A stretch of 36,148 nt of DNA from an uncultured bacterium (GTDB lineage: Bacteria > Vulcanimicrobiota > Xenobia > Xenobiales > Xenobiaceae), in NCBI GenBank assembly GCA_900313515.1, contig OMRK01000035.1, positions 1 to 36,148 of the forward strand, written 5' to 3'. The stretch's first letter is position 1; each line of letters opens with the position of its first letter. Under the pieces are notes generated by a model. The model worked only from the letters and a program-made list of their open reading frames with translations. It was not told where the DNA came from and ran no database searches. This document shows, one piece after another, positions 1 to 36,148 of this stretch. A program made the position numbers and the translations under genes.

Positions 1-164
1 AACTTGGGATTGGCCTGGCTTTGAAAGCCTGAAAAAGCCGTGCCGTCGTAAGCAATGACTAACTTGTATACAAAGGCACGGTTTCCGTTGTCTGCTGAAG
101 CAGGGTTAGAATCAATCACCTGGTTTGAGCTACCCGGTGTAGCCTTAATGTCCTCACTAATCAT
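1..164 (-). CDS. truA: tRNA pseudouridine(38-40) synthase TruA, N-terminal part (runs off the window edge)
   Basis: Not in the ORF track. Manual translation from ATG at 164 gives MISEDIKATPGSSNQVIDSNPASADNGNRAFVYKLVIAYDGTAFSGFQSQANPK, containing the TruA motif 'L.IAYDGT.F.GFQ.Q'. It also sits in the usual position downstream of ecfT. Confidence 0.9.
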   Translation of the reverse strand, partial: MISEDIKATPGSSNQVIDSNPASADNGNRAFVYKLVIAYDGTAFSGFQSQANPK

Positions 165-183
165 CGCAAAACCTACTTGACCA

Positions 184-996
184 TTAACGCCAAATCCACA
201 ATTCACAAAACCATGCGATAGTAAACAAAATAATCACAAAGATCAAGGCGACAATATCCCGGCCCTTAAAATTAAGCTGGCGCAGATGGCTCCTTCCTTC
301 GCCACCCCTGTAGCAACGTGCCTCCATAGCTAAGGCTAAATCATCGGCATGACGGAAAGAACTGACAAATAGCGGAATTAAAATGGGCAGAACAGCCTTG
401 AGTCTTTGTAAAACCCCACCCCGATCCAACGAAGCGCCGCGAGATAGTTGAGCTCTGGTTATATTTTCTGTCTCTTGCGCTAAAGTTGGCACAAATCTTA
501 GAGCAATAGTGGAAACCATAGCCAGTTCATGAGCAGGAAGGCCAATTCTCTTACAGGGAGCCAGCAGCTTTTCCAAGCCGTCCGTTAATAGAATGGGTGA
601 AGTAGTCAATGATAAAAGAGAAGTGAGCAGCACTAGCAAAATCAAGCGCAAGGCCATAGAGGCACCGCGCACCGTCCCTTCCAAGGTAATTTCCAACCCG
701 CCCACACAACCGATAACCTGACCTGGCACCAAAAACATATTACAGATAAGGGAGAAAAGAGCAAATATCCAGATAAAATGCAATCCCCGCAAAAGAAAAC
801 CAGCGGGAAGCTTGCAGACCATACCTACTCCTAAAAACACAACTCCCAACAGCAGAAGGACCAGAGGTTCATTTAGGCAAAAAATAGCCAGCATAGCCAC
901 AAACACGATCAAAATTTTGGTTCTAGGATCGAGTTTATGCAAAAAACTATGCCCGGGTACATACTGCCCTAAAGTAAGATTAGTTAAAATCTTAAT
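184..996 (-). CDS. ecfT: ECF transporter transmembrane component EcfT
   Basis: Motifs 'HKLDPRTK', 'IALRFVPTL', 'AQLSRG' and 'LALAMEARCY'. The ORF track starts at TTG 942, but the frame stays open upstream and encodes the conserved 'LTLGQYVPGHS'. The start is therefore placed tentatively at ATT 996 (or 990). Confidence 0.9.
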   Translation of the reverse strand: MKILTNLTLGQYVPGHSFLHKLDPRTKILIVFVAMLAIFCLNEPLVLLLLGVVFLGVGMVCKLPAGFLLRGLHFIWIFALFSLICNMFLVPGQVIGCVGGLEITLEGTVRGASMALRLILLVLLTSLLSLTTSPILLTDGLEKLLAPCKRIGLPAHELAMVSTIALRFVPTLAQETENITRAQLSRGASLDRGGVLQRLKAVLPILIPLFVSSFRHADDLALAMEARCYRGGEGRSHLRQLNFKGRDIVALIFVIILFTIAWFCELWIWR

Positions 997-1049
997 AGCG
1001 AACTTCCCTTCCTTCTTCCCAGCGCTTCACTTGGCAAACAACTCTGTAA

Positions 1050-1874
1050 TTAACAGCGTCCAAGCTCCTGACTTTTGTTATAGCAAGCCTGGGCGGCATC
1101 GATTAAAGCTACTCTGAAATTTTCCTTTTCCAACGTATACACAGCTTCAGCGGTAGTACCGCCTGGAGTAGTCACCATATAGCGCAATTCATTCAAACTT
1201 TTGCCCGTTTCCCAAGCTAAATTAACGCTGCCTCGGGCCATACCGACTGCCAGCCTCTCCGCCTGAGCTCTGGTCAATCCCAAACGAACTCCCGCATCAG
1301 TTAGCGCTTCCAGAAAAAGGTATTGATAAGCGGGACCAGAACCGGAGATAGCCGTGCCCACATCAATTAAGCGCTCCGAATCCACATAAATTTCCTCCCC
1401 TATAGCTTGCAGAATGGACCTTGCCTGCTCCAATTGCTGAGCACTCAACTCTTTATTAGCGCTCCAAACCGTGGCAGCCTGGGCGATTTGAGCGGCTAAA
1501 TTCGGCATAGCCCGCACAATCTGCTTATGTCCAAATAGCTCGCTCAACCTGGACAAACTGAATCCAGCCACAATGCTAAGTATAACCTGTTCCTTCTGTA
1601 AACAACCAGCTACCTCACTAGCAACCGCTGCAACTATATTGGGCTTAACCGCTAAAATGATAAACCTGCTGTTTAACATAGCTTCCCGACCCACGGCTGT
1701 GACATTTACCTTGTATTGGGATTCTATAAACTCACGCCTAGGCTCATAAGGTTCACAAACCATAATATTGTCAGATTTAACTGACTTGCCAGCTAGCAAA
1801 GAACGTAAAATAGATTCTCCCATTTTGCCACAGCCAATAACTGCGACTTCATATTTAAACTGAACCATCACCAA
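1050..1874 (-). CDS. proC: Pyrroline-5-carboxylate reductase
   Basis: Motifs 'IGCGKMG', 'LAVKP', 'RAMPN', 'SGSGPAY' and 'VTTPGGTT'. The true start may be ATG 1868. Confidence 0.95.
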   Translation of the reverse strand: MVMVQFKYEVAVIGCGKMGESILRSLLAGKSVKSDNIMVCEPYEPRREFIESQYKVNVTAVGREAMLNSRFIILAVKPNIVAAVASEVAGCLQKEQVILSIVAGFSLSRLSELFGHKQIVRAMPNLAAQIAQAATVWSANKELSAQQLEQARSILQAIGEEIYVDSERLIDVGTAISGSGPAYQYLFLEALTDAGVRLGLTRAQAERLAVGMARGSVNLAWETGKSLNELRYMVTTPGGTTAEAVYTLEKENFRVALIDAAQACYNKSQELGRC

Positions 1875-1937
1875 ACTCTCATCATATTTAAAATTTTATG
1901 TACACAATTATTTGAGCAGCTCCCCCCAAAGCAACAC

Positions 1938-1975
1938 AAAAAAAAAGCCCCCGATCCGGTAAAAGATCGGGGGCT
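1938..1975 (-). terminator. Intrinsic terminator of the RTX-like gene
   Basis: Minus strand reads AGCCCCCGATC-TTTTACCG-GATCGGGGGCT, a perfect 11-bp stem followed by a long T run. Confidence 0.85.
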
Positions 1976-2031
1976 ACCCTTTGACCTATGCAGCTAACTG
2001 CCCTGCATACAAGTCATTCGCTCTTCGGAGA

Positions 2032-3648
2032 CTAGAAGAGGGAGTAGGCCATGCTGGCGTAGTTGAAGCCAGGATTCTCAAACAGAGAACTGAACATACC
2101 GCTGTCGTAGTTGGGGGTGTAACTGCCGTACCCACCAATACTGCCAAAGTCAAGACCATATCCGCCGAACCCGCCAATACTACCAAAGCCACTGCCGTAT
2201 CCACCGAAACCGCCAATTCCACCGAAACCACCGAAACCGCCGGGGTACATCTGACCATACATGGAATTCATCTTGGACATAGCATCGCTGAACTCAAAGA
2301 TACCAGCGGGGACAGCCTTGAATCCATCACCATTATTCAGAGCGGAGAACACCGGCTCGCCATTCTCACCCACAACGCTGAGCTGCTCAACATCCTTCAC
2401 GGTAACGACGCTACCACCGTTGCCCTGCTTGTAGAGAACATTGCCATTACCATCAACAATGGTAATATTGTCACCGGGCTTGACCTGAGCGGTGAAGCGA
2501 TCCACACCATCGCCACCATTGACGGTCACCTTATCCTTGCCATTGCCGGTCTGGTAATACATCTTATCATTACCATCACCGCCGTTCATGTAGATCTTGT
2601 CCTTGCCGTCGCCGCCCTTGGCGATCATCACATCATCACCATCGCCACCGTACTGACGAATGTTATCGTTGCCCTTGCCACCGTCGGCCACCATAACATC
2701 GTTACCATCGCCACCGTACTGACGGATGTTATCCTTGCCAGCGCCGCCATCGGCTATCATGACATCGCTGCCCTCGCCACCACTCTGGCGAATGTAGTCG
2801 TTGCCCTTGCCACCATCGGCCACCACGTAGTCATTACCCTTGCCGCCACTCTGGCTGATATGGTCACGACCTTTACCACCATCAGCGACCAAGACATCCT
2901 GGCCACGGCCGCCAGACTCGTAGATATGGTCATTGCCCTTACCGCCATCGGCAACCAGGACATCCCTACCACGGCCACCGTACAAGTCGATATAGTCGTT
3001 ACCCTTGCCGCCATCAACGTTTATAACATCGCTGCCGCGACCACCACTGACAAACACATCGTCATCGCCGCCCTTGGCATTGATGTTGATGGTATCATCG
3101 CCGCGACCGCCCCAACGCTCTATGTTCTCACCCCAGAAGTGACCGTTCTTGGTGATATTGTCGTCGTACTTACCGCCGTCTGTGCCTCTGTTCATAACAT
3201 TCTGGAGAAGCTCTCTAAGGCCCAAACTGTTGCTGGTGGAACGGCTTCCACTATTCTGGCTCATCAGAGTGTTGAGCAACCCCATAGAACCGATGTTACC
3301 GAAGCCACCATTGTTCCCACCATAGTTCTGCAGGCTGGTGGTGCCGCCATAACGCTGCATAGTAGCGTTGGTGTAACCGTTGTTAGCCTGAGAGCGCTCA
3401 CCAATCAAGCGGCCAATCAGAGAACCGATACCAGCGCCACCTACACCACCGAGGAGGCCACCAGCGATACCACCGGTAATAGCTCCGCTGGTAGGATTGG
3501 AGAAGAGCTGCTGTATACCTTGACCTATGCCGGAACCAACCTGACTAAACATGTTCTGAAGTTGCCGCTGCTGATTCATCTGCATCTGCACGACAGACAT
3601 AGCCAAATTCTGAGAAGTACCACCCATCAAACTAGTAAGCATTTCCAT
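2032..3648 (-). CDS. Glycine-zipper + RTX-like (hemolysin-type Ca-binding) repeat protein, putatively secreted
   Basis: RBS GGAGG. N-terminal GxxxG zipper ([29 protein letters not shown]), central GGxGxD repeats and a C-terminal GGF/GGY low-complexity tail. No Sec signal peptide is visible. Confidence 0.85.
2485..3177 (-). repeat. Intragenic tandem repeat: 21 x 33 bp (11-aa GGxGxDxhxxx units) with 66-bp higher-order periodicity
   Basis: Units such as [55 protein letters not shown] and [11 protein letters not shown] read in an exact 11-residue register from 3177 to 2485. Units at the ends are degenerate. Confidence 0.9.
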
Positions 3649-3663
3649 ATCGAAACCTCCAAC

Positions 3664-3694
3664 TTCGGCCCACTAAACAAGACTGCAAGCCGAA
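3664..3694 (-). promoter_or_regulatory. Conserved 5'UTR hairpin, copy 1, directly upstream of the RBS
   Basis: Minus strand reads TTCGGC-TTGC-AGTCTTGTTTA-GTGG-GCCGAA, then GTTGGAGGTTTC. Similar to the element at 4996-5028. Confidence 0.55.
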
Positions 3695-3725
3695 AAAACT
3701 ATCTAATTTTTAACCATCGGTATAT

Positions 3726-3749
3726 TCACGTATTTTCCCGAAAAGTAAA
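3726..3749 (-). promoter_or_regulatory. Putative alternative-sigma promoter or regulator site TTTAC-N14-CGTGA (copy 1)
   Basis: TTTAC TTTTCGGGAAAATA CGTGAATA, 78 nt upstream of the ATG of 2032..3648. The same motif precedes 4564..4980. Confidence 0.55.
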
Positions 3750-3860
3750 GACTTATTAACAATCTTTCTCCGCAAAATTGTTCCCTTGCCTTGTCCCCTC
3801 CCCACGCGCCATCTTAGTCGGATCCTTTTCGTCAAAAACATAGCAGACCAATAACCATTC

Positions 3861-3884
3861 TCACGCAAACTGCTCGGCAGTAAA
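3861..3884 (-). promoter_or_regulatory. Second TTTAC-N14-CGTGA motif upstream of the RTX-like gene (copy 2)
   Basis: TTTAC TGCCGAGCAGTTTG CGTGAGAAT, with the same orientation and spacing, 135 bp upstream of copy 1. Confidence 0.45.
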
Positions 3885-3998
3885 TGTACTGATTACACAA
3901 ATAGGGGATATATTAAAGAAATTTTCAGATACAAAAAGCTATATAGAGTACGAGCTCACAAAATAAGTGATAAAGAAACATTTTAGAGGTTTGAAATT

Positions 3999-4280
3999 AT
4001 GGAAGCTAACGAAAGAGAAATGTTCTGTGAAGTTCTTTACAGTGCTCAAGAAATTGTGTTCACCTATCACGAACGCAAGTACTGTGTTCAGGGGTATACT
4101 GAGAATGGCAAGGCCCATATGTATCTTGCGCAATGGGAACCGGAATGTGGCAAACCGATTGTGTGGGAATGCACAGCAGATCTTATGGATCAGTGCGGAG
4201 AAAAATTTATCGCAGCCCCGATTTTTGAGGGCAAGACCTTTTGGAAGGTTGAACCTGAAATTACGTGGGTTGATGATTAG
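3999..4280 (+). CDS. Small acidic hypothetical protein (93 aa)
   Basis: RBS-like AGAGG before the ATG and a globular-looking sequence ('EIVFTYHERKYCVQG...FIAAPIFEGKTFWKVEPEITWVDD'). From memory it resembles small uncharacterised gut-Firmicutes proteins; not verified. Confidence 0.75.
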   Translation: MEANEREMFCEVLYSAQEIVFTYHERKYCVQGYTENGKAHMYLAQWEPECGKPIVWECTADLMDQCGEKFIAAPIFEGKTFWKVEPEITWVDD

Positions 4281-4456
4281 GTACTGCCCAAGTCCATTCT
4301 AATAACGGTTTTAAAATCTAAATATTGGACCTGGGATGAAACTTAGAACAAGAGCATCGCATTAAAACAATGCGATAGCCCCATTTATTTCAAACTAAGT
4401 TGTGAGTTGTCTCAAACCATTTTGCTGTGACTAAGTACAGTGTTGCAGGGAAAAGC

Positions 4457-4489
4457 AAAGCCGCTTGTTGCAAAACAACAGCGGCTTTT
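4457..4489. terminator. Hairpin, probable terminator between convergent genes
   Basis: AAAGCCGCT-TGTTG-CAAAA-CAACA-GCGGCTTTT, with short A and T tracts on the flanks. Confidence 0.7.
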
Positions 4490-4563
4490 CTACGTACGTA
4501 CGAGAGATAAACTTTTCAGCTTCCACCCAGCCGACGAGGCCAGGCGAAGTTACTCATATACAA

Positions 4564-4980
4564 CTAGCGAATTCCACCCATCAGCTTAGCAAAGTTAGCC
4601 CAGGACTGCTGGCTATACTGATTGTACTGATTCATAATCTGCTGAGCCTGCTTCTTCTCGCTGTGGCCACCGATAGCGCCGCCAATCAAGCGACCGATAG
4701 CACCACCGACCATACCACCGATAGGACCGCCCAGAATGGTACCGGCAACACCACCGATGAAACCGCCAGCCGCACCACCACCGGCCTTGGAGGAGAAAAC
4801 TTTCTGGACGCCATCACCGACAACGGCGCCAACACCAGCACCAGCCACGGCACCCAGAGGGCCAAAAGCAGTACCCAGAACGCCACCGATAGCAGCGCCA
4901 GCATTGCGGCCAGTGTGGGACTCTTTGATATAACCCATGGTGGAGCCCAAAGTGTTGTTATAAGTGGAAATCATACTCAT
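4564..4980 (-). CDS. Glycine-zipper protein (138 aa), no signal peptide
   Basis: RBS GGAGG. Two GxxxGxxxG hydrophobic stretches and a Gln-rich C-terminal helix. Shares a module with the N-terminus of 2032..3648. Confidence 0.85.
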   Translation of the reverse strand: MSMISTYNNTLGSTMGYIKESHTGRNAGAAIGGVLGTAFGPLGAVAGAGVGAVVGDGVQKVFSSKAGGGAAGGFIGGVAGTILGGPIGGMVGGAIGRLIGGAIGGHSEKKQAQQIMNQYNQYSQQSWANFAKLMGGIR

Positions 4981-4995
4981 CAGAAACCTCCGACC

Positions 4996-5028
4996 TCTCG
5001 GCGAACGCTTAACATCTGCGTACCGAGA
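4996..5028 (-). promoter_or_regulatory. Conserved 5'UTR hairpin, copy 2, directly upstream of the RBS
   Basis: Minus strand reads TCTCGGT-ACGC-AGATGTTAA-GCGT-TC-GCCGAGA, then GGTCGGAGGTTTC. Confidence 0.55.
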
Positions 5029-5059
5029 AACAAATTTTTCAATTTTCTATGCCCATGTA

Positions 5060-5084
5060 TCACGCAAGACAACCAAAAAGTAAA
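5060..5084 (-). promoter_or_regulatory. Putative alternative-sigma promoter or regulator site TTTAC-N15-CGTGA (copy 3)
   Basis: TTTAC TTTTTGGTTGTCTTG CGTGATAC, 80 nt upstream of the ATG of 4564..4980. Confidence 0.55.
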
Positions 5085-5408
5085 TAGCCTTTTCAAAAAA
5101 AAAATATATTTTTTATTTTATATTTCAGATCTCAAAAAAAAAGGACGTGCCCAGAGCTGCAGCTATACACACATTTAAAATTAGTCCGGCGTTTTTCTCC
5201 TACTGCTGAACTCACGCACACATAAAGTGCAGCTTGTCCTAAGAAGCAGGCAAATCAACTTGGAATAAACCCACACTGTTTTAGCGCCCCCAATAAAAAA
5301 ATGGTTAGCTTCAATGAGTTAAAAACAAGCCCAAACTACTTTAGTGGTAGCTACTTTTTAACTAAAAAAAAAATTCTGTTGATTTCGACCCCCTCTAGCT
5401 CGGCTCCA

Positions 5409-6281
5409 TTAGCACAATTCCTCTTCCAACTTTTTAAAAGCCTCTACCGATTCCGGCACAGTTAGAGGCTTGTAAATTATTTCTAATCCCAATTTCCTCT
5501 GAAGGCAAGAGAACACTCGACACAGAGGCGGTGGTTCTAATCCAGCCTCCTGCATAGCTTCGTCAGAATACAAAATCTCACGCGGTGAACCATCGGCCAC
5601 CACCCGTCCCCTATTGATTAGCAACAAACGACCACATATTTGAGCTAACTCCTCAAAATGATGCGAAACCATAATTAAAGTTATCTTTTCCGAGTTCTGT
5701 ACATCTGCCAACATCTGCAAAAGAGCTCGGGCGCCGCGTGGATCCAGTCCTGCCGTAGGCTCATCCAACACCAAGCACTTAGGGCGCATAGCCAAAACAC
5801 CCGCCAGCGCCGCCCGACGTTTCTGGCCGCCGGAAAGGGCAAAGGGAGAAACTTCCCGGCTGTTTAAACTGTTCAGACCAACTAGCTCCAGAGCCCAGTT
5901 AACCCGCTCCTCAACTTCCACTTCAGGAAGCCCCATATTGCGCGGTCCAAAAGCCACATCGGCAAAAACATTCTCTTCGAAGAGTTGCTGCTCTGGGAAT
6001 TGAAATAGCATACCAACCGAGAAGCGCACCTCGGCCAAATCAGCGCCGGACGTACCCTTGCCGATATCCACCCCGTTCACCCAAACCCTGCCCGAATCGG
6101 CCCGGAGCAACCCGTTAAAATGCTGGATCAAAGTGGACTTTCCACTTCCAGTCACACCAGAGATACCCACAGCCTCCCCATCATCAATAGAGAGAGAGAC
6201 GCCACTCAGAGCACGCCTGGCAAAAGGAGTACCCGGCATGTACGTATAGAAAACATCTTCTAATCTGATAAGTTCCGCCAT
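5409..6281 (-). CDS. ecfA2: ECF transporter ATPase EcfA2
   Basis: 'YMPGTPF' N-terminus, Walker A GVTGSGKST, 'FQFPEQQLFEE', 'SPFALSGGQKRR' and 'LDEPTAGLDP'. Confidence 0.93.
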   Translation of the reverse strand: MAELIRLEDVFYTYMPGTPFARRALSGVSLSIDDGEAVGISGVTGSGKSTLIQHFNGLLRADSGRVWVNGVDIGKGTSGADLAEVRFSVGMLFQFPEQQLFEENVFADVAFGPRNMGLPEVEVEERVNWALELVGLNSLNSREVSPFALSGGQKRRAALAGVLAMRPKCLVLDEPTAGLDPRGARALLQMLADVQNSEKITLIMVSHHFEELAQICGRLLLINRGRVVADGSPREILYSDEAMQEAGLEPPPLCRVFSCLQRKLGLEIIYKPLTVPESVEAFKKLEEELC

Positions 6282-6300
6282 TTAACGCCTGTGAGCCGGA

Positions 6301-7497
6301 CTATCCTCCGGTCATTCTACTTTTCTTGCGGCGCTTATTATAGTTTTCTGCAATTTCTTCAAAGGTCATCCAGGTGGTATCGGCCGTACGACGCCAAGAC
6401 AAGTGCTGCGCCCTTTCCAAACCGCGAGTGCGCATCTGCATACGCACATTCTCATCCTGCATGACCATATAAATGGCGTTGCGTATTTCGCTCAGATTTT
6501 TTGGATTAAACATTACGGCAGAATTACCGACTACTTCCGGCAAACTGGAAGCGTTTGAGCACACCACTGGAGTGCCCACAGCCATAGCCTCCAACACGGG
6601 AAGACCGAAACCTTCCAAAAGAGAAGGATAGGCAAACACACTGGCAGCCGCATAGAGCTTGGGTAACTCCTCGCGAGGAACATAACCCAACCAAATAATC
6701 TGCTGACTGGAATACTTACCCGCCAAATACCTCTGTTCTTCCTCGGAATAGGTTCCGGCGAAGACAAAAGGCCAATCGCAGCGCGGAGCGGTGGCCTGTA
6801 ACAAAGCTTCTACATTCTTGTTACCGAACAATCCACCCACATGTAGCACAAAGCGAGGCGGCAGCTTCCGCTGAAGCCGATACTCATCCACCTGACTTAC
6901 ATAGGGCAGAACATAATCATCAGATATTCCCAGGAGAATACTCCTAATCCCTGGCAACTGTCCCTTTATAACTGTGCGGATACTACGTTCCGTATATTGA
7001 GAATTGGTAATAATACCATCACAATCTACCAAATGTTGAGCGTAAGCCGAATGAGTCCAGCGAGTCAGATGGCGGCCCAGAAAATCGCAGTGCGGAATAA
7101 GCTCCGGATTGGTAACACTCATAAGACTGTGCACCATCACCACTCGCGGCACCCCTATATCCTCCCAGGGAAAACCGTAACGAAGATCCTGAGTACTTGG
7201 AAAATAGAACAAATCGACATTTTTCGCGATCTCTTCGTAACTCTCCTTAAGCTTAGCTCCATCGCGCTTATACCCTAAATGCTTGGCCAAAGGCCATGAG
7301 CTCTGCCTAGGCAACTCCAAAACCTTATAAGCACTAAGTAACTCTTTGTCCAGTTCTATATCCAGTTCAGGCCAAGCTATAAGATACAGTTCCCGGCGAC
7401 GCTTTAAAAATTGTATAAGCAGCTCACGGATATAGGTACTTATCCCCCTATACTGAACATCGATCTGTAAAGCCCTTATATCCAAAGCAATACGCAT
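6301..7497 (-). CDS. Glycosyltransferase, GT4 (GT-B) family
   Basis: 'MRIALD...RGISTY' N-terminus and the C-terminal signature 'YPSLLEGFGLPVLEAMAVGTPVVCSNASSLPEVVG'. Confidence 0.93.
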   Translation of the reverse strand: MRIALDIRALQIDVQYRGISTYIRELLIQFLKRRRELYLIAWPELDIELDKELLSAYKVLELPRQSSWPLAKHLGYKRDGAKLKESYEEIAKNVDLFYFPSTQDLRYGFPWEDIGVPRVVMVHSLMSVTNPELIPHCDFLGRHLTRWTHSAYAQHLVDCDGIITNSQYTERSIRTVIKGQLPGIRSILLGISDDYVLPYVSQVDEYRLQRKLPPRFVLHVGGLFGNKNVEALLQATAPRCDWPFVFAGTYSEEEQRYLAGKYSSQQIIWLGYVPREELPKLYAAASVFAYPSLLEGFGLPVLEAMAVGTPVVCSNASSLPEVVGNSAVMFNPKNLSEIRNAIYMVMQDENVRMQMRTRGLERAQHLSWRRTADTTWMTFEEIAENYNKRRKKSRMTGG

Positions 7498-7683
7498 AAA
7501 TCACATACCCCGCAGGAACAAAAAAAAACAATCTAGCTGGCCGACTTCCCCACCCACACTCGATCTCCGTTTCTTCTTGAAATGGCTTCACTATCCTATT
7601 CCTATAAAAAAAATCTATTAGCTTTACTCCTAAAAACCTTCAGTGCTAACAATAAAACACAAGATTGCTAGACTTAATTCTTG

Positions 7684-8535
7684 TTAGTGCAGCAACTCCC
7701 TAAGATTTTCGGCCAGCTTCTGCCATTGAGACTCCATAGGAAGCTTGTAACCCAATTTATTTATGGAATTTACCAACTGAGCCAATGCCGGCAATTCTAA
7801 AGCCAGCTCCCCAACAACTCTTTCATCGACAAACAATTCCTGTGGTCTCCCCTCAAAGGCAATGGCCCCATCCTTCACAGCCAAGACTCTATCTGCCTGC
7901 ATGACCTCTTCCATATGATGGGTTATATAAATAACTGCCATGCCTAATTCTTGGCGTAGGTTTTCAATAACCTCCAACACACTGCGTCGACCAGCCGAAT
8001 CTAGCATCGCCGTAGGCTCATCCATAATGAGATAACGCGGTTGCATAACCAGAACGCTGGCAATGGCCACCCTCTGAGCCTGCCCGCCAGATAAATAATG
8101 GGGTTCTCGAAAACGCAAATCTTCCAACTTGAGCATTTTCAAAGCCCAATCTATGCGCTGCCTTATTTCCGCGGGTGGAATTCCTAAATTTTCAGGTCCA
8201 AAAGCCAACTCATCCTCTATGGTTGAAGCTACCAACTGCCGAGTAGGATCTTGAAATATCAGACCCACCAACTGACGCACTCGGTACAGCTCTTCATCAT
8301 CGGCAGTATCATAACCATCAACCTTAACACTTCCGCTACTAGGCACCAATAAACCGTTCATAAGCTTAGCTATGGTGGTTTTACCGCATCCGTTAGCTCC
8401 CAAAAGACATACGAATTCTCCCGATTTAACACGGAAACTAACTCTGCGGATAATGCGGCGAGAATCATCTCGTTCTCCCGACTCCTCCTCGAATTGAGTC
8501 GGATAGGCAAAATCGACATCAGCAAGTTCTATCAC
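7684..8535 (-). CDS. ecfA1: ECF transporter ATPase EcfA1
   Basis: Walker A GANGCGKTT, 'AFGPENLG', 'EPHYLSGGQ' and 'DEPTAMLD'. Lies directly downstream of rplQ. Start moved from 8574 to GTG 8535 (MIELADVDF) because the upstream part overlaps a terminator. Confidence 0.93.
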   Translation of the reverse strand: MIELADVDFAYPTQFEEESGERDDSRRIIRRVSFRVKSGEFVCLLGANGCGKTTIAKLMNGLLVPSSGSVKVDGYDTADDEELYRVRQLVGLIFQDPTRQLVASTIEDELAFGPENLGIPPAEIRQRIDWALKMLKLEDLRFREPHYLSGGQAQRVAIASVLVMQPRYLIMDEPTAMLDSAGRRSVLEVIENLRQELGMAVIYITHHMEEVMQADRVLAVKDGAIAFEGRPQELFVDERVVGELALELPALAQLVNSINKLGYKLPMESQWQKLAENLRELLH

Positions 8536-8557
8536 AAAAAGGGCACTCCAACGGAAA

Positions 8558-8604
8558 CAAAAAAATTCCCCCATCTCCTGCCGCGGGGGCAGAAAAAAGG
8601 GGAA
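8558..8604 (-). terminator. Intrinsic terminator of the alpha operon (after rplQ)
   Basis: Minus strand reads TTCCCCTTTTTTCTGCC-CCCGC-GGCAGGAGATGGGGGAA, followed by TTTTTTT. Confidence 0.75.
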
Positions 8605-8623
8605 CCTTCACACCACTACAAAA

Positions 8624-9016
8624 CTAGCGGATCAACTGAAGGACAGCCATAGGAGCGCCATCACCCTTACGAAAACCATTGTGGATGATACGGGTATAAC
8701 CGCCGCACTTATTATCGCCATGCCGCTCAGAGAAACGGACAGCCAAGTTGTCAAAAAGATCTTGAGCCACTTCACGATCGGTGATGTGACGGAACACCCG
8801 ACGCTTGCAGGCCAACGCATCGGCGGGCTCTGCGGCGCCATGGGCCTTGCGAGCCCAAGTGATCAAGGTCTCAGTGAAACGAGCCACCTCTTTAGCGCGG
8901 GGCAGCGTAGTGACGATCTGCTCATTCCTCAACAAGGAAGTAGCCATATTTCTAAGCATTGCAATGCGGTGACCTGTCTGACGTCCTAAGGTCCGGCTGC
9001 GAACTTTGTGTCTCAT
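8624..9016 (-). CDS. rplQ: 50S ribosomal protein L17
   Basis: 'MRHK...LGRQTGHRIAMLRNMATSL...TTLPRAKE' and 'GGYTRI...RKGDGAPMA'. Confidence 0.98.
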   Translation of the reverse strand: MRHKVRSRTLGRQTGHRIAMLRNMATSLLRNEQIVTTLPRAKEVARFTETLITWARKAHGAAEPADALACKRRVFRHITDREVAQDLFDNLAVRFSERHGDNKCGGYTRIIHNGFRKGDGAPMAVLQLIR

Positions 9017-9118
9017 TGGAAAACACTCCTAATAATTATGAAAAAAAATTCTCAAAACTTAGCGGCAGAGAAATGGGGTCCTGCTACTACCAGCGCCCAC
9101 TAATGCTGGACCGGCCTA

Positions 9119-10093
9119 CTACTGCTGCGGAGAAGCCTCCGGAGTACTGGGACGCAGAGACTTGTTGCGCTGGGCCAGCTTATCTTGAATCTCAACCAAA
9201 GACTTTTGGCCGAAATTCTTCAACTTCATAAGCTGAGCTTCACTGTAGTTGAGAAGATCATCAACGTAGAGTATGCCAGCTCTCTTCAAGCAATTCAGAG
9301 AGCGCACAGACAGCTCCAGCTCCTCTATTTGAGCACTATCCCTGCCAGCAGGAGCCGGTTCCTGCTCAACAACACCATCAGCCTGATTTTGCAGACGGGC
9401 AAAAAGATCTAACCTCTCCTGCAACATCATCGCCGCTTCGGCAACTGCCTCATAAGGCTTAAGGCTGCCGTCAGTCTCCACCTCCAAGACCAAGCGATCA
9501 TAATCGGTTCTCTGCCCTACGCGGGTGTCCTGAACCTCATAATTAACTCGAATCACCGGACTGAAAATAGAATCTATGGGTATAGTGCCAATGCTCTGCT
9601 GCTCTTGACGGAACTGCTTCTCGGCCGGAACATAGCCAGTTCCCAACGAAACAGACATGTCCATGACGAAACGCGAATCATCCTCTGTCAAGGTAGCAAT
9701 CTTAAGATCCGGATTCAGAATTTCCACCTCAGGATCGGCCTCGATATCGGCAGCTGTAACTATGCCAACACCGGAAGCATCTATATGCAGAACCTTCTCC
9801 TCACCCGTATCGGTATTCATACGCATGCGGAGCTTCTTAAGGTTCAGAATAATCTCCGTGGTATCTTCCTTCACTCCGGGGATGGTAGAGAACTCGTGAA
9901 GTACCCCATCAATACGGATATGCGTAACTGCCGCACCAACCAAAGAAGAGAGCAAGACACGCCTGAGCGAATTGCCAAGAGTGATACCGTAACCACGTTC
10001 CAATGGCTCTACAATGAAACAATTCTCGCCAACCTGGCGAACTTCTGCCCTAGCCTGATCGCTTACGGCATCCATCAAGTTTGTGTCCAGCAT
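9119..10093 (-). CDS. rpoA: RNA polymerase alpha subunit
   Basis: 'EPLERGYGITLGNSLRRVLLSSL', 'HEFSTIPGVKED' and 'ELSVRSLNCLKRAGI'. Confidence 0.99.
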   Translation of the reverse strand: MLDTNLMDAVSDQARAEVRQVGENCFIVEPLERGYGITLGNSLRRVLLSSLVGAAVTHIRIDGVLHEFSTIPGVKEDTTEIILNLKKLRMRMNTDTGEEKVLHIDASGVGIVTAADIEADPEVEILNPDLKIATLTEDDSRFVMDMSVSLGTGYVPAEKQFRQEQQSIGTIPIDSIFSPVIRVNYEVQDTRVGQRTDYDRLVLEVETDGSLKPYEAVAEAAMMLQERLDLFARLQNQADGVVEQEPAPAGRDSAQIEELELSVRSLNCLKRAGILYVDDLLNYSEAQLMKLKNFGQKSLVEIQDKLAQRNKSLRPSTPEASPQQ

Positions 10094-10210
10094 CAGTACA
10101 CCTCGAATTAAGCTGCTATTTCACACATCCCTAAAGGGCACGCCCTCCGTTCCTGTTCACCTGAATAGAACCAGACATCACAGAGAAGCGCACCCCTTAA
10201 GCTGCTATAA

Positions 10211-10846
10211 CTAACCCATACGGTTGTAGTACTCGACGATAACCTTCTCGTTAATTTCGAGGGGAATGTCAGCCCTGGTGGGCAGGTTAAGAACCTTACC
10301 ACAGGCCTTAGTATCGTCCAACTCCAACCAAGCAGGTACCTTACGTACACGAGCAGAGGCGATAGACTGCTGGTTAAATTCCTTGTTGGCTATCTTCTCA
10401 CGCAGCTCGATAACCATACCGGGCTTCACTAAGAAAGAGGGGATATCCACCTTACGACCATTGACCGTAATATTGCCATGAGAGACTAACTGACGTGCGG
10501 CAGGACGAGAGGTAGTGAAACCAAGACGATAGACCACACTGTCAAGACGACGCTCCAAAATGCGCAAGAAGTTATCACCAGTGATCCCCTCTTGGCTGGA
10601 AGCTTTAAAGAAATAATTCCTAAACACACGCTCGGTCACGCCGTAAATGCGACGCAACTTCTGCTTCTCGCGCAACTGAACACTGTAGCCAGTAGCGCGA
10701 CGACGAACGTTAGAACCATGCTGTCCCGGAGGATACGCGCGGCGTTCCATCGCGCAATGAGGAGTAAGGCATCTCTCCCCTTTTAAGAACAGCTTCGTCT
10801 GTTCACGCCGGCACATTTTGCAGACCGGACCGGTATACCTGGACAC
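10211..10846 (-). CDS. rpsD: 30S ribosomal protein S4
   Basis: 'SRYTGPVCKMCRRE', 'QLREKQK' and 'LERRLDSVVYRLG'. Start set at GTG 10846 behind GGAGG. Confidence 0.98.
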   Translation of the reverse strand: MSRYTGPVCKMCRREQTKLFLKGERCLTPHCAMERRAYPPGQHGSNVRRRATGYSVQLREKQKLRRIYGVTERVFRNYFFKASSQEGITGDNFLRILERRLDSVVYRLGFTTSRPAARQLVSHGNITVNGRKVDIPSFLVKPGMVIELREKIANKEFNQQSIASARVRKVPAWLELDDTKACGKVLNLPTRADIPLEINEKVIVEYYNRMG

Positions 10847-10919
10847 GAATATTTCCTCCAAAAAATAGAAGCGATCAAAAGTTCAATGCTTAACGATCGC
10901 ACAATCTTCACAAAGAATA

Positions 10920-11318
10920 CTACACCCTACGACGCTTGGGGGGGCGGCAACCGTTATGCGGAATGGGAGTAACATCGCGCATAAGGGTAACTTCTAAGCC
11001 AGCGGACTGAAGAGCACGAATGGCGGCTTCACGGCCTTGTCCCACACCTTTAACGTTTACACGAACGGTGCGCATGCCATGCTCTATAGCAGTTTGAGCA
11101 GCCTTTTCAGCGGCTACGCTGGCAGCAAAGGGTGTACTCTTACGAGAGCCCTTAAAGCCGTGCGAACCTGCCGTAGACCACGATATAACATTACCAGCCA
11201 CATCGGTGATAGTAACGATATTATTGTTATCCGTGGAAAGAATGTGGGCTACCCCACTGGGCACGTTCTTAAAAACTTTTCTACCGCGACCACGAACGCG
11301 GCCTTGCTTCTTAGCCAT
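10920..11318 (-). CDS. rpsK: 30S ribosomal protein S11
   Basis: '[13 protein letters not shown]' and '[18 protein letters not shown]'. Confidence 0.99.
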
Positions 11319-11327
11319 GTTCTATTC

Positions 11328-11699
11328 CTACGCTTTCTTGCTGCGGCCTACGGTGCGCTTGGGGCCTTTGCGAGTACGAGCATTGGTCTTCGTGCGCTGA
11401 CCGTGCACGGGGAGACTGCGGCGGTGACGGATGCCACGATAGCAACCGATATCCATGAGCCGCTTGATGCTCTGGGTAATTTCACGGCGGAGGTCACCCT
11501 CTACCTTGTGCTTATGTTCAATGATCTCGCGGAGACGAGTAACGGTATCCTCGGAGATGTCACGAACGCGGACGAGTGGGTCGATACCCACTTCTTCGAT
11601 AATTTGTTTGGCTGTGGTACGTCCAATACCAAAGATATACGTAAGAGCGATTCCAATACCCTTATCTCTTGGTAAGTCGACGCCGGCGATTCTGGCCAC
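11328..11699 (-). CDS. rpsM: 30S ribosomal protein S13
   Basis: '[10 protein letters not shown]' and '[28 protein letters not shown]'. Confidence 0.99.
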
Positions 11700-11712
11700 G
11701 AATCGATTCCTC

Positions 11713-11826
11713 CTATCCCTGGACCTGCTTGTGCTTGGGGTTAGTGCAAATTACCCTAACCCGGCCTTTACGTCTGATGATACGGCATTTTTCACACCGC
11801 ACACGCACGGAAGGTTTCACCTTCAT
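11713..11826 (-). CDS. rpmJ: 50S ribosomal protein L36 (Zn-ribbon form)
   Basis: Below the ORF-track size cutoff. Manual translation [37 protein letters not shown], with RBS GGAGG. Confidence 0.97.
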
Positions 11827-12048
11827 AACTTGTTCCTCCAGATATCTCATGGTTGAGGCCACTAAGAAGAACTCAATTAACCTAGCAAGCCGACCTTAAG
11901 ATTACAAATTCGATCTCTCGATCTAAAAAAAAACTGACCTTTGGAAATAACGTCGCATCCTTCCCGCCTGAAACGGAGGCATACCCTAGCAGCCTTATAG
12001 ACCCTAGCTACAGAGTCTGTATATAAAGGGTTGGAATAATGCCTAGAC

Positions 12049-12077
12049 AGTTTACTACAAGAGAGCATGCTAGTCAA
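12049..12077 (-). promoter_or_regulatory. sigma70-type promoter of the rpmJ-rpsM-rpsK-rpsD-rpoA-rplQ operon
   Basis: TTGACT, a 17-nt spacer and TAAACT on the minus strand, about 220 nt upstream of rpmJ. Confidence 0.65.
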
Positions 12078-12134
12078 TACCATTGCCAGGGCAATAATTC
12101 TCCGTTTTCGACAGCATACCCATATTCAGATGTA

Positions 12135-12905
12135 CTAAGTAGCCCCATCGGTTAGAACTTTTGCCTCTCCATCGGTGACGGCCACAGTATGTTCAAAATG
12201 AGCCGAGGGCTTACCGTCGGTGGTAACATATGTCCAACCGTCGTCCAGTGGAGCAATCTTGTAAGTGCCCAAATTGATCATGGGCTCTATAGCCAACACC
12301 ATCCCCGCTTTAAGCTGCGGCCCCTTAAATCCGGTATCATAGTTGGGCACCTGAGGGGGTTCATGCATGTTGCGTCCTATACCATGCCCAACCATGGCTC
12401 TAACAACACCAAAGCCGTTCTTTTCGGCATGGTGCTGTACGGCCAATCCAATATCCCGAATAAAATTACCCGGCTTGGCTTGAGCGATCCCCAAATAAAG
12501 ACACTCTTTGGTAACATCAATCAGTTTGCGCACCTGTTCCGGTACCTCACCCACGATATGAGTTCTGGCTGAATCGGACACCCAACCCTTATAGGTAACG
12601 CAACAATCCACAGAAACGATGTCACCTTCCTTGACAATCCGCTTAGCACTGGGAATACCATGAACCACTTCCTCATTTATGGATATACAGCAAGTGGCCG
12701 GAAAACCGCCGTATCCCAGACAACTAGGAATCGCTCCCTTACTGCGAATAAATTCCTCGGCCAACTTATCCAGCTCTAAGGTAGAGATACCCGGCCGAAT
12801 GTGCTGAGCCACAAGATCATGACAGGCGCACAAAATATCGCCTGACGCCTTTATAAGCTCAATTTCATGTGGAGTCTTAATTTTAACTTTTTCGTGCAAA
12901 CGCAT
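12135..12905 (-). CDS. map: Methionine aminopeptidase type I
   Basis: 'CISINEEVVHGIP', 'GHGIG..MHEPP', 'AIEPMIN' and 'SAHFEHTVAVT'. Confidence 0.98.
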   Translation of the reverse strand: MRLHEKVKIKTPHEIELIKASGDILCACHDLVAQHIRPGISTLELDKLAEEFIRSKGAIPSCLGYGGFPATCCISINEEVVHGIPSAKRIVKEGDIVSVDCCVTYKGWVSDSARTHIVGEVPEQVRKLIDVTKECLYLGIAQAKPGNFIRDIGLAVQHHAEKNGFGVVRAMVGHGIGRNMHEPPQVPNYDTGFKGPQLKAGMVLAIEPMINLGTYKIAPLDDGWTYVTTDGKPSAHFEHTVAVTDGEAKVLTDGAT

Positions 12906-13112
12906 TTTTCAAGCCTCACGCCCGGATCTTCCCCTCACACCAGATCCAGCCACCCCCCATTATTATCTATCTTTCAACACGACAGTCCCAACGGTCAAAG
13001 TCAGAGCATCCATAAGTCAGAAAAACCATCTTAAGTGCTGAAAAGATCGCCATCTTTCATGTCAGCGCTGCCATAAGCAATAAAATAGCTTTCCTATCCA
13101 AATAGAAGTCTA

Positions 13113-13763
13113 TCAACTGAATTTAGCGGCTAAAACTGAAAATTGCCTGTCCACCTCCTGGCTACCTTGACTGCCATCTAAGGTAACCAACAACCCCAGA
13201 CCTTTATAATAATCTATCAAGGGCTCAGTAGAGCGGCGGTAAACTTCCAGACGAGACTTTATCACATCTTCATGATCGTCGGGACGGTGAACTAACTCAT
13301 GCTGGCATTGATCACAGGTATTTTCCACCTTGGGCGGGCAGTTTTTTATGTTATAAACGGCATTACAATTGGGACACACACGGCGCGTAACTAAGCGGCC
13401 TACCAGTATTTCATCGGGGACCTCAAAGGCAACAACCGCATCTAAGGGCTTGCCAGCTTTGTGCAAACGCTCCTGCAAAGCTTCCGCCTGCTGCAGGGTG
13501 CGGGGGAAACCGTCAAAAATAAAGCCTTTAGCACAATCCGGTCTTCCTAGGCGATCAAAAACCACGTCCAAAACTAATTCATCGGGAACAAGCTCCCCTC
13601 TGTCTATATAAGAAGCAATTTTCTGTCCAAAAGAACTACCAGAAGCTCGATGCTCCCGGAAAATATCACCGGTGGAGATATGGGGAGTTCCGTACTCCTT
13701 TACAATGAAACTTGACAGCGTTCCCTTGCCACAACCAGGGGGGCCAATCAAAACTAAACGCAT
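13113..13763 (-). CDS. adk: Adenylate kinase (Zn-binding LID)
   Basis: 'GPPGCGKGT', 'HISTGDIFR', 'DGFPRT' and LID 'CPNC...CDQC'. Confidence 0.98.
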   Translation of the reverse strand: MRLVLIGPPGCGKGTLSSFIVKEYGTPHISTGDIFREHRASGSSFGQKIASYIDRGELVPDELVLDVVFDRLGRPDCAKGFIFDGFPRTLQQAEALQERLHKAGKPLDAVVAFEVPDEILVGRLVTRRVCPNCNAVYNIKNCPPKVENTCDQCQHELVHRPDDHEDVIKSRLEVYRRSTEPLIDYYKGLGLLVTLDGSQGSQEVDRQFSVLAAKFS

Positions 13764-13960
13764 AAATCTTCTCCTTCTTGAGAAATCTTACCTAACATCA
13801 GTTCGGCAAGCCACCTTCTAGCTAAGTTTACCTCTGCCTGCCTGAAAACCGACCGCGGAGAGCCAGGTAATTCCTTGATCGGTACAGGATCGCTCTCCAG
13901 ACCCAGGCCTCCCCATCAGTAAAAGGGGGAATTGTTCCCGCTGGAACGAAGCACGGGCGC

Positions 13961-14632
13961 GTGCTGGACTTTTATCTCAACAAGAAAGTGGTCTTTTTAG
14001 AAGATCCCGACGAAGATTTACAGGCCAGGAGCCTAGTGCACGAAGATCTCAATGCCATAAGAGGCTGGTTCAAAGATCTATCCCTGGTGCGTTATTCCTT
14101 TGGTGTTGTAAACTTTACCGATTCAGAATGTCATACCGCCGCCGAAGACTACATGCGCCTGGTCTCCAATCCCCATTCTCCTTGCTACTTTGTGGCAGTT
14201 TGCCATAAAGATTCAAAGATACTGGGATTGTGCAAGTACGACCTGCGCTCTACTGACGGCGTAGGCCGGGTGGCTCTGGCCGGTATAATGATGGGTGATC
14301 CCCACTGCCGCAGCCACGGCGTGGGCACCAAGGCCATGGCCCTATTCATCCGCTTCCTTTTTGAAAAAGAAGATGTTTCACTGGTCGAAGTGGAAACAGC
14401 TGACTACAACGTGCGCGCCCAGCGTTGCTTTGCCAAAGTTGGCTTTGAGATCTGTGATCATCTTTACAGCTTGGAAGGGGCCTTGAATTACGGATTCGGA
14501 AAGAAGGATGCTCCCAAGATATTGATGCGTCTAGACAAAGAGCGCTACCTAAAGTGCTTAGCCCCTGTCGGCGGAGTGCTTAAGGAAAAGAAAACTCACG
14601 CCCTAAGTACCTTTGATTTCCAAGCCCCTTAG
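13961..14632 (+). CDS. GNAT N-acetyltransferase, RimJ/RimL-like
   Basis: 'GIMMGDPHCRSHGVGTKAM' (acetyl-CoA motif A) and 'YNVRAQRCFAKVGF' (motif B). Confidence 0.8.
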   Translation: MLDFYLNKKVVFLEDPDEDLQARSLVHEDLNAIRGWFKDLSLVRYSFGVVNFTDSECHTAAEDYMRLVSNPHSPCYFVAVCHKDSKILGLCKYDLRSTDGVGRVALAGIMMGDPHCRSHGVGTKAMALFIRFLFEKEDVSLVEVETADYNVRAQRCFAKVGFEICDHLYSLEGALNYGFGKKDAPKILMRLDKERYLKCLAPVGGVLKEKKTHALSTFDFQAP

Positions 14633-15819
14633 AACAGGCTCAGCCCCCAGCCTCCGCCTTTGCTGGATTCATAGTCACTAACAAAGCGCTTGACAACCCT
14701 ATCTATCTTATTTTCCCAGCCGGGCTCCATAGGCTTCACCGATTCCAGCAGAGAGGGTTCAAGGATCCCCTGGCGCTCGTAAAACTTAACGCTTAAATCG
14801 GCCACACTCTTCACAATTCTCAGGCTGAAGGGTGTAGGATAGGCCAGGGTAAACTCAAAGAAGTCGAGGTTTTGAGGCAGGTAAGGAGTGTGGCACTCGT
14901 TGGAATAACGCTGCAAAAGCCCATTTAAATGCACGTAAAGCCGCTCCTTCAACTTAACTACAGCCTCTTCGAAGCGATCCTCTCGGCTAACCTGGGGCAG
15001 GCTCACCATCATCCCCAGACTCTTGAGATCTTCAGTCATGTTCTCGGCGCTGGCGTAGCGATCCTCCGGCCAAGTTCCCAGGGCGTAATAGATAATCTGC
15101 GCTAAATTTTCCGGAACTTTTACGCCAAAATCCTCAAAAGCGGGGAAGTCCCAATCCTCAGGCTTGCGACCAGTTAGCAGTTCATGCATGGAAGCTCCCA
15201 GAGCGTATATATCGCTACTGGGCTCGGGTTGGCCCTGCTGCTGCTCAGCCGGAGCATACCCAGGCGTACCAATCCAGAAACCATCGGTGGGATTGGTTAC
15301 ACGAGAGATACCAAAGTCTATAAGCATAAGACGCTGGTCACGAGAGCGCAACAGCAAGTTTGAGGGCTTAATATCGCGGTGGGTAATAACAGGGTTGTGA
15401 CTATGGAGGTATTTAAGAGCATCCAGAGTTTGCAAGGCCCAACCAACCACTTGCTCTGGTGAAAGACCAGGATTACCTTCATCTTTCAATATGGTGGCTA
15501 GATCTCGCCCCTCTATATATTCCATAGCAAAGAAGAAGGAATTCTCATAGACAAACGAGCTGTAAATTTTCGGAATGCTGGGATGATTTAAAGATTGCAT
15601 TACCTGTACTTCCGACAAGAAGCGGTCTATGGAAATCTGGCGCTCCTCAGTGCGGACAGAGGGATCCAACATTTGCTTTAATGCGCAGATCCGATCATTC
15701 ACCATGCGGTCTTTAGACTCGTAAACAGCTCCCATTCCCCCAGCCTTTATGGGCTTAACTATTTCAAAACGTCCATCCAACACAGTCCCAGGCTCTAAAG
15801 TAAAATTACCGACACCCAT
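14629..15819 (-). CDS. Hanks-type serine/threonine protein kinase, soluble
   Basis: 'GGMGAVY', 'ALK', 'HRDIKPSN', 'DFG', 'GTPGYAPAE' and 'SDIYALG'. No transmembrane segment is visible. Confidence 0.95.
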   Translation of the reverse strand: MGVGNFTLEPGTVLDGRFEIVKPIKAGGMGAVYESKDRMVNDRICALKQMLDPSVRTEERQISIDRFLSEVQVMQSLNHPSIPKIYSSFVYENSFFFAMEYIEGRDLATILKDEGNPGLSPEQVVGWALQTLDALKYLHSHNPVITHRDIKPSNLLLRSRDQRLMLIDFGISRVTNPTDGFWIGTPGYAPAEQQQGQPEPSSDIYALGASMHELLTGRKPEDWDFPAFEDFGVKVPENLAQIIYYALGTWPEDRYASAENMTEDLKSLGMMVSLPQVSREDRFEEAVVKLKERLYVHLNGLLQRYSNECHTPYLPQNLDFFEFTLAYPTPFSLRIVKSVADLSVKFYERQGILEPSLLESVKPMEPGWENKIDRVVKRFVSDYESSKGGGWGLSLF

Positions 15820-16104
15820 TACTTCCTATCCCAAACACCCTCTATTGTTTTAGCGCACCAGCACGCCGTCTTAAACGCCCCCCCAAGCACAACCAACTTT
15901 TCTAAGACAACTAAGGATAATAGAGGCCTCACCCACCATTCAAGCCACCTTTTGTTAAATAACCCCCAAAATAAACACAATCTAGATGCACCATCTGGTC
16001 TTAGGTGCCTTATTCAAGCTAAAGCCTCCTCTTGGGCGAGCACCAGGGCACCGGACAAACGCAAGGATAGTTAGCCTCTGCGGCCCTCCCCCCCAACACG
16101 CAGA

Positions 16105-17586
16105 CTAGAACCTCTTGCCGGCTCCTACCACTGGCGAGCTGTTGCGCTTGTCCGTAACATCACGCACACCACCGTAAATATACCAGTCAGAGGGCAGTCT
16201 CAACTTACCTAAAACGTCTATCTTTATATCTCTGGGATCATAAACATCCAGACTTGTCTCCAAACGTTTATCGAAAAGCCACGCATCGGCTCCTACGCCA
16301 ATTTTAGAACGTACAATACCGCCGCGCAGCCTCCACTTATCCCAAGTTTTACCAGCCTGTAAGTTGAGCAAATTCTCATTGCCAATAGAATCCAGACCAA
16401 GCTTAACTGTGACTGGCCCACCCTCGGGGAAGAGCCAAGCGCTGGCATTAGTGGAAAGCTTACCATTACTAATGCTGAGTTCTTCGGCCACATCGGCTCC
16501 AAAAAGCTTTTTACCTCCCAACTGACCTAAACCACCACCAGTAACCTTATCGACCGTCTTTTCCACCTTGCCGGTAATACGCTTAACTGAACCGGTGGCC
16601 TCACGCACATTGCTAACCGTTTCTTTAATATCTTCCTGAACCTTAGGATCACCGGTAATGGAACGAATATCTCCGGCGATTCCAGCCACTTCCTCGCTCA
16701 CCTTGCGAATATTGGCAGCAATTGCCAAAATGTCATCGTGAACCTGAGGATTGTCAGCCAAACTTTCCAGAGCCGAAGCCGTATTGCGCAAACTGGAAGA
16801 CATTTGTCGCAAATTCATAACTATAGTGTTTATGTTTCCGGTGTTATCCTGAATTAAGGTATTGACCGAGCCACTAGCCTGACGCACATTGGCGCCGATA
16901 TCGGCAGCATCGGAGCGCAACTGGGCAACGGTAGCCGAAGCGTTGTCCATAACATCTTCAAAAGTAGCGGCTAGGCGATTCATGCGCACCCGAACCTCAC
17001 CAATAAGCTGGCGAGCATCGCCGCTGGCATCCTTCAAATTAGTGGAGATATCGCGGATATTGGTAACTGTAACCTTGATGTCTTTCTTAAAGGCATCATC
17101 ACCGATAATTTCATTTAAGGCCATGACAGAACTGCGCAACTCCTCCATGAGCTGGCTACCCTCCTGAGCCAACTGTTCCAAAGAAATGGGGGTGGTACCC
17201 ACAACTGTCTCACCAGGCGCAATCGGCTCTACTCCCTCGGGGATGGAATTAGACTTTATATCTAGCCACTTATCTCCCAGAAGGCTGGAGGCTATGGAGT
17301 AAACGAAATAATCAGAGCTATAAAGGCGCACCCCATCACGATTTACAACCACGGTAACGTCCACTCTGTTTTGATTGTTCAGCTCTATATTGGAAACATA
17401 ACCTATGCGAACACCGGAAAGACGCACCGAAGAGCGCACCTGTAGTCCCTGCACATCATCGAACATTACATGGTATTTACTGCCAGAATCAGGCCCAACC
17501 TTGCCTATCTCCAAAAAGACGAGGCCCAACAAAATACAGGCCACAACCGTTACCATACCTACCCTTGCCGCAGGACTAAGCCCCAT
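16105..17586 (-). CDS. mlaD: MlaD/MCE family protein with long helical region and C-terminal beta-rich domain
   Basis: N-terminal TM helix, MCE motifs 'GLQVRSSVRLSGVRIGYV' and 'SLLGDKWLDI', a long heptad-like region, and alternating beta-strands ending in '...GAGKRF'. Confidence 0.9.
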   Translation of the reverse strand: MGLSPAARVGMVTVVACILLGLVFLEIGKVGPDSGSKYHVMFDDVQGLQVRSSVRLSGVRIGYVSNIELNNQNRVDVTVVVNRDGVRLYSSDYFVYSIASSLLGDKWLDIKSNSIPEGVEPIAPGETVVGTTPISLEQLAQEGSQLMEELRSSVMALNEIIGDDAFKKDIKVTVTNIRDISTNLKDASGDARQLIGEVRVRMNRLAATFEDVMDNASATVAQLRSDAADIGANVRQASGSVNTLIQDNTGNINTIVMNLRQMSSSLRNTASALESLADNPQVHDDILAIAANIRKVSEEVAGIAGDIRSITGDPKVQEDIKETVSNVREATGSVKRITGKVEKTVDKVTGGGLGQLGGKKLFGADVAEELSISNGKLSTNASAWLFPEGGPVTVKLGLDSIGNENLLNLQAGKTWDKWRLRGGIVRSKIGVGADAWLFDKRLETSLDVYDPRDIKIDVLGKLRLPSDWYIYGGVRDVTDKRNSSPVVGAGKRF

Positions 17587-17665
17587 CTTTTTTTTCTCCT
17601 TTACAACACTACGTCAAAAATTCAAACTTTTTACAAAATTATCGGATCTATTATCCTGCTTCTGC

Positions 17666-18523
17666 CTACTGCACACGAATAGGTCCACTAACTCGGCCTT
17701 CACGGAACTGAGCCACAAAAGGATCGTCGGTATTCTGGAATTCCTGAGGAGTACCCCGCCAGACGAATTCACCTTTATGCAGCATAGCTATTTGGTGACC
17801 GACCAGAAGAGCACCACGAATATCGTGGGTAATAACCACCGAAGTGGCCTTAAGACGCCTCTGCAGATCGCAGATAAGCTCGTTAATAACCATAGAAAGA
17901 ATAGGATCCAGACCAGTGGTAGGTTCATCGTACAAAATTACGTCGGGATCGGTGGCGATAGTTCTAGCTAAACTGGCTCGCTTCTGCATACCACCGGAAA
18001 GCTGGTTGGGATAAAGATGGGCCATTCCGGGCAAATCTACTATGGAAAGCTTCTCAGCCACAATGCGCTGAATCTGTTCTTCGGAAAGCTTAGTATGCTC
18101 ACGCAGGCCGAAGGCCACGTTTTCGCCGATAGTAAGCGAGTCGAAGAGAGCCGGCTGCTGAAAGACCATGCCGATGCGCTTGCGCAGTTTATCAAATTCG
18201 TTGGGCGGCAGGGTGAGAACATTTTTGCCGTCTATATAAATTTCGCCAGAATCCGGCTTCTGCAGTCCCACTAGGCAACGCAGGGTAGTACTCTTACCCA
18301 CCCCAGAAAGGCCCATTATAGCCAAGGTATGGCCGCGGGGGATATCGAAGCTGACATCACGCAAAATAGAGCGTCCGCCAAAAGCTACAGAAATGTGACG
18401 CACAGAAATGGCTGGATCGGACATGGGACGACGCGGCCCAAGAATGCTTTGCTCCATTCCACTGGCATCCAGCTTACACTCTGATTCTTCCCCTGCGTTC
18501 TCCTTTTTCACATCATCCGCCAT
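17666..18523 (-). CDS. mlaF: MlaF/Mkl-type ABC ATPase
   Basis: 'GLSGVGKST', 'FQQPALFDSLT', 'LSGGMQKR', 'LYDEPTTGLDP' and 'DPFVAQF'. Lies between mlaE and mlaD. Confidence 0.92.
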   Translation of the reverse strand: MADDVKKENAGEESECKLDASGMEQSILGPRRPMSDPAISVRHISVAFGGRSILRDVSFDIPRGHTLAIMGLSGVGKSTTLRCLVGLQKPDSGEIYIDGKNVLTLPPNEFDKLRKRIGMVFQQPALFDSLTIGENVAFGLREHTKLSEEQIQRIVAEKLSIVDLPGMAHLYPNQLSGGMQKRASLARTIATDPDVILYDEPTTGLDPILSMVINELICDLQRRLKATSVVITHDIRGALLVGHQIAMLHKGEFVWRGTPQEFQNTDDPFVAQFREGRVSGPIRVQ

Positions 18524-18547
18524 TTTTTTGCCATGCCTTCCTTAGAA

Positions 18548-19327
18548 TCAGCTCGCTGGGAAAAGCCAGAGCGACATAAGGTAGTTGGTTATAAAGATAA
18601 GAATTGTGGCATTGACCACGCTTGAGGTGGTGGCCGTACCGACTCCCGCCGCTCCCCGCCCCGTATTTAAGCCCTGATAACATGATACCAAAACAATCTC
18701 GAAGCCAAAGACCACGCCCTTTAAAAGACCGTAACAGACATCAGATAAAACGGTCAGCCGAACTATAGAATCCCAAAAAATTTCATAGGGTATATTGGCT
18801 GATTGATAGGCCAGAACAGCTCCACCAAAAGTACCAAAAATAATAGAAAAAAGGGTAAGCACAGGCATCATGGCCACCAGAGCCGCCAAACGCGGCACAA
18901 CCAGATAACGTACCGGACTCACCGCCATGCACTTTAAGGCCGATATCTGTTCGGTTACCTTCATCGTACCAATTTCTGCAGCAATAGCCGATCCTGCTCT
19001 TCCGGCCACCACCACGGCCGTAAGCATAGGTGAGAGCTCGCGGGCCATGGCAATGGCCACGCCACCACCGACCACTCCCACTACCCCATATTGAACGGCG
19101 ATATTAGCTAATTGTAGAGAAATAACCATTCCAGCAGCCGTAGTGGTCAAAACAACAATAAGCAAGGAATCCACGCCTAAAGAAGCCATCTGGTCAATGG
19201 CCAGCTTCATGCGAACAGCCCCTCTGGCTATCCAGGATAGACACTCCAGCAACAGCACAAAGAGAGATCCTAAGTAGTCGAGAATCCCTAAGACGCTCTT
19301 GCCAATATATTCAAAAAAAATAATCAT
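18548..19327 (-). CDS. mlaE: MlaE family ABC permease
   Basis: 'RELSPMLTAVVVAGRAGSAIAAEIGTMKVTEQI' and 'GAAGVGTATTSSVV'. Confidence 0.95.
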   Translation of the reverse strand: MIIFFEYIGKSVLGILDYLGSLFVLLLECLSWIARGAVRMKLAIDQMASLGVDSLLIVVLTTTAAGMVISLQLANIAVQYGVVGVVGGGVAIAMARELSPMLTAVVVAGRAGSAIAAEIGTMKVTEQISALKCMAVSPVRYLVVPRLAALVAMMPVLTLFSIIFGTFGGAVLAYQSANIPYEIFWDSIVRLTVLSDVCYGLLKGVVFGFEIVLVSCYQGLNTGRGAAGVGTATTSSVVNATILIFITNYLMSLWLFPAS

Positions 19328-19707
19328 AGGCGCTTACTGTAAACGTTCGAACTCTAAGGCATCCCACCCACGGCGGAACCGTTCTAACTCGAGCAACTTC
19401 TTAGATTCCACGAGTCACAAACCTAGCCCAAGCTTCTCCCACTTTTACAAGAAAGGGCAGACTCCCTGCCCAACTAAATTTTCAGCCGCCATTCCAGCCG
19501 AGCCGAATTAATTAAGCTCGCACACCCACTCAGCACTGAAGCACGCAGAGTAGATTTACTGAGCCGAAGCTCTTAATCAGCTAACAGTAGATGCAGGGGA
19601 TTTTCACCAGCTTCTATTTCAAGTTTCGCGGGAAAAGCTGCTTAAAGGCTAGAAGGTGCGAGTTGAGCTGCTAAAGCGGCTCAGAGCAAGAAGGTGCACA
19701 AAAAAAA

Positions 19708-22545
19708 ATGACGACAGAAAACAGCCCAGAGGCGGCGGAAAATGTTCAAAAAGCAATGACAAACCCGACCGGAGAATTTGCACAACAAAAGGAATCCGGT
19801 GCCGAAGTGTCCGATTACCATCCTGTCCCCATGGCGACGACCGATTCACTAACCAGCCCGCTGGCCACCATCCCATCAGGCTCGGTCGCCTCTCAGGTTC
19901 TGGGAATGGACAGCCTACAGGCCATAAAGGGTTCACTTTGGAAACAGGAGCTGCTGGAGGAGAGCTCGCTCACCCTGCTAGACAGCGAAGCCGATGAACA
20001 ACTTGTGGAATCCTTCCGCTATCTTTTCCGGGCTGCTTTGGCCTGTGGTCAGGACCCTACCCCGCTGCTGGTAACAGCCTTCAAACGCGGCAAGCCTAAA
20101 CTCTCTCAGGAGGCAGCTCGGCTGGTGCGCGATAATCTAAACCGCGGCCTAGGTCGGGCTCTAGCCGACATTCTTACCAAGAATCCCAAAAAATTTAAAG
20201 ATGCCCTCTATTTCTTCAACCAGCCGGAGCAGGCTCGCTACCGGCCCGTTTTGAGCACCATTCTGCTTTCTGCTCTCCTTCCGCTCACTCAGGATAAGGA
20301 CTTCCGCAGCCAACTTCTGCCCAGTTTGAACGTTTTAGCTCCTCTAATAGCTCAATGCGCCCAGAGCAATGTGCCCCAAGCTGCCAAGCTGGAAGAATTT
20401 TCCGAACTTACCGCCTTCTTGGACGCTCTTTTGGAACATTTGGAAGAAATGGAACTTATGGAGCGTTTTGCCGTCTCTGCCTTCATTGCCAAACTAGCGC
20501 CCGATTTTAAATATCTGGGCGAATATCTCATAAAACGCCTGGACGGTACTAACGAGGCCAACATGGTAGCCTTCTTGGGTAACCTACTGGCCCGCTTGCC
20601 CAAAAATGATGATGATTATCAGTTAGTTAAAGATCGCATGATTGGACTCTTTTCTGAACATGGCCACGAGGCTGGACTAAGCCGCCGACTCAGGGCCACC
20701 TTCAAATATTTGGGCACTGAAATTCTAAAGGATTTGAGCAATCCAGAGTTTCTAGCCCGGCTGAACGAAAGTCAGCGCATCTTTGTGGTGGACATGTGGA
20801 ACGATTTTCGTTCAGATCTGCCCCTGGAACTCAAAAGTGAAGCTGAAATCGAACACGACCGCCAAAATAAAAAATATCAAGAAATTGAGGATACAGAAAC
20901 CTGTACTTGCCAGCATGAACACGAACATTGCCAGGTAGATCATGTATCTCGATCAACGAACAACCATGATTTGCGGTCTCGAGCTCAAGACACAGAGCAA
21001 ACAGAGACCAACAATAATGAATGTGCTCACCATCACAGTAAAACTGCTCAAGGCTCTACCGACATTTTGCTCTCTCAATACCGGGAGTGGGCCGGCAGCT
21101 TCTCCCGCGGCGAGGCCGTCAATTCTCCCGCCTTCAACCAGCTTTTTGCCGATTTTGTTCTTAATCGCCTCTTTGAGCAAGATCGAGCCTGCGTTCTGGC
21201 CCTGGTGCGCACTCACCAGCTCGATCTGCCCGTGGTGAAAGAAGCCCTGCAGAAGCTAGAGTCCGGTCGGCGCTTCATATATTCCTTCCTTTTTTCTGAA
21301 TCGTGCACTCTAGAAGATCCTGATGATCGGAGAGTTTTATCCCTTCTGGCTTCATGCGGCTACCCAGCTGTAGAATTCAGCTTTAAGGTGATAAGCCAAG
21401 ATGCCGTTTTAGAATCGGGCGGAGAAGCAAAGAAGATTTTAGCCTTCGGTCGCCTGCTGCACTGTACACAATTGCAAGAAGATACCCACCGCTCAGAAAT
21501 GGCAAATATGGTCAAGGAAGCCTTGCAGTTTCCCTGTCTGCAAGAGCAGGATAAACCCAATCCCAAGCACCATGTGATAAACGAGGTCTGGGAGAGCCTA
21601 GGTAGCTTAGGTTCGGTTGTAGGCCTTCCAGAGGAGCTGCGCGCCCAAATAACGACCCGTTTGTTGGCAAAAATAGGCGCCAATTCACAACCTAAAATAG
21701 CCGCACTATTTGCTATTTACCGAGCAGCTGGAAGCAAAGTGCGCACTACCATAGAACAGGAGATACGCCAGGTTCTGCAGGCTTCCGAGCCCGACCGCAA
21801 AGTTTTAGAGTACTCCCTGGCTGAGCTTTACGATCTCTTGGAAAACGGCCCGCTCCTGGAAAACACAGCAGAATTCGTCTCAATTCTCTGCCGTACGATC
21901 CTAACTAAGTCTAAAGAGCCCAGTTTGGAAAGCGTTATGCAACAAATTCTGAGCAAAGATGCCCAGGGAGATGGAGTGCAAATTCCCAAGCCCTGGAGTT
22001 ATGCCGACCGCACCATGGCCCTGCGCATAATAGGGGCCGCCGCCTGCCATCCCGAAGCATCCGAACGCCTACACAATTTGTTGGTTTTCCGTATCTTCTC
22101 ATTTTTAACCGACTGGTTTGAAGGCATAGAGGCTCAGAAAAATCTCTACGCATATCGCAGCAATCCCTTATGGACCGCTATCAGCGAGCTGCTGACCAAA
22201 GATAATTCCGACTTTACCTTGGATCTAGCCAATAAGGCTGCTCTGCGCTTGATGAGCTGTTACCGAAAGCATTTGGAAGGCTGTGATCTGGCCCAAAGCG
22301 AGAGTGCCCAACGTTTTCTGTTGAGCGTCCTGCAAGTCAGCCAAAATGCAGATGTAGAATGGGGCGGCCGCAAGGTCAATATAGGGCGTGTGGTCATAAA
22401 CACCATGGTGGAAATTATGCGCAACTCTCCGCCAGACAACCAGGTGGCCTTTACACTCTTAGGCGATACAGTCAAGAAGCATTTTCTGCGCCAAGAGCTG
22501 CAAGAAGATGCCGAAATTTTCCTGGCTATGCACAGGCAGGATTGA
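19708..22545 (+). CDS. Large Leu/Ala/Glu-rich hypothetical protein (probably alpha-solenoid, HEAT/ARM-like)
   Basis: 945-aa open frame with amphipathic-helix composition, no signal peptide and a His/Cys-rich central insert. Stop is 1 nt before the nth start. Confidence 0.8.
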   Translation: MTTENSPEAAENVQKAMTNPTGEFAQQKESGAEVSDYHPVPMATTDSLTSPLATIPSGSVASQVLGMDSLQAIKGSLWKQELLEESSLTLLDSEADEQLVESFRYLFRAALACGQDPTPLLVTAFKRGKPKLSQEAARLVRDNLNRGLGRALADILTKNPKKFKDALYFFNQPEQARYRPVLSTILLSALLPLTQDKDFRSQLLPSLNVLAPLIAQCAQSNVPQAAKLEEFSELTAFLDALLEHLEEMELMERFAVSAFIAKLAPDFKYLGEYLIKRLDGTNEANMVAFLGNLLARLPKNDDDYQLVKDRMIGLFSEHGHEAGLSRRLRATFKYLGTEILKDLSNPEFLARLNESQRIFVVDMWNDFRSDLPLELKSEAEIEHDRQNKKYQEIEDTETCTCQHEHEHCQVDHVSRSTNNHDLRSRAQDTEQTETNNNECAHHHSKTAQGSTDILLSQYREWAGSFSRGEAVNSPAFNQLFADFVLNRLFEQDRACVLALVRTHQLDLPVVKEALQKLESGRRFIYSFLFSESCTLEDPDDRRVLSLLASCGYPAVEFSFKVISQDAVLESGGEAKKILAFGRLLHCTQLQEDTHRSEMANMVKEALQFPCLQEQDKPNPKHHVINEVWESLGSLGSVVGLPEELRAQITTRLLAKIGANSQPKIAALFAIYRAAGSKVRTTIEQEIRQVLQASEPDRKVLEYSLAELYDLLENGPLLENTAEFVSILCRTILTKSKEPSLESVMQQILSKDAQGDGVQIPKPWSYADRTMALRIIGAAACHPEASERLHNLLVFRIFSFLTDWFEGIEAQKNLYAYRSNPLWTAISELLTKDNSDFTLDLANKAALRLMSCYRKHLEGCDLAQSESAQRFLLSVLQVSQNADVEWGGRKVNIGRVVINTMVEIMRNSPPDNQVAFTLLGDTVKKHFLRQELQEDAEIFLAMHRQD

Positions 22546-22546
22546 A

Positions 22547-23188
22547 ATGAACAACGATACGCACAAGAGAGCGAAGTTAGTTGGCGATATCCTAGACCAA
22601 CTATTTCCAGATCCGCGTCCCAGCCTCCATTTTACCGATGCCTTCACCCTGCTTACGGCTGTGATGCTTTCGGCCCAGTGCCGTGACGAACGGGTAAACG
22701 AGGCCACCGCCGAGCTCTTTAAAGTTGCCAATTCCCCTCAACGTATGGCCGCCCTTGGAGAAGCAGGGATTTACCAATATATCCGCAGCCTGGGGCTGGC
22801 CAAAAATAAGTCCAAATACTTGCACAAAATGAGCCAACAGCTGATGGACCATTTTCATGGCCAAGTGCCTGCAGATTTTAAAGGCTTGGAAAGCCTAGCC
22901 GGGGTCGGTCACAAAACGGCCTCCGTCGTTATGCTTCAGGCCTTCAATATACCAGCTTTTCCGGTAGATACCCACATTCTGCGCCTATCTCAACGGTGGG
23001 GACTGTCCCAAGGCCAAACCCCCGAGAAGGTGGAAGTCGATCTCAAAAGGCTCTTCCCAGCACAAGATTGGGGGAAACGCCATCTCCAATTCATTGAATG
23101 TGGACGTCGATACTGCAAAGCTTTGGGGCACAAAAAAGAGGAGTGCCCCGTATGCCAGGGCCTCCTCCTCGTTCGCAGCTTAAACTAA
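22547..23188 (+). CDS. nth: Endonuclease III
   Basis: 'LLTAVMLSAQCRDERVN', HhH 'LAGVGHKTA' and 'FPVDTHI'. Start reset to ATG 22547. Confidence 0.95.
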   Translation: MNNDTHKRAKLVGDILDQLFPDPRPSLHFTDAFTLLTAVMLSAQCRDERVNEATAELFKVANSPQRMAALGEAGIYQYIRSLGLAKNKSKYLHKMSQQLMDHFHGQVPADFKGLESLAGVGHKTASVVMLQAFNIPAFPVDTHILRLSQRWGLSQGQTPEKVEVDLKRLFPAQDWGKRHLQFIECGRRYCKALGHKKEECPVCQGLLLVRSLN

Positions 23189-23189
23189 A

Positions 23190-24917
23190 CTACTGTTGCC
23201 AGTCGGGAACGATATTCACCCAAGAGGACACCGCTTTGTCTCCCACGAACAGAGTACCAGTCAGTTTGGTAGGCACAAGATTGGTAGCGGCGGCGCCACT
23301 GGAACCTTGGACTTGCAAGAACAAGGTACCGGCCTCTCCCAAAGACAGACCTTCCAAAGTGTTCAACTCGGCTCCCAAGCTCTCGATGGCAGCTTCTTTA
23401 TCTTTCTTCTTGCTCTTTTCCAGCTTTCGGATCTCCGACTTGATCGTGTGGCGGGCCTGCTCCTTGTATTCATTGAAGCGAACCTGCAGATCGTGACACT
23501 GTTTGGAAATCGGTGAAGTGCGAATCCAAGCTTGGTAAAGGAATTCCATAGCTCTGGCGTACTGGTTACGGGAGGCTTCAAAGTCGGCCAACGATTCAAA
23601 GGCGGCCTTTTGGACAAAGAGAGCATCTGGGCCATTGTAAACTAGAGCCTCGCGGCAGGCCTTCTCACGCAGAGGTGCCTGTACTTCGGCTTTGGCCGAA
23701 TAGAGCAAAGCCAGAGGGCTACGGGCGTTGTTAAGCACGTTGAGATCCTCTGGAGTCACACAGGCCTCAGCCGATTTGGCATCTCCCTTTTCAAAGTAAA
23801 GCAAAGCCTGGATCACGTGGGCGGTAGCTGCCTGCAGGGGAGTTACCCCAGCGACGGCCTCCTCAGCCTTACAAGCCTCCAGAGCATCATCAATACGGCC
23901 CGCTTCCCGAAGCAGAGAGATCAGTTGATAGCGAGCGCCAAAGTCCTGAGGATTCTGGGCAATCTGCTGACGATAGAAAGCTATGCCCTCATCAACCTGG
24001 TCGGCACACAGGTAGAGGATCCTCAAGGCTACAGCAATACGGTGGTCGGAGGGGCGCAACTCCAAAGCAGTAGAGTATTCATTGCGGGCCGAGGCAAAAT
24101 CACCGGTGACCTTGTAAATGTCACCTTTATACAGGTGCAACACCGGATTACGACTAAACAATGGCGTAAGAGTCTCCAACTCCTCCATAGCCTTGCTGGT
24201 CTCACCTACAGAAGCGTTAGCAAAGGCACGCCAAAGTTGCATGTACTGGTTGCGACTACGTATGGTCAGTCCCTCATCAAAATATTTCTTGGCTGCTTCA
24301 TAATTGCCGCTGGTGAAAGCGTTGATTCCATTCACCAACTGCTGGGTAGCCGAGGTGGGATCGAGCTCCCTGGTCTTCTGCCAGGATTCCATAGCCACGC
24401 TGGAATCCTCGGGACTATTGCTAAGACACCAACGTTCGAAATAGGCCGTACCCTTGGCAAAGTAACAGCCAGCCAAGGCGGTACGGAACTCCATCTGCTC
24501 CCACTTAGGCATAATTTCCACGCTATGGTTTGCCAGAGCGATAGCTTCTTCGTTGCGTCCCTGATTGAGATGGTAAACGGCCTGCTGATTAATTTTGGCG
24601 TAAGCATCGGCAGCCTTATGGTTTTTTGGAGACAGCTTTAAAACGATTTCCAGACGCTGCAGAGCCTTAATATAGTGGCCCATCCTATGCAGAATCATAG
24701 CCTTGGCATATTGAGCGTTCACATCGTTGGGATTGGCAGTGAGATGTTTATCAATAAGCGTATTGGCAGTAGTATAATCCTTGTGGTTAAAGGCTTTCAG
24801 AGCCTCGTTTACTAAATTTTCGTCAGCTTGAGCCGAGAAGGAAAAACTCGTAAACGACAGACCTGCGGTCAAGGCACACGCCAGCAATAATCGGGAAAAT
24901 TTCACAGCCTTATGCAA
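23190..24917 (-). CDS. Exported tetratricopeptide-repeat protein
   Basis: Sec-type signal ('KFSRLLLACALTAGLSFTSFSFSAQA-D') and many TPR-like helices ('GDFASARNEYSTALELRP'). Alternative start GTG 24905. Confidence 0.85.
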   Translation of the reverse strand: MHKAVKFSRLLLACALTAGLSFTSFSFSAQADENLVNEALKAFNHKDYTTANTLIDKHLTANPNDVNAQYAKAMILHRMGHYIKALQRLEIVLKLSPKNHKAADAYAKINQQAVYHLNQGRNEEAIALANHSVEIMPKWEQMEFRTALAGCYFAKGTAYFERWCLSNSPEDSSVAMESWQKTRELDPTSATQQLVNGINAFTSGNYEAAKKYFDEGLTIRSRNQYMQLWRAFANASVGETSKAMEELETLTPLFSRNPVLHLYKGDIYKVTGDFASARNEYSTALELRPSDHRIAVALRILYLCADQVDEGIAFYRQQIAQNPQDFGARYQLISLLREAGRIDDALEACKAEEAVAGVTPLQAATAHVIQALLYFEKGDAKSAEACVTPEDLNVLNNARSPLALLYSAKAEVQAPLREKACREALVYNGPDALFVQKAAFESLADFEASRNQYARAMEFLYQAWIRTSPISKQCHDLQVRFNEYKEQARHTIKSEIRKLEKSKKKDKEAAIESLGAELNTLEGLSLGEAGTLFLQVQGSSGAAATNLVPTKLTGTLFVGDKAVSSWVNIVPDWQQ

Positions 24918-25363
24918 CCTCTCTATGAATTTCTACGATTGGAAACAAGTACAACCCCGTGTCTTCGTTATTGGGTAGCTCTTACCTGCGTATTGGTACA
25001 GACTGAATTTTATGGTTCCAAAATGCAGCTTTCCACCAAATTAAAGAGAAGTCTGCCGTAGTGACATGAAGGGCTTTTCCCATGCTTTAAGAAGCACCCG
25101 CGCACAGGTTGTTCTCTATGGGGTGGGATGAGGTGGGCGGCTGGTGTGTTTCCCGCAACAGAATTAAGCCGTTCTTTTTGTGTTTCTAAGTAGGTAAAGA
25201 GGGGCGTTTGTTAAAAGGGAGGGGCGGAGCACGTGTATCGAAGAGCTTTCGGGGATTGGATTTGTTTTCCGGAAGTGTTTAAGTTATAGCGGCCTTTTGA
25301 GCAGCTTAAACGTTTTTTGATAATTACCGCTGTATACAGTAGCGGCAGAGGAGAGGCAGAGAT

Positions 25364-26002
25364 TTGGCTAAGAGAGATTATTATGTGGTTTTAGGCGTGG
25401 CACCCACTTCTTCACCAGACGACATCAAGAAAGCCTATAGAACACTATCCAAAAAGTATCACCCGGATGCCAATCCCGACAACAAAGAAGAAGCGGATCG
25501 CAAGATGAAGGAGCTCATAGAGGCCTACAACGTCCTCAACGACAAGGATAAGCGTCGTGAGTACGATGCTCAACCACAGTTTAAAGTGCGCCGCTTTGCG
25601 AAGTCTTCCGCTCGCACCAAGGTCAGCAAGAATGCCAAGGCAGCAGAAGAGGAGCAGCCAAAATCAATGGCTGAAGCCTCGCCAGTTCTGCGTTGGCTCA
25701 AAAAATTGTTCAACAAGTCTGCCGGTGGTCCCAGCGCAACCCAAGTAGATCCCAAGCAGGCGGATGTACACTTTACCCTTGGGCTTTCCATGTCGGAGTC
25801 GGGGAGCTTCCTGGAGCAGGCAGAACGAGAATTCAAGCTAGCCTTGAAATTCGATCCCGGTCACAAGGAAGCTTGCTATGATATGGCCTTGGTGCAGTAC
25901 AAGCTTGGTAATTTTGAGGATGCCAAAGCTAGTTTGCAGCGCTGTCTGGGAATAGATCCCAACGATCCAGGCGCAAAACTCCTGCTTAACCTGTTGGGGT
26001 AG
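25364..26002 (+). CDS. J-domain (DnaJ-type) protein with C-terminal TPRs
   Basis: 'RDYYVVLGV...[15 protein letters not shown]' with the HPD motif. TPR-like 'ALKFDP...[21 protein letters not shown]'. Confidence 0.92.
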
Positions 26003-26075
26003 TCGTCTATTCAAAAAAGCCGGGCCCGGCCTGCCACTCGCTGGCAGTTAGAACCGGACCTAGAGTTATTATACA

Positions 26076-26108
26076 AGTCTGTCCCTCTCCGGAGGGTAGA
26101 CTTTTTTT
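26076..26108 (+). terminator. Intrinsic terminator after the DnaJ-TPR gene
   Basis: AGTCTG-TCCCTC-TCCG-GAGGG-TAGACT followed by TTTTTT. Confidence 0.7.
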
Positions 26109-26110
26109 GT

Positions 26111-27250
26111 CTAGTTAACGACTGGCGGTCTAGGGCCAGGATACTGGAAGTAATTGCAAGCGATCAATCCGTTGTAAAGTTTACGCTTGCGTTTGGCCCG
26201 AGTTCCAAAACAAGCCTCAAAATCGGGATGTGAAGCAATCACATAATACGACCAAGTAGGCATTGCCTTATAGTAACTGCCCAGTAAGGTGTAAAGATCT
26301 TCGGCTTCCTCCAATTCCAAGAGACGTTGGCCGTAAGGTGGATTGGTAATCAAAACACCGTAACTTTGCGAGTTTTTCCAGTCTCGCACATCCTGCTCCT
26401 GAAAATGGACGCCACGGTTCTCCAGGCCGCTTTGGCGCAAGTGTATTCGGGCCAATTTCAGAACCCGAGGATCGTTGTCGAACCCGCTTATATGCAGAGA
26501 AGTATGCCGATCAAAGAGATCGTCCGCCTCCTGCATGGCCCCCTGCCAATCCTCTTTCTTAATAAGAGGCCAACTCTCAGAAGCAAATTTACGCGTTAAA
26601 CCAGGTGCCATATTGAGCCCCAACATGGCCGCCTCTATGCAGATAGTACCCGATCCACAGAAAGGATCGACCAAAATCCGCTCCTTATTCCAATAACTTA
26701 ACTGCACTAAAGCAGCGGCTAACGTTTCTCGCAGAGGAGCAGCTGCATTTAAGGTACGATAACCGCGTTTATGTAGACCGGATCCAGAAGTATCTAGCAA
26801 CACCTCACATTCATTATCCGTTAAAAATATTCTGATCGGATAATGAGCACCGGTTTCATCGAAAACGTTGCGATGGTAATGGTTGCGCATACTCTCTACA
26901 ATGGCCTTCTTGGCCGTGCGCTGAATAGCTGGCAGACTGGTAAGCAGGGAATTGTGAGTATGGGCCTCGACGGGGAATTCCGCATCAACCGGCATAAACT
27001 GAGGCCATGGCATGTACTTAAGTCCCTGAAAAAGATCCTCAAAGGTTTCGCAGCGAAACTTTTGCAAGCTCCACCAGACCCGATCGGCACTGCGCAACCA
27101 CATGTTGGCTCGGCATATATCGGAGGCTCCTCCCTTAAATAGCACCCGGCCATTTTCGGAACGCACATCGTGCATTTGTAATTTTTTTAGTTCTCTGGCA
27201 ACCACAGCCTCCAGTCCCAAGGCACAAGAAGCTATTAAATTAAATTGCAT
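26111..27250 (-). CDS. THUMP-domain class I SAM RNA methyltransferase (RlmL/YpsC-like 23S rRNA m2G methyltransferase)
   Basis: 'GLEAVVAREL', 'LHKRGYR', 'APLRETLAAA', 'DPFCGSGT..IEAA' and 'NPPYG'. Start reset to ATG 27250. Confidence 0.92.
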   Translation of the reverse strand: MQFNLIASCALGLEAVVARELKKLQMHDVRSENGRVLFKGGASDICRANMWLRSADRVWWSLQKFRCETFEDLFQGLKYMPWPQFMPVDAEFPVEAHTHNSLLTSLPAIQRTAKKAIVESMRNHYHRNVFDETGAHYPIRIFLTDNECEVLLDTSGSGLHKRGYRTLNAAAPLRETLAAALVQLSYWNKERILVDPFCGSGTICIEAAMLGLNMAPGLTRKFASESWPLIKKEDWQGAMQEADDLFDRHTSLHISGFDNDPRVLKLARIHLRQSGLENRGVHFQEQDVRDWKNSQSYGVLITNPPYGQRLLELEEAEDLYTLLGSYYKAMPTWSYYVIASHPDFEACFGTRAKRKRKLYNGLIACNYFQYPGPRPPVVN

Positions 27251-27324
27251 AACTCTAACCGCTGATAACTTAGATTCAAAGAAAAGGAGGAACACTTTCT
27301 CAATAAAGAATTCGTACTGTCGTT

Positions 27325-27852
27325 ATGAGAAAGTTTGCACCAATATATTGTTTTTTGCTGGGCATATGCCTGTTCCTAGGTCTTGCTTCTATTAAGAGTC
27401 AAGCTGCCCCTCCTGTCCCCAATAATGCAGTTCCATCTTCCACTTCGGCTCAAACCGAAAAAGCCACTTACACTTTAAGAAATGTAACCCTCGGCATGTC
27501 ACCCCAAGAAGTGCTTAAAAGTGCCGGAGAGCCAACTTTCAAGGCAAAAAAGGGCAACTCTTGGAACTACCGCCACAAGCCCGGTGCTCCTGAAGGCATA
27601 AGCGATCCCCAGATCACCTTCAAGAATGGCCATGTCAGTATGGTGATAGGCAGTCAAATGGAGCATGAGGGCCAAGTTATCCTAAAGCGTACCGACACGC
27701 AGCAAAAAATTACCTCAGTGCTTGGTCAGCCCGCCAAAATAGAAAAGGGAGCAGCCAAGGGCCTCGAGGTCTTATCCTATCCCAACCTCCACCTGCAGAT
27801 AGTCACTCAGAATGGTAAGCTCATGGTAATGTGCCAGAATGTGAAATTCTAA
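27325..27852 (+). CDS. Exported hypothetical protein with two 'xxEVxxxxGxP' (SmpA/BamE/BLIP-like) modules
   Basis: Signal peptide, 'LGMSPQEVLKSAGEP...WNY' and 'TQQKITSVLGQP...LSY'. Confidence 0.75.
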   Translation: MRKFAPIYCFLLGICLFLGLASIKSQAAPPVPNNAVPSSTSAQTEKATYTLRNVTLGMSPQEVLKSAGEPTFKAKKGNSWNYRHKPGAPEGISDPQITFKNGHVSMVIGSQMEHEGQVILKRTDTQQKITSVLGQPAKIEKGAAKGLEVLSYPNLHLQIVTQNGKLMVMCQNVKF

Positions 27853-27899
27853 GGTTATTTGAGCACCTATTTGCCTCTGGTTCTCCGGCCTGCCTCGTA

Positions 27900-28439
27900 C
27901 TACTTTAGCTTTAGAGGCAGACCGGCTGCAGTAAAATAGACCTGATCGGCCAGCTGAGCCGTCAACTGATTGAGTCGGCCATGCTGATCACGGAAGAGCC
28001 TGACGGATGGCTCAGCAGGTACAATTCCCAATCCCAGTTCATTGGAGACGATAACAACATGAAACGGCAGTTGTTTCAATACCTGCAAAAATTCACGGAC
28101 TTCAGAAAACTGCCCCAAGACGTCGTCGCTGTTGTTTTTGCAACCAGCCTTATAGGTTAGGTTACCAAGCCAGGTGGTAAGACAATCGATCACAACAACT
28201 TTAGTAGATGGCGGTATAGAGAGCAGAGCTTGCCCCAAATTGTAGGGTTCCTCCAGGGTATAGAATCGGCCTTCTCGCTTTTCCCTGTGTTTTTGGATAC
28301 GTTCTCGCATCTCATGATCACAGGCCACTCCGGCGGCCAGATAACAACGTTCCTCGGGTCTAGAAGCTAAAGACATAGCATAGTTTTCGGCCCAAGTACT
28401 CTTGCCACTACGGGCTCCACCTAACACCAGCGTAATCAT
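27900..28439 (-). CDS. cobU: Bifunctional adenosylcobinamide kinase / cobinamide-phosphate guanylyltransferase
   Basis: 'LVLGGARSGKS..AE', 'IDCLTTWLGN', 'VSNELGLGIVP', 'FRD..GRLNQ' and 'AGLPL'. Confidence 0.96.
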   Translation of the reverse strand: MITLVLGGARSGKSTWAENYAMSLASRPEERCYLAAGVACDHEMRERIQKHREKREGRFYTLEEPYNLGQALLSIPPSTKVVVIDCLTTWLGNLTYKAGCKNNSDDVLGQFSEVREFLQVLKQLPFHVVIVSNELGLGIVPAEPSVRLFRDQHGRLNQLTAQLADQVYFTAAGLPLKLK

Positions 28440-29218
28440 ATTATTCCCTTCAAAGCCCTTTTTAAACTGCAGCTAGATTCAAACCAATCTTTCCAAGAAA
28501 AAACTTCCAAAGTAACAATAGGTTCCCCCTGACATAATATCAAATTCTTGACAAACTCGTGGAGATCTGCCCCATTTTCAGGTTGCAGAGCTATGTGATC
28601 TTTTCCTGAAGATACGCCATGCAGATGGAACACTCGTGCCTGGGCAACGCATTCACGAAGATATGAGCTCGAAAAACGGCGGGTAGCCCAGGCATGTCCC
28701 ACATCAAAGCAACGCGAAAGCCCAAGCTCTTCAACATGCGGTGCTATAAGCCGGTAATCGTAGCTCAAGTTCTCCACGCAGAGTAGCTCAGATGCAACTA
28801 GATGACATTTCAGAAAAGACTCAGCTATCTCTAAAGTACAAGTTAACCAGCGCTCTAAATCAGCAGAAGGCTGCCACCCCCACTGTTCTCCTTCCCAGTG
28901 CCAAATATAGGCCTTGGGTTCTAAAGCAAGAGAAGCCTCTATAGTGCGCCTCCAACGGTCAATTGCCGCCCTCCCCCATTCAAGGTCCACACGATGCGGT
29001 CCCAATTCAGATGGCAGATGCACCGTGTAAGTTAAATCGTAATTAGCGGCCAATTCCTTAAGTTCTGCTATTTCACCCGGACCGGGATAGTTAGAATCTT
29101 TATCAAACTCGTAAAGGATAAGCTCTATATCATCGACATAGGGCGCCAAACGCCTTACATTGTCAACAAGACTAGTGTTGTAAGTGCAACTGACCGCACC
29201 AATTCTGACCTTTTTCAT
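28436..29218 (-). CDS. cbiR: Cobamide remodelling phosphodiesterase CbiR (AP-endonuclease-2/TIM-barrel family)
   Basis: 'NVRRLAPYVDDIELILYE', 'YTVHLP', 'VENL', 'CFDVGH', 'HLHG...DH' and 'TLEVF'. Translationally coupled between cobT and cobU. Confidence 0.75.
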   Translation of the reverse strand: MKKVRIGAVSCTYNTSLVDNVRRLAPYVDDIELILYEFDKDSNYPGPGEIAELKELAANYDLTYTVHLPSELGPHRVDLEWGRAAIDRWRRTIEASLALEPKAYIWHWEGEQWGWQPSADLERWLTCTLEIAESFLKCHLVASELLCVENLSYDYRLIAPHVEELGLSRCFDVGHAWATRRFSSSYLRECVAQARVFHLHGVSSGKDHIALQPENGADLHEFVKNLILCQGEPIVTLEVFSWKDWFESSCSLKRALKGII

Positions 29219-30318
29219 TATAAGCCAGAGGACTCACCATGCTTGGCCCCTAAAATACAACCAGCCACATCTCCCAAGCCCTCCTCCTGGCAATCGGTAA
29301 CTTCATTGAAGATATCCAAAGCTTCTTGGATCAAAGGCCACGCTAAAATAGCTCCAGAGCCCTCTCCCAGACACAAGCCCAAATTCAAGATGGGACGCAA
29401 GCCCAAGTATTCCAACTGCAAGCGGTGAGCAGGCTCATTCGACTGGTGAGCAGCAATCAGGTACTGACGAATTTTAGAATCGATAAGATCGGCAACCAAG
29501 ACGGCAGCAGTCACAATGACGCCATCCAAAATAATCGCCATTCCTCGACCAGCTGCTTCTAAAACTCCGCCGGCAATCAGAGCCAATTCGGCCCCACCAG
29601 CGTTGGCCATAAGATCTATAGGATCTTCAACTGCCTGACTGCGAGCCACAATACGTCCCACCACCGCCCGCTTATTGACCAGCGCCTGCGCCCCCAGCCC
29701 CGTGCCTTCACCAACCACTGCCTCTGGCGCTAAGTGCAGAATAAGGCTCGTTAGAGCCGCCGCAGGAGTAGTGTTGGAGATACCCATTTCGCCAAAAATA
29801 ATCGCCTTGGCATTGTTTTCAGCATAGTGGGCAACCATATCACGACCATATTCGAAACAGCGCAGACACTGTTGGCGCGTCATCCCCGGCTCTACGCTTA
29901 TATCCTTGGTACCATGCACAACCTTGCAGTCTACGATTCCATCATTGGGATCAAAATCATGGTCGATTCCTACATCTACCACCACCAACGGCAGGCCCAA
30001 CTTGTGGGCAAAAAGACCGGCCACACCACCGGCGTGAGCCAGGCTGATGCTGTGTTTCCAAGTTACCGATCTGGGCGCAAAGCTAACTTTTTGGGCAAAA
30101 ACTCCATGATCACCCGCGCCAATTATGACCGGTGGCTTTCCCAAATTGGGATGCAACGTGTGCTGCATGCAAGCAATTCTGACCGCTATTTCCTCCAAGT
30201 ATCCCATAGAACGAGGTGGGATACTCTTCTGGTTGAGATGTTCCCAGCACTGAGTAGCAAAAAACTCATCAATAGGCTTAATATCCGTATAAGTAAAATC
30301 TATATTTGTTCTCCCCAT
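29218..30318 (-). CDS. cobT: Nicotinate-nucleotide--dimethylbenzimidazole phosphoribosyltransferase
   Basis: 'AGDHGV', 'VVDVG', 'GEMGISNTT', 'LDG' and 'LGLCLGEGSGA'. Start set at ATG 30318. Confidence 0.95.
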   Translation of the reverse strand: MGRTNIDFTYTDIKPIDEFFATQCWEHLNQKSIPPRSMGYLEEIAVRIACMQHTLHPNLGKPPVIIGAGDHGVFAQKVSFAPRSVTWKHSISLAHAGGVAGLFAHKLGLPLVVVDVGIDHDFDPNDGIVDCKVVHGTKDISVEPGMTRQQCLRCFEYGRDMVAHYAENNAKAIIFGEMGISNTTPAAALTSLILHLAPEAVVGEGTGLGAQALVNKRAVVGRIVARSQAVEDPIDLMANAGGAELALIAGGVLEAAGRGMAIILDGVIVTAAVLVADLIDSKIRQYLIAAHQSNEPAHRLQLEYLGLRPILNLGLCLGEGSGAILAWPLIQEALDIFNEVTDCQEEGLGDVAGCILGAKHGESSGL

Positions 30319-30403
30319 AGCCCCACCAAGACACAAAAAAGCAGCTCCCTCGACTTTTCATAAACAAAGCCCCTAAAGAGAACCGCTCTAAAACGGATTA
30401 TTC

Positions 30404-30694
30404 TTAAGTAAAATTAACAATTTTGTGATCTAAAATAATATCTATCATTTCCTCGGCCGTAACCAAATGGAACCCTTTCCCCTCTTTGGCCCCTAACCCC
30501 ATGGCCTCCGCTTCCTCTTTCAAGGCATAAACATCGTGATAAACATCATTTTTGGCAAACATCGCCACCGGCAACATGAGGCCGCGTCCAACCAAAAAAA
30601 CATCAGCCTCCGGTGAGAAATCCAGCATGCGGCGCGCTTCCACCACCGAATCACGCCCCACTACAAAAAGATCCTTATTATAACTCATAGCCAT
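30404..30694 (-). CDS. DsrH/TusB-like protein
   Basis: About 95 aa with 'VYALKEEAEAMGL' and 'VTAEEMIDII'. Third gene of a DsrE/F/H-like triplet. Confidence 0.65.
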   Translation of the reverse strand: MAMSYNKDLFVVGRDSVVEARRMLDFSPEADVFLVGRGLMLPVAMFAKNDVYHDVYALKEEAEAMGLGAKEGKGFHLVTAEEMIDIILDHKIVNFT

Positions 30695-30701
30695 TGTTCA
30701 C

Positions 30702-31070
30702 CTAAAGCCTCAAATGTATATCGGATTTTTTCATAAGCTCGGCCAAATCCTCGAGCGGGATAACAGCACAGCCTTCGAAGAGCTGTTCCTGGCTAAGACC
30801 GCGTATGTCTAAGCTGTACTTATCCGCCCAAAAGGCCACACCGAGACTCTTAGCATAAACCATGTAAGGCTCGGTTTCCTTGTTCAAGCACGCCGCCAAA
30901 CACTCGGTGACCCCATCGCCAATAAATACGATCTCCAGCTTATGTTCGGATAAGCCGCCGACCAAGCCGCAGGCCATGGTCAGAACTTCCAACAGGCTAT
31001 CTTTAGAAAAGTTGGCCCGGTTGACAAATAACAATACATCCTTCGAATAGCAGTCAGTGGGATAACTCAT
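30702..31070 (-). CDS. DsrF/TusC-like (DsrE family) protein
   Basis: 'IVFIGDGV' and 'DKYSLDIRGL...L..G'. ATGA overlap with the upstream gene. Confidence 0.75.
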   Translation of the reverse strand: MSYPTDCYSKDVLLFVNRANFSKDSLLEVLTMACGLVGGLSEHKLEIVFIGDGVTECLAACLNKETEPYMVYAKSLGVAFWADKYSLDIRGLSQEQLFEGCAVIPLEDLAELMKKSDIHLRL

Positions 31071-31420
31071 AAACACACCACCTGTTCCAACAGCCCTATC
31101 TGCCTGGCTATATCTTCATAGGTGACAACCTTAACCCCAGGGCAGACATCATTTAAGGTTATACCGCGCATCTCTAAGCATGAACTGCTAGCCACAAGCT
31201 TTGCCCCGGCCTGAGCCAAAGATTGCAGCTTCTGAGACAAATCGTTATCATCCGCGCCCGGATTCTTCTTGCGGCGCATGCATTGATAAACGCCATCTGC
31301 AGTGAAGAACACGGAAACCTCGTGCTGTTTCCCTAGAGCTGCCGCTGCCAAGAACTGCAAAGTTCTGGAACCAGCACTGGCACTCAGTGAACGTGTCACC
31401 ATAAAACCGAGCTTAGCCAC
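31067..31420 (-). CDS. DsrE/TusD-like protein
   Basis: 'HEVSVFFTADGVY' and 'SSSCLEMRGI'. Start reset to GTG 31420 (MAKLGFMVTRS). Confidence 0.8.
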   Translation of the reverse strand: MAKLGFMVTRSLSASAGSRTLQFLAAAALGKQHEVSVFFTADGVYQCMRRKKNPGADDNDLSQKLQSLAQAGAKLVASSSCLEMRGITLNDVCPGVKVVTYEDIARQIGLLEQVVCL

Positions 31421-31517
31421 TCTGCCACAAACCTCATTTCCTGTATTAAAGAGAAGACAACTTGGCGCAACTTCACCCTCTCCCAAACCAACGAAGCTGT
31501 ACCCATTCAATAAAACT

Positions 31518-32717
31518 TTAAGAATATTTCAACCGCACATACTTTTCAATGCGACTGATAAACTGTTTAGCTAGATCATCCCCCTCCAATGCCGCCTCAC
31601 GCTGTCCATCTACAAACAGCATAGCCTTGGGGGACTCTCCGCGGCCAGGCAGAGAAAGCCCCAAATTCGCATCCCTACTTTCGCCCGGCCCGTTGACAAT
31701 GCACCCCATAACTGCAACCTTTAGGCTTTCGTAACCATGCAACCCAGCCTCCTGCCACCTAGGTAAGCTCTCACGCAAATACTGCTCAACCTCTAAGGCA
31801 ATATTTTGGAAAAGCTGGCTAGAAGTGCGTCCGCAACCGGGGCAGGAAGTAACCGCGGGCATAAACTGGCGCAACCCCAAACTTTGAAGAATCTCCTGAG
31901 CAGCATAGACCTCCTGGGTACGGCTCTCCCCTGGCTTGGGGGTTAAAGAAACGCGGATGGTGTCGCCAATGCCCTCGTTGAGCAAAATGCCCAGAGCTAC
32001 AGCTGAGCTCACCGCACCCTTAAGTCCGCCGCCAGCCTCGGTTAGCCCCAAATGAAGGGCATAGTTACAACACTTACGCAGTCTACGGTAAACTTTCAAA
32101 AGATCAGGCACATTAGAGATCTTGGCCGACAAGACCATCTTATCAGGAGCCAGGCCGTAAGACTCGGCCGTACGTGCCGAAGATACAGCGCTCTCCACCA
32201 AAGCTTGCAGAAAGACTTCATGATCTTCGATGGGATGGTCGCTTGTTCGATTCTCATCCAAGAGATGTGCTAAAAGTTCCTTATCGATAGATCCAGCATT
32301 AACACCTATACGGACAGCCTTGCCAGCCTTAGCAATCAGCTCAACCATGGTCTTAAAATTGTCATCATGGTGCTGGCCAGCTCCCACATTGCCCGGATTT
32401 ATGCGCAACTTGTCGAGCGCCTCAAGACATGACGGATATCTACTCAAAAGCAGATGGCCATTGTAGTGAAAATCGCCTACTAAAGGTACCAGGCAACCTG
32501 CCTGACGTACTCTGTCGCGAATGTAAGGAACAGCCTGAGCATCCTCCTCGTCGCGCACAGTGAAACGCACTAGCTCGGAACCGGCTCGGGCCAACTGCAA
32601 CACCTGGGTAGCTGTCTCCTCCACATTGGCAGTACAAGTGTTGGTCATGCTCTGCACAGCCACAGGCGCACCGTTACCCAAAGTTAAGTTGCCAATTTTG
32701 ACCGCGTATGCACCCAT
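31518..32717 (-). CDS. ispG: (E)-4-hydroxy-3-methylbut-2-enyl-diphosphate synthase
   Basis: 'VQSMTNT', 'RINPGN', 'LHLGLTEAG', 'GIGDTIRVSLTP', 'SCPGCGRT' and 'AVMGCIVNGPGES'. Confidence 0.98.
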   Translation of the reverse strand: MGAYAVKIGNLTLGNGAPVAVQSMTNTCTANVEETATQVLQLARAGSELVRFTVRDEEDAQAVPYIRDRVRQAGCLVPLVGDFHYNGHLLLSRYPSCLEALDKLRINPGNVGAGQHHDDNFKTMVELIAKAGKAVRIGVNAGSIDKELLAHLLDENRTSDHPIEDHEVFLQALVESAVSSARTAESYGLAPDKMVLSAKISNVPDLLKVYRRLRKCCNYALHLGLTEAGGGLKGAVSSAVALGILLNEGIGDTIRVSLTPKPGESRTQEVYAAQEILQSLGLRQFMPAVTSCPGCGRTSSQLFQNIALEVEQYLRESLPRWQEAGLHGYESLKVAVMGCIVNGPGESRDANLGLSLPGRGESPKAMLFVDGQREAALEGDDLAKQFISRIEKYVRLKYS

Positions 32718-33104
32718 TTTATTGTTTCCCCACTTACCCGTGCCTTGACAGCATTTTCAAAATTCCTTTGTGTAGCGCCGCCATCCAGAAAGCCAATTGA
32801 AAGCACAGATTTAGGCTCTTTTCTCCAGTGCCGCGCACCACCAAGCCTGCACGCAGAAGAGGCCTAAAAAAAAGCCCGCCCTTACTTGCCTTACTCAGAA
32901 CGAACTCCGGTGCTACCCGCAAACTGGGAAGGCACAATCAGCCCAAAACCACCCTGAAGGCGCCACCCGCGTGCTTCTAGGAGAGATGGAGGCGCTCCTG
33001 CTCTAATATTGAGTAATTAACTTTACAAGATAGTAGCCACAATTCTTCGTTCCCTACCCAAGTAGCCACCTCTCCCAGTTTTAAGAGCTCCGAGCACCCC
33101 AAAC

Positions 33105-33133
33105 AAAAAAGCAGAGGGTGCTCACGCCTCTGC
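33105..33133 (-). terminator. Intrinsic terminator after the cyclophilin pair
   Basis: Minus strand reads GCAGAGG-CGTGAGCAC-CCTCTGC-TTTTTT. Confidence 0.7.
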
Positions 33134-33222
33134 CACAAAAAACTCAAGGCCAAGACTGGATCAGCCCACAAGACGAAAGACATGCAAGAGCCTTTCCAGC
33201 CTGCCGTACCTAGAAGGTACTT

Positions 33223-34158
33223 CTACTTCACTACGTAAGCTCTTTTTATCATGGTAGGCTGCTGATCGGCCGGCAGGCTACGCAGGTAAGCATCTCCTTT
33301 GCTGCCCAGCATACCTTGATCCAAACCCATATCCGGATCGCCCACCGAACGGAAGGCCTTGGCAACTTCCATTCCAGAAACTACTTTGCCAAAAGTGGAG
33401 AAGTTCTGAGTGCGCAAGAAATCGTTATCACCGTAATTTATAAAGACCTGGGTGGAATTAGTGTTAGGCCCTGCCTTGGCAAAAGCCAAAGTGCCCTCTC
33501 CCAAATGGAACAGACTGGGATCATCGTCAAAACACTTTTTACCCCAATCTTTTTTACCCTCACGCCAATTGATACCAAACTGAGCAACGAAGGGACGGGG
33601 CCGTGTTACCACACGGAAAATAGGAGTGTCGTCGTAGAAACCGATTTTAACCAACTCAACAAAACGCTCAGCAGCATTGGGGGCAGCCTCGGGATAGATC
33701 TCTATATCGATATTACCCGCTGTTGTCTCAAAACGAACTAAAGTAAACTTGGTGATAGCTGGAGCATTGCTATCAAAGGGAATAAGCGAACGATACTGGG
33801 CAGACATAGTGCCCTCCTTTTCTGTTTTTGTGTCTACTTGAGCAGCTTCACCTTTCTTAGCAGAAGCTACTTCCGCTTCATCGGCCTTCTTCTGGCTCTG
33901 TTCAGCCGCAGCCTGTTTTTCCTCAGCCTTACCGGTTTCCGACTTTGCAGCCTCGCCATCTTTAGCTTCCGGTTCCACAGTCGATTCGACCTTCGAGGCC
34001 TTGTTGGCCTCAGCCTCTGCATCGCTTCCAGCCTGAGTTTGCACTTGTTCCGACCGACCAGAAGTACCTTCGGCACCTTCCGGAGGCGCCGGCGGCTTGG
34101 CACAGGCGCTGGCCAATAGAACAACAGCTAGAGCAGTGACAGCAATAGATTTATTCAT
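33223..34158 (-). CDS. Cyclophilin-type peptidyl-prolyl isomerase, lipoprotein
   Basis: Lipobox 'LASAC', an Ala/Glu/Lys-rich linker, then 'FYDDTPIFRVV...FVAQFG' and 'LAFAKAGPNTNSTQVFIN...FGKVVSGM'. Start reset to ATG 34158. Confidence 0.92.
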   Translation of the reverse strand: MNKSIAVTALAVVLLASACAKPPAPPEGAEGTSGRSEQVQTQAGSDAEAEANKASKVESTVEPEAKDGEAAKSETGKAEEKQAAAEQSQKKADEAEVASAKKGEAAQVDTKTEKEGTMSAQYRSLIPFDSNAPAITKFTLVRFETTAGNIDIEIYPEAAPNAAERFVELVKIGFYDDTPIFRVVTRPRPFVAQFGINWREGKKDWGKKCFDDDPSLFHLGEGTLAFAKAGPNTNSTQVFINYGDNDFLRTQNFSTFGKVVSGMEVAKAFRSVGDPDMGLDQGMLGSKGDAYLRSLPADQQPTMIKRAYVVK

Positions 34159-34234
34159 GGTACTTTCTCCCATTCAAAATGACATGCTTTCAAATAAAAA
34201 CATTTTTGAACCGCCCCTATTTCCAGCCTCCTGC

Positions 34235-34975
34235 CTATTCGCCTTCAACAATTTCAGCCTTTAAAATCATGGTAGGCTGCATACTTTGCGGTAGCTGCTT
34301 GAGATAGGCCCCACCATTACTCCAAAGCACCTGCTGATTTAATCCCATGTTAGGGTCGCCAACCTGCTTAAAATTGTAGGCGTTTTCTAAACCTTTGGTG
34401 ATGACCCCAAAAGTTGAAAAAGTCTGCTCACGCAGGAAATCGTTATTGCCGTAGTTGATAAAAACTTGGGTAGAGTTGATATTAGGGCCGGCCTTGGCAA
34501 AGGCTAAAGTTCCCTCTCCCAAATGGAAAAGGCTAGGATCGTCGTTAAAATTCTTTTCCTTCCAGTCGACCATGCCCTCACGCCAATTGATGCCGAACTG
34601 AGCCACAAAGGGCCGCGGTGTTTTGACAACTCGGAATATAGGCGTATTATCGTAGAAACCTATTTTTACCAATTCCAAGAAACGCTCAGCAGCATTGGGA
34701 GCCGCCTCGGGATAGACTTCTATCTCCAATTCGCCAGCAGTAGTTTGAAAGCGCACCTTAACCACTTTGTTGAGGGTGGGAGCATTGGCCACATTGAACG
34801 GCATAAGATGACCATATTTAGGCTTTGGCGTTGCCTTTTTGACAGCCTGGGCCATCTGCCCGGTTAACTCCGGAGCATCTCCGACAGGCGCAGCCACCGC
34901 CACCTGTCCAACTCCCAGCATACCACCAACCCATACGGCCAAGCCTATGGCTAAGCCAGCAAAAGATTTATTCAT
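34235..34975 (-). CDS. Cyclophilin-type peptidyl-prolyl isomerase, Sec-exported
   Basis: Signal peptide ending 'AVA-A' and the same cyclophilin motifs as the neighbour. Confidence 0.92.
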   Translation of the reverse strand: MNKSFAGLAIGLAVWVGGMLGVGQVAVAAPVGDAPELTGQMAQAVKKATPKPKYGHLMPFNVANAPTLNKVVKVRFQTTAGELEIEVYPEAAPNAAERFLELVKIGFYDNTPIFRVVKTPRPFVAQFGINWREGMVDWKEKNFNDDPSLFHLGEGTLAFAKAGPNINSTQVFINYGNNDFLREQTFSTFGVITKGLENAYNFKQVGDPNMGLNQQVLWSNGGAYLKQLPQSMQPTMILKAEIVEGE

Positions 34976-35173
34976 TTAAGACCTATCCTCACTTCTTACC
35001 TGATCTTCCCCCTGCACTTAAACCTCAAACCCTTACTCTGTGTTCTTTACAACCACCAATAAGCGGTAATATCCAGCTCGTGCGGTAAGGCCAGACTTGC
35101 CCCAGCGACGCGTTGCCTACTGAAAAGTAACCTCAAGTCCGGGCAGCAAAAACACTCGAGCCTTTGCGATCTA

Positions 35174-35827
35174 TCAGCGACTACCCGGTACATTCTGAGC
35201 TGGTGGCAGCTCCCAGGCGTTCTTTATGTGTGACATATCGTTTAGGGAGATTATGGAAGGATACCCACCATCGTAACGGATACGCACCACTCCAGTGTTG
35301 CCCAGCTCCACGAGCCACTTCCGTTCTCGACTGGGAGGTCCAACAATATTCCAAATAATGGTTCTGATAATGCCACCGTGAGTGAAGGCTATCACCCGGC
35401 CTTCCTTTGGTTTTAAATCGCGCCTCCAAGCTTCGGCTCGATTGGTTACATCCTGAAGACTTTCTTGCGCACCTGGAAAGACATCTCGGTAGGGCTCGCT
35501 CCACCAAGCCTCAATCGCCTTTTGCTCCTGCGCTGAAAGTTCTGCCCACGTACGTCCTTCCACTATACCCATGGGAATTTCCCGAAGACGCGGATCGATA
35601 CGAACATTTTCAAACTTTACGTGCGGCAAGGCTAACTGGGCCGTTTCTAGACACCGGCTCAGATCCGAACTCCAAACCTCGGTAAAATCCACGCCACGCA
35701 GATTTTCCGCCAACGCCCGGGCCTGGGCTCGCCCTTCCTCGTTTAAGTGGATATCGGTATTGCCCTGCCAGCGCTTTTCCTTGTTCCAATCTGTCGATCC
35801 ATGACGCACATACCAAATTTCCAGCAT
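35174..35827 (-). CDS. Histidine phosphatase family protein (GpmB/CobC-like)
   Basis: 'VRHGSTDWN', 'SSDLSRC..TA', 'LREI..G..EG', 'ES' and 'THGG'. Confidence 0.92.
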   Translation of the reverse strand: MLEIWYVRHGSTDWNKEKRWQGNTDIHLNEEGRAQARALAENLRGVDFTEVWSSDLSRCLETAQLALPHVKFENVRIDPRLREIPMGIVEGRTWAELSAQEQKAIEAWWSEPYRDVFPGAQESLQDVTNRAEAWRRDLKPKEGRVIAFTHGGIIRTIIWNIVGPPSRERKWLVELGNTGVVRIRYDGGYPSIISLNDMSHIKNAWELPPAQNVPGSR

Positions 35828-36096
35828 ATCGAGCCGCTTTGCCAGGGGGTAGTACCAATCCTGCCAGCGCTAAAGATGTGGCCCGCGAAAGCGCTACAGC
35901 ACAGACTTCATCCGGAACAATTCCACCACCAAACAGATTTCATCAATGGAAAGCGCACATTTCCACCACTTACAAAGCACGTCACCTTTCCAAGAATAGA
36001 TACACTCAAGTGAATGTCCCATCCTTGCACCCCATTTGCCACTCAGCTTTAAGCGTCATACAGTCAAACGAAGCATTAATAATATTAAAAATATAA

Positions 36097-36139
36097 CTTA
36101 CATTTTGTAATATTTATGATATAATACTAACAAAGGAGG
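36097..36139 (+). promoter_or_regulatory. sigma70/sigmaA promoter with extended -10, plus RBS for a gene starting beyond the window
   Basis: CTTACA, a 17-nt spacer and TATAAT, with TG at the extended -10 position (TGATATAAT). AAAGGAGG follows at 36132-36139. Confidence 0.65.
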
Positions 36140-36148
36140 ATGGTTATA

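Follow-up and report, generated by a model that had tools for sequence, protein, structure and literature searches.

Two glycine-zipper genes of an uncultured rumen bacterium, both on the minus strand, have promoter, leader and 3' features in common. Do they belong to one system, and if their products leave the cell, by which route? The genes lie in the window (the whole stretch of DNA analyzed, 36,148 nucleotides) and encode a long form of 538 aa and a short form of 138 aa, with predicted masses of 55 and 13 kDa (Table 1). According to the original prediction they are members of a dedicated regulon of exported membrane-active or surface proteins (a toxin/translocator pair or adhesin) whose export machinery is encoded elsewhere. 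All of its coordinates were right, and its interpretation as a whole is partly supported.

Are the two proteins related? Pairwise BLASTP gave E 5.7, which is not significant, and a six-frame search linked the genes at E 0.011. The homology is nonetheless real, because a 17-member family profile searched genome-wide matches both genes, with E 7.1e-41 and 3.4e-13 (the latter for the 538-aa gene, at 3298-3549). The genes are therefore paralogs, and the predicted common protein module holds. In the phylum, the family profile finds matches in 27 of 151 genomes, and in a search of 1.84 billion representatives only 28 reached E<=1e-10; the zipper core itself is widespread (1765 representatives at E<=0.001). 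Gut and rumen MAGs whose relatives go by the names Ca. Bruticola, UBP9 and Eremiobacterota/Vulcanimicrobiota keep the locus order ecfA..cluster..proC, and genomes of the same genus have three to four paralogs on one strand between these two genes, the whole surrounded by housekeeping genes. Paralogous proteins are about 27-48% identical. Orthologs of the 538-aa protein in six relatives have 474-561 aa and 39-47% identity, and those of the 138-aa protein have 155-165 aa. This is a narrow, tandemly duplicated, lineage-specific family of gut and rumen Xenobia-type Eremiobacterota, in which whole units (promoter, leader, coding sequence and terminator) were clearly duplicated together. The ORF between the two genes has no Pfam or NCBIfam match, has homologs in only two clusters among 5.8 billion, and was not found in the relatives' clusters, including that of genome G001.

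Table 1. Features of the two glycine-zipper units and the intervening ORF
Feature	Position	Strand	Basis or details
538-aa long-form Gly-zipper protein gene	2032..3648	-	ORF; pI 4.59, 0 Cys, 23.6% Gly
N-terminal decapeptide codons, common to the 538-aa protein and the 87-aa C198 protein	3619..3648	-	10/10 identity
Single glycine-zipper module, residues 36-88	3385..3543	-	family alignments
Predicted beta-solenoid, residues 163-446	2311..3162	-	GGxGxD repeats and capping beta domain; AF2
Low-complexity G/F/Y-rich tail, residues 467-538	2035..2250	-	pLDDT below 50
3' end, 538-aa unit	1946..2009	-	extra hairpin 1987-2009, then intrinsic terminator 1946-1975 and T run
Shine-Dalgarno context GGAGGTTTC, 538-aa gene	3652..3660	-	sequence
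Leader stem-loop, 538-aa mRNA	3664..3696	-	RNAfold -12.8 kcal/mol, z -2.64; 3 nt before GGAGG
Promoter-like motif TTTACTTTTCGG..ACGTGAATATA, 538-aa gene	3721..3749	-	motif scans
Distal second motif copy TTTACT-N13-GCGTGAGAAT, upstream of 538-aa gene	3857..3884	-	weight-matrix score 16.5
Orphan ORF, 93 aa, between the two genes	3999..4280	+	opposite strand; soluble-looking
138-aa short-form Gly-zipper protein gene	4564..4980	-	ORF; pI 10.0, 0 Cys, 25.4% Gly
Two glycine-zipper segments and invariant ..KVFSS.. loop, residues 26-111	4648..4905	-	family alignment
3' end, 138-aa unit	4448..4549	-	imperfect hairpin 4520-4549, then terminator-like hairpin
Shine-Dalgarno context GGAGGTTTC, 138-aa gene	4983..4991	-	sequence
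Leader stem-loop, 138-aa mRNA	4995..5032	-	RNAfold -15.7 kcal/mol, z -2.54; 3 nt before GGAGG
Promoter-like motif TTTACTTTTTGG..GCGTGATACAT, 138-aa gene	5055..5084	-	weight-matrix score 21.2, genome rank 6

Members of the family begin with a polar N-terminus and continue with one or two glycine-zipper helical hairpins. Some stop there, others go on to a tail rich in Q/N/M/G, and the long form ends in a calcium-type beta-solenoid whose GGxGxD repeats have 11 residues. F62, S63 and eight glycines are invariant in the family alignment, and the AF2 model of the 138-aa protein is all-helical (pLDDT 50.8). Its zippers are moderately hydrophobic, with a best 19-residue Kyte-Doolittle mean of 1.46 (zipper maxima of the proteins, 1.46-1.49). 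The protein matches Pfam PF13488, Gly-zipper_Omp, at 27.5 bits (cut-off 25), and there are sub-threshold matches to generic membrane zipper families (DUF1269, DUF456 and YMGG). PF13488 and PF05433 (glycine zipper 2TM) comprise SlyB/Pcp-type outer-membrane lipoproteins, which bear a signal peptide and a lipobox cysteine. Neither window protein belongs with these: both have polar N-termini in which inspection finds no Sec signal, as predicted, and no lipoprotein signal, and both are free of cysteine and therefore of a lipobox. The polar N-terminal module and Q/N-rich tail are, moreover, specific to the family described here.

The 538-aa protein and the paralogs in genome G005 lack the first zipper found in most relatives. 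The largest feature of the locus, which the original prediction had missed, is a run of 18 in-register GGxGxD repeats (residues 180-388, 2485-3111) spaced by exactly 11 residues. The repeat region is modeled as an RTX-like beta-solenoid: block-mean pLDDT in AF2 is 55-61 for residues 161-180 but 81-98 for residues 181-460, and the best Foldseek matches of the model are a Ca-dependent beta-helical antifreeze protein (3p4g; E 0.012, prob 0.99) and the RTX blocks of CyaA. Like RTX proteins (PF00353) the 538-aa protein is acidic and Cys-free, with a GGxGxD turn and a parallel beta-roll-like model, but its period is 11 rather than 9 and its N-terminal domain is a glycine zipper. It has no Pfam match at all (PF00353 does not appear at E<=1), and only the family profile connects it with the zipper proteins. 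PF00353 recognizes the tandem nonapeptide GGxGxDxUx, and with its period of 11 the protein is not a member of the RTX/HemolysinCabind family. Sequence relatives of the region are annotated as calcium-binding RTX-like proteins and carry PF00353, so the repeat can be regarded as a related but variant RTX type; the NCBIfam SMc04171 calcium repeat is matched weakly (30.8 bits, cut-off 625). The tail that follows is not conserved among orthologs. Together with Gly-zipper_Omp, these weak calcium-repeat matches are the only ones to known families, in keeping with the expectation that the proteins would match no well-characterized family with a known export route.

Are the two genes expressed and regulated alike? 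Both are strongly transcribed and occur in RNA-library contigs of all four runs, which come from four studies, as co-expression would require, and no contig in these libraries bridges them. Contigs of the 138-aa gene end at 5035, 3 nt before the leader stem, in three of the four runs (with adapter following in two), and on the 3' side they stop at 4481-4501. For the 538-aa gene, the X20 contig ends at 3699, again 3 nt before the stem, and is followed by adapter, one contig (X15) extends upstream to 3780, and those of two runs stop on the 3' side at 1978 and 1979. The terminator regions and the opposite-strand ORF bear out the claim that these are separate units. The terminator scan called the 538-aa terminator (12 pairs, 8 GC); it did not call that of the 138-aa unit (region 4448-4489, hairpin 4460-4485, tail TTTGCTTTT), its T run being too short. 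The extra 3' hairpin, proposed as a shared feature, is indeed present after both genes, but it is no family trait, being found after only one of the three G001 paralogs whose downstream spacer was read.

The upstream likenesses fared better. As had been described, both genes have a TTTAC-N14/15-CGTGA motif ending 78 and 80 nt before the ATG (12 matches in the 2.35-Mb genome, three of them within this locus), a stem-loop in the leader and an identical ribosome-binding context, GGAGGTTTC, just 3' of it; this 9-mer occurs 24 times in the genome. A simple hairpin adjoining the Shine-Dalgarno sequence was found in 31 of 35 distinct family leaders vs 252 of 548 control leaders. Its position is constant while its stem varies (TTTCGG/CCGAAA, TTTCGAT/ATCGAAA, TCTCGG/CCGAGA). 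The layout of the unit, with its promoter, leader, SD-adjoining stem-loop and terminator, suits an abundant, stable mRNA. The promoter layout TT[TA]ACT, 16-17 nt, GATAA[AT] also precedes family genes in relatives, where the motif is kept upstream of 31 of 38 Gly-zipper genes and of 10 of 11 genes of a second, small family described below.

A longer form of the motif, TTTACT.TT.GG.{6,12}GTGA[AT], has three matches in the genome and none in the reversed control. They precede the two window genes and an 87-aa gene on contig C198, a member of that small family. No promoter in the genome scores higher than that of this C198 copy (24.0; the reversed control reaches at most 21.2). The idea of a dedicated regulon thus gained a third gene with the motif; the weight matrix, however, is unspecific genome-wide (113 matches vs 101 in the reversed genome), so that a regulon of more than these three or four genes cannot be delimited. 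Which sigma factor might read these promoters? The FliA (sigma-28) consensus is of the type TAAA-N15-GCCGATAA, and the genome encodes a FliA match (201.5 bits, curated cut-off 189.6). With a TTTACT -35, a GATAA core and G at the first -10 position, the promoters have a geometry that fits a housekeeping sigma equally well.

The small family consists of multi-copy proteins of about 80 aa, without a profile match in Pfam, NCBIfam or PDB sequences; in 25 of 41 relatives it is encoded no more than 6 kb from flhA. Besides the promoter, the 87-aa C198 protein has its N-terminal decapeptide in common with the 538-aa protein. This decapeptide starts only two of 17,149 ATG-started open stretches, the next-best identity being 6/10. 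The first 12 codons of the two genes differ at four synonymous sites and by one replacement, which argues for selection on the peptide over recent conversion. In relatives, a profile of the small-family N-terminus matches 7 of 43 Gly-zipper proteins (E 3.6e-10 to 1.5e-7; none of 12,559 background frames falls below E 1). Neither window protein is matched by it, and what links the 138-aa protein to the small family is that it belongs to the Gly-zipper family and shows a weak MSMIST/MSILSS likeness. Of nine genomes compared, just three clearly contain near-identical N-termini, and some start codons there are uncertain. The small family is present in 26 of the 27 genomes with Gly-zipper proteins, a co-occurrence that is not independent because these genomes are kin.

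What does flhA serve in these bacteria? The genome encodes a flagellar-type type III secretion system (T3SS), with FlhB, FliR and FliP on contig C195 and FlhA split over C195 and C88; all 41 relatives have a full-length FlhA-type protein. No flagellin, FliD or MotB plug match was found in the genome itself, nor Flagellin_N or FliD in any of 19 genomes of the taxonomic family, nor MotB plug in any of 10 genomes of the genus. A relative, G005, has a cluster of fliF-G-H-I-J, fliK-like, flgE/F/G-like, fliM-N-O-P-Q-R and flhB-flhA genes. In the loci read the Gly-zipper cluster never adjoins T3SS genes, and no neighboring gene was identified as a chaperone gene. The small proteins are comparable to HrpA and HrpE, the Hrp pilus subunits of the T3SS of plant pathogens, in size (63-90 aa in the Atlas clusters), in their predicted all-helical fold and in being encoded beside T3SS export genes. 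By language-model features the Atlas places them near HrpA_pilin and HrpE-like clusters (0.91 and 0.88), scores to be taken as leads only, shuffled proteins reaching 0.9 in 4-10 of 100 cases. Unlike HrpA and HrpE, the small family is multi-copy, and the apparatus that it accompanies includes FliF/G/M/N/K and rod proteins of the flagellar type.

An export apparatus is therefore encoded in the same genome, and the prediction that the machinery lies elsewhere now has a concrete candidate: a flagellin-less T3SS with an adjacent small family that has promoter motif and N-terminus in common with the Gly-zipper genes. Because of this common promoter and these common first residues the Gly-zipper proteins are probably T3SS cargo, and we propose, with a probability of about 0.5, that they are late, membrane-inserting substrates of this putative system. 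The window genes are surviving members of the tandemly duplicated family, in which each copy forms its own transcription unit. Its sigma-70-family promoter has TTTACT and a GATAA-type -10 separated by 16-17 nt, its A/U-rich leader is followed by a stem-loop adjoining a perfect Shine-Dalgarno site, and the unit closes with a separate terminator. The proteins would be made together with the pilus-like subunits encoded beside flhA, be recognized by the T3SS through the N-terminal segment, be exported unfolded and then insert or oligomerize in a membrane through their zippers. In the long form, the beta-solenoid would fold outside the cell, perhaps by binding calcium.

A known T3SS effector has a comparable layout. 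The report on EspZ of enteropathogenic E. coli (PMC13689184) describes a small signal-less protein with two transmembrane segments of about 23 residues joined by a loop of 8-10 residues, an N-terminal stretch needed for export and a GxxxGxxxG zipper that drives self-association. The short forms of 138-165 aa have the same layout as EspZ; hydrophobic T3SS translocators are looser counterparts. They have no sequence similarity to EspZ, however, and their zippers, which span 30-40 residues and have a GP turn at the center, far exceed the EspZ segments in length. The genes here also form a multi-paralog, housekeeping-linked cluster, one form carries a beta-solenoid, and the candidate T3SS is flagellar-type and not an injectisome.

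Could the proteins instead remain in the cell? As abundant inner-membrane or membrane-associated proteins they would form re-entrant hairpins from the cytoplasm, like small stress-type zipper proteins, and the promoter and N-terminal segment in common with the small family would only reflect gene conversion or 5' modules inherited from one ancestor. The missing signal peptide, moderate hydrophobicity, generic Pfam matches and housekeeping neighborhood agree with this, as does a zipper number that varies among orthologs, which is easier to accept because it would be topology-neutral if each zipper is a hairpin. GGxGxD-type repeats fold with extracellular calcium, however, and a calcium-type solenoid of 280 residues is unexpected in the cytoplasm. 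The synonymous differences behind the common N-terminus, and the tie to flhA of the small family that the Gly-zipper proteins resemble, also speak against retention, which we consider rather unlikely. That the common features are nothing more than a remnant of tandem duplication, reflecting no common regulation or function beyond descent, is very improbable. The genes are paralogs duplicated as whole units, but at the identities seen among paralogs the -35/-10 blocks and the leader hairpin are still retained from genus to genus, the hairpin stays in position as its stem changes, and the motif also precedes the unrelated coding sequence of the small family.

GGxGxD beta-rolls are classically cargo of type I secretion systems (T1SS), and at least the long form might be such a substrate, as an RTX-like surface protein or part of a Cdz-like system, with ABC, MFP and TolC components encoded elsewhere. 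Its acidic, Cys-free composition, its repeats followed by a C-terminal extension, the RTX-like annotation of the repeat's relatives and three TolC-type genes in the genome would suit this. A precedent is given by CdzC and CdzD of Caulobacter, which PMC5380434 presents as paired signal-less glycine-zipper proteins using a T1SS: surface-aggregating, membrane-active, contact-dependent bacteriocins of 84-86 aa (5-10 kDa), encoded with cdzAB and a membrane immunity gene. The proteins here are larger, and their neighbors are ecfA, proC and the 93-aa ORF in a syntenic, vertically conserved locus that is not island-like, so a Cdz-like bacteriocin system is not indicated; no T1SS or membrane immunity gene adjoins the cluster in any locus read. 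In the 88.8%-complete genome, no HlyB/PrtD-type ABC protein (best 378.8 vs 725.55 bits) or HlyD-type protein (best 96.3 vs 208.65 bits) exceeds its cut-off, which at this completeness does not prove absence, and the partners encoded with the TolC genes are of MacB type or RND. The variant period, the missing PF00353 match, the absence of repeats from short paralogs and the unconserved C-termini of orthologs, the end at which T1SS substrates carry an uncleaved secretion signal, weigh further against a T1SS, which makes this route distinctly improbable.

To return to the flagellin-less T3SS, we tentatively suggest a wider, possible role for it. A basal body without flagellin, cap and stators may have become a secretion organelle that polymerizes Hrp-pilus-like subunits of about 80 aa and exports a dedicated set of zipper proteins. 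A swappable 5' cassette would target both cargo and subunits. This cassette would consist of promoter and N-terminal peptide, evolving in concert within each genome, and the cargo would include a zipper protein fused to a new 11-residue calcium-type beta-solenoid. If this is true, these bacteria would have a T3SS lineage that is functionally the third, after flagella and injectisomes, and that has translocon-like cargo of its own.

The 538-aa and 138-aa open reading frames (ORFs) lying between ecfA and proC belong to a family of paralogous glycine-zipper (Gly-zipper) proteins. Their genome is a metagenome-assembled one of 2.35 Mb in 282 contigs, 88.8% complete, in which the window is contig C185 (C-numbers denote its contigs, G-numbers the genomes of relatives, L-numbers loci cut from them). 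In nine genomes of the same genus the ecfA-proC interval holds three or four same-strand paralogues of about 250, 165, 270 and 480-560 aa. In their alignment (A2) all begin with 20-45 polar residues and continue with a glycine zipper, an invariant loop (..KVFS[ST]..GG..), another zipper that has GP at its center, and then an [SN]E[QK] box and a Q/N/M-rich stretch. The tail varies, being absent, S/G/N-rich or a repeat domain, and in the long forms a conserved beta cap (..AVPAGLFE..) stands C-terminal to the repeat domain (alignment A3). The window species has kept only one short and one long form, and the long form has lost its first zipper.

Locations of the genes discussed
Feature	Location	Strand	Remark
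truA (partial), ecfT	window	-	
proC	1050-1874	-	
538-aa ORF	2032-3648	-	Gly-zipper, long form
orphan 93-aa ORF	3999-4280	+	five Cys; between the 538-aa and 138-aa genes
138-aa ORF	4564-4980	-	Gly-zipper, short form
ecfA	5409-6281	-	
glycosyltransferase, second ecfA, rplQ	window	-	
Own small-family copy	C198:5334-5597	-	
Own small-family copy	C42:3587-3832	+	
Own type III secretion (T3SS) genes	C195:1-4957, C88:3105-3806, C170:7259-10537		
T3SS cluster of relative G005	G005:C1:200000-239999		L158/L159

A pairwise BLASTP of the 538-aa and 138-aa proteins is not significant (E 5.7) because both are too glycine-rich; a profile built from relatives matches both genes (E 7.1e-41 and 3.4e-13). This profile delimits a narrow family, with 28 of 1.84 billion representatives at E<=1e-10, a handful of them aligning from profile position 1, and with members in 27 of 151 sampled genomes of the phylum. 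The zipper core is common (1765 matches at E<=0.001) and reaches Pfam PF13488 at 27.5 bits. In a PDB sequence search the profile found only a crAss-phage cargo protein, a tape-measure protein and the prion protein, all via the zipper. Both window proteins lack Cys; the shorter is basic (pI 10.0) and the longer acidic (pI 4.59). The AF2 model of the 138-aa protein is helical and of low confidence (pLDDT 50.8), and was kept out of the fold search; its best ESM Atlas score, 0.83, is at noise level. An apparent third paralogue in the same genome, on C103 (E 1e-4), was rejected as an antisense frame of a PT-rich repeat: the ORF at 801-1940 (-) of L003 (C103:2856-6131) encodes a leucine-rich-repeat lipoprotein, and the antisense of its long (EPT)n linker mimics a glycine zipper. 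A double-glycine leader was likewise rejected, since the segment is too short and the GG is missing from N-termini in other genomes.

Relatives found by protein search carry the names Candidatus Bruticola sp., bacterium UBP9_UBA4705, Candidatus Eremiobacteraeota and Vulcanimicrobiota and come from human, goat-rumen and other gut samples; the window stretch itself is present in bovine and sheep gut sequencing runs. The orphan 93-aa ORF has no family assignment, only two homologous clusters among 5.8 billion proteins searched, and no counterpart in the ecfA-proC cluster of G001. Its 3' end is overlapped by one 158-nt RNA contig (4164-4321) in one run, X17. Rfam gave no match anywhere in the window at the gathering threshold.

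The original prediction held that the two genes share a promoter-like motif, a leader hairpin, an SD context, extra 3' hairpins and a protein module, and all five are present. Upstream of both stand TTTACTTTT[C/T]GG, a gap of 7-8 nt, CGTGA[A/T]A, an A/T-rich stretch and a stem-loop, which is followed by GGAGGTTTC 4-5 nt from the ATG. The leader stem-loops (3664-3696 and 4995-5032) have predicted energies of -12.8 and -15.7 kcal/mol (z about -2.6 and -2.5), and at the 3' end of each gene an extra hairpin precedes the terminator hairpin. The motif as loosely worded in that prediction has 12 matches in the genome, three within the locus. A long form of the motif finds three matches versus none in the reversed genome. 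A weight matrix above 14 bits finds 113 versus 101 and was for that reason rejected as a delimiter of a regulon. Two weaker matrix matches, C105:17715 (-) at 17.1 and C237:5764 (+) at 16.2, lie upstream of ORFs with polar N-termini (MDIMSQLNVGQAM.. and MNDITSKYVNDTL..) that could belong to the set as well. The 538-aa gene has the motif twice: besides the proximal copy there is a distal one at 3857-3884 (-), 135 nt further upstream, and one RNA contig extends to 3780.

The same arrangement recurs in relatives. Of 38 family genes examined, 31 have TT[TA]ACT, 16-17 nt and a GATAA[AT]-type box in front of them; a strict sigma-28 consensus was not found, and a CCGATAAT box lies upstream of one G005 copy only. 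The minimum-energy fold of the 48 nt preceding the SD is a lone hairpin (6 or more pairs, its end 1-7 nt upstream of the SD) for 31 of 35 distinct family leaders versus 252 of 548 other SD leaders of the window genome, an excess that is indicative only, since kin are not independent. Read by eye, the stems change in sequence and keep their place (TTTCGG..CCGAAA, TTTCGAT..ATCGAAA, TTTTGG..CCGAAA, TCTCGG..CCGAGA, GGGCC..GGCCC, TCTAAGC..GCTTAGA). A formal covariation test failed because MAFFT misaligned the stems: with two of 39 leaders first removed as mis-called starts (L006:1972-2036 and L022:1702-1766), RNAalifold on the alignment of the other 37 gave no consensus pair, the stems being out of register. 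Judged from these comparisons, the regulatory cassette is conserved across relatives and is not a duplication relic.

Six RNA-library runs contain 0.67-0.72 of the words of 1938-5084. Contigs of four of them (X15, X16, X17 and X20, from four studies) were compared with the window; contig depth cannot rank genes. The 538-aa gene is covered in all four (lower ends 1978, 1979, 2025 and 2047; upper ends 3614, 3638, 3699 and 3780), as is the 138-aa gene, on a separate contig with its lower end at 4481-4501 and its upper end at 5035 in X15, X17 and X20 and at 5020 in X16. No contig in the four runs bridges the two genes. The stretches 1400-1975, 3781-4480 (apart from the 158-nt contig of X17 at 4164-4321) and 5036-5700 are uncovered, which we do not read as missing transcript. 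Adapter sequence follows 5035 in two runs, and it also follows 5020 and the X20 end at 3699. These three ends lie 13-15 nt downstream of the start expected from the TTTACT/-10 geometry; counted from the first T of TTTACT, those at 5035 and 3699 fall 50-51 nt along, in each case 3 nt short of the predicted leader stem. Stem-loops near the 5' end stabilize mRNAs in ompA-type leaders. Contigs alone cannot prove an RNA end and do not distinguish processing from library truncation, so the ends are only a weak hint of RNA 5' ends, and of a 5'-proximal mRNA-stabilizing stem-loop.

A second family is tied to flhA by gene position. Directly downstream of flhA in G005 is a 79-aa ORF, one of a family of small proteins (77-91 aa; loci L161-L170) with the pattern ..RWxILxDTQTKIxEIQQ..KWDEYIRG. 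This small family has 3-8 matches per genome of the genus, where copies are 57-72% identical to the C198 copy, and across the phylum 52 of 151 genomes carry it. Among the matches listed, 25 of 41 relatives have a copy that shares its contig with a full-length flhA no more than 6 kb away; in G029 the flagellin-linked flhA and the one adjoining the small family are on separate contigs. The family has no Pfam, NCBIfam or PDB relative (PDB sequence search, none at E<=10). In the ESM Atlas the cluster nearest the window genome's copy is unnamed (0.92); the next contain HrpA_pilin in 23-24% of members (0.91; 175 and 173 shared features) or are HrpE-like (0.88), likenesses that we take as leads. Some larger neighbors share the C-terminal half of the small proteins, namely C42:4190-5077 (295 aa) and two G005 proteins of 237 and 244 aa.

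Several lines of evidence link the two families. Of the three matches of the shared motif in the genome, the one outside the window, TTTACTCTTTGG..GAGTGATAAT, stands upstream of the C198 small-family gene; at 24.0 it scores higher in the weight matrix than any other site of the genome, the reversed control reaching 21.2 at most. The TT[TA]ACT/GATAA[AT] layout is also found upstream of 10 of 11 small-family genes examined. A decapeptide common to the starts of the C198 and 538-aa proteins begins two of 17,149 ATG-started open stretches, the next best agreeing at 6 of 10 positions. Over the first 12 codons the two genes differ at four synonymous sites and by one replacement, suggesting that the N-terminal peptide is under selection. 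Corresponding pairs from the small and Gly-zipper families are MGALTTAASIAQM and MGALSTAASVAQV in G001, and MGLSNAASMAQMAASDFQNAQTIY and MGLSNAAAMAQMAAMDYQNAQAIY in G005. Ungapped comparison of 12 residues within a genome gives at best 11 identities in the window genome (G000), 10 in G001, 11 in G005, 6 in G003 and at most 3 in five others, some start codons being uncertain; between genomes the figure is mostly 1-6 and reaches 7-9 in five pairs, of which four involve only the close relatives G001, G003 and G006. A 47-column N-terminal profile of the small family, run against 12,559 open frames of the window genome and 43 Gly-zipper proteins of relatives, finds the genome's two small-family genes and seven Gly-zipper proteins (E 3.6e-10 to 1.5e-7), with two more at 0.03-0.08 and no background frame among the 12,559 below E 1. 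In G005 the small-family motif is N-terminal, and a whole-genome search recovers it there at E 2.5e-5 and 5.3e-5; the long forms of G001, G003, G006, G007 and G009 carry it close to their C-terminal ends. Small-family members occur in 26 of the 27 Gly-zipper genomes (the exception is a match with three in-frame stops), a nesting that among kin proves little. There is also a fourth near-match of the motif, at C161:14727-14757 (+) (TTTACTTTATGG..GGTGATAA), about 250 nt before an ORF starting ..LDAIRTGTLASFCSS whose G005 orthologue adjoins the flgB-like gene of the T3SS cluster.

What remains of the flagellum in this lineage is of interest here. The window genome has FlhA (split over two contigs), FlhB, FliR and FliP, FlgF/G-like rod proteins adjoining a FliA at C170:9653-10537 that scores above cut-off, and two secretins. 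Pfam identifies FliF, fliK-like and flgE/F/G-like genes and FliO in the G005 cluster, with the flgB-like gene nearby; from their order, size and N-terminal sequence we read the intervening ORFs as putative fliG-H-I-J, fliM-N-N and fliP-Q-R-flhB-flhA. Flagellin_N has no match in the 19 genomes of the taxonomic family and is present in 8 of 41 class relatives, FliD has none in the same 19, and the MotB plug is found in two of the 19 and in none of ten genus genomes. All 41 class relatives have a full-length FlhA, and the flagellin-bearing genomes have a second one. The lineage thus keeps a flagellar-type basal body and export gate with no detectable filament, cap or stator. Paralogues consisting of FlhA-C only, such as the soluble one at C36:799-2316 (+), are numerous in larger relatives, and G022 has up to 19 FHIPEP matches. 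In the distant genomes G021, G044 and G109 the Gly-zipper genes adjoin genes for a zinc-ribbon protein of about 560 aa and a TPR-HD protein, and there is no T3SS gene among these neighbors. The approximately 560-aa proteins at L174 (G021:C7:58000-77000, 5868-7568) and L175 (G044:C68:25000-43000, 6500-9378) have a central zinc ribbon and a common GPEHxQxY motif; a zinc-ribbon ORF is also found near T3SS-linked genes in G005 (L158:14854-15393) and at C271:1169-1672.

The original description of the 538-aa protein recognized the zipper module and overlooked a run of 18 repeats, each of exactly 11 residues (GGxGxDxhxhx), that fills residues 180-388, two fifths of the protein. In the AF2 model, made with seven sequences, residues 163-446 form a regular beta-solenoid, with block-mean pLDDT of 55-61 for residues 161-180, 81-98 for 181-460 and below 50 elsewhere. 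Foldseek found nothing in the PDB at E<=0.001; the best row was the calcium-dependent beta-helical antifreeze protein 3p4g (E 0.012, probability 0.99), and the other top rows were RTX blocks of a lipase and of adenylate-cyclase toxin and an Aeromonas RTX-like domain. Sequence relatives of the region are PF00353 proteins named calcium-binding RTX-like; PF00353 does not match the 538-aa protein itself, for which NCBIfam gives only a weak SMc04171 calcium-repeat match. The repeat region is joined to PF18998 in seven proteins of 811-850 aa (P0001-P0007; 34-43% identity across 37-66% of the 538-aa query), so the 11-residue solenoid also occurs on other carriers. RTX domains stay unfolded inside the cell and fold outside.

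A promoter and N-terminal peptide common to a T3SS-linked small subunit and the Gly-zipper proteins, and apparently kept alike within a genome, would be expected if the two were produced at one stage and either passed to a common export gate or jointly assembled. We infer, with a probability of about 0.5, that the Gly-zipper proteins are exported with the small family via a flagellum-derived T3SS. The calcium-type beta-solenoid would be unfolded in the cell and fold outside, compatible with passage through a narrow channel, and after export the Gly-zipper hairpins may insert or oligomerize in a membrane. EspZ, which a T3SS delivers and which has two membrane segments plus a zipper that drives self-association, offers a precedent (PMC13689184).

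The main rival, on which these are abundant membrane proteins that are not secreted at all, we consider unlikely, at perhaps one chance in four. Less likely still is that they are cargo of a type I system (T1SS) or belong to a Cdz-like system, whose features we take from PMC5380434: the genome has three TolC-type genes, but their partners are a MacB-type permease and RND pumps, and no HlyB-type or HlyD-type protein reaches the curated cut-off in this 88.8% complete assembly. That the likeness of the two window genes is purely a relic of duplication is very improbable, the cassette being conserved across relatives. Searches of full-text literature outside subscription journals found no description of the Gly-zipper family or of the flagellin-less apparatus; among the matches listed, work on Eremiobacterota or Xenobia is not on secretion and work on flagellin-less flagellar T3SS is not on this phylum. 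A search for Eremiobacterota together with 'type III secretion' returned literature with neither term in any title or abstract.

Read conservatively, the locus is still a compact expression cassette, with promoter, stem-loop near the RNA contig ends, perfect SD and terminator, and encodes a narrow protein family represented in rumen RNA libraries of four studies. If export through the flagellum-derived T3SS is true, the Gly-zipper proteins would become the first cargo candidates for a secretion system not yet described, in a little-known animal-gut phylum, the 11-residue repeat would join the calcium beta-roll repertoire as a variant, and the two families would offer a testable case of T3SS substrate recruitment via reassorted promoter-plus-signal cassettes.
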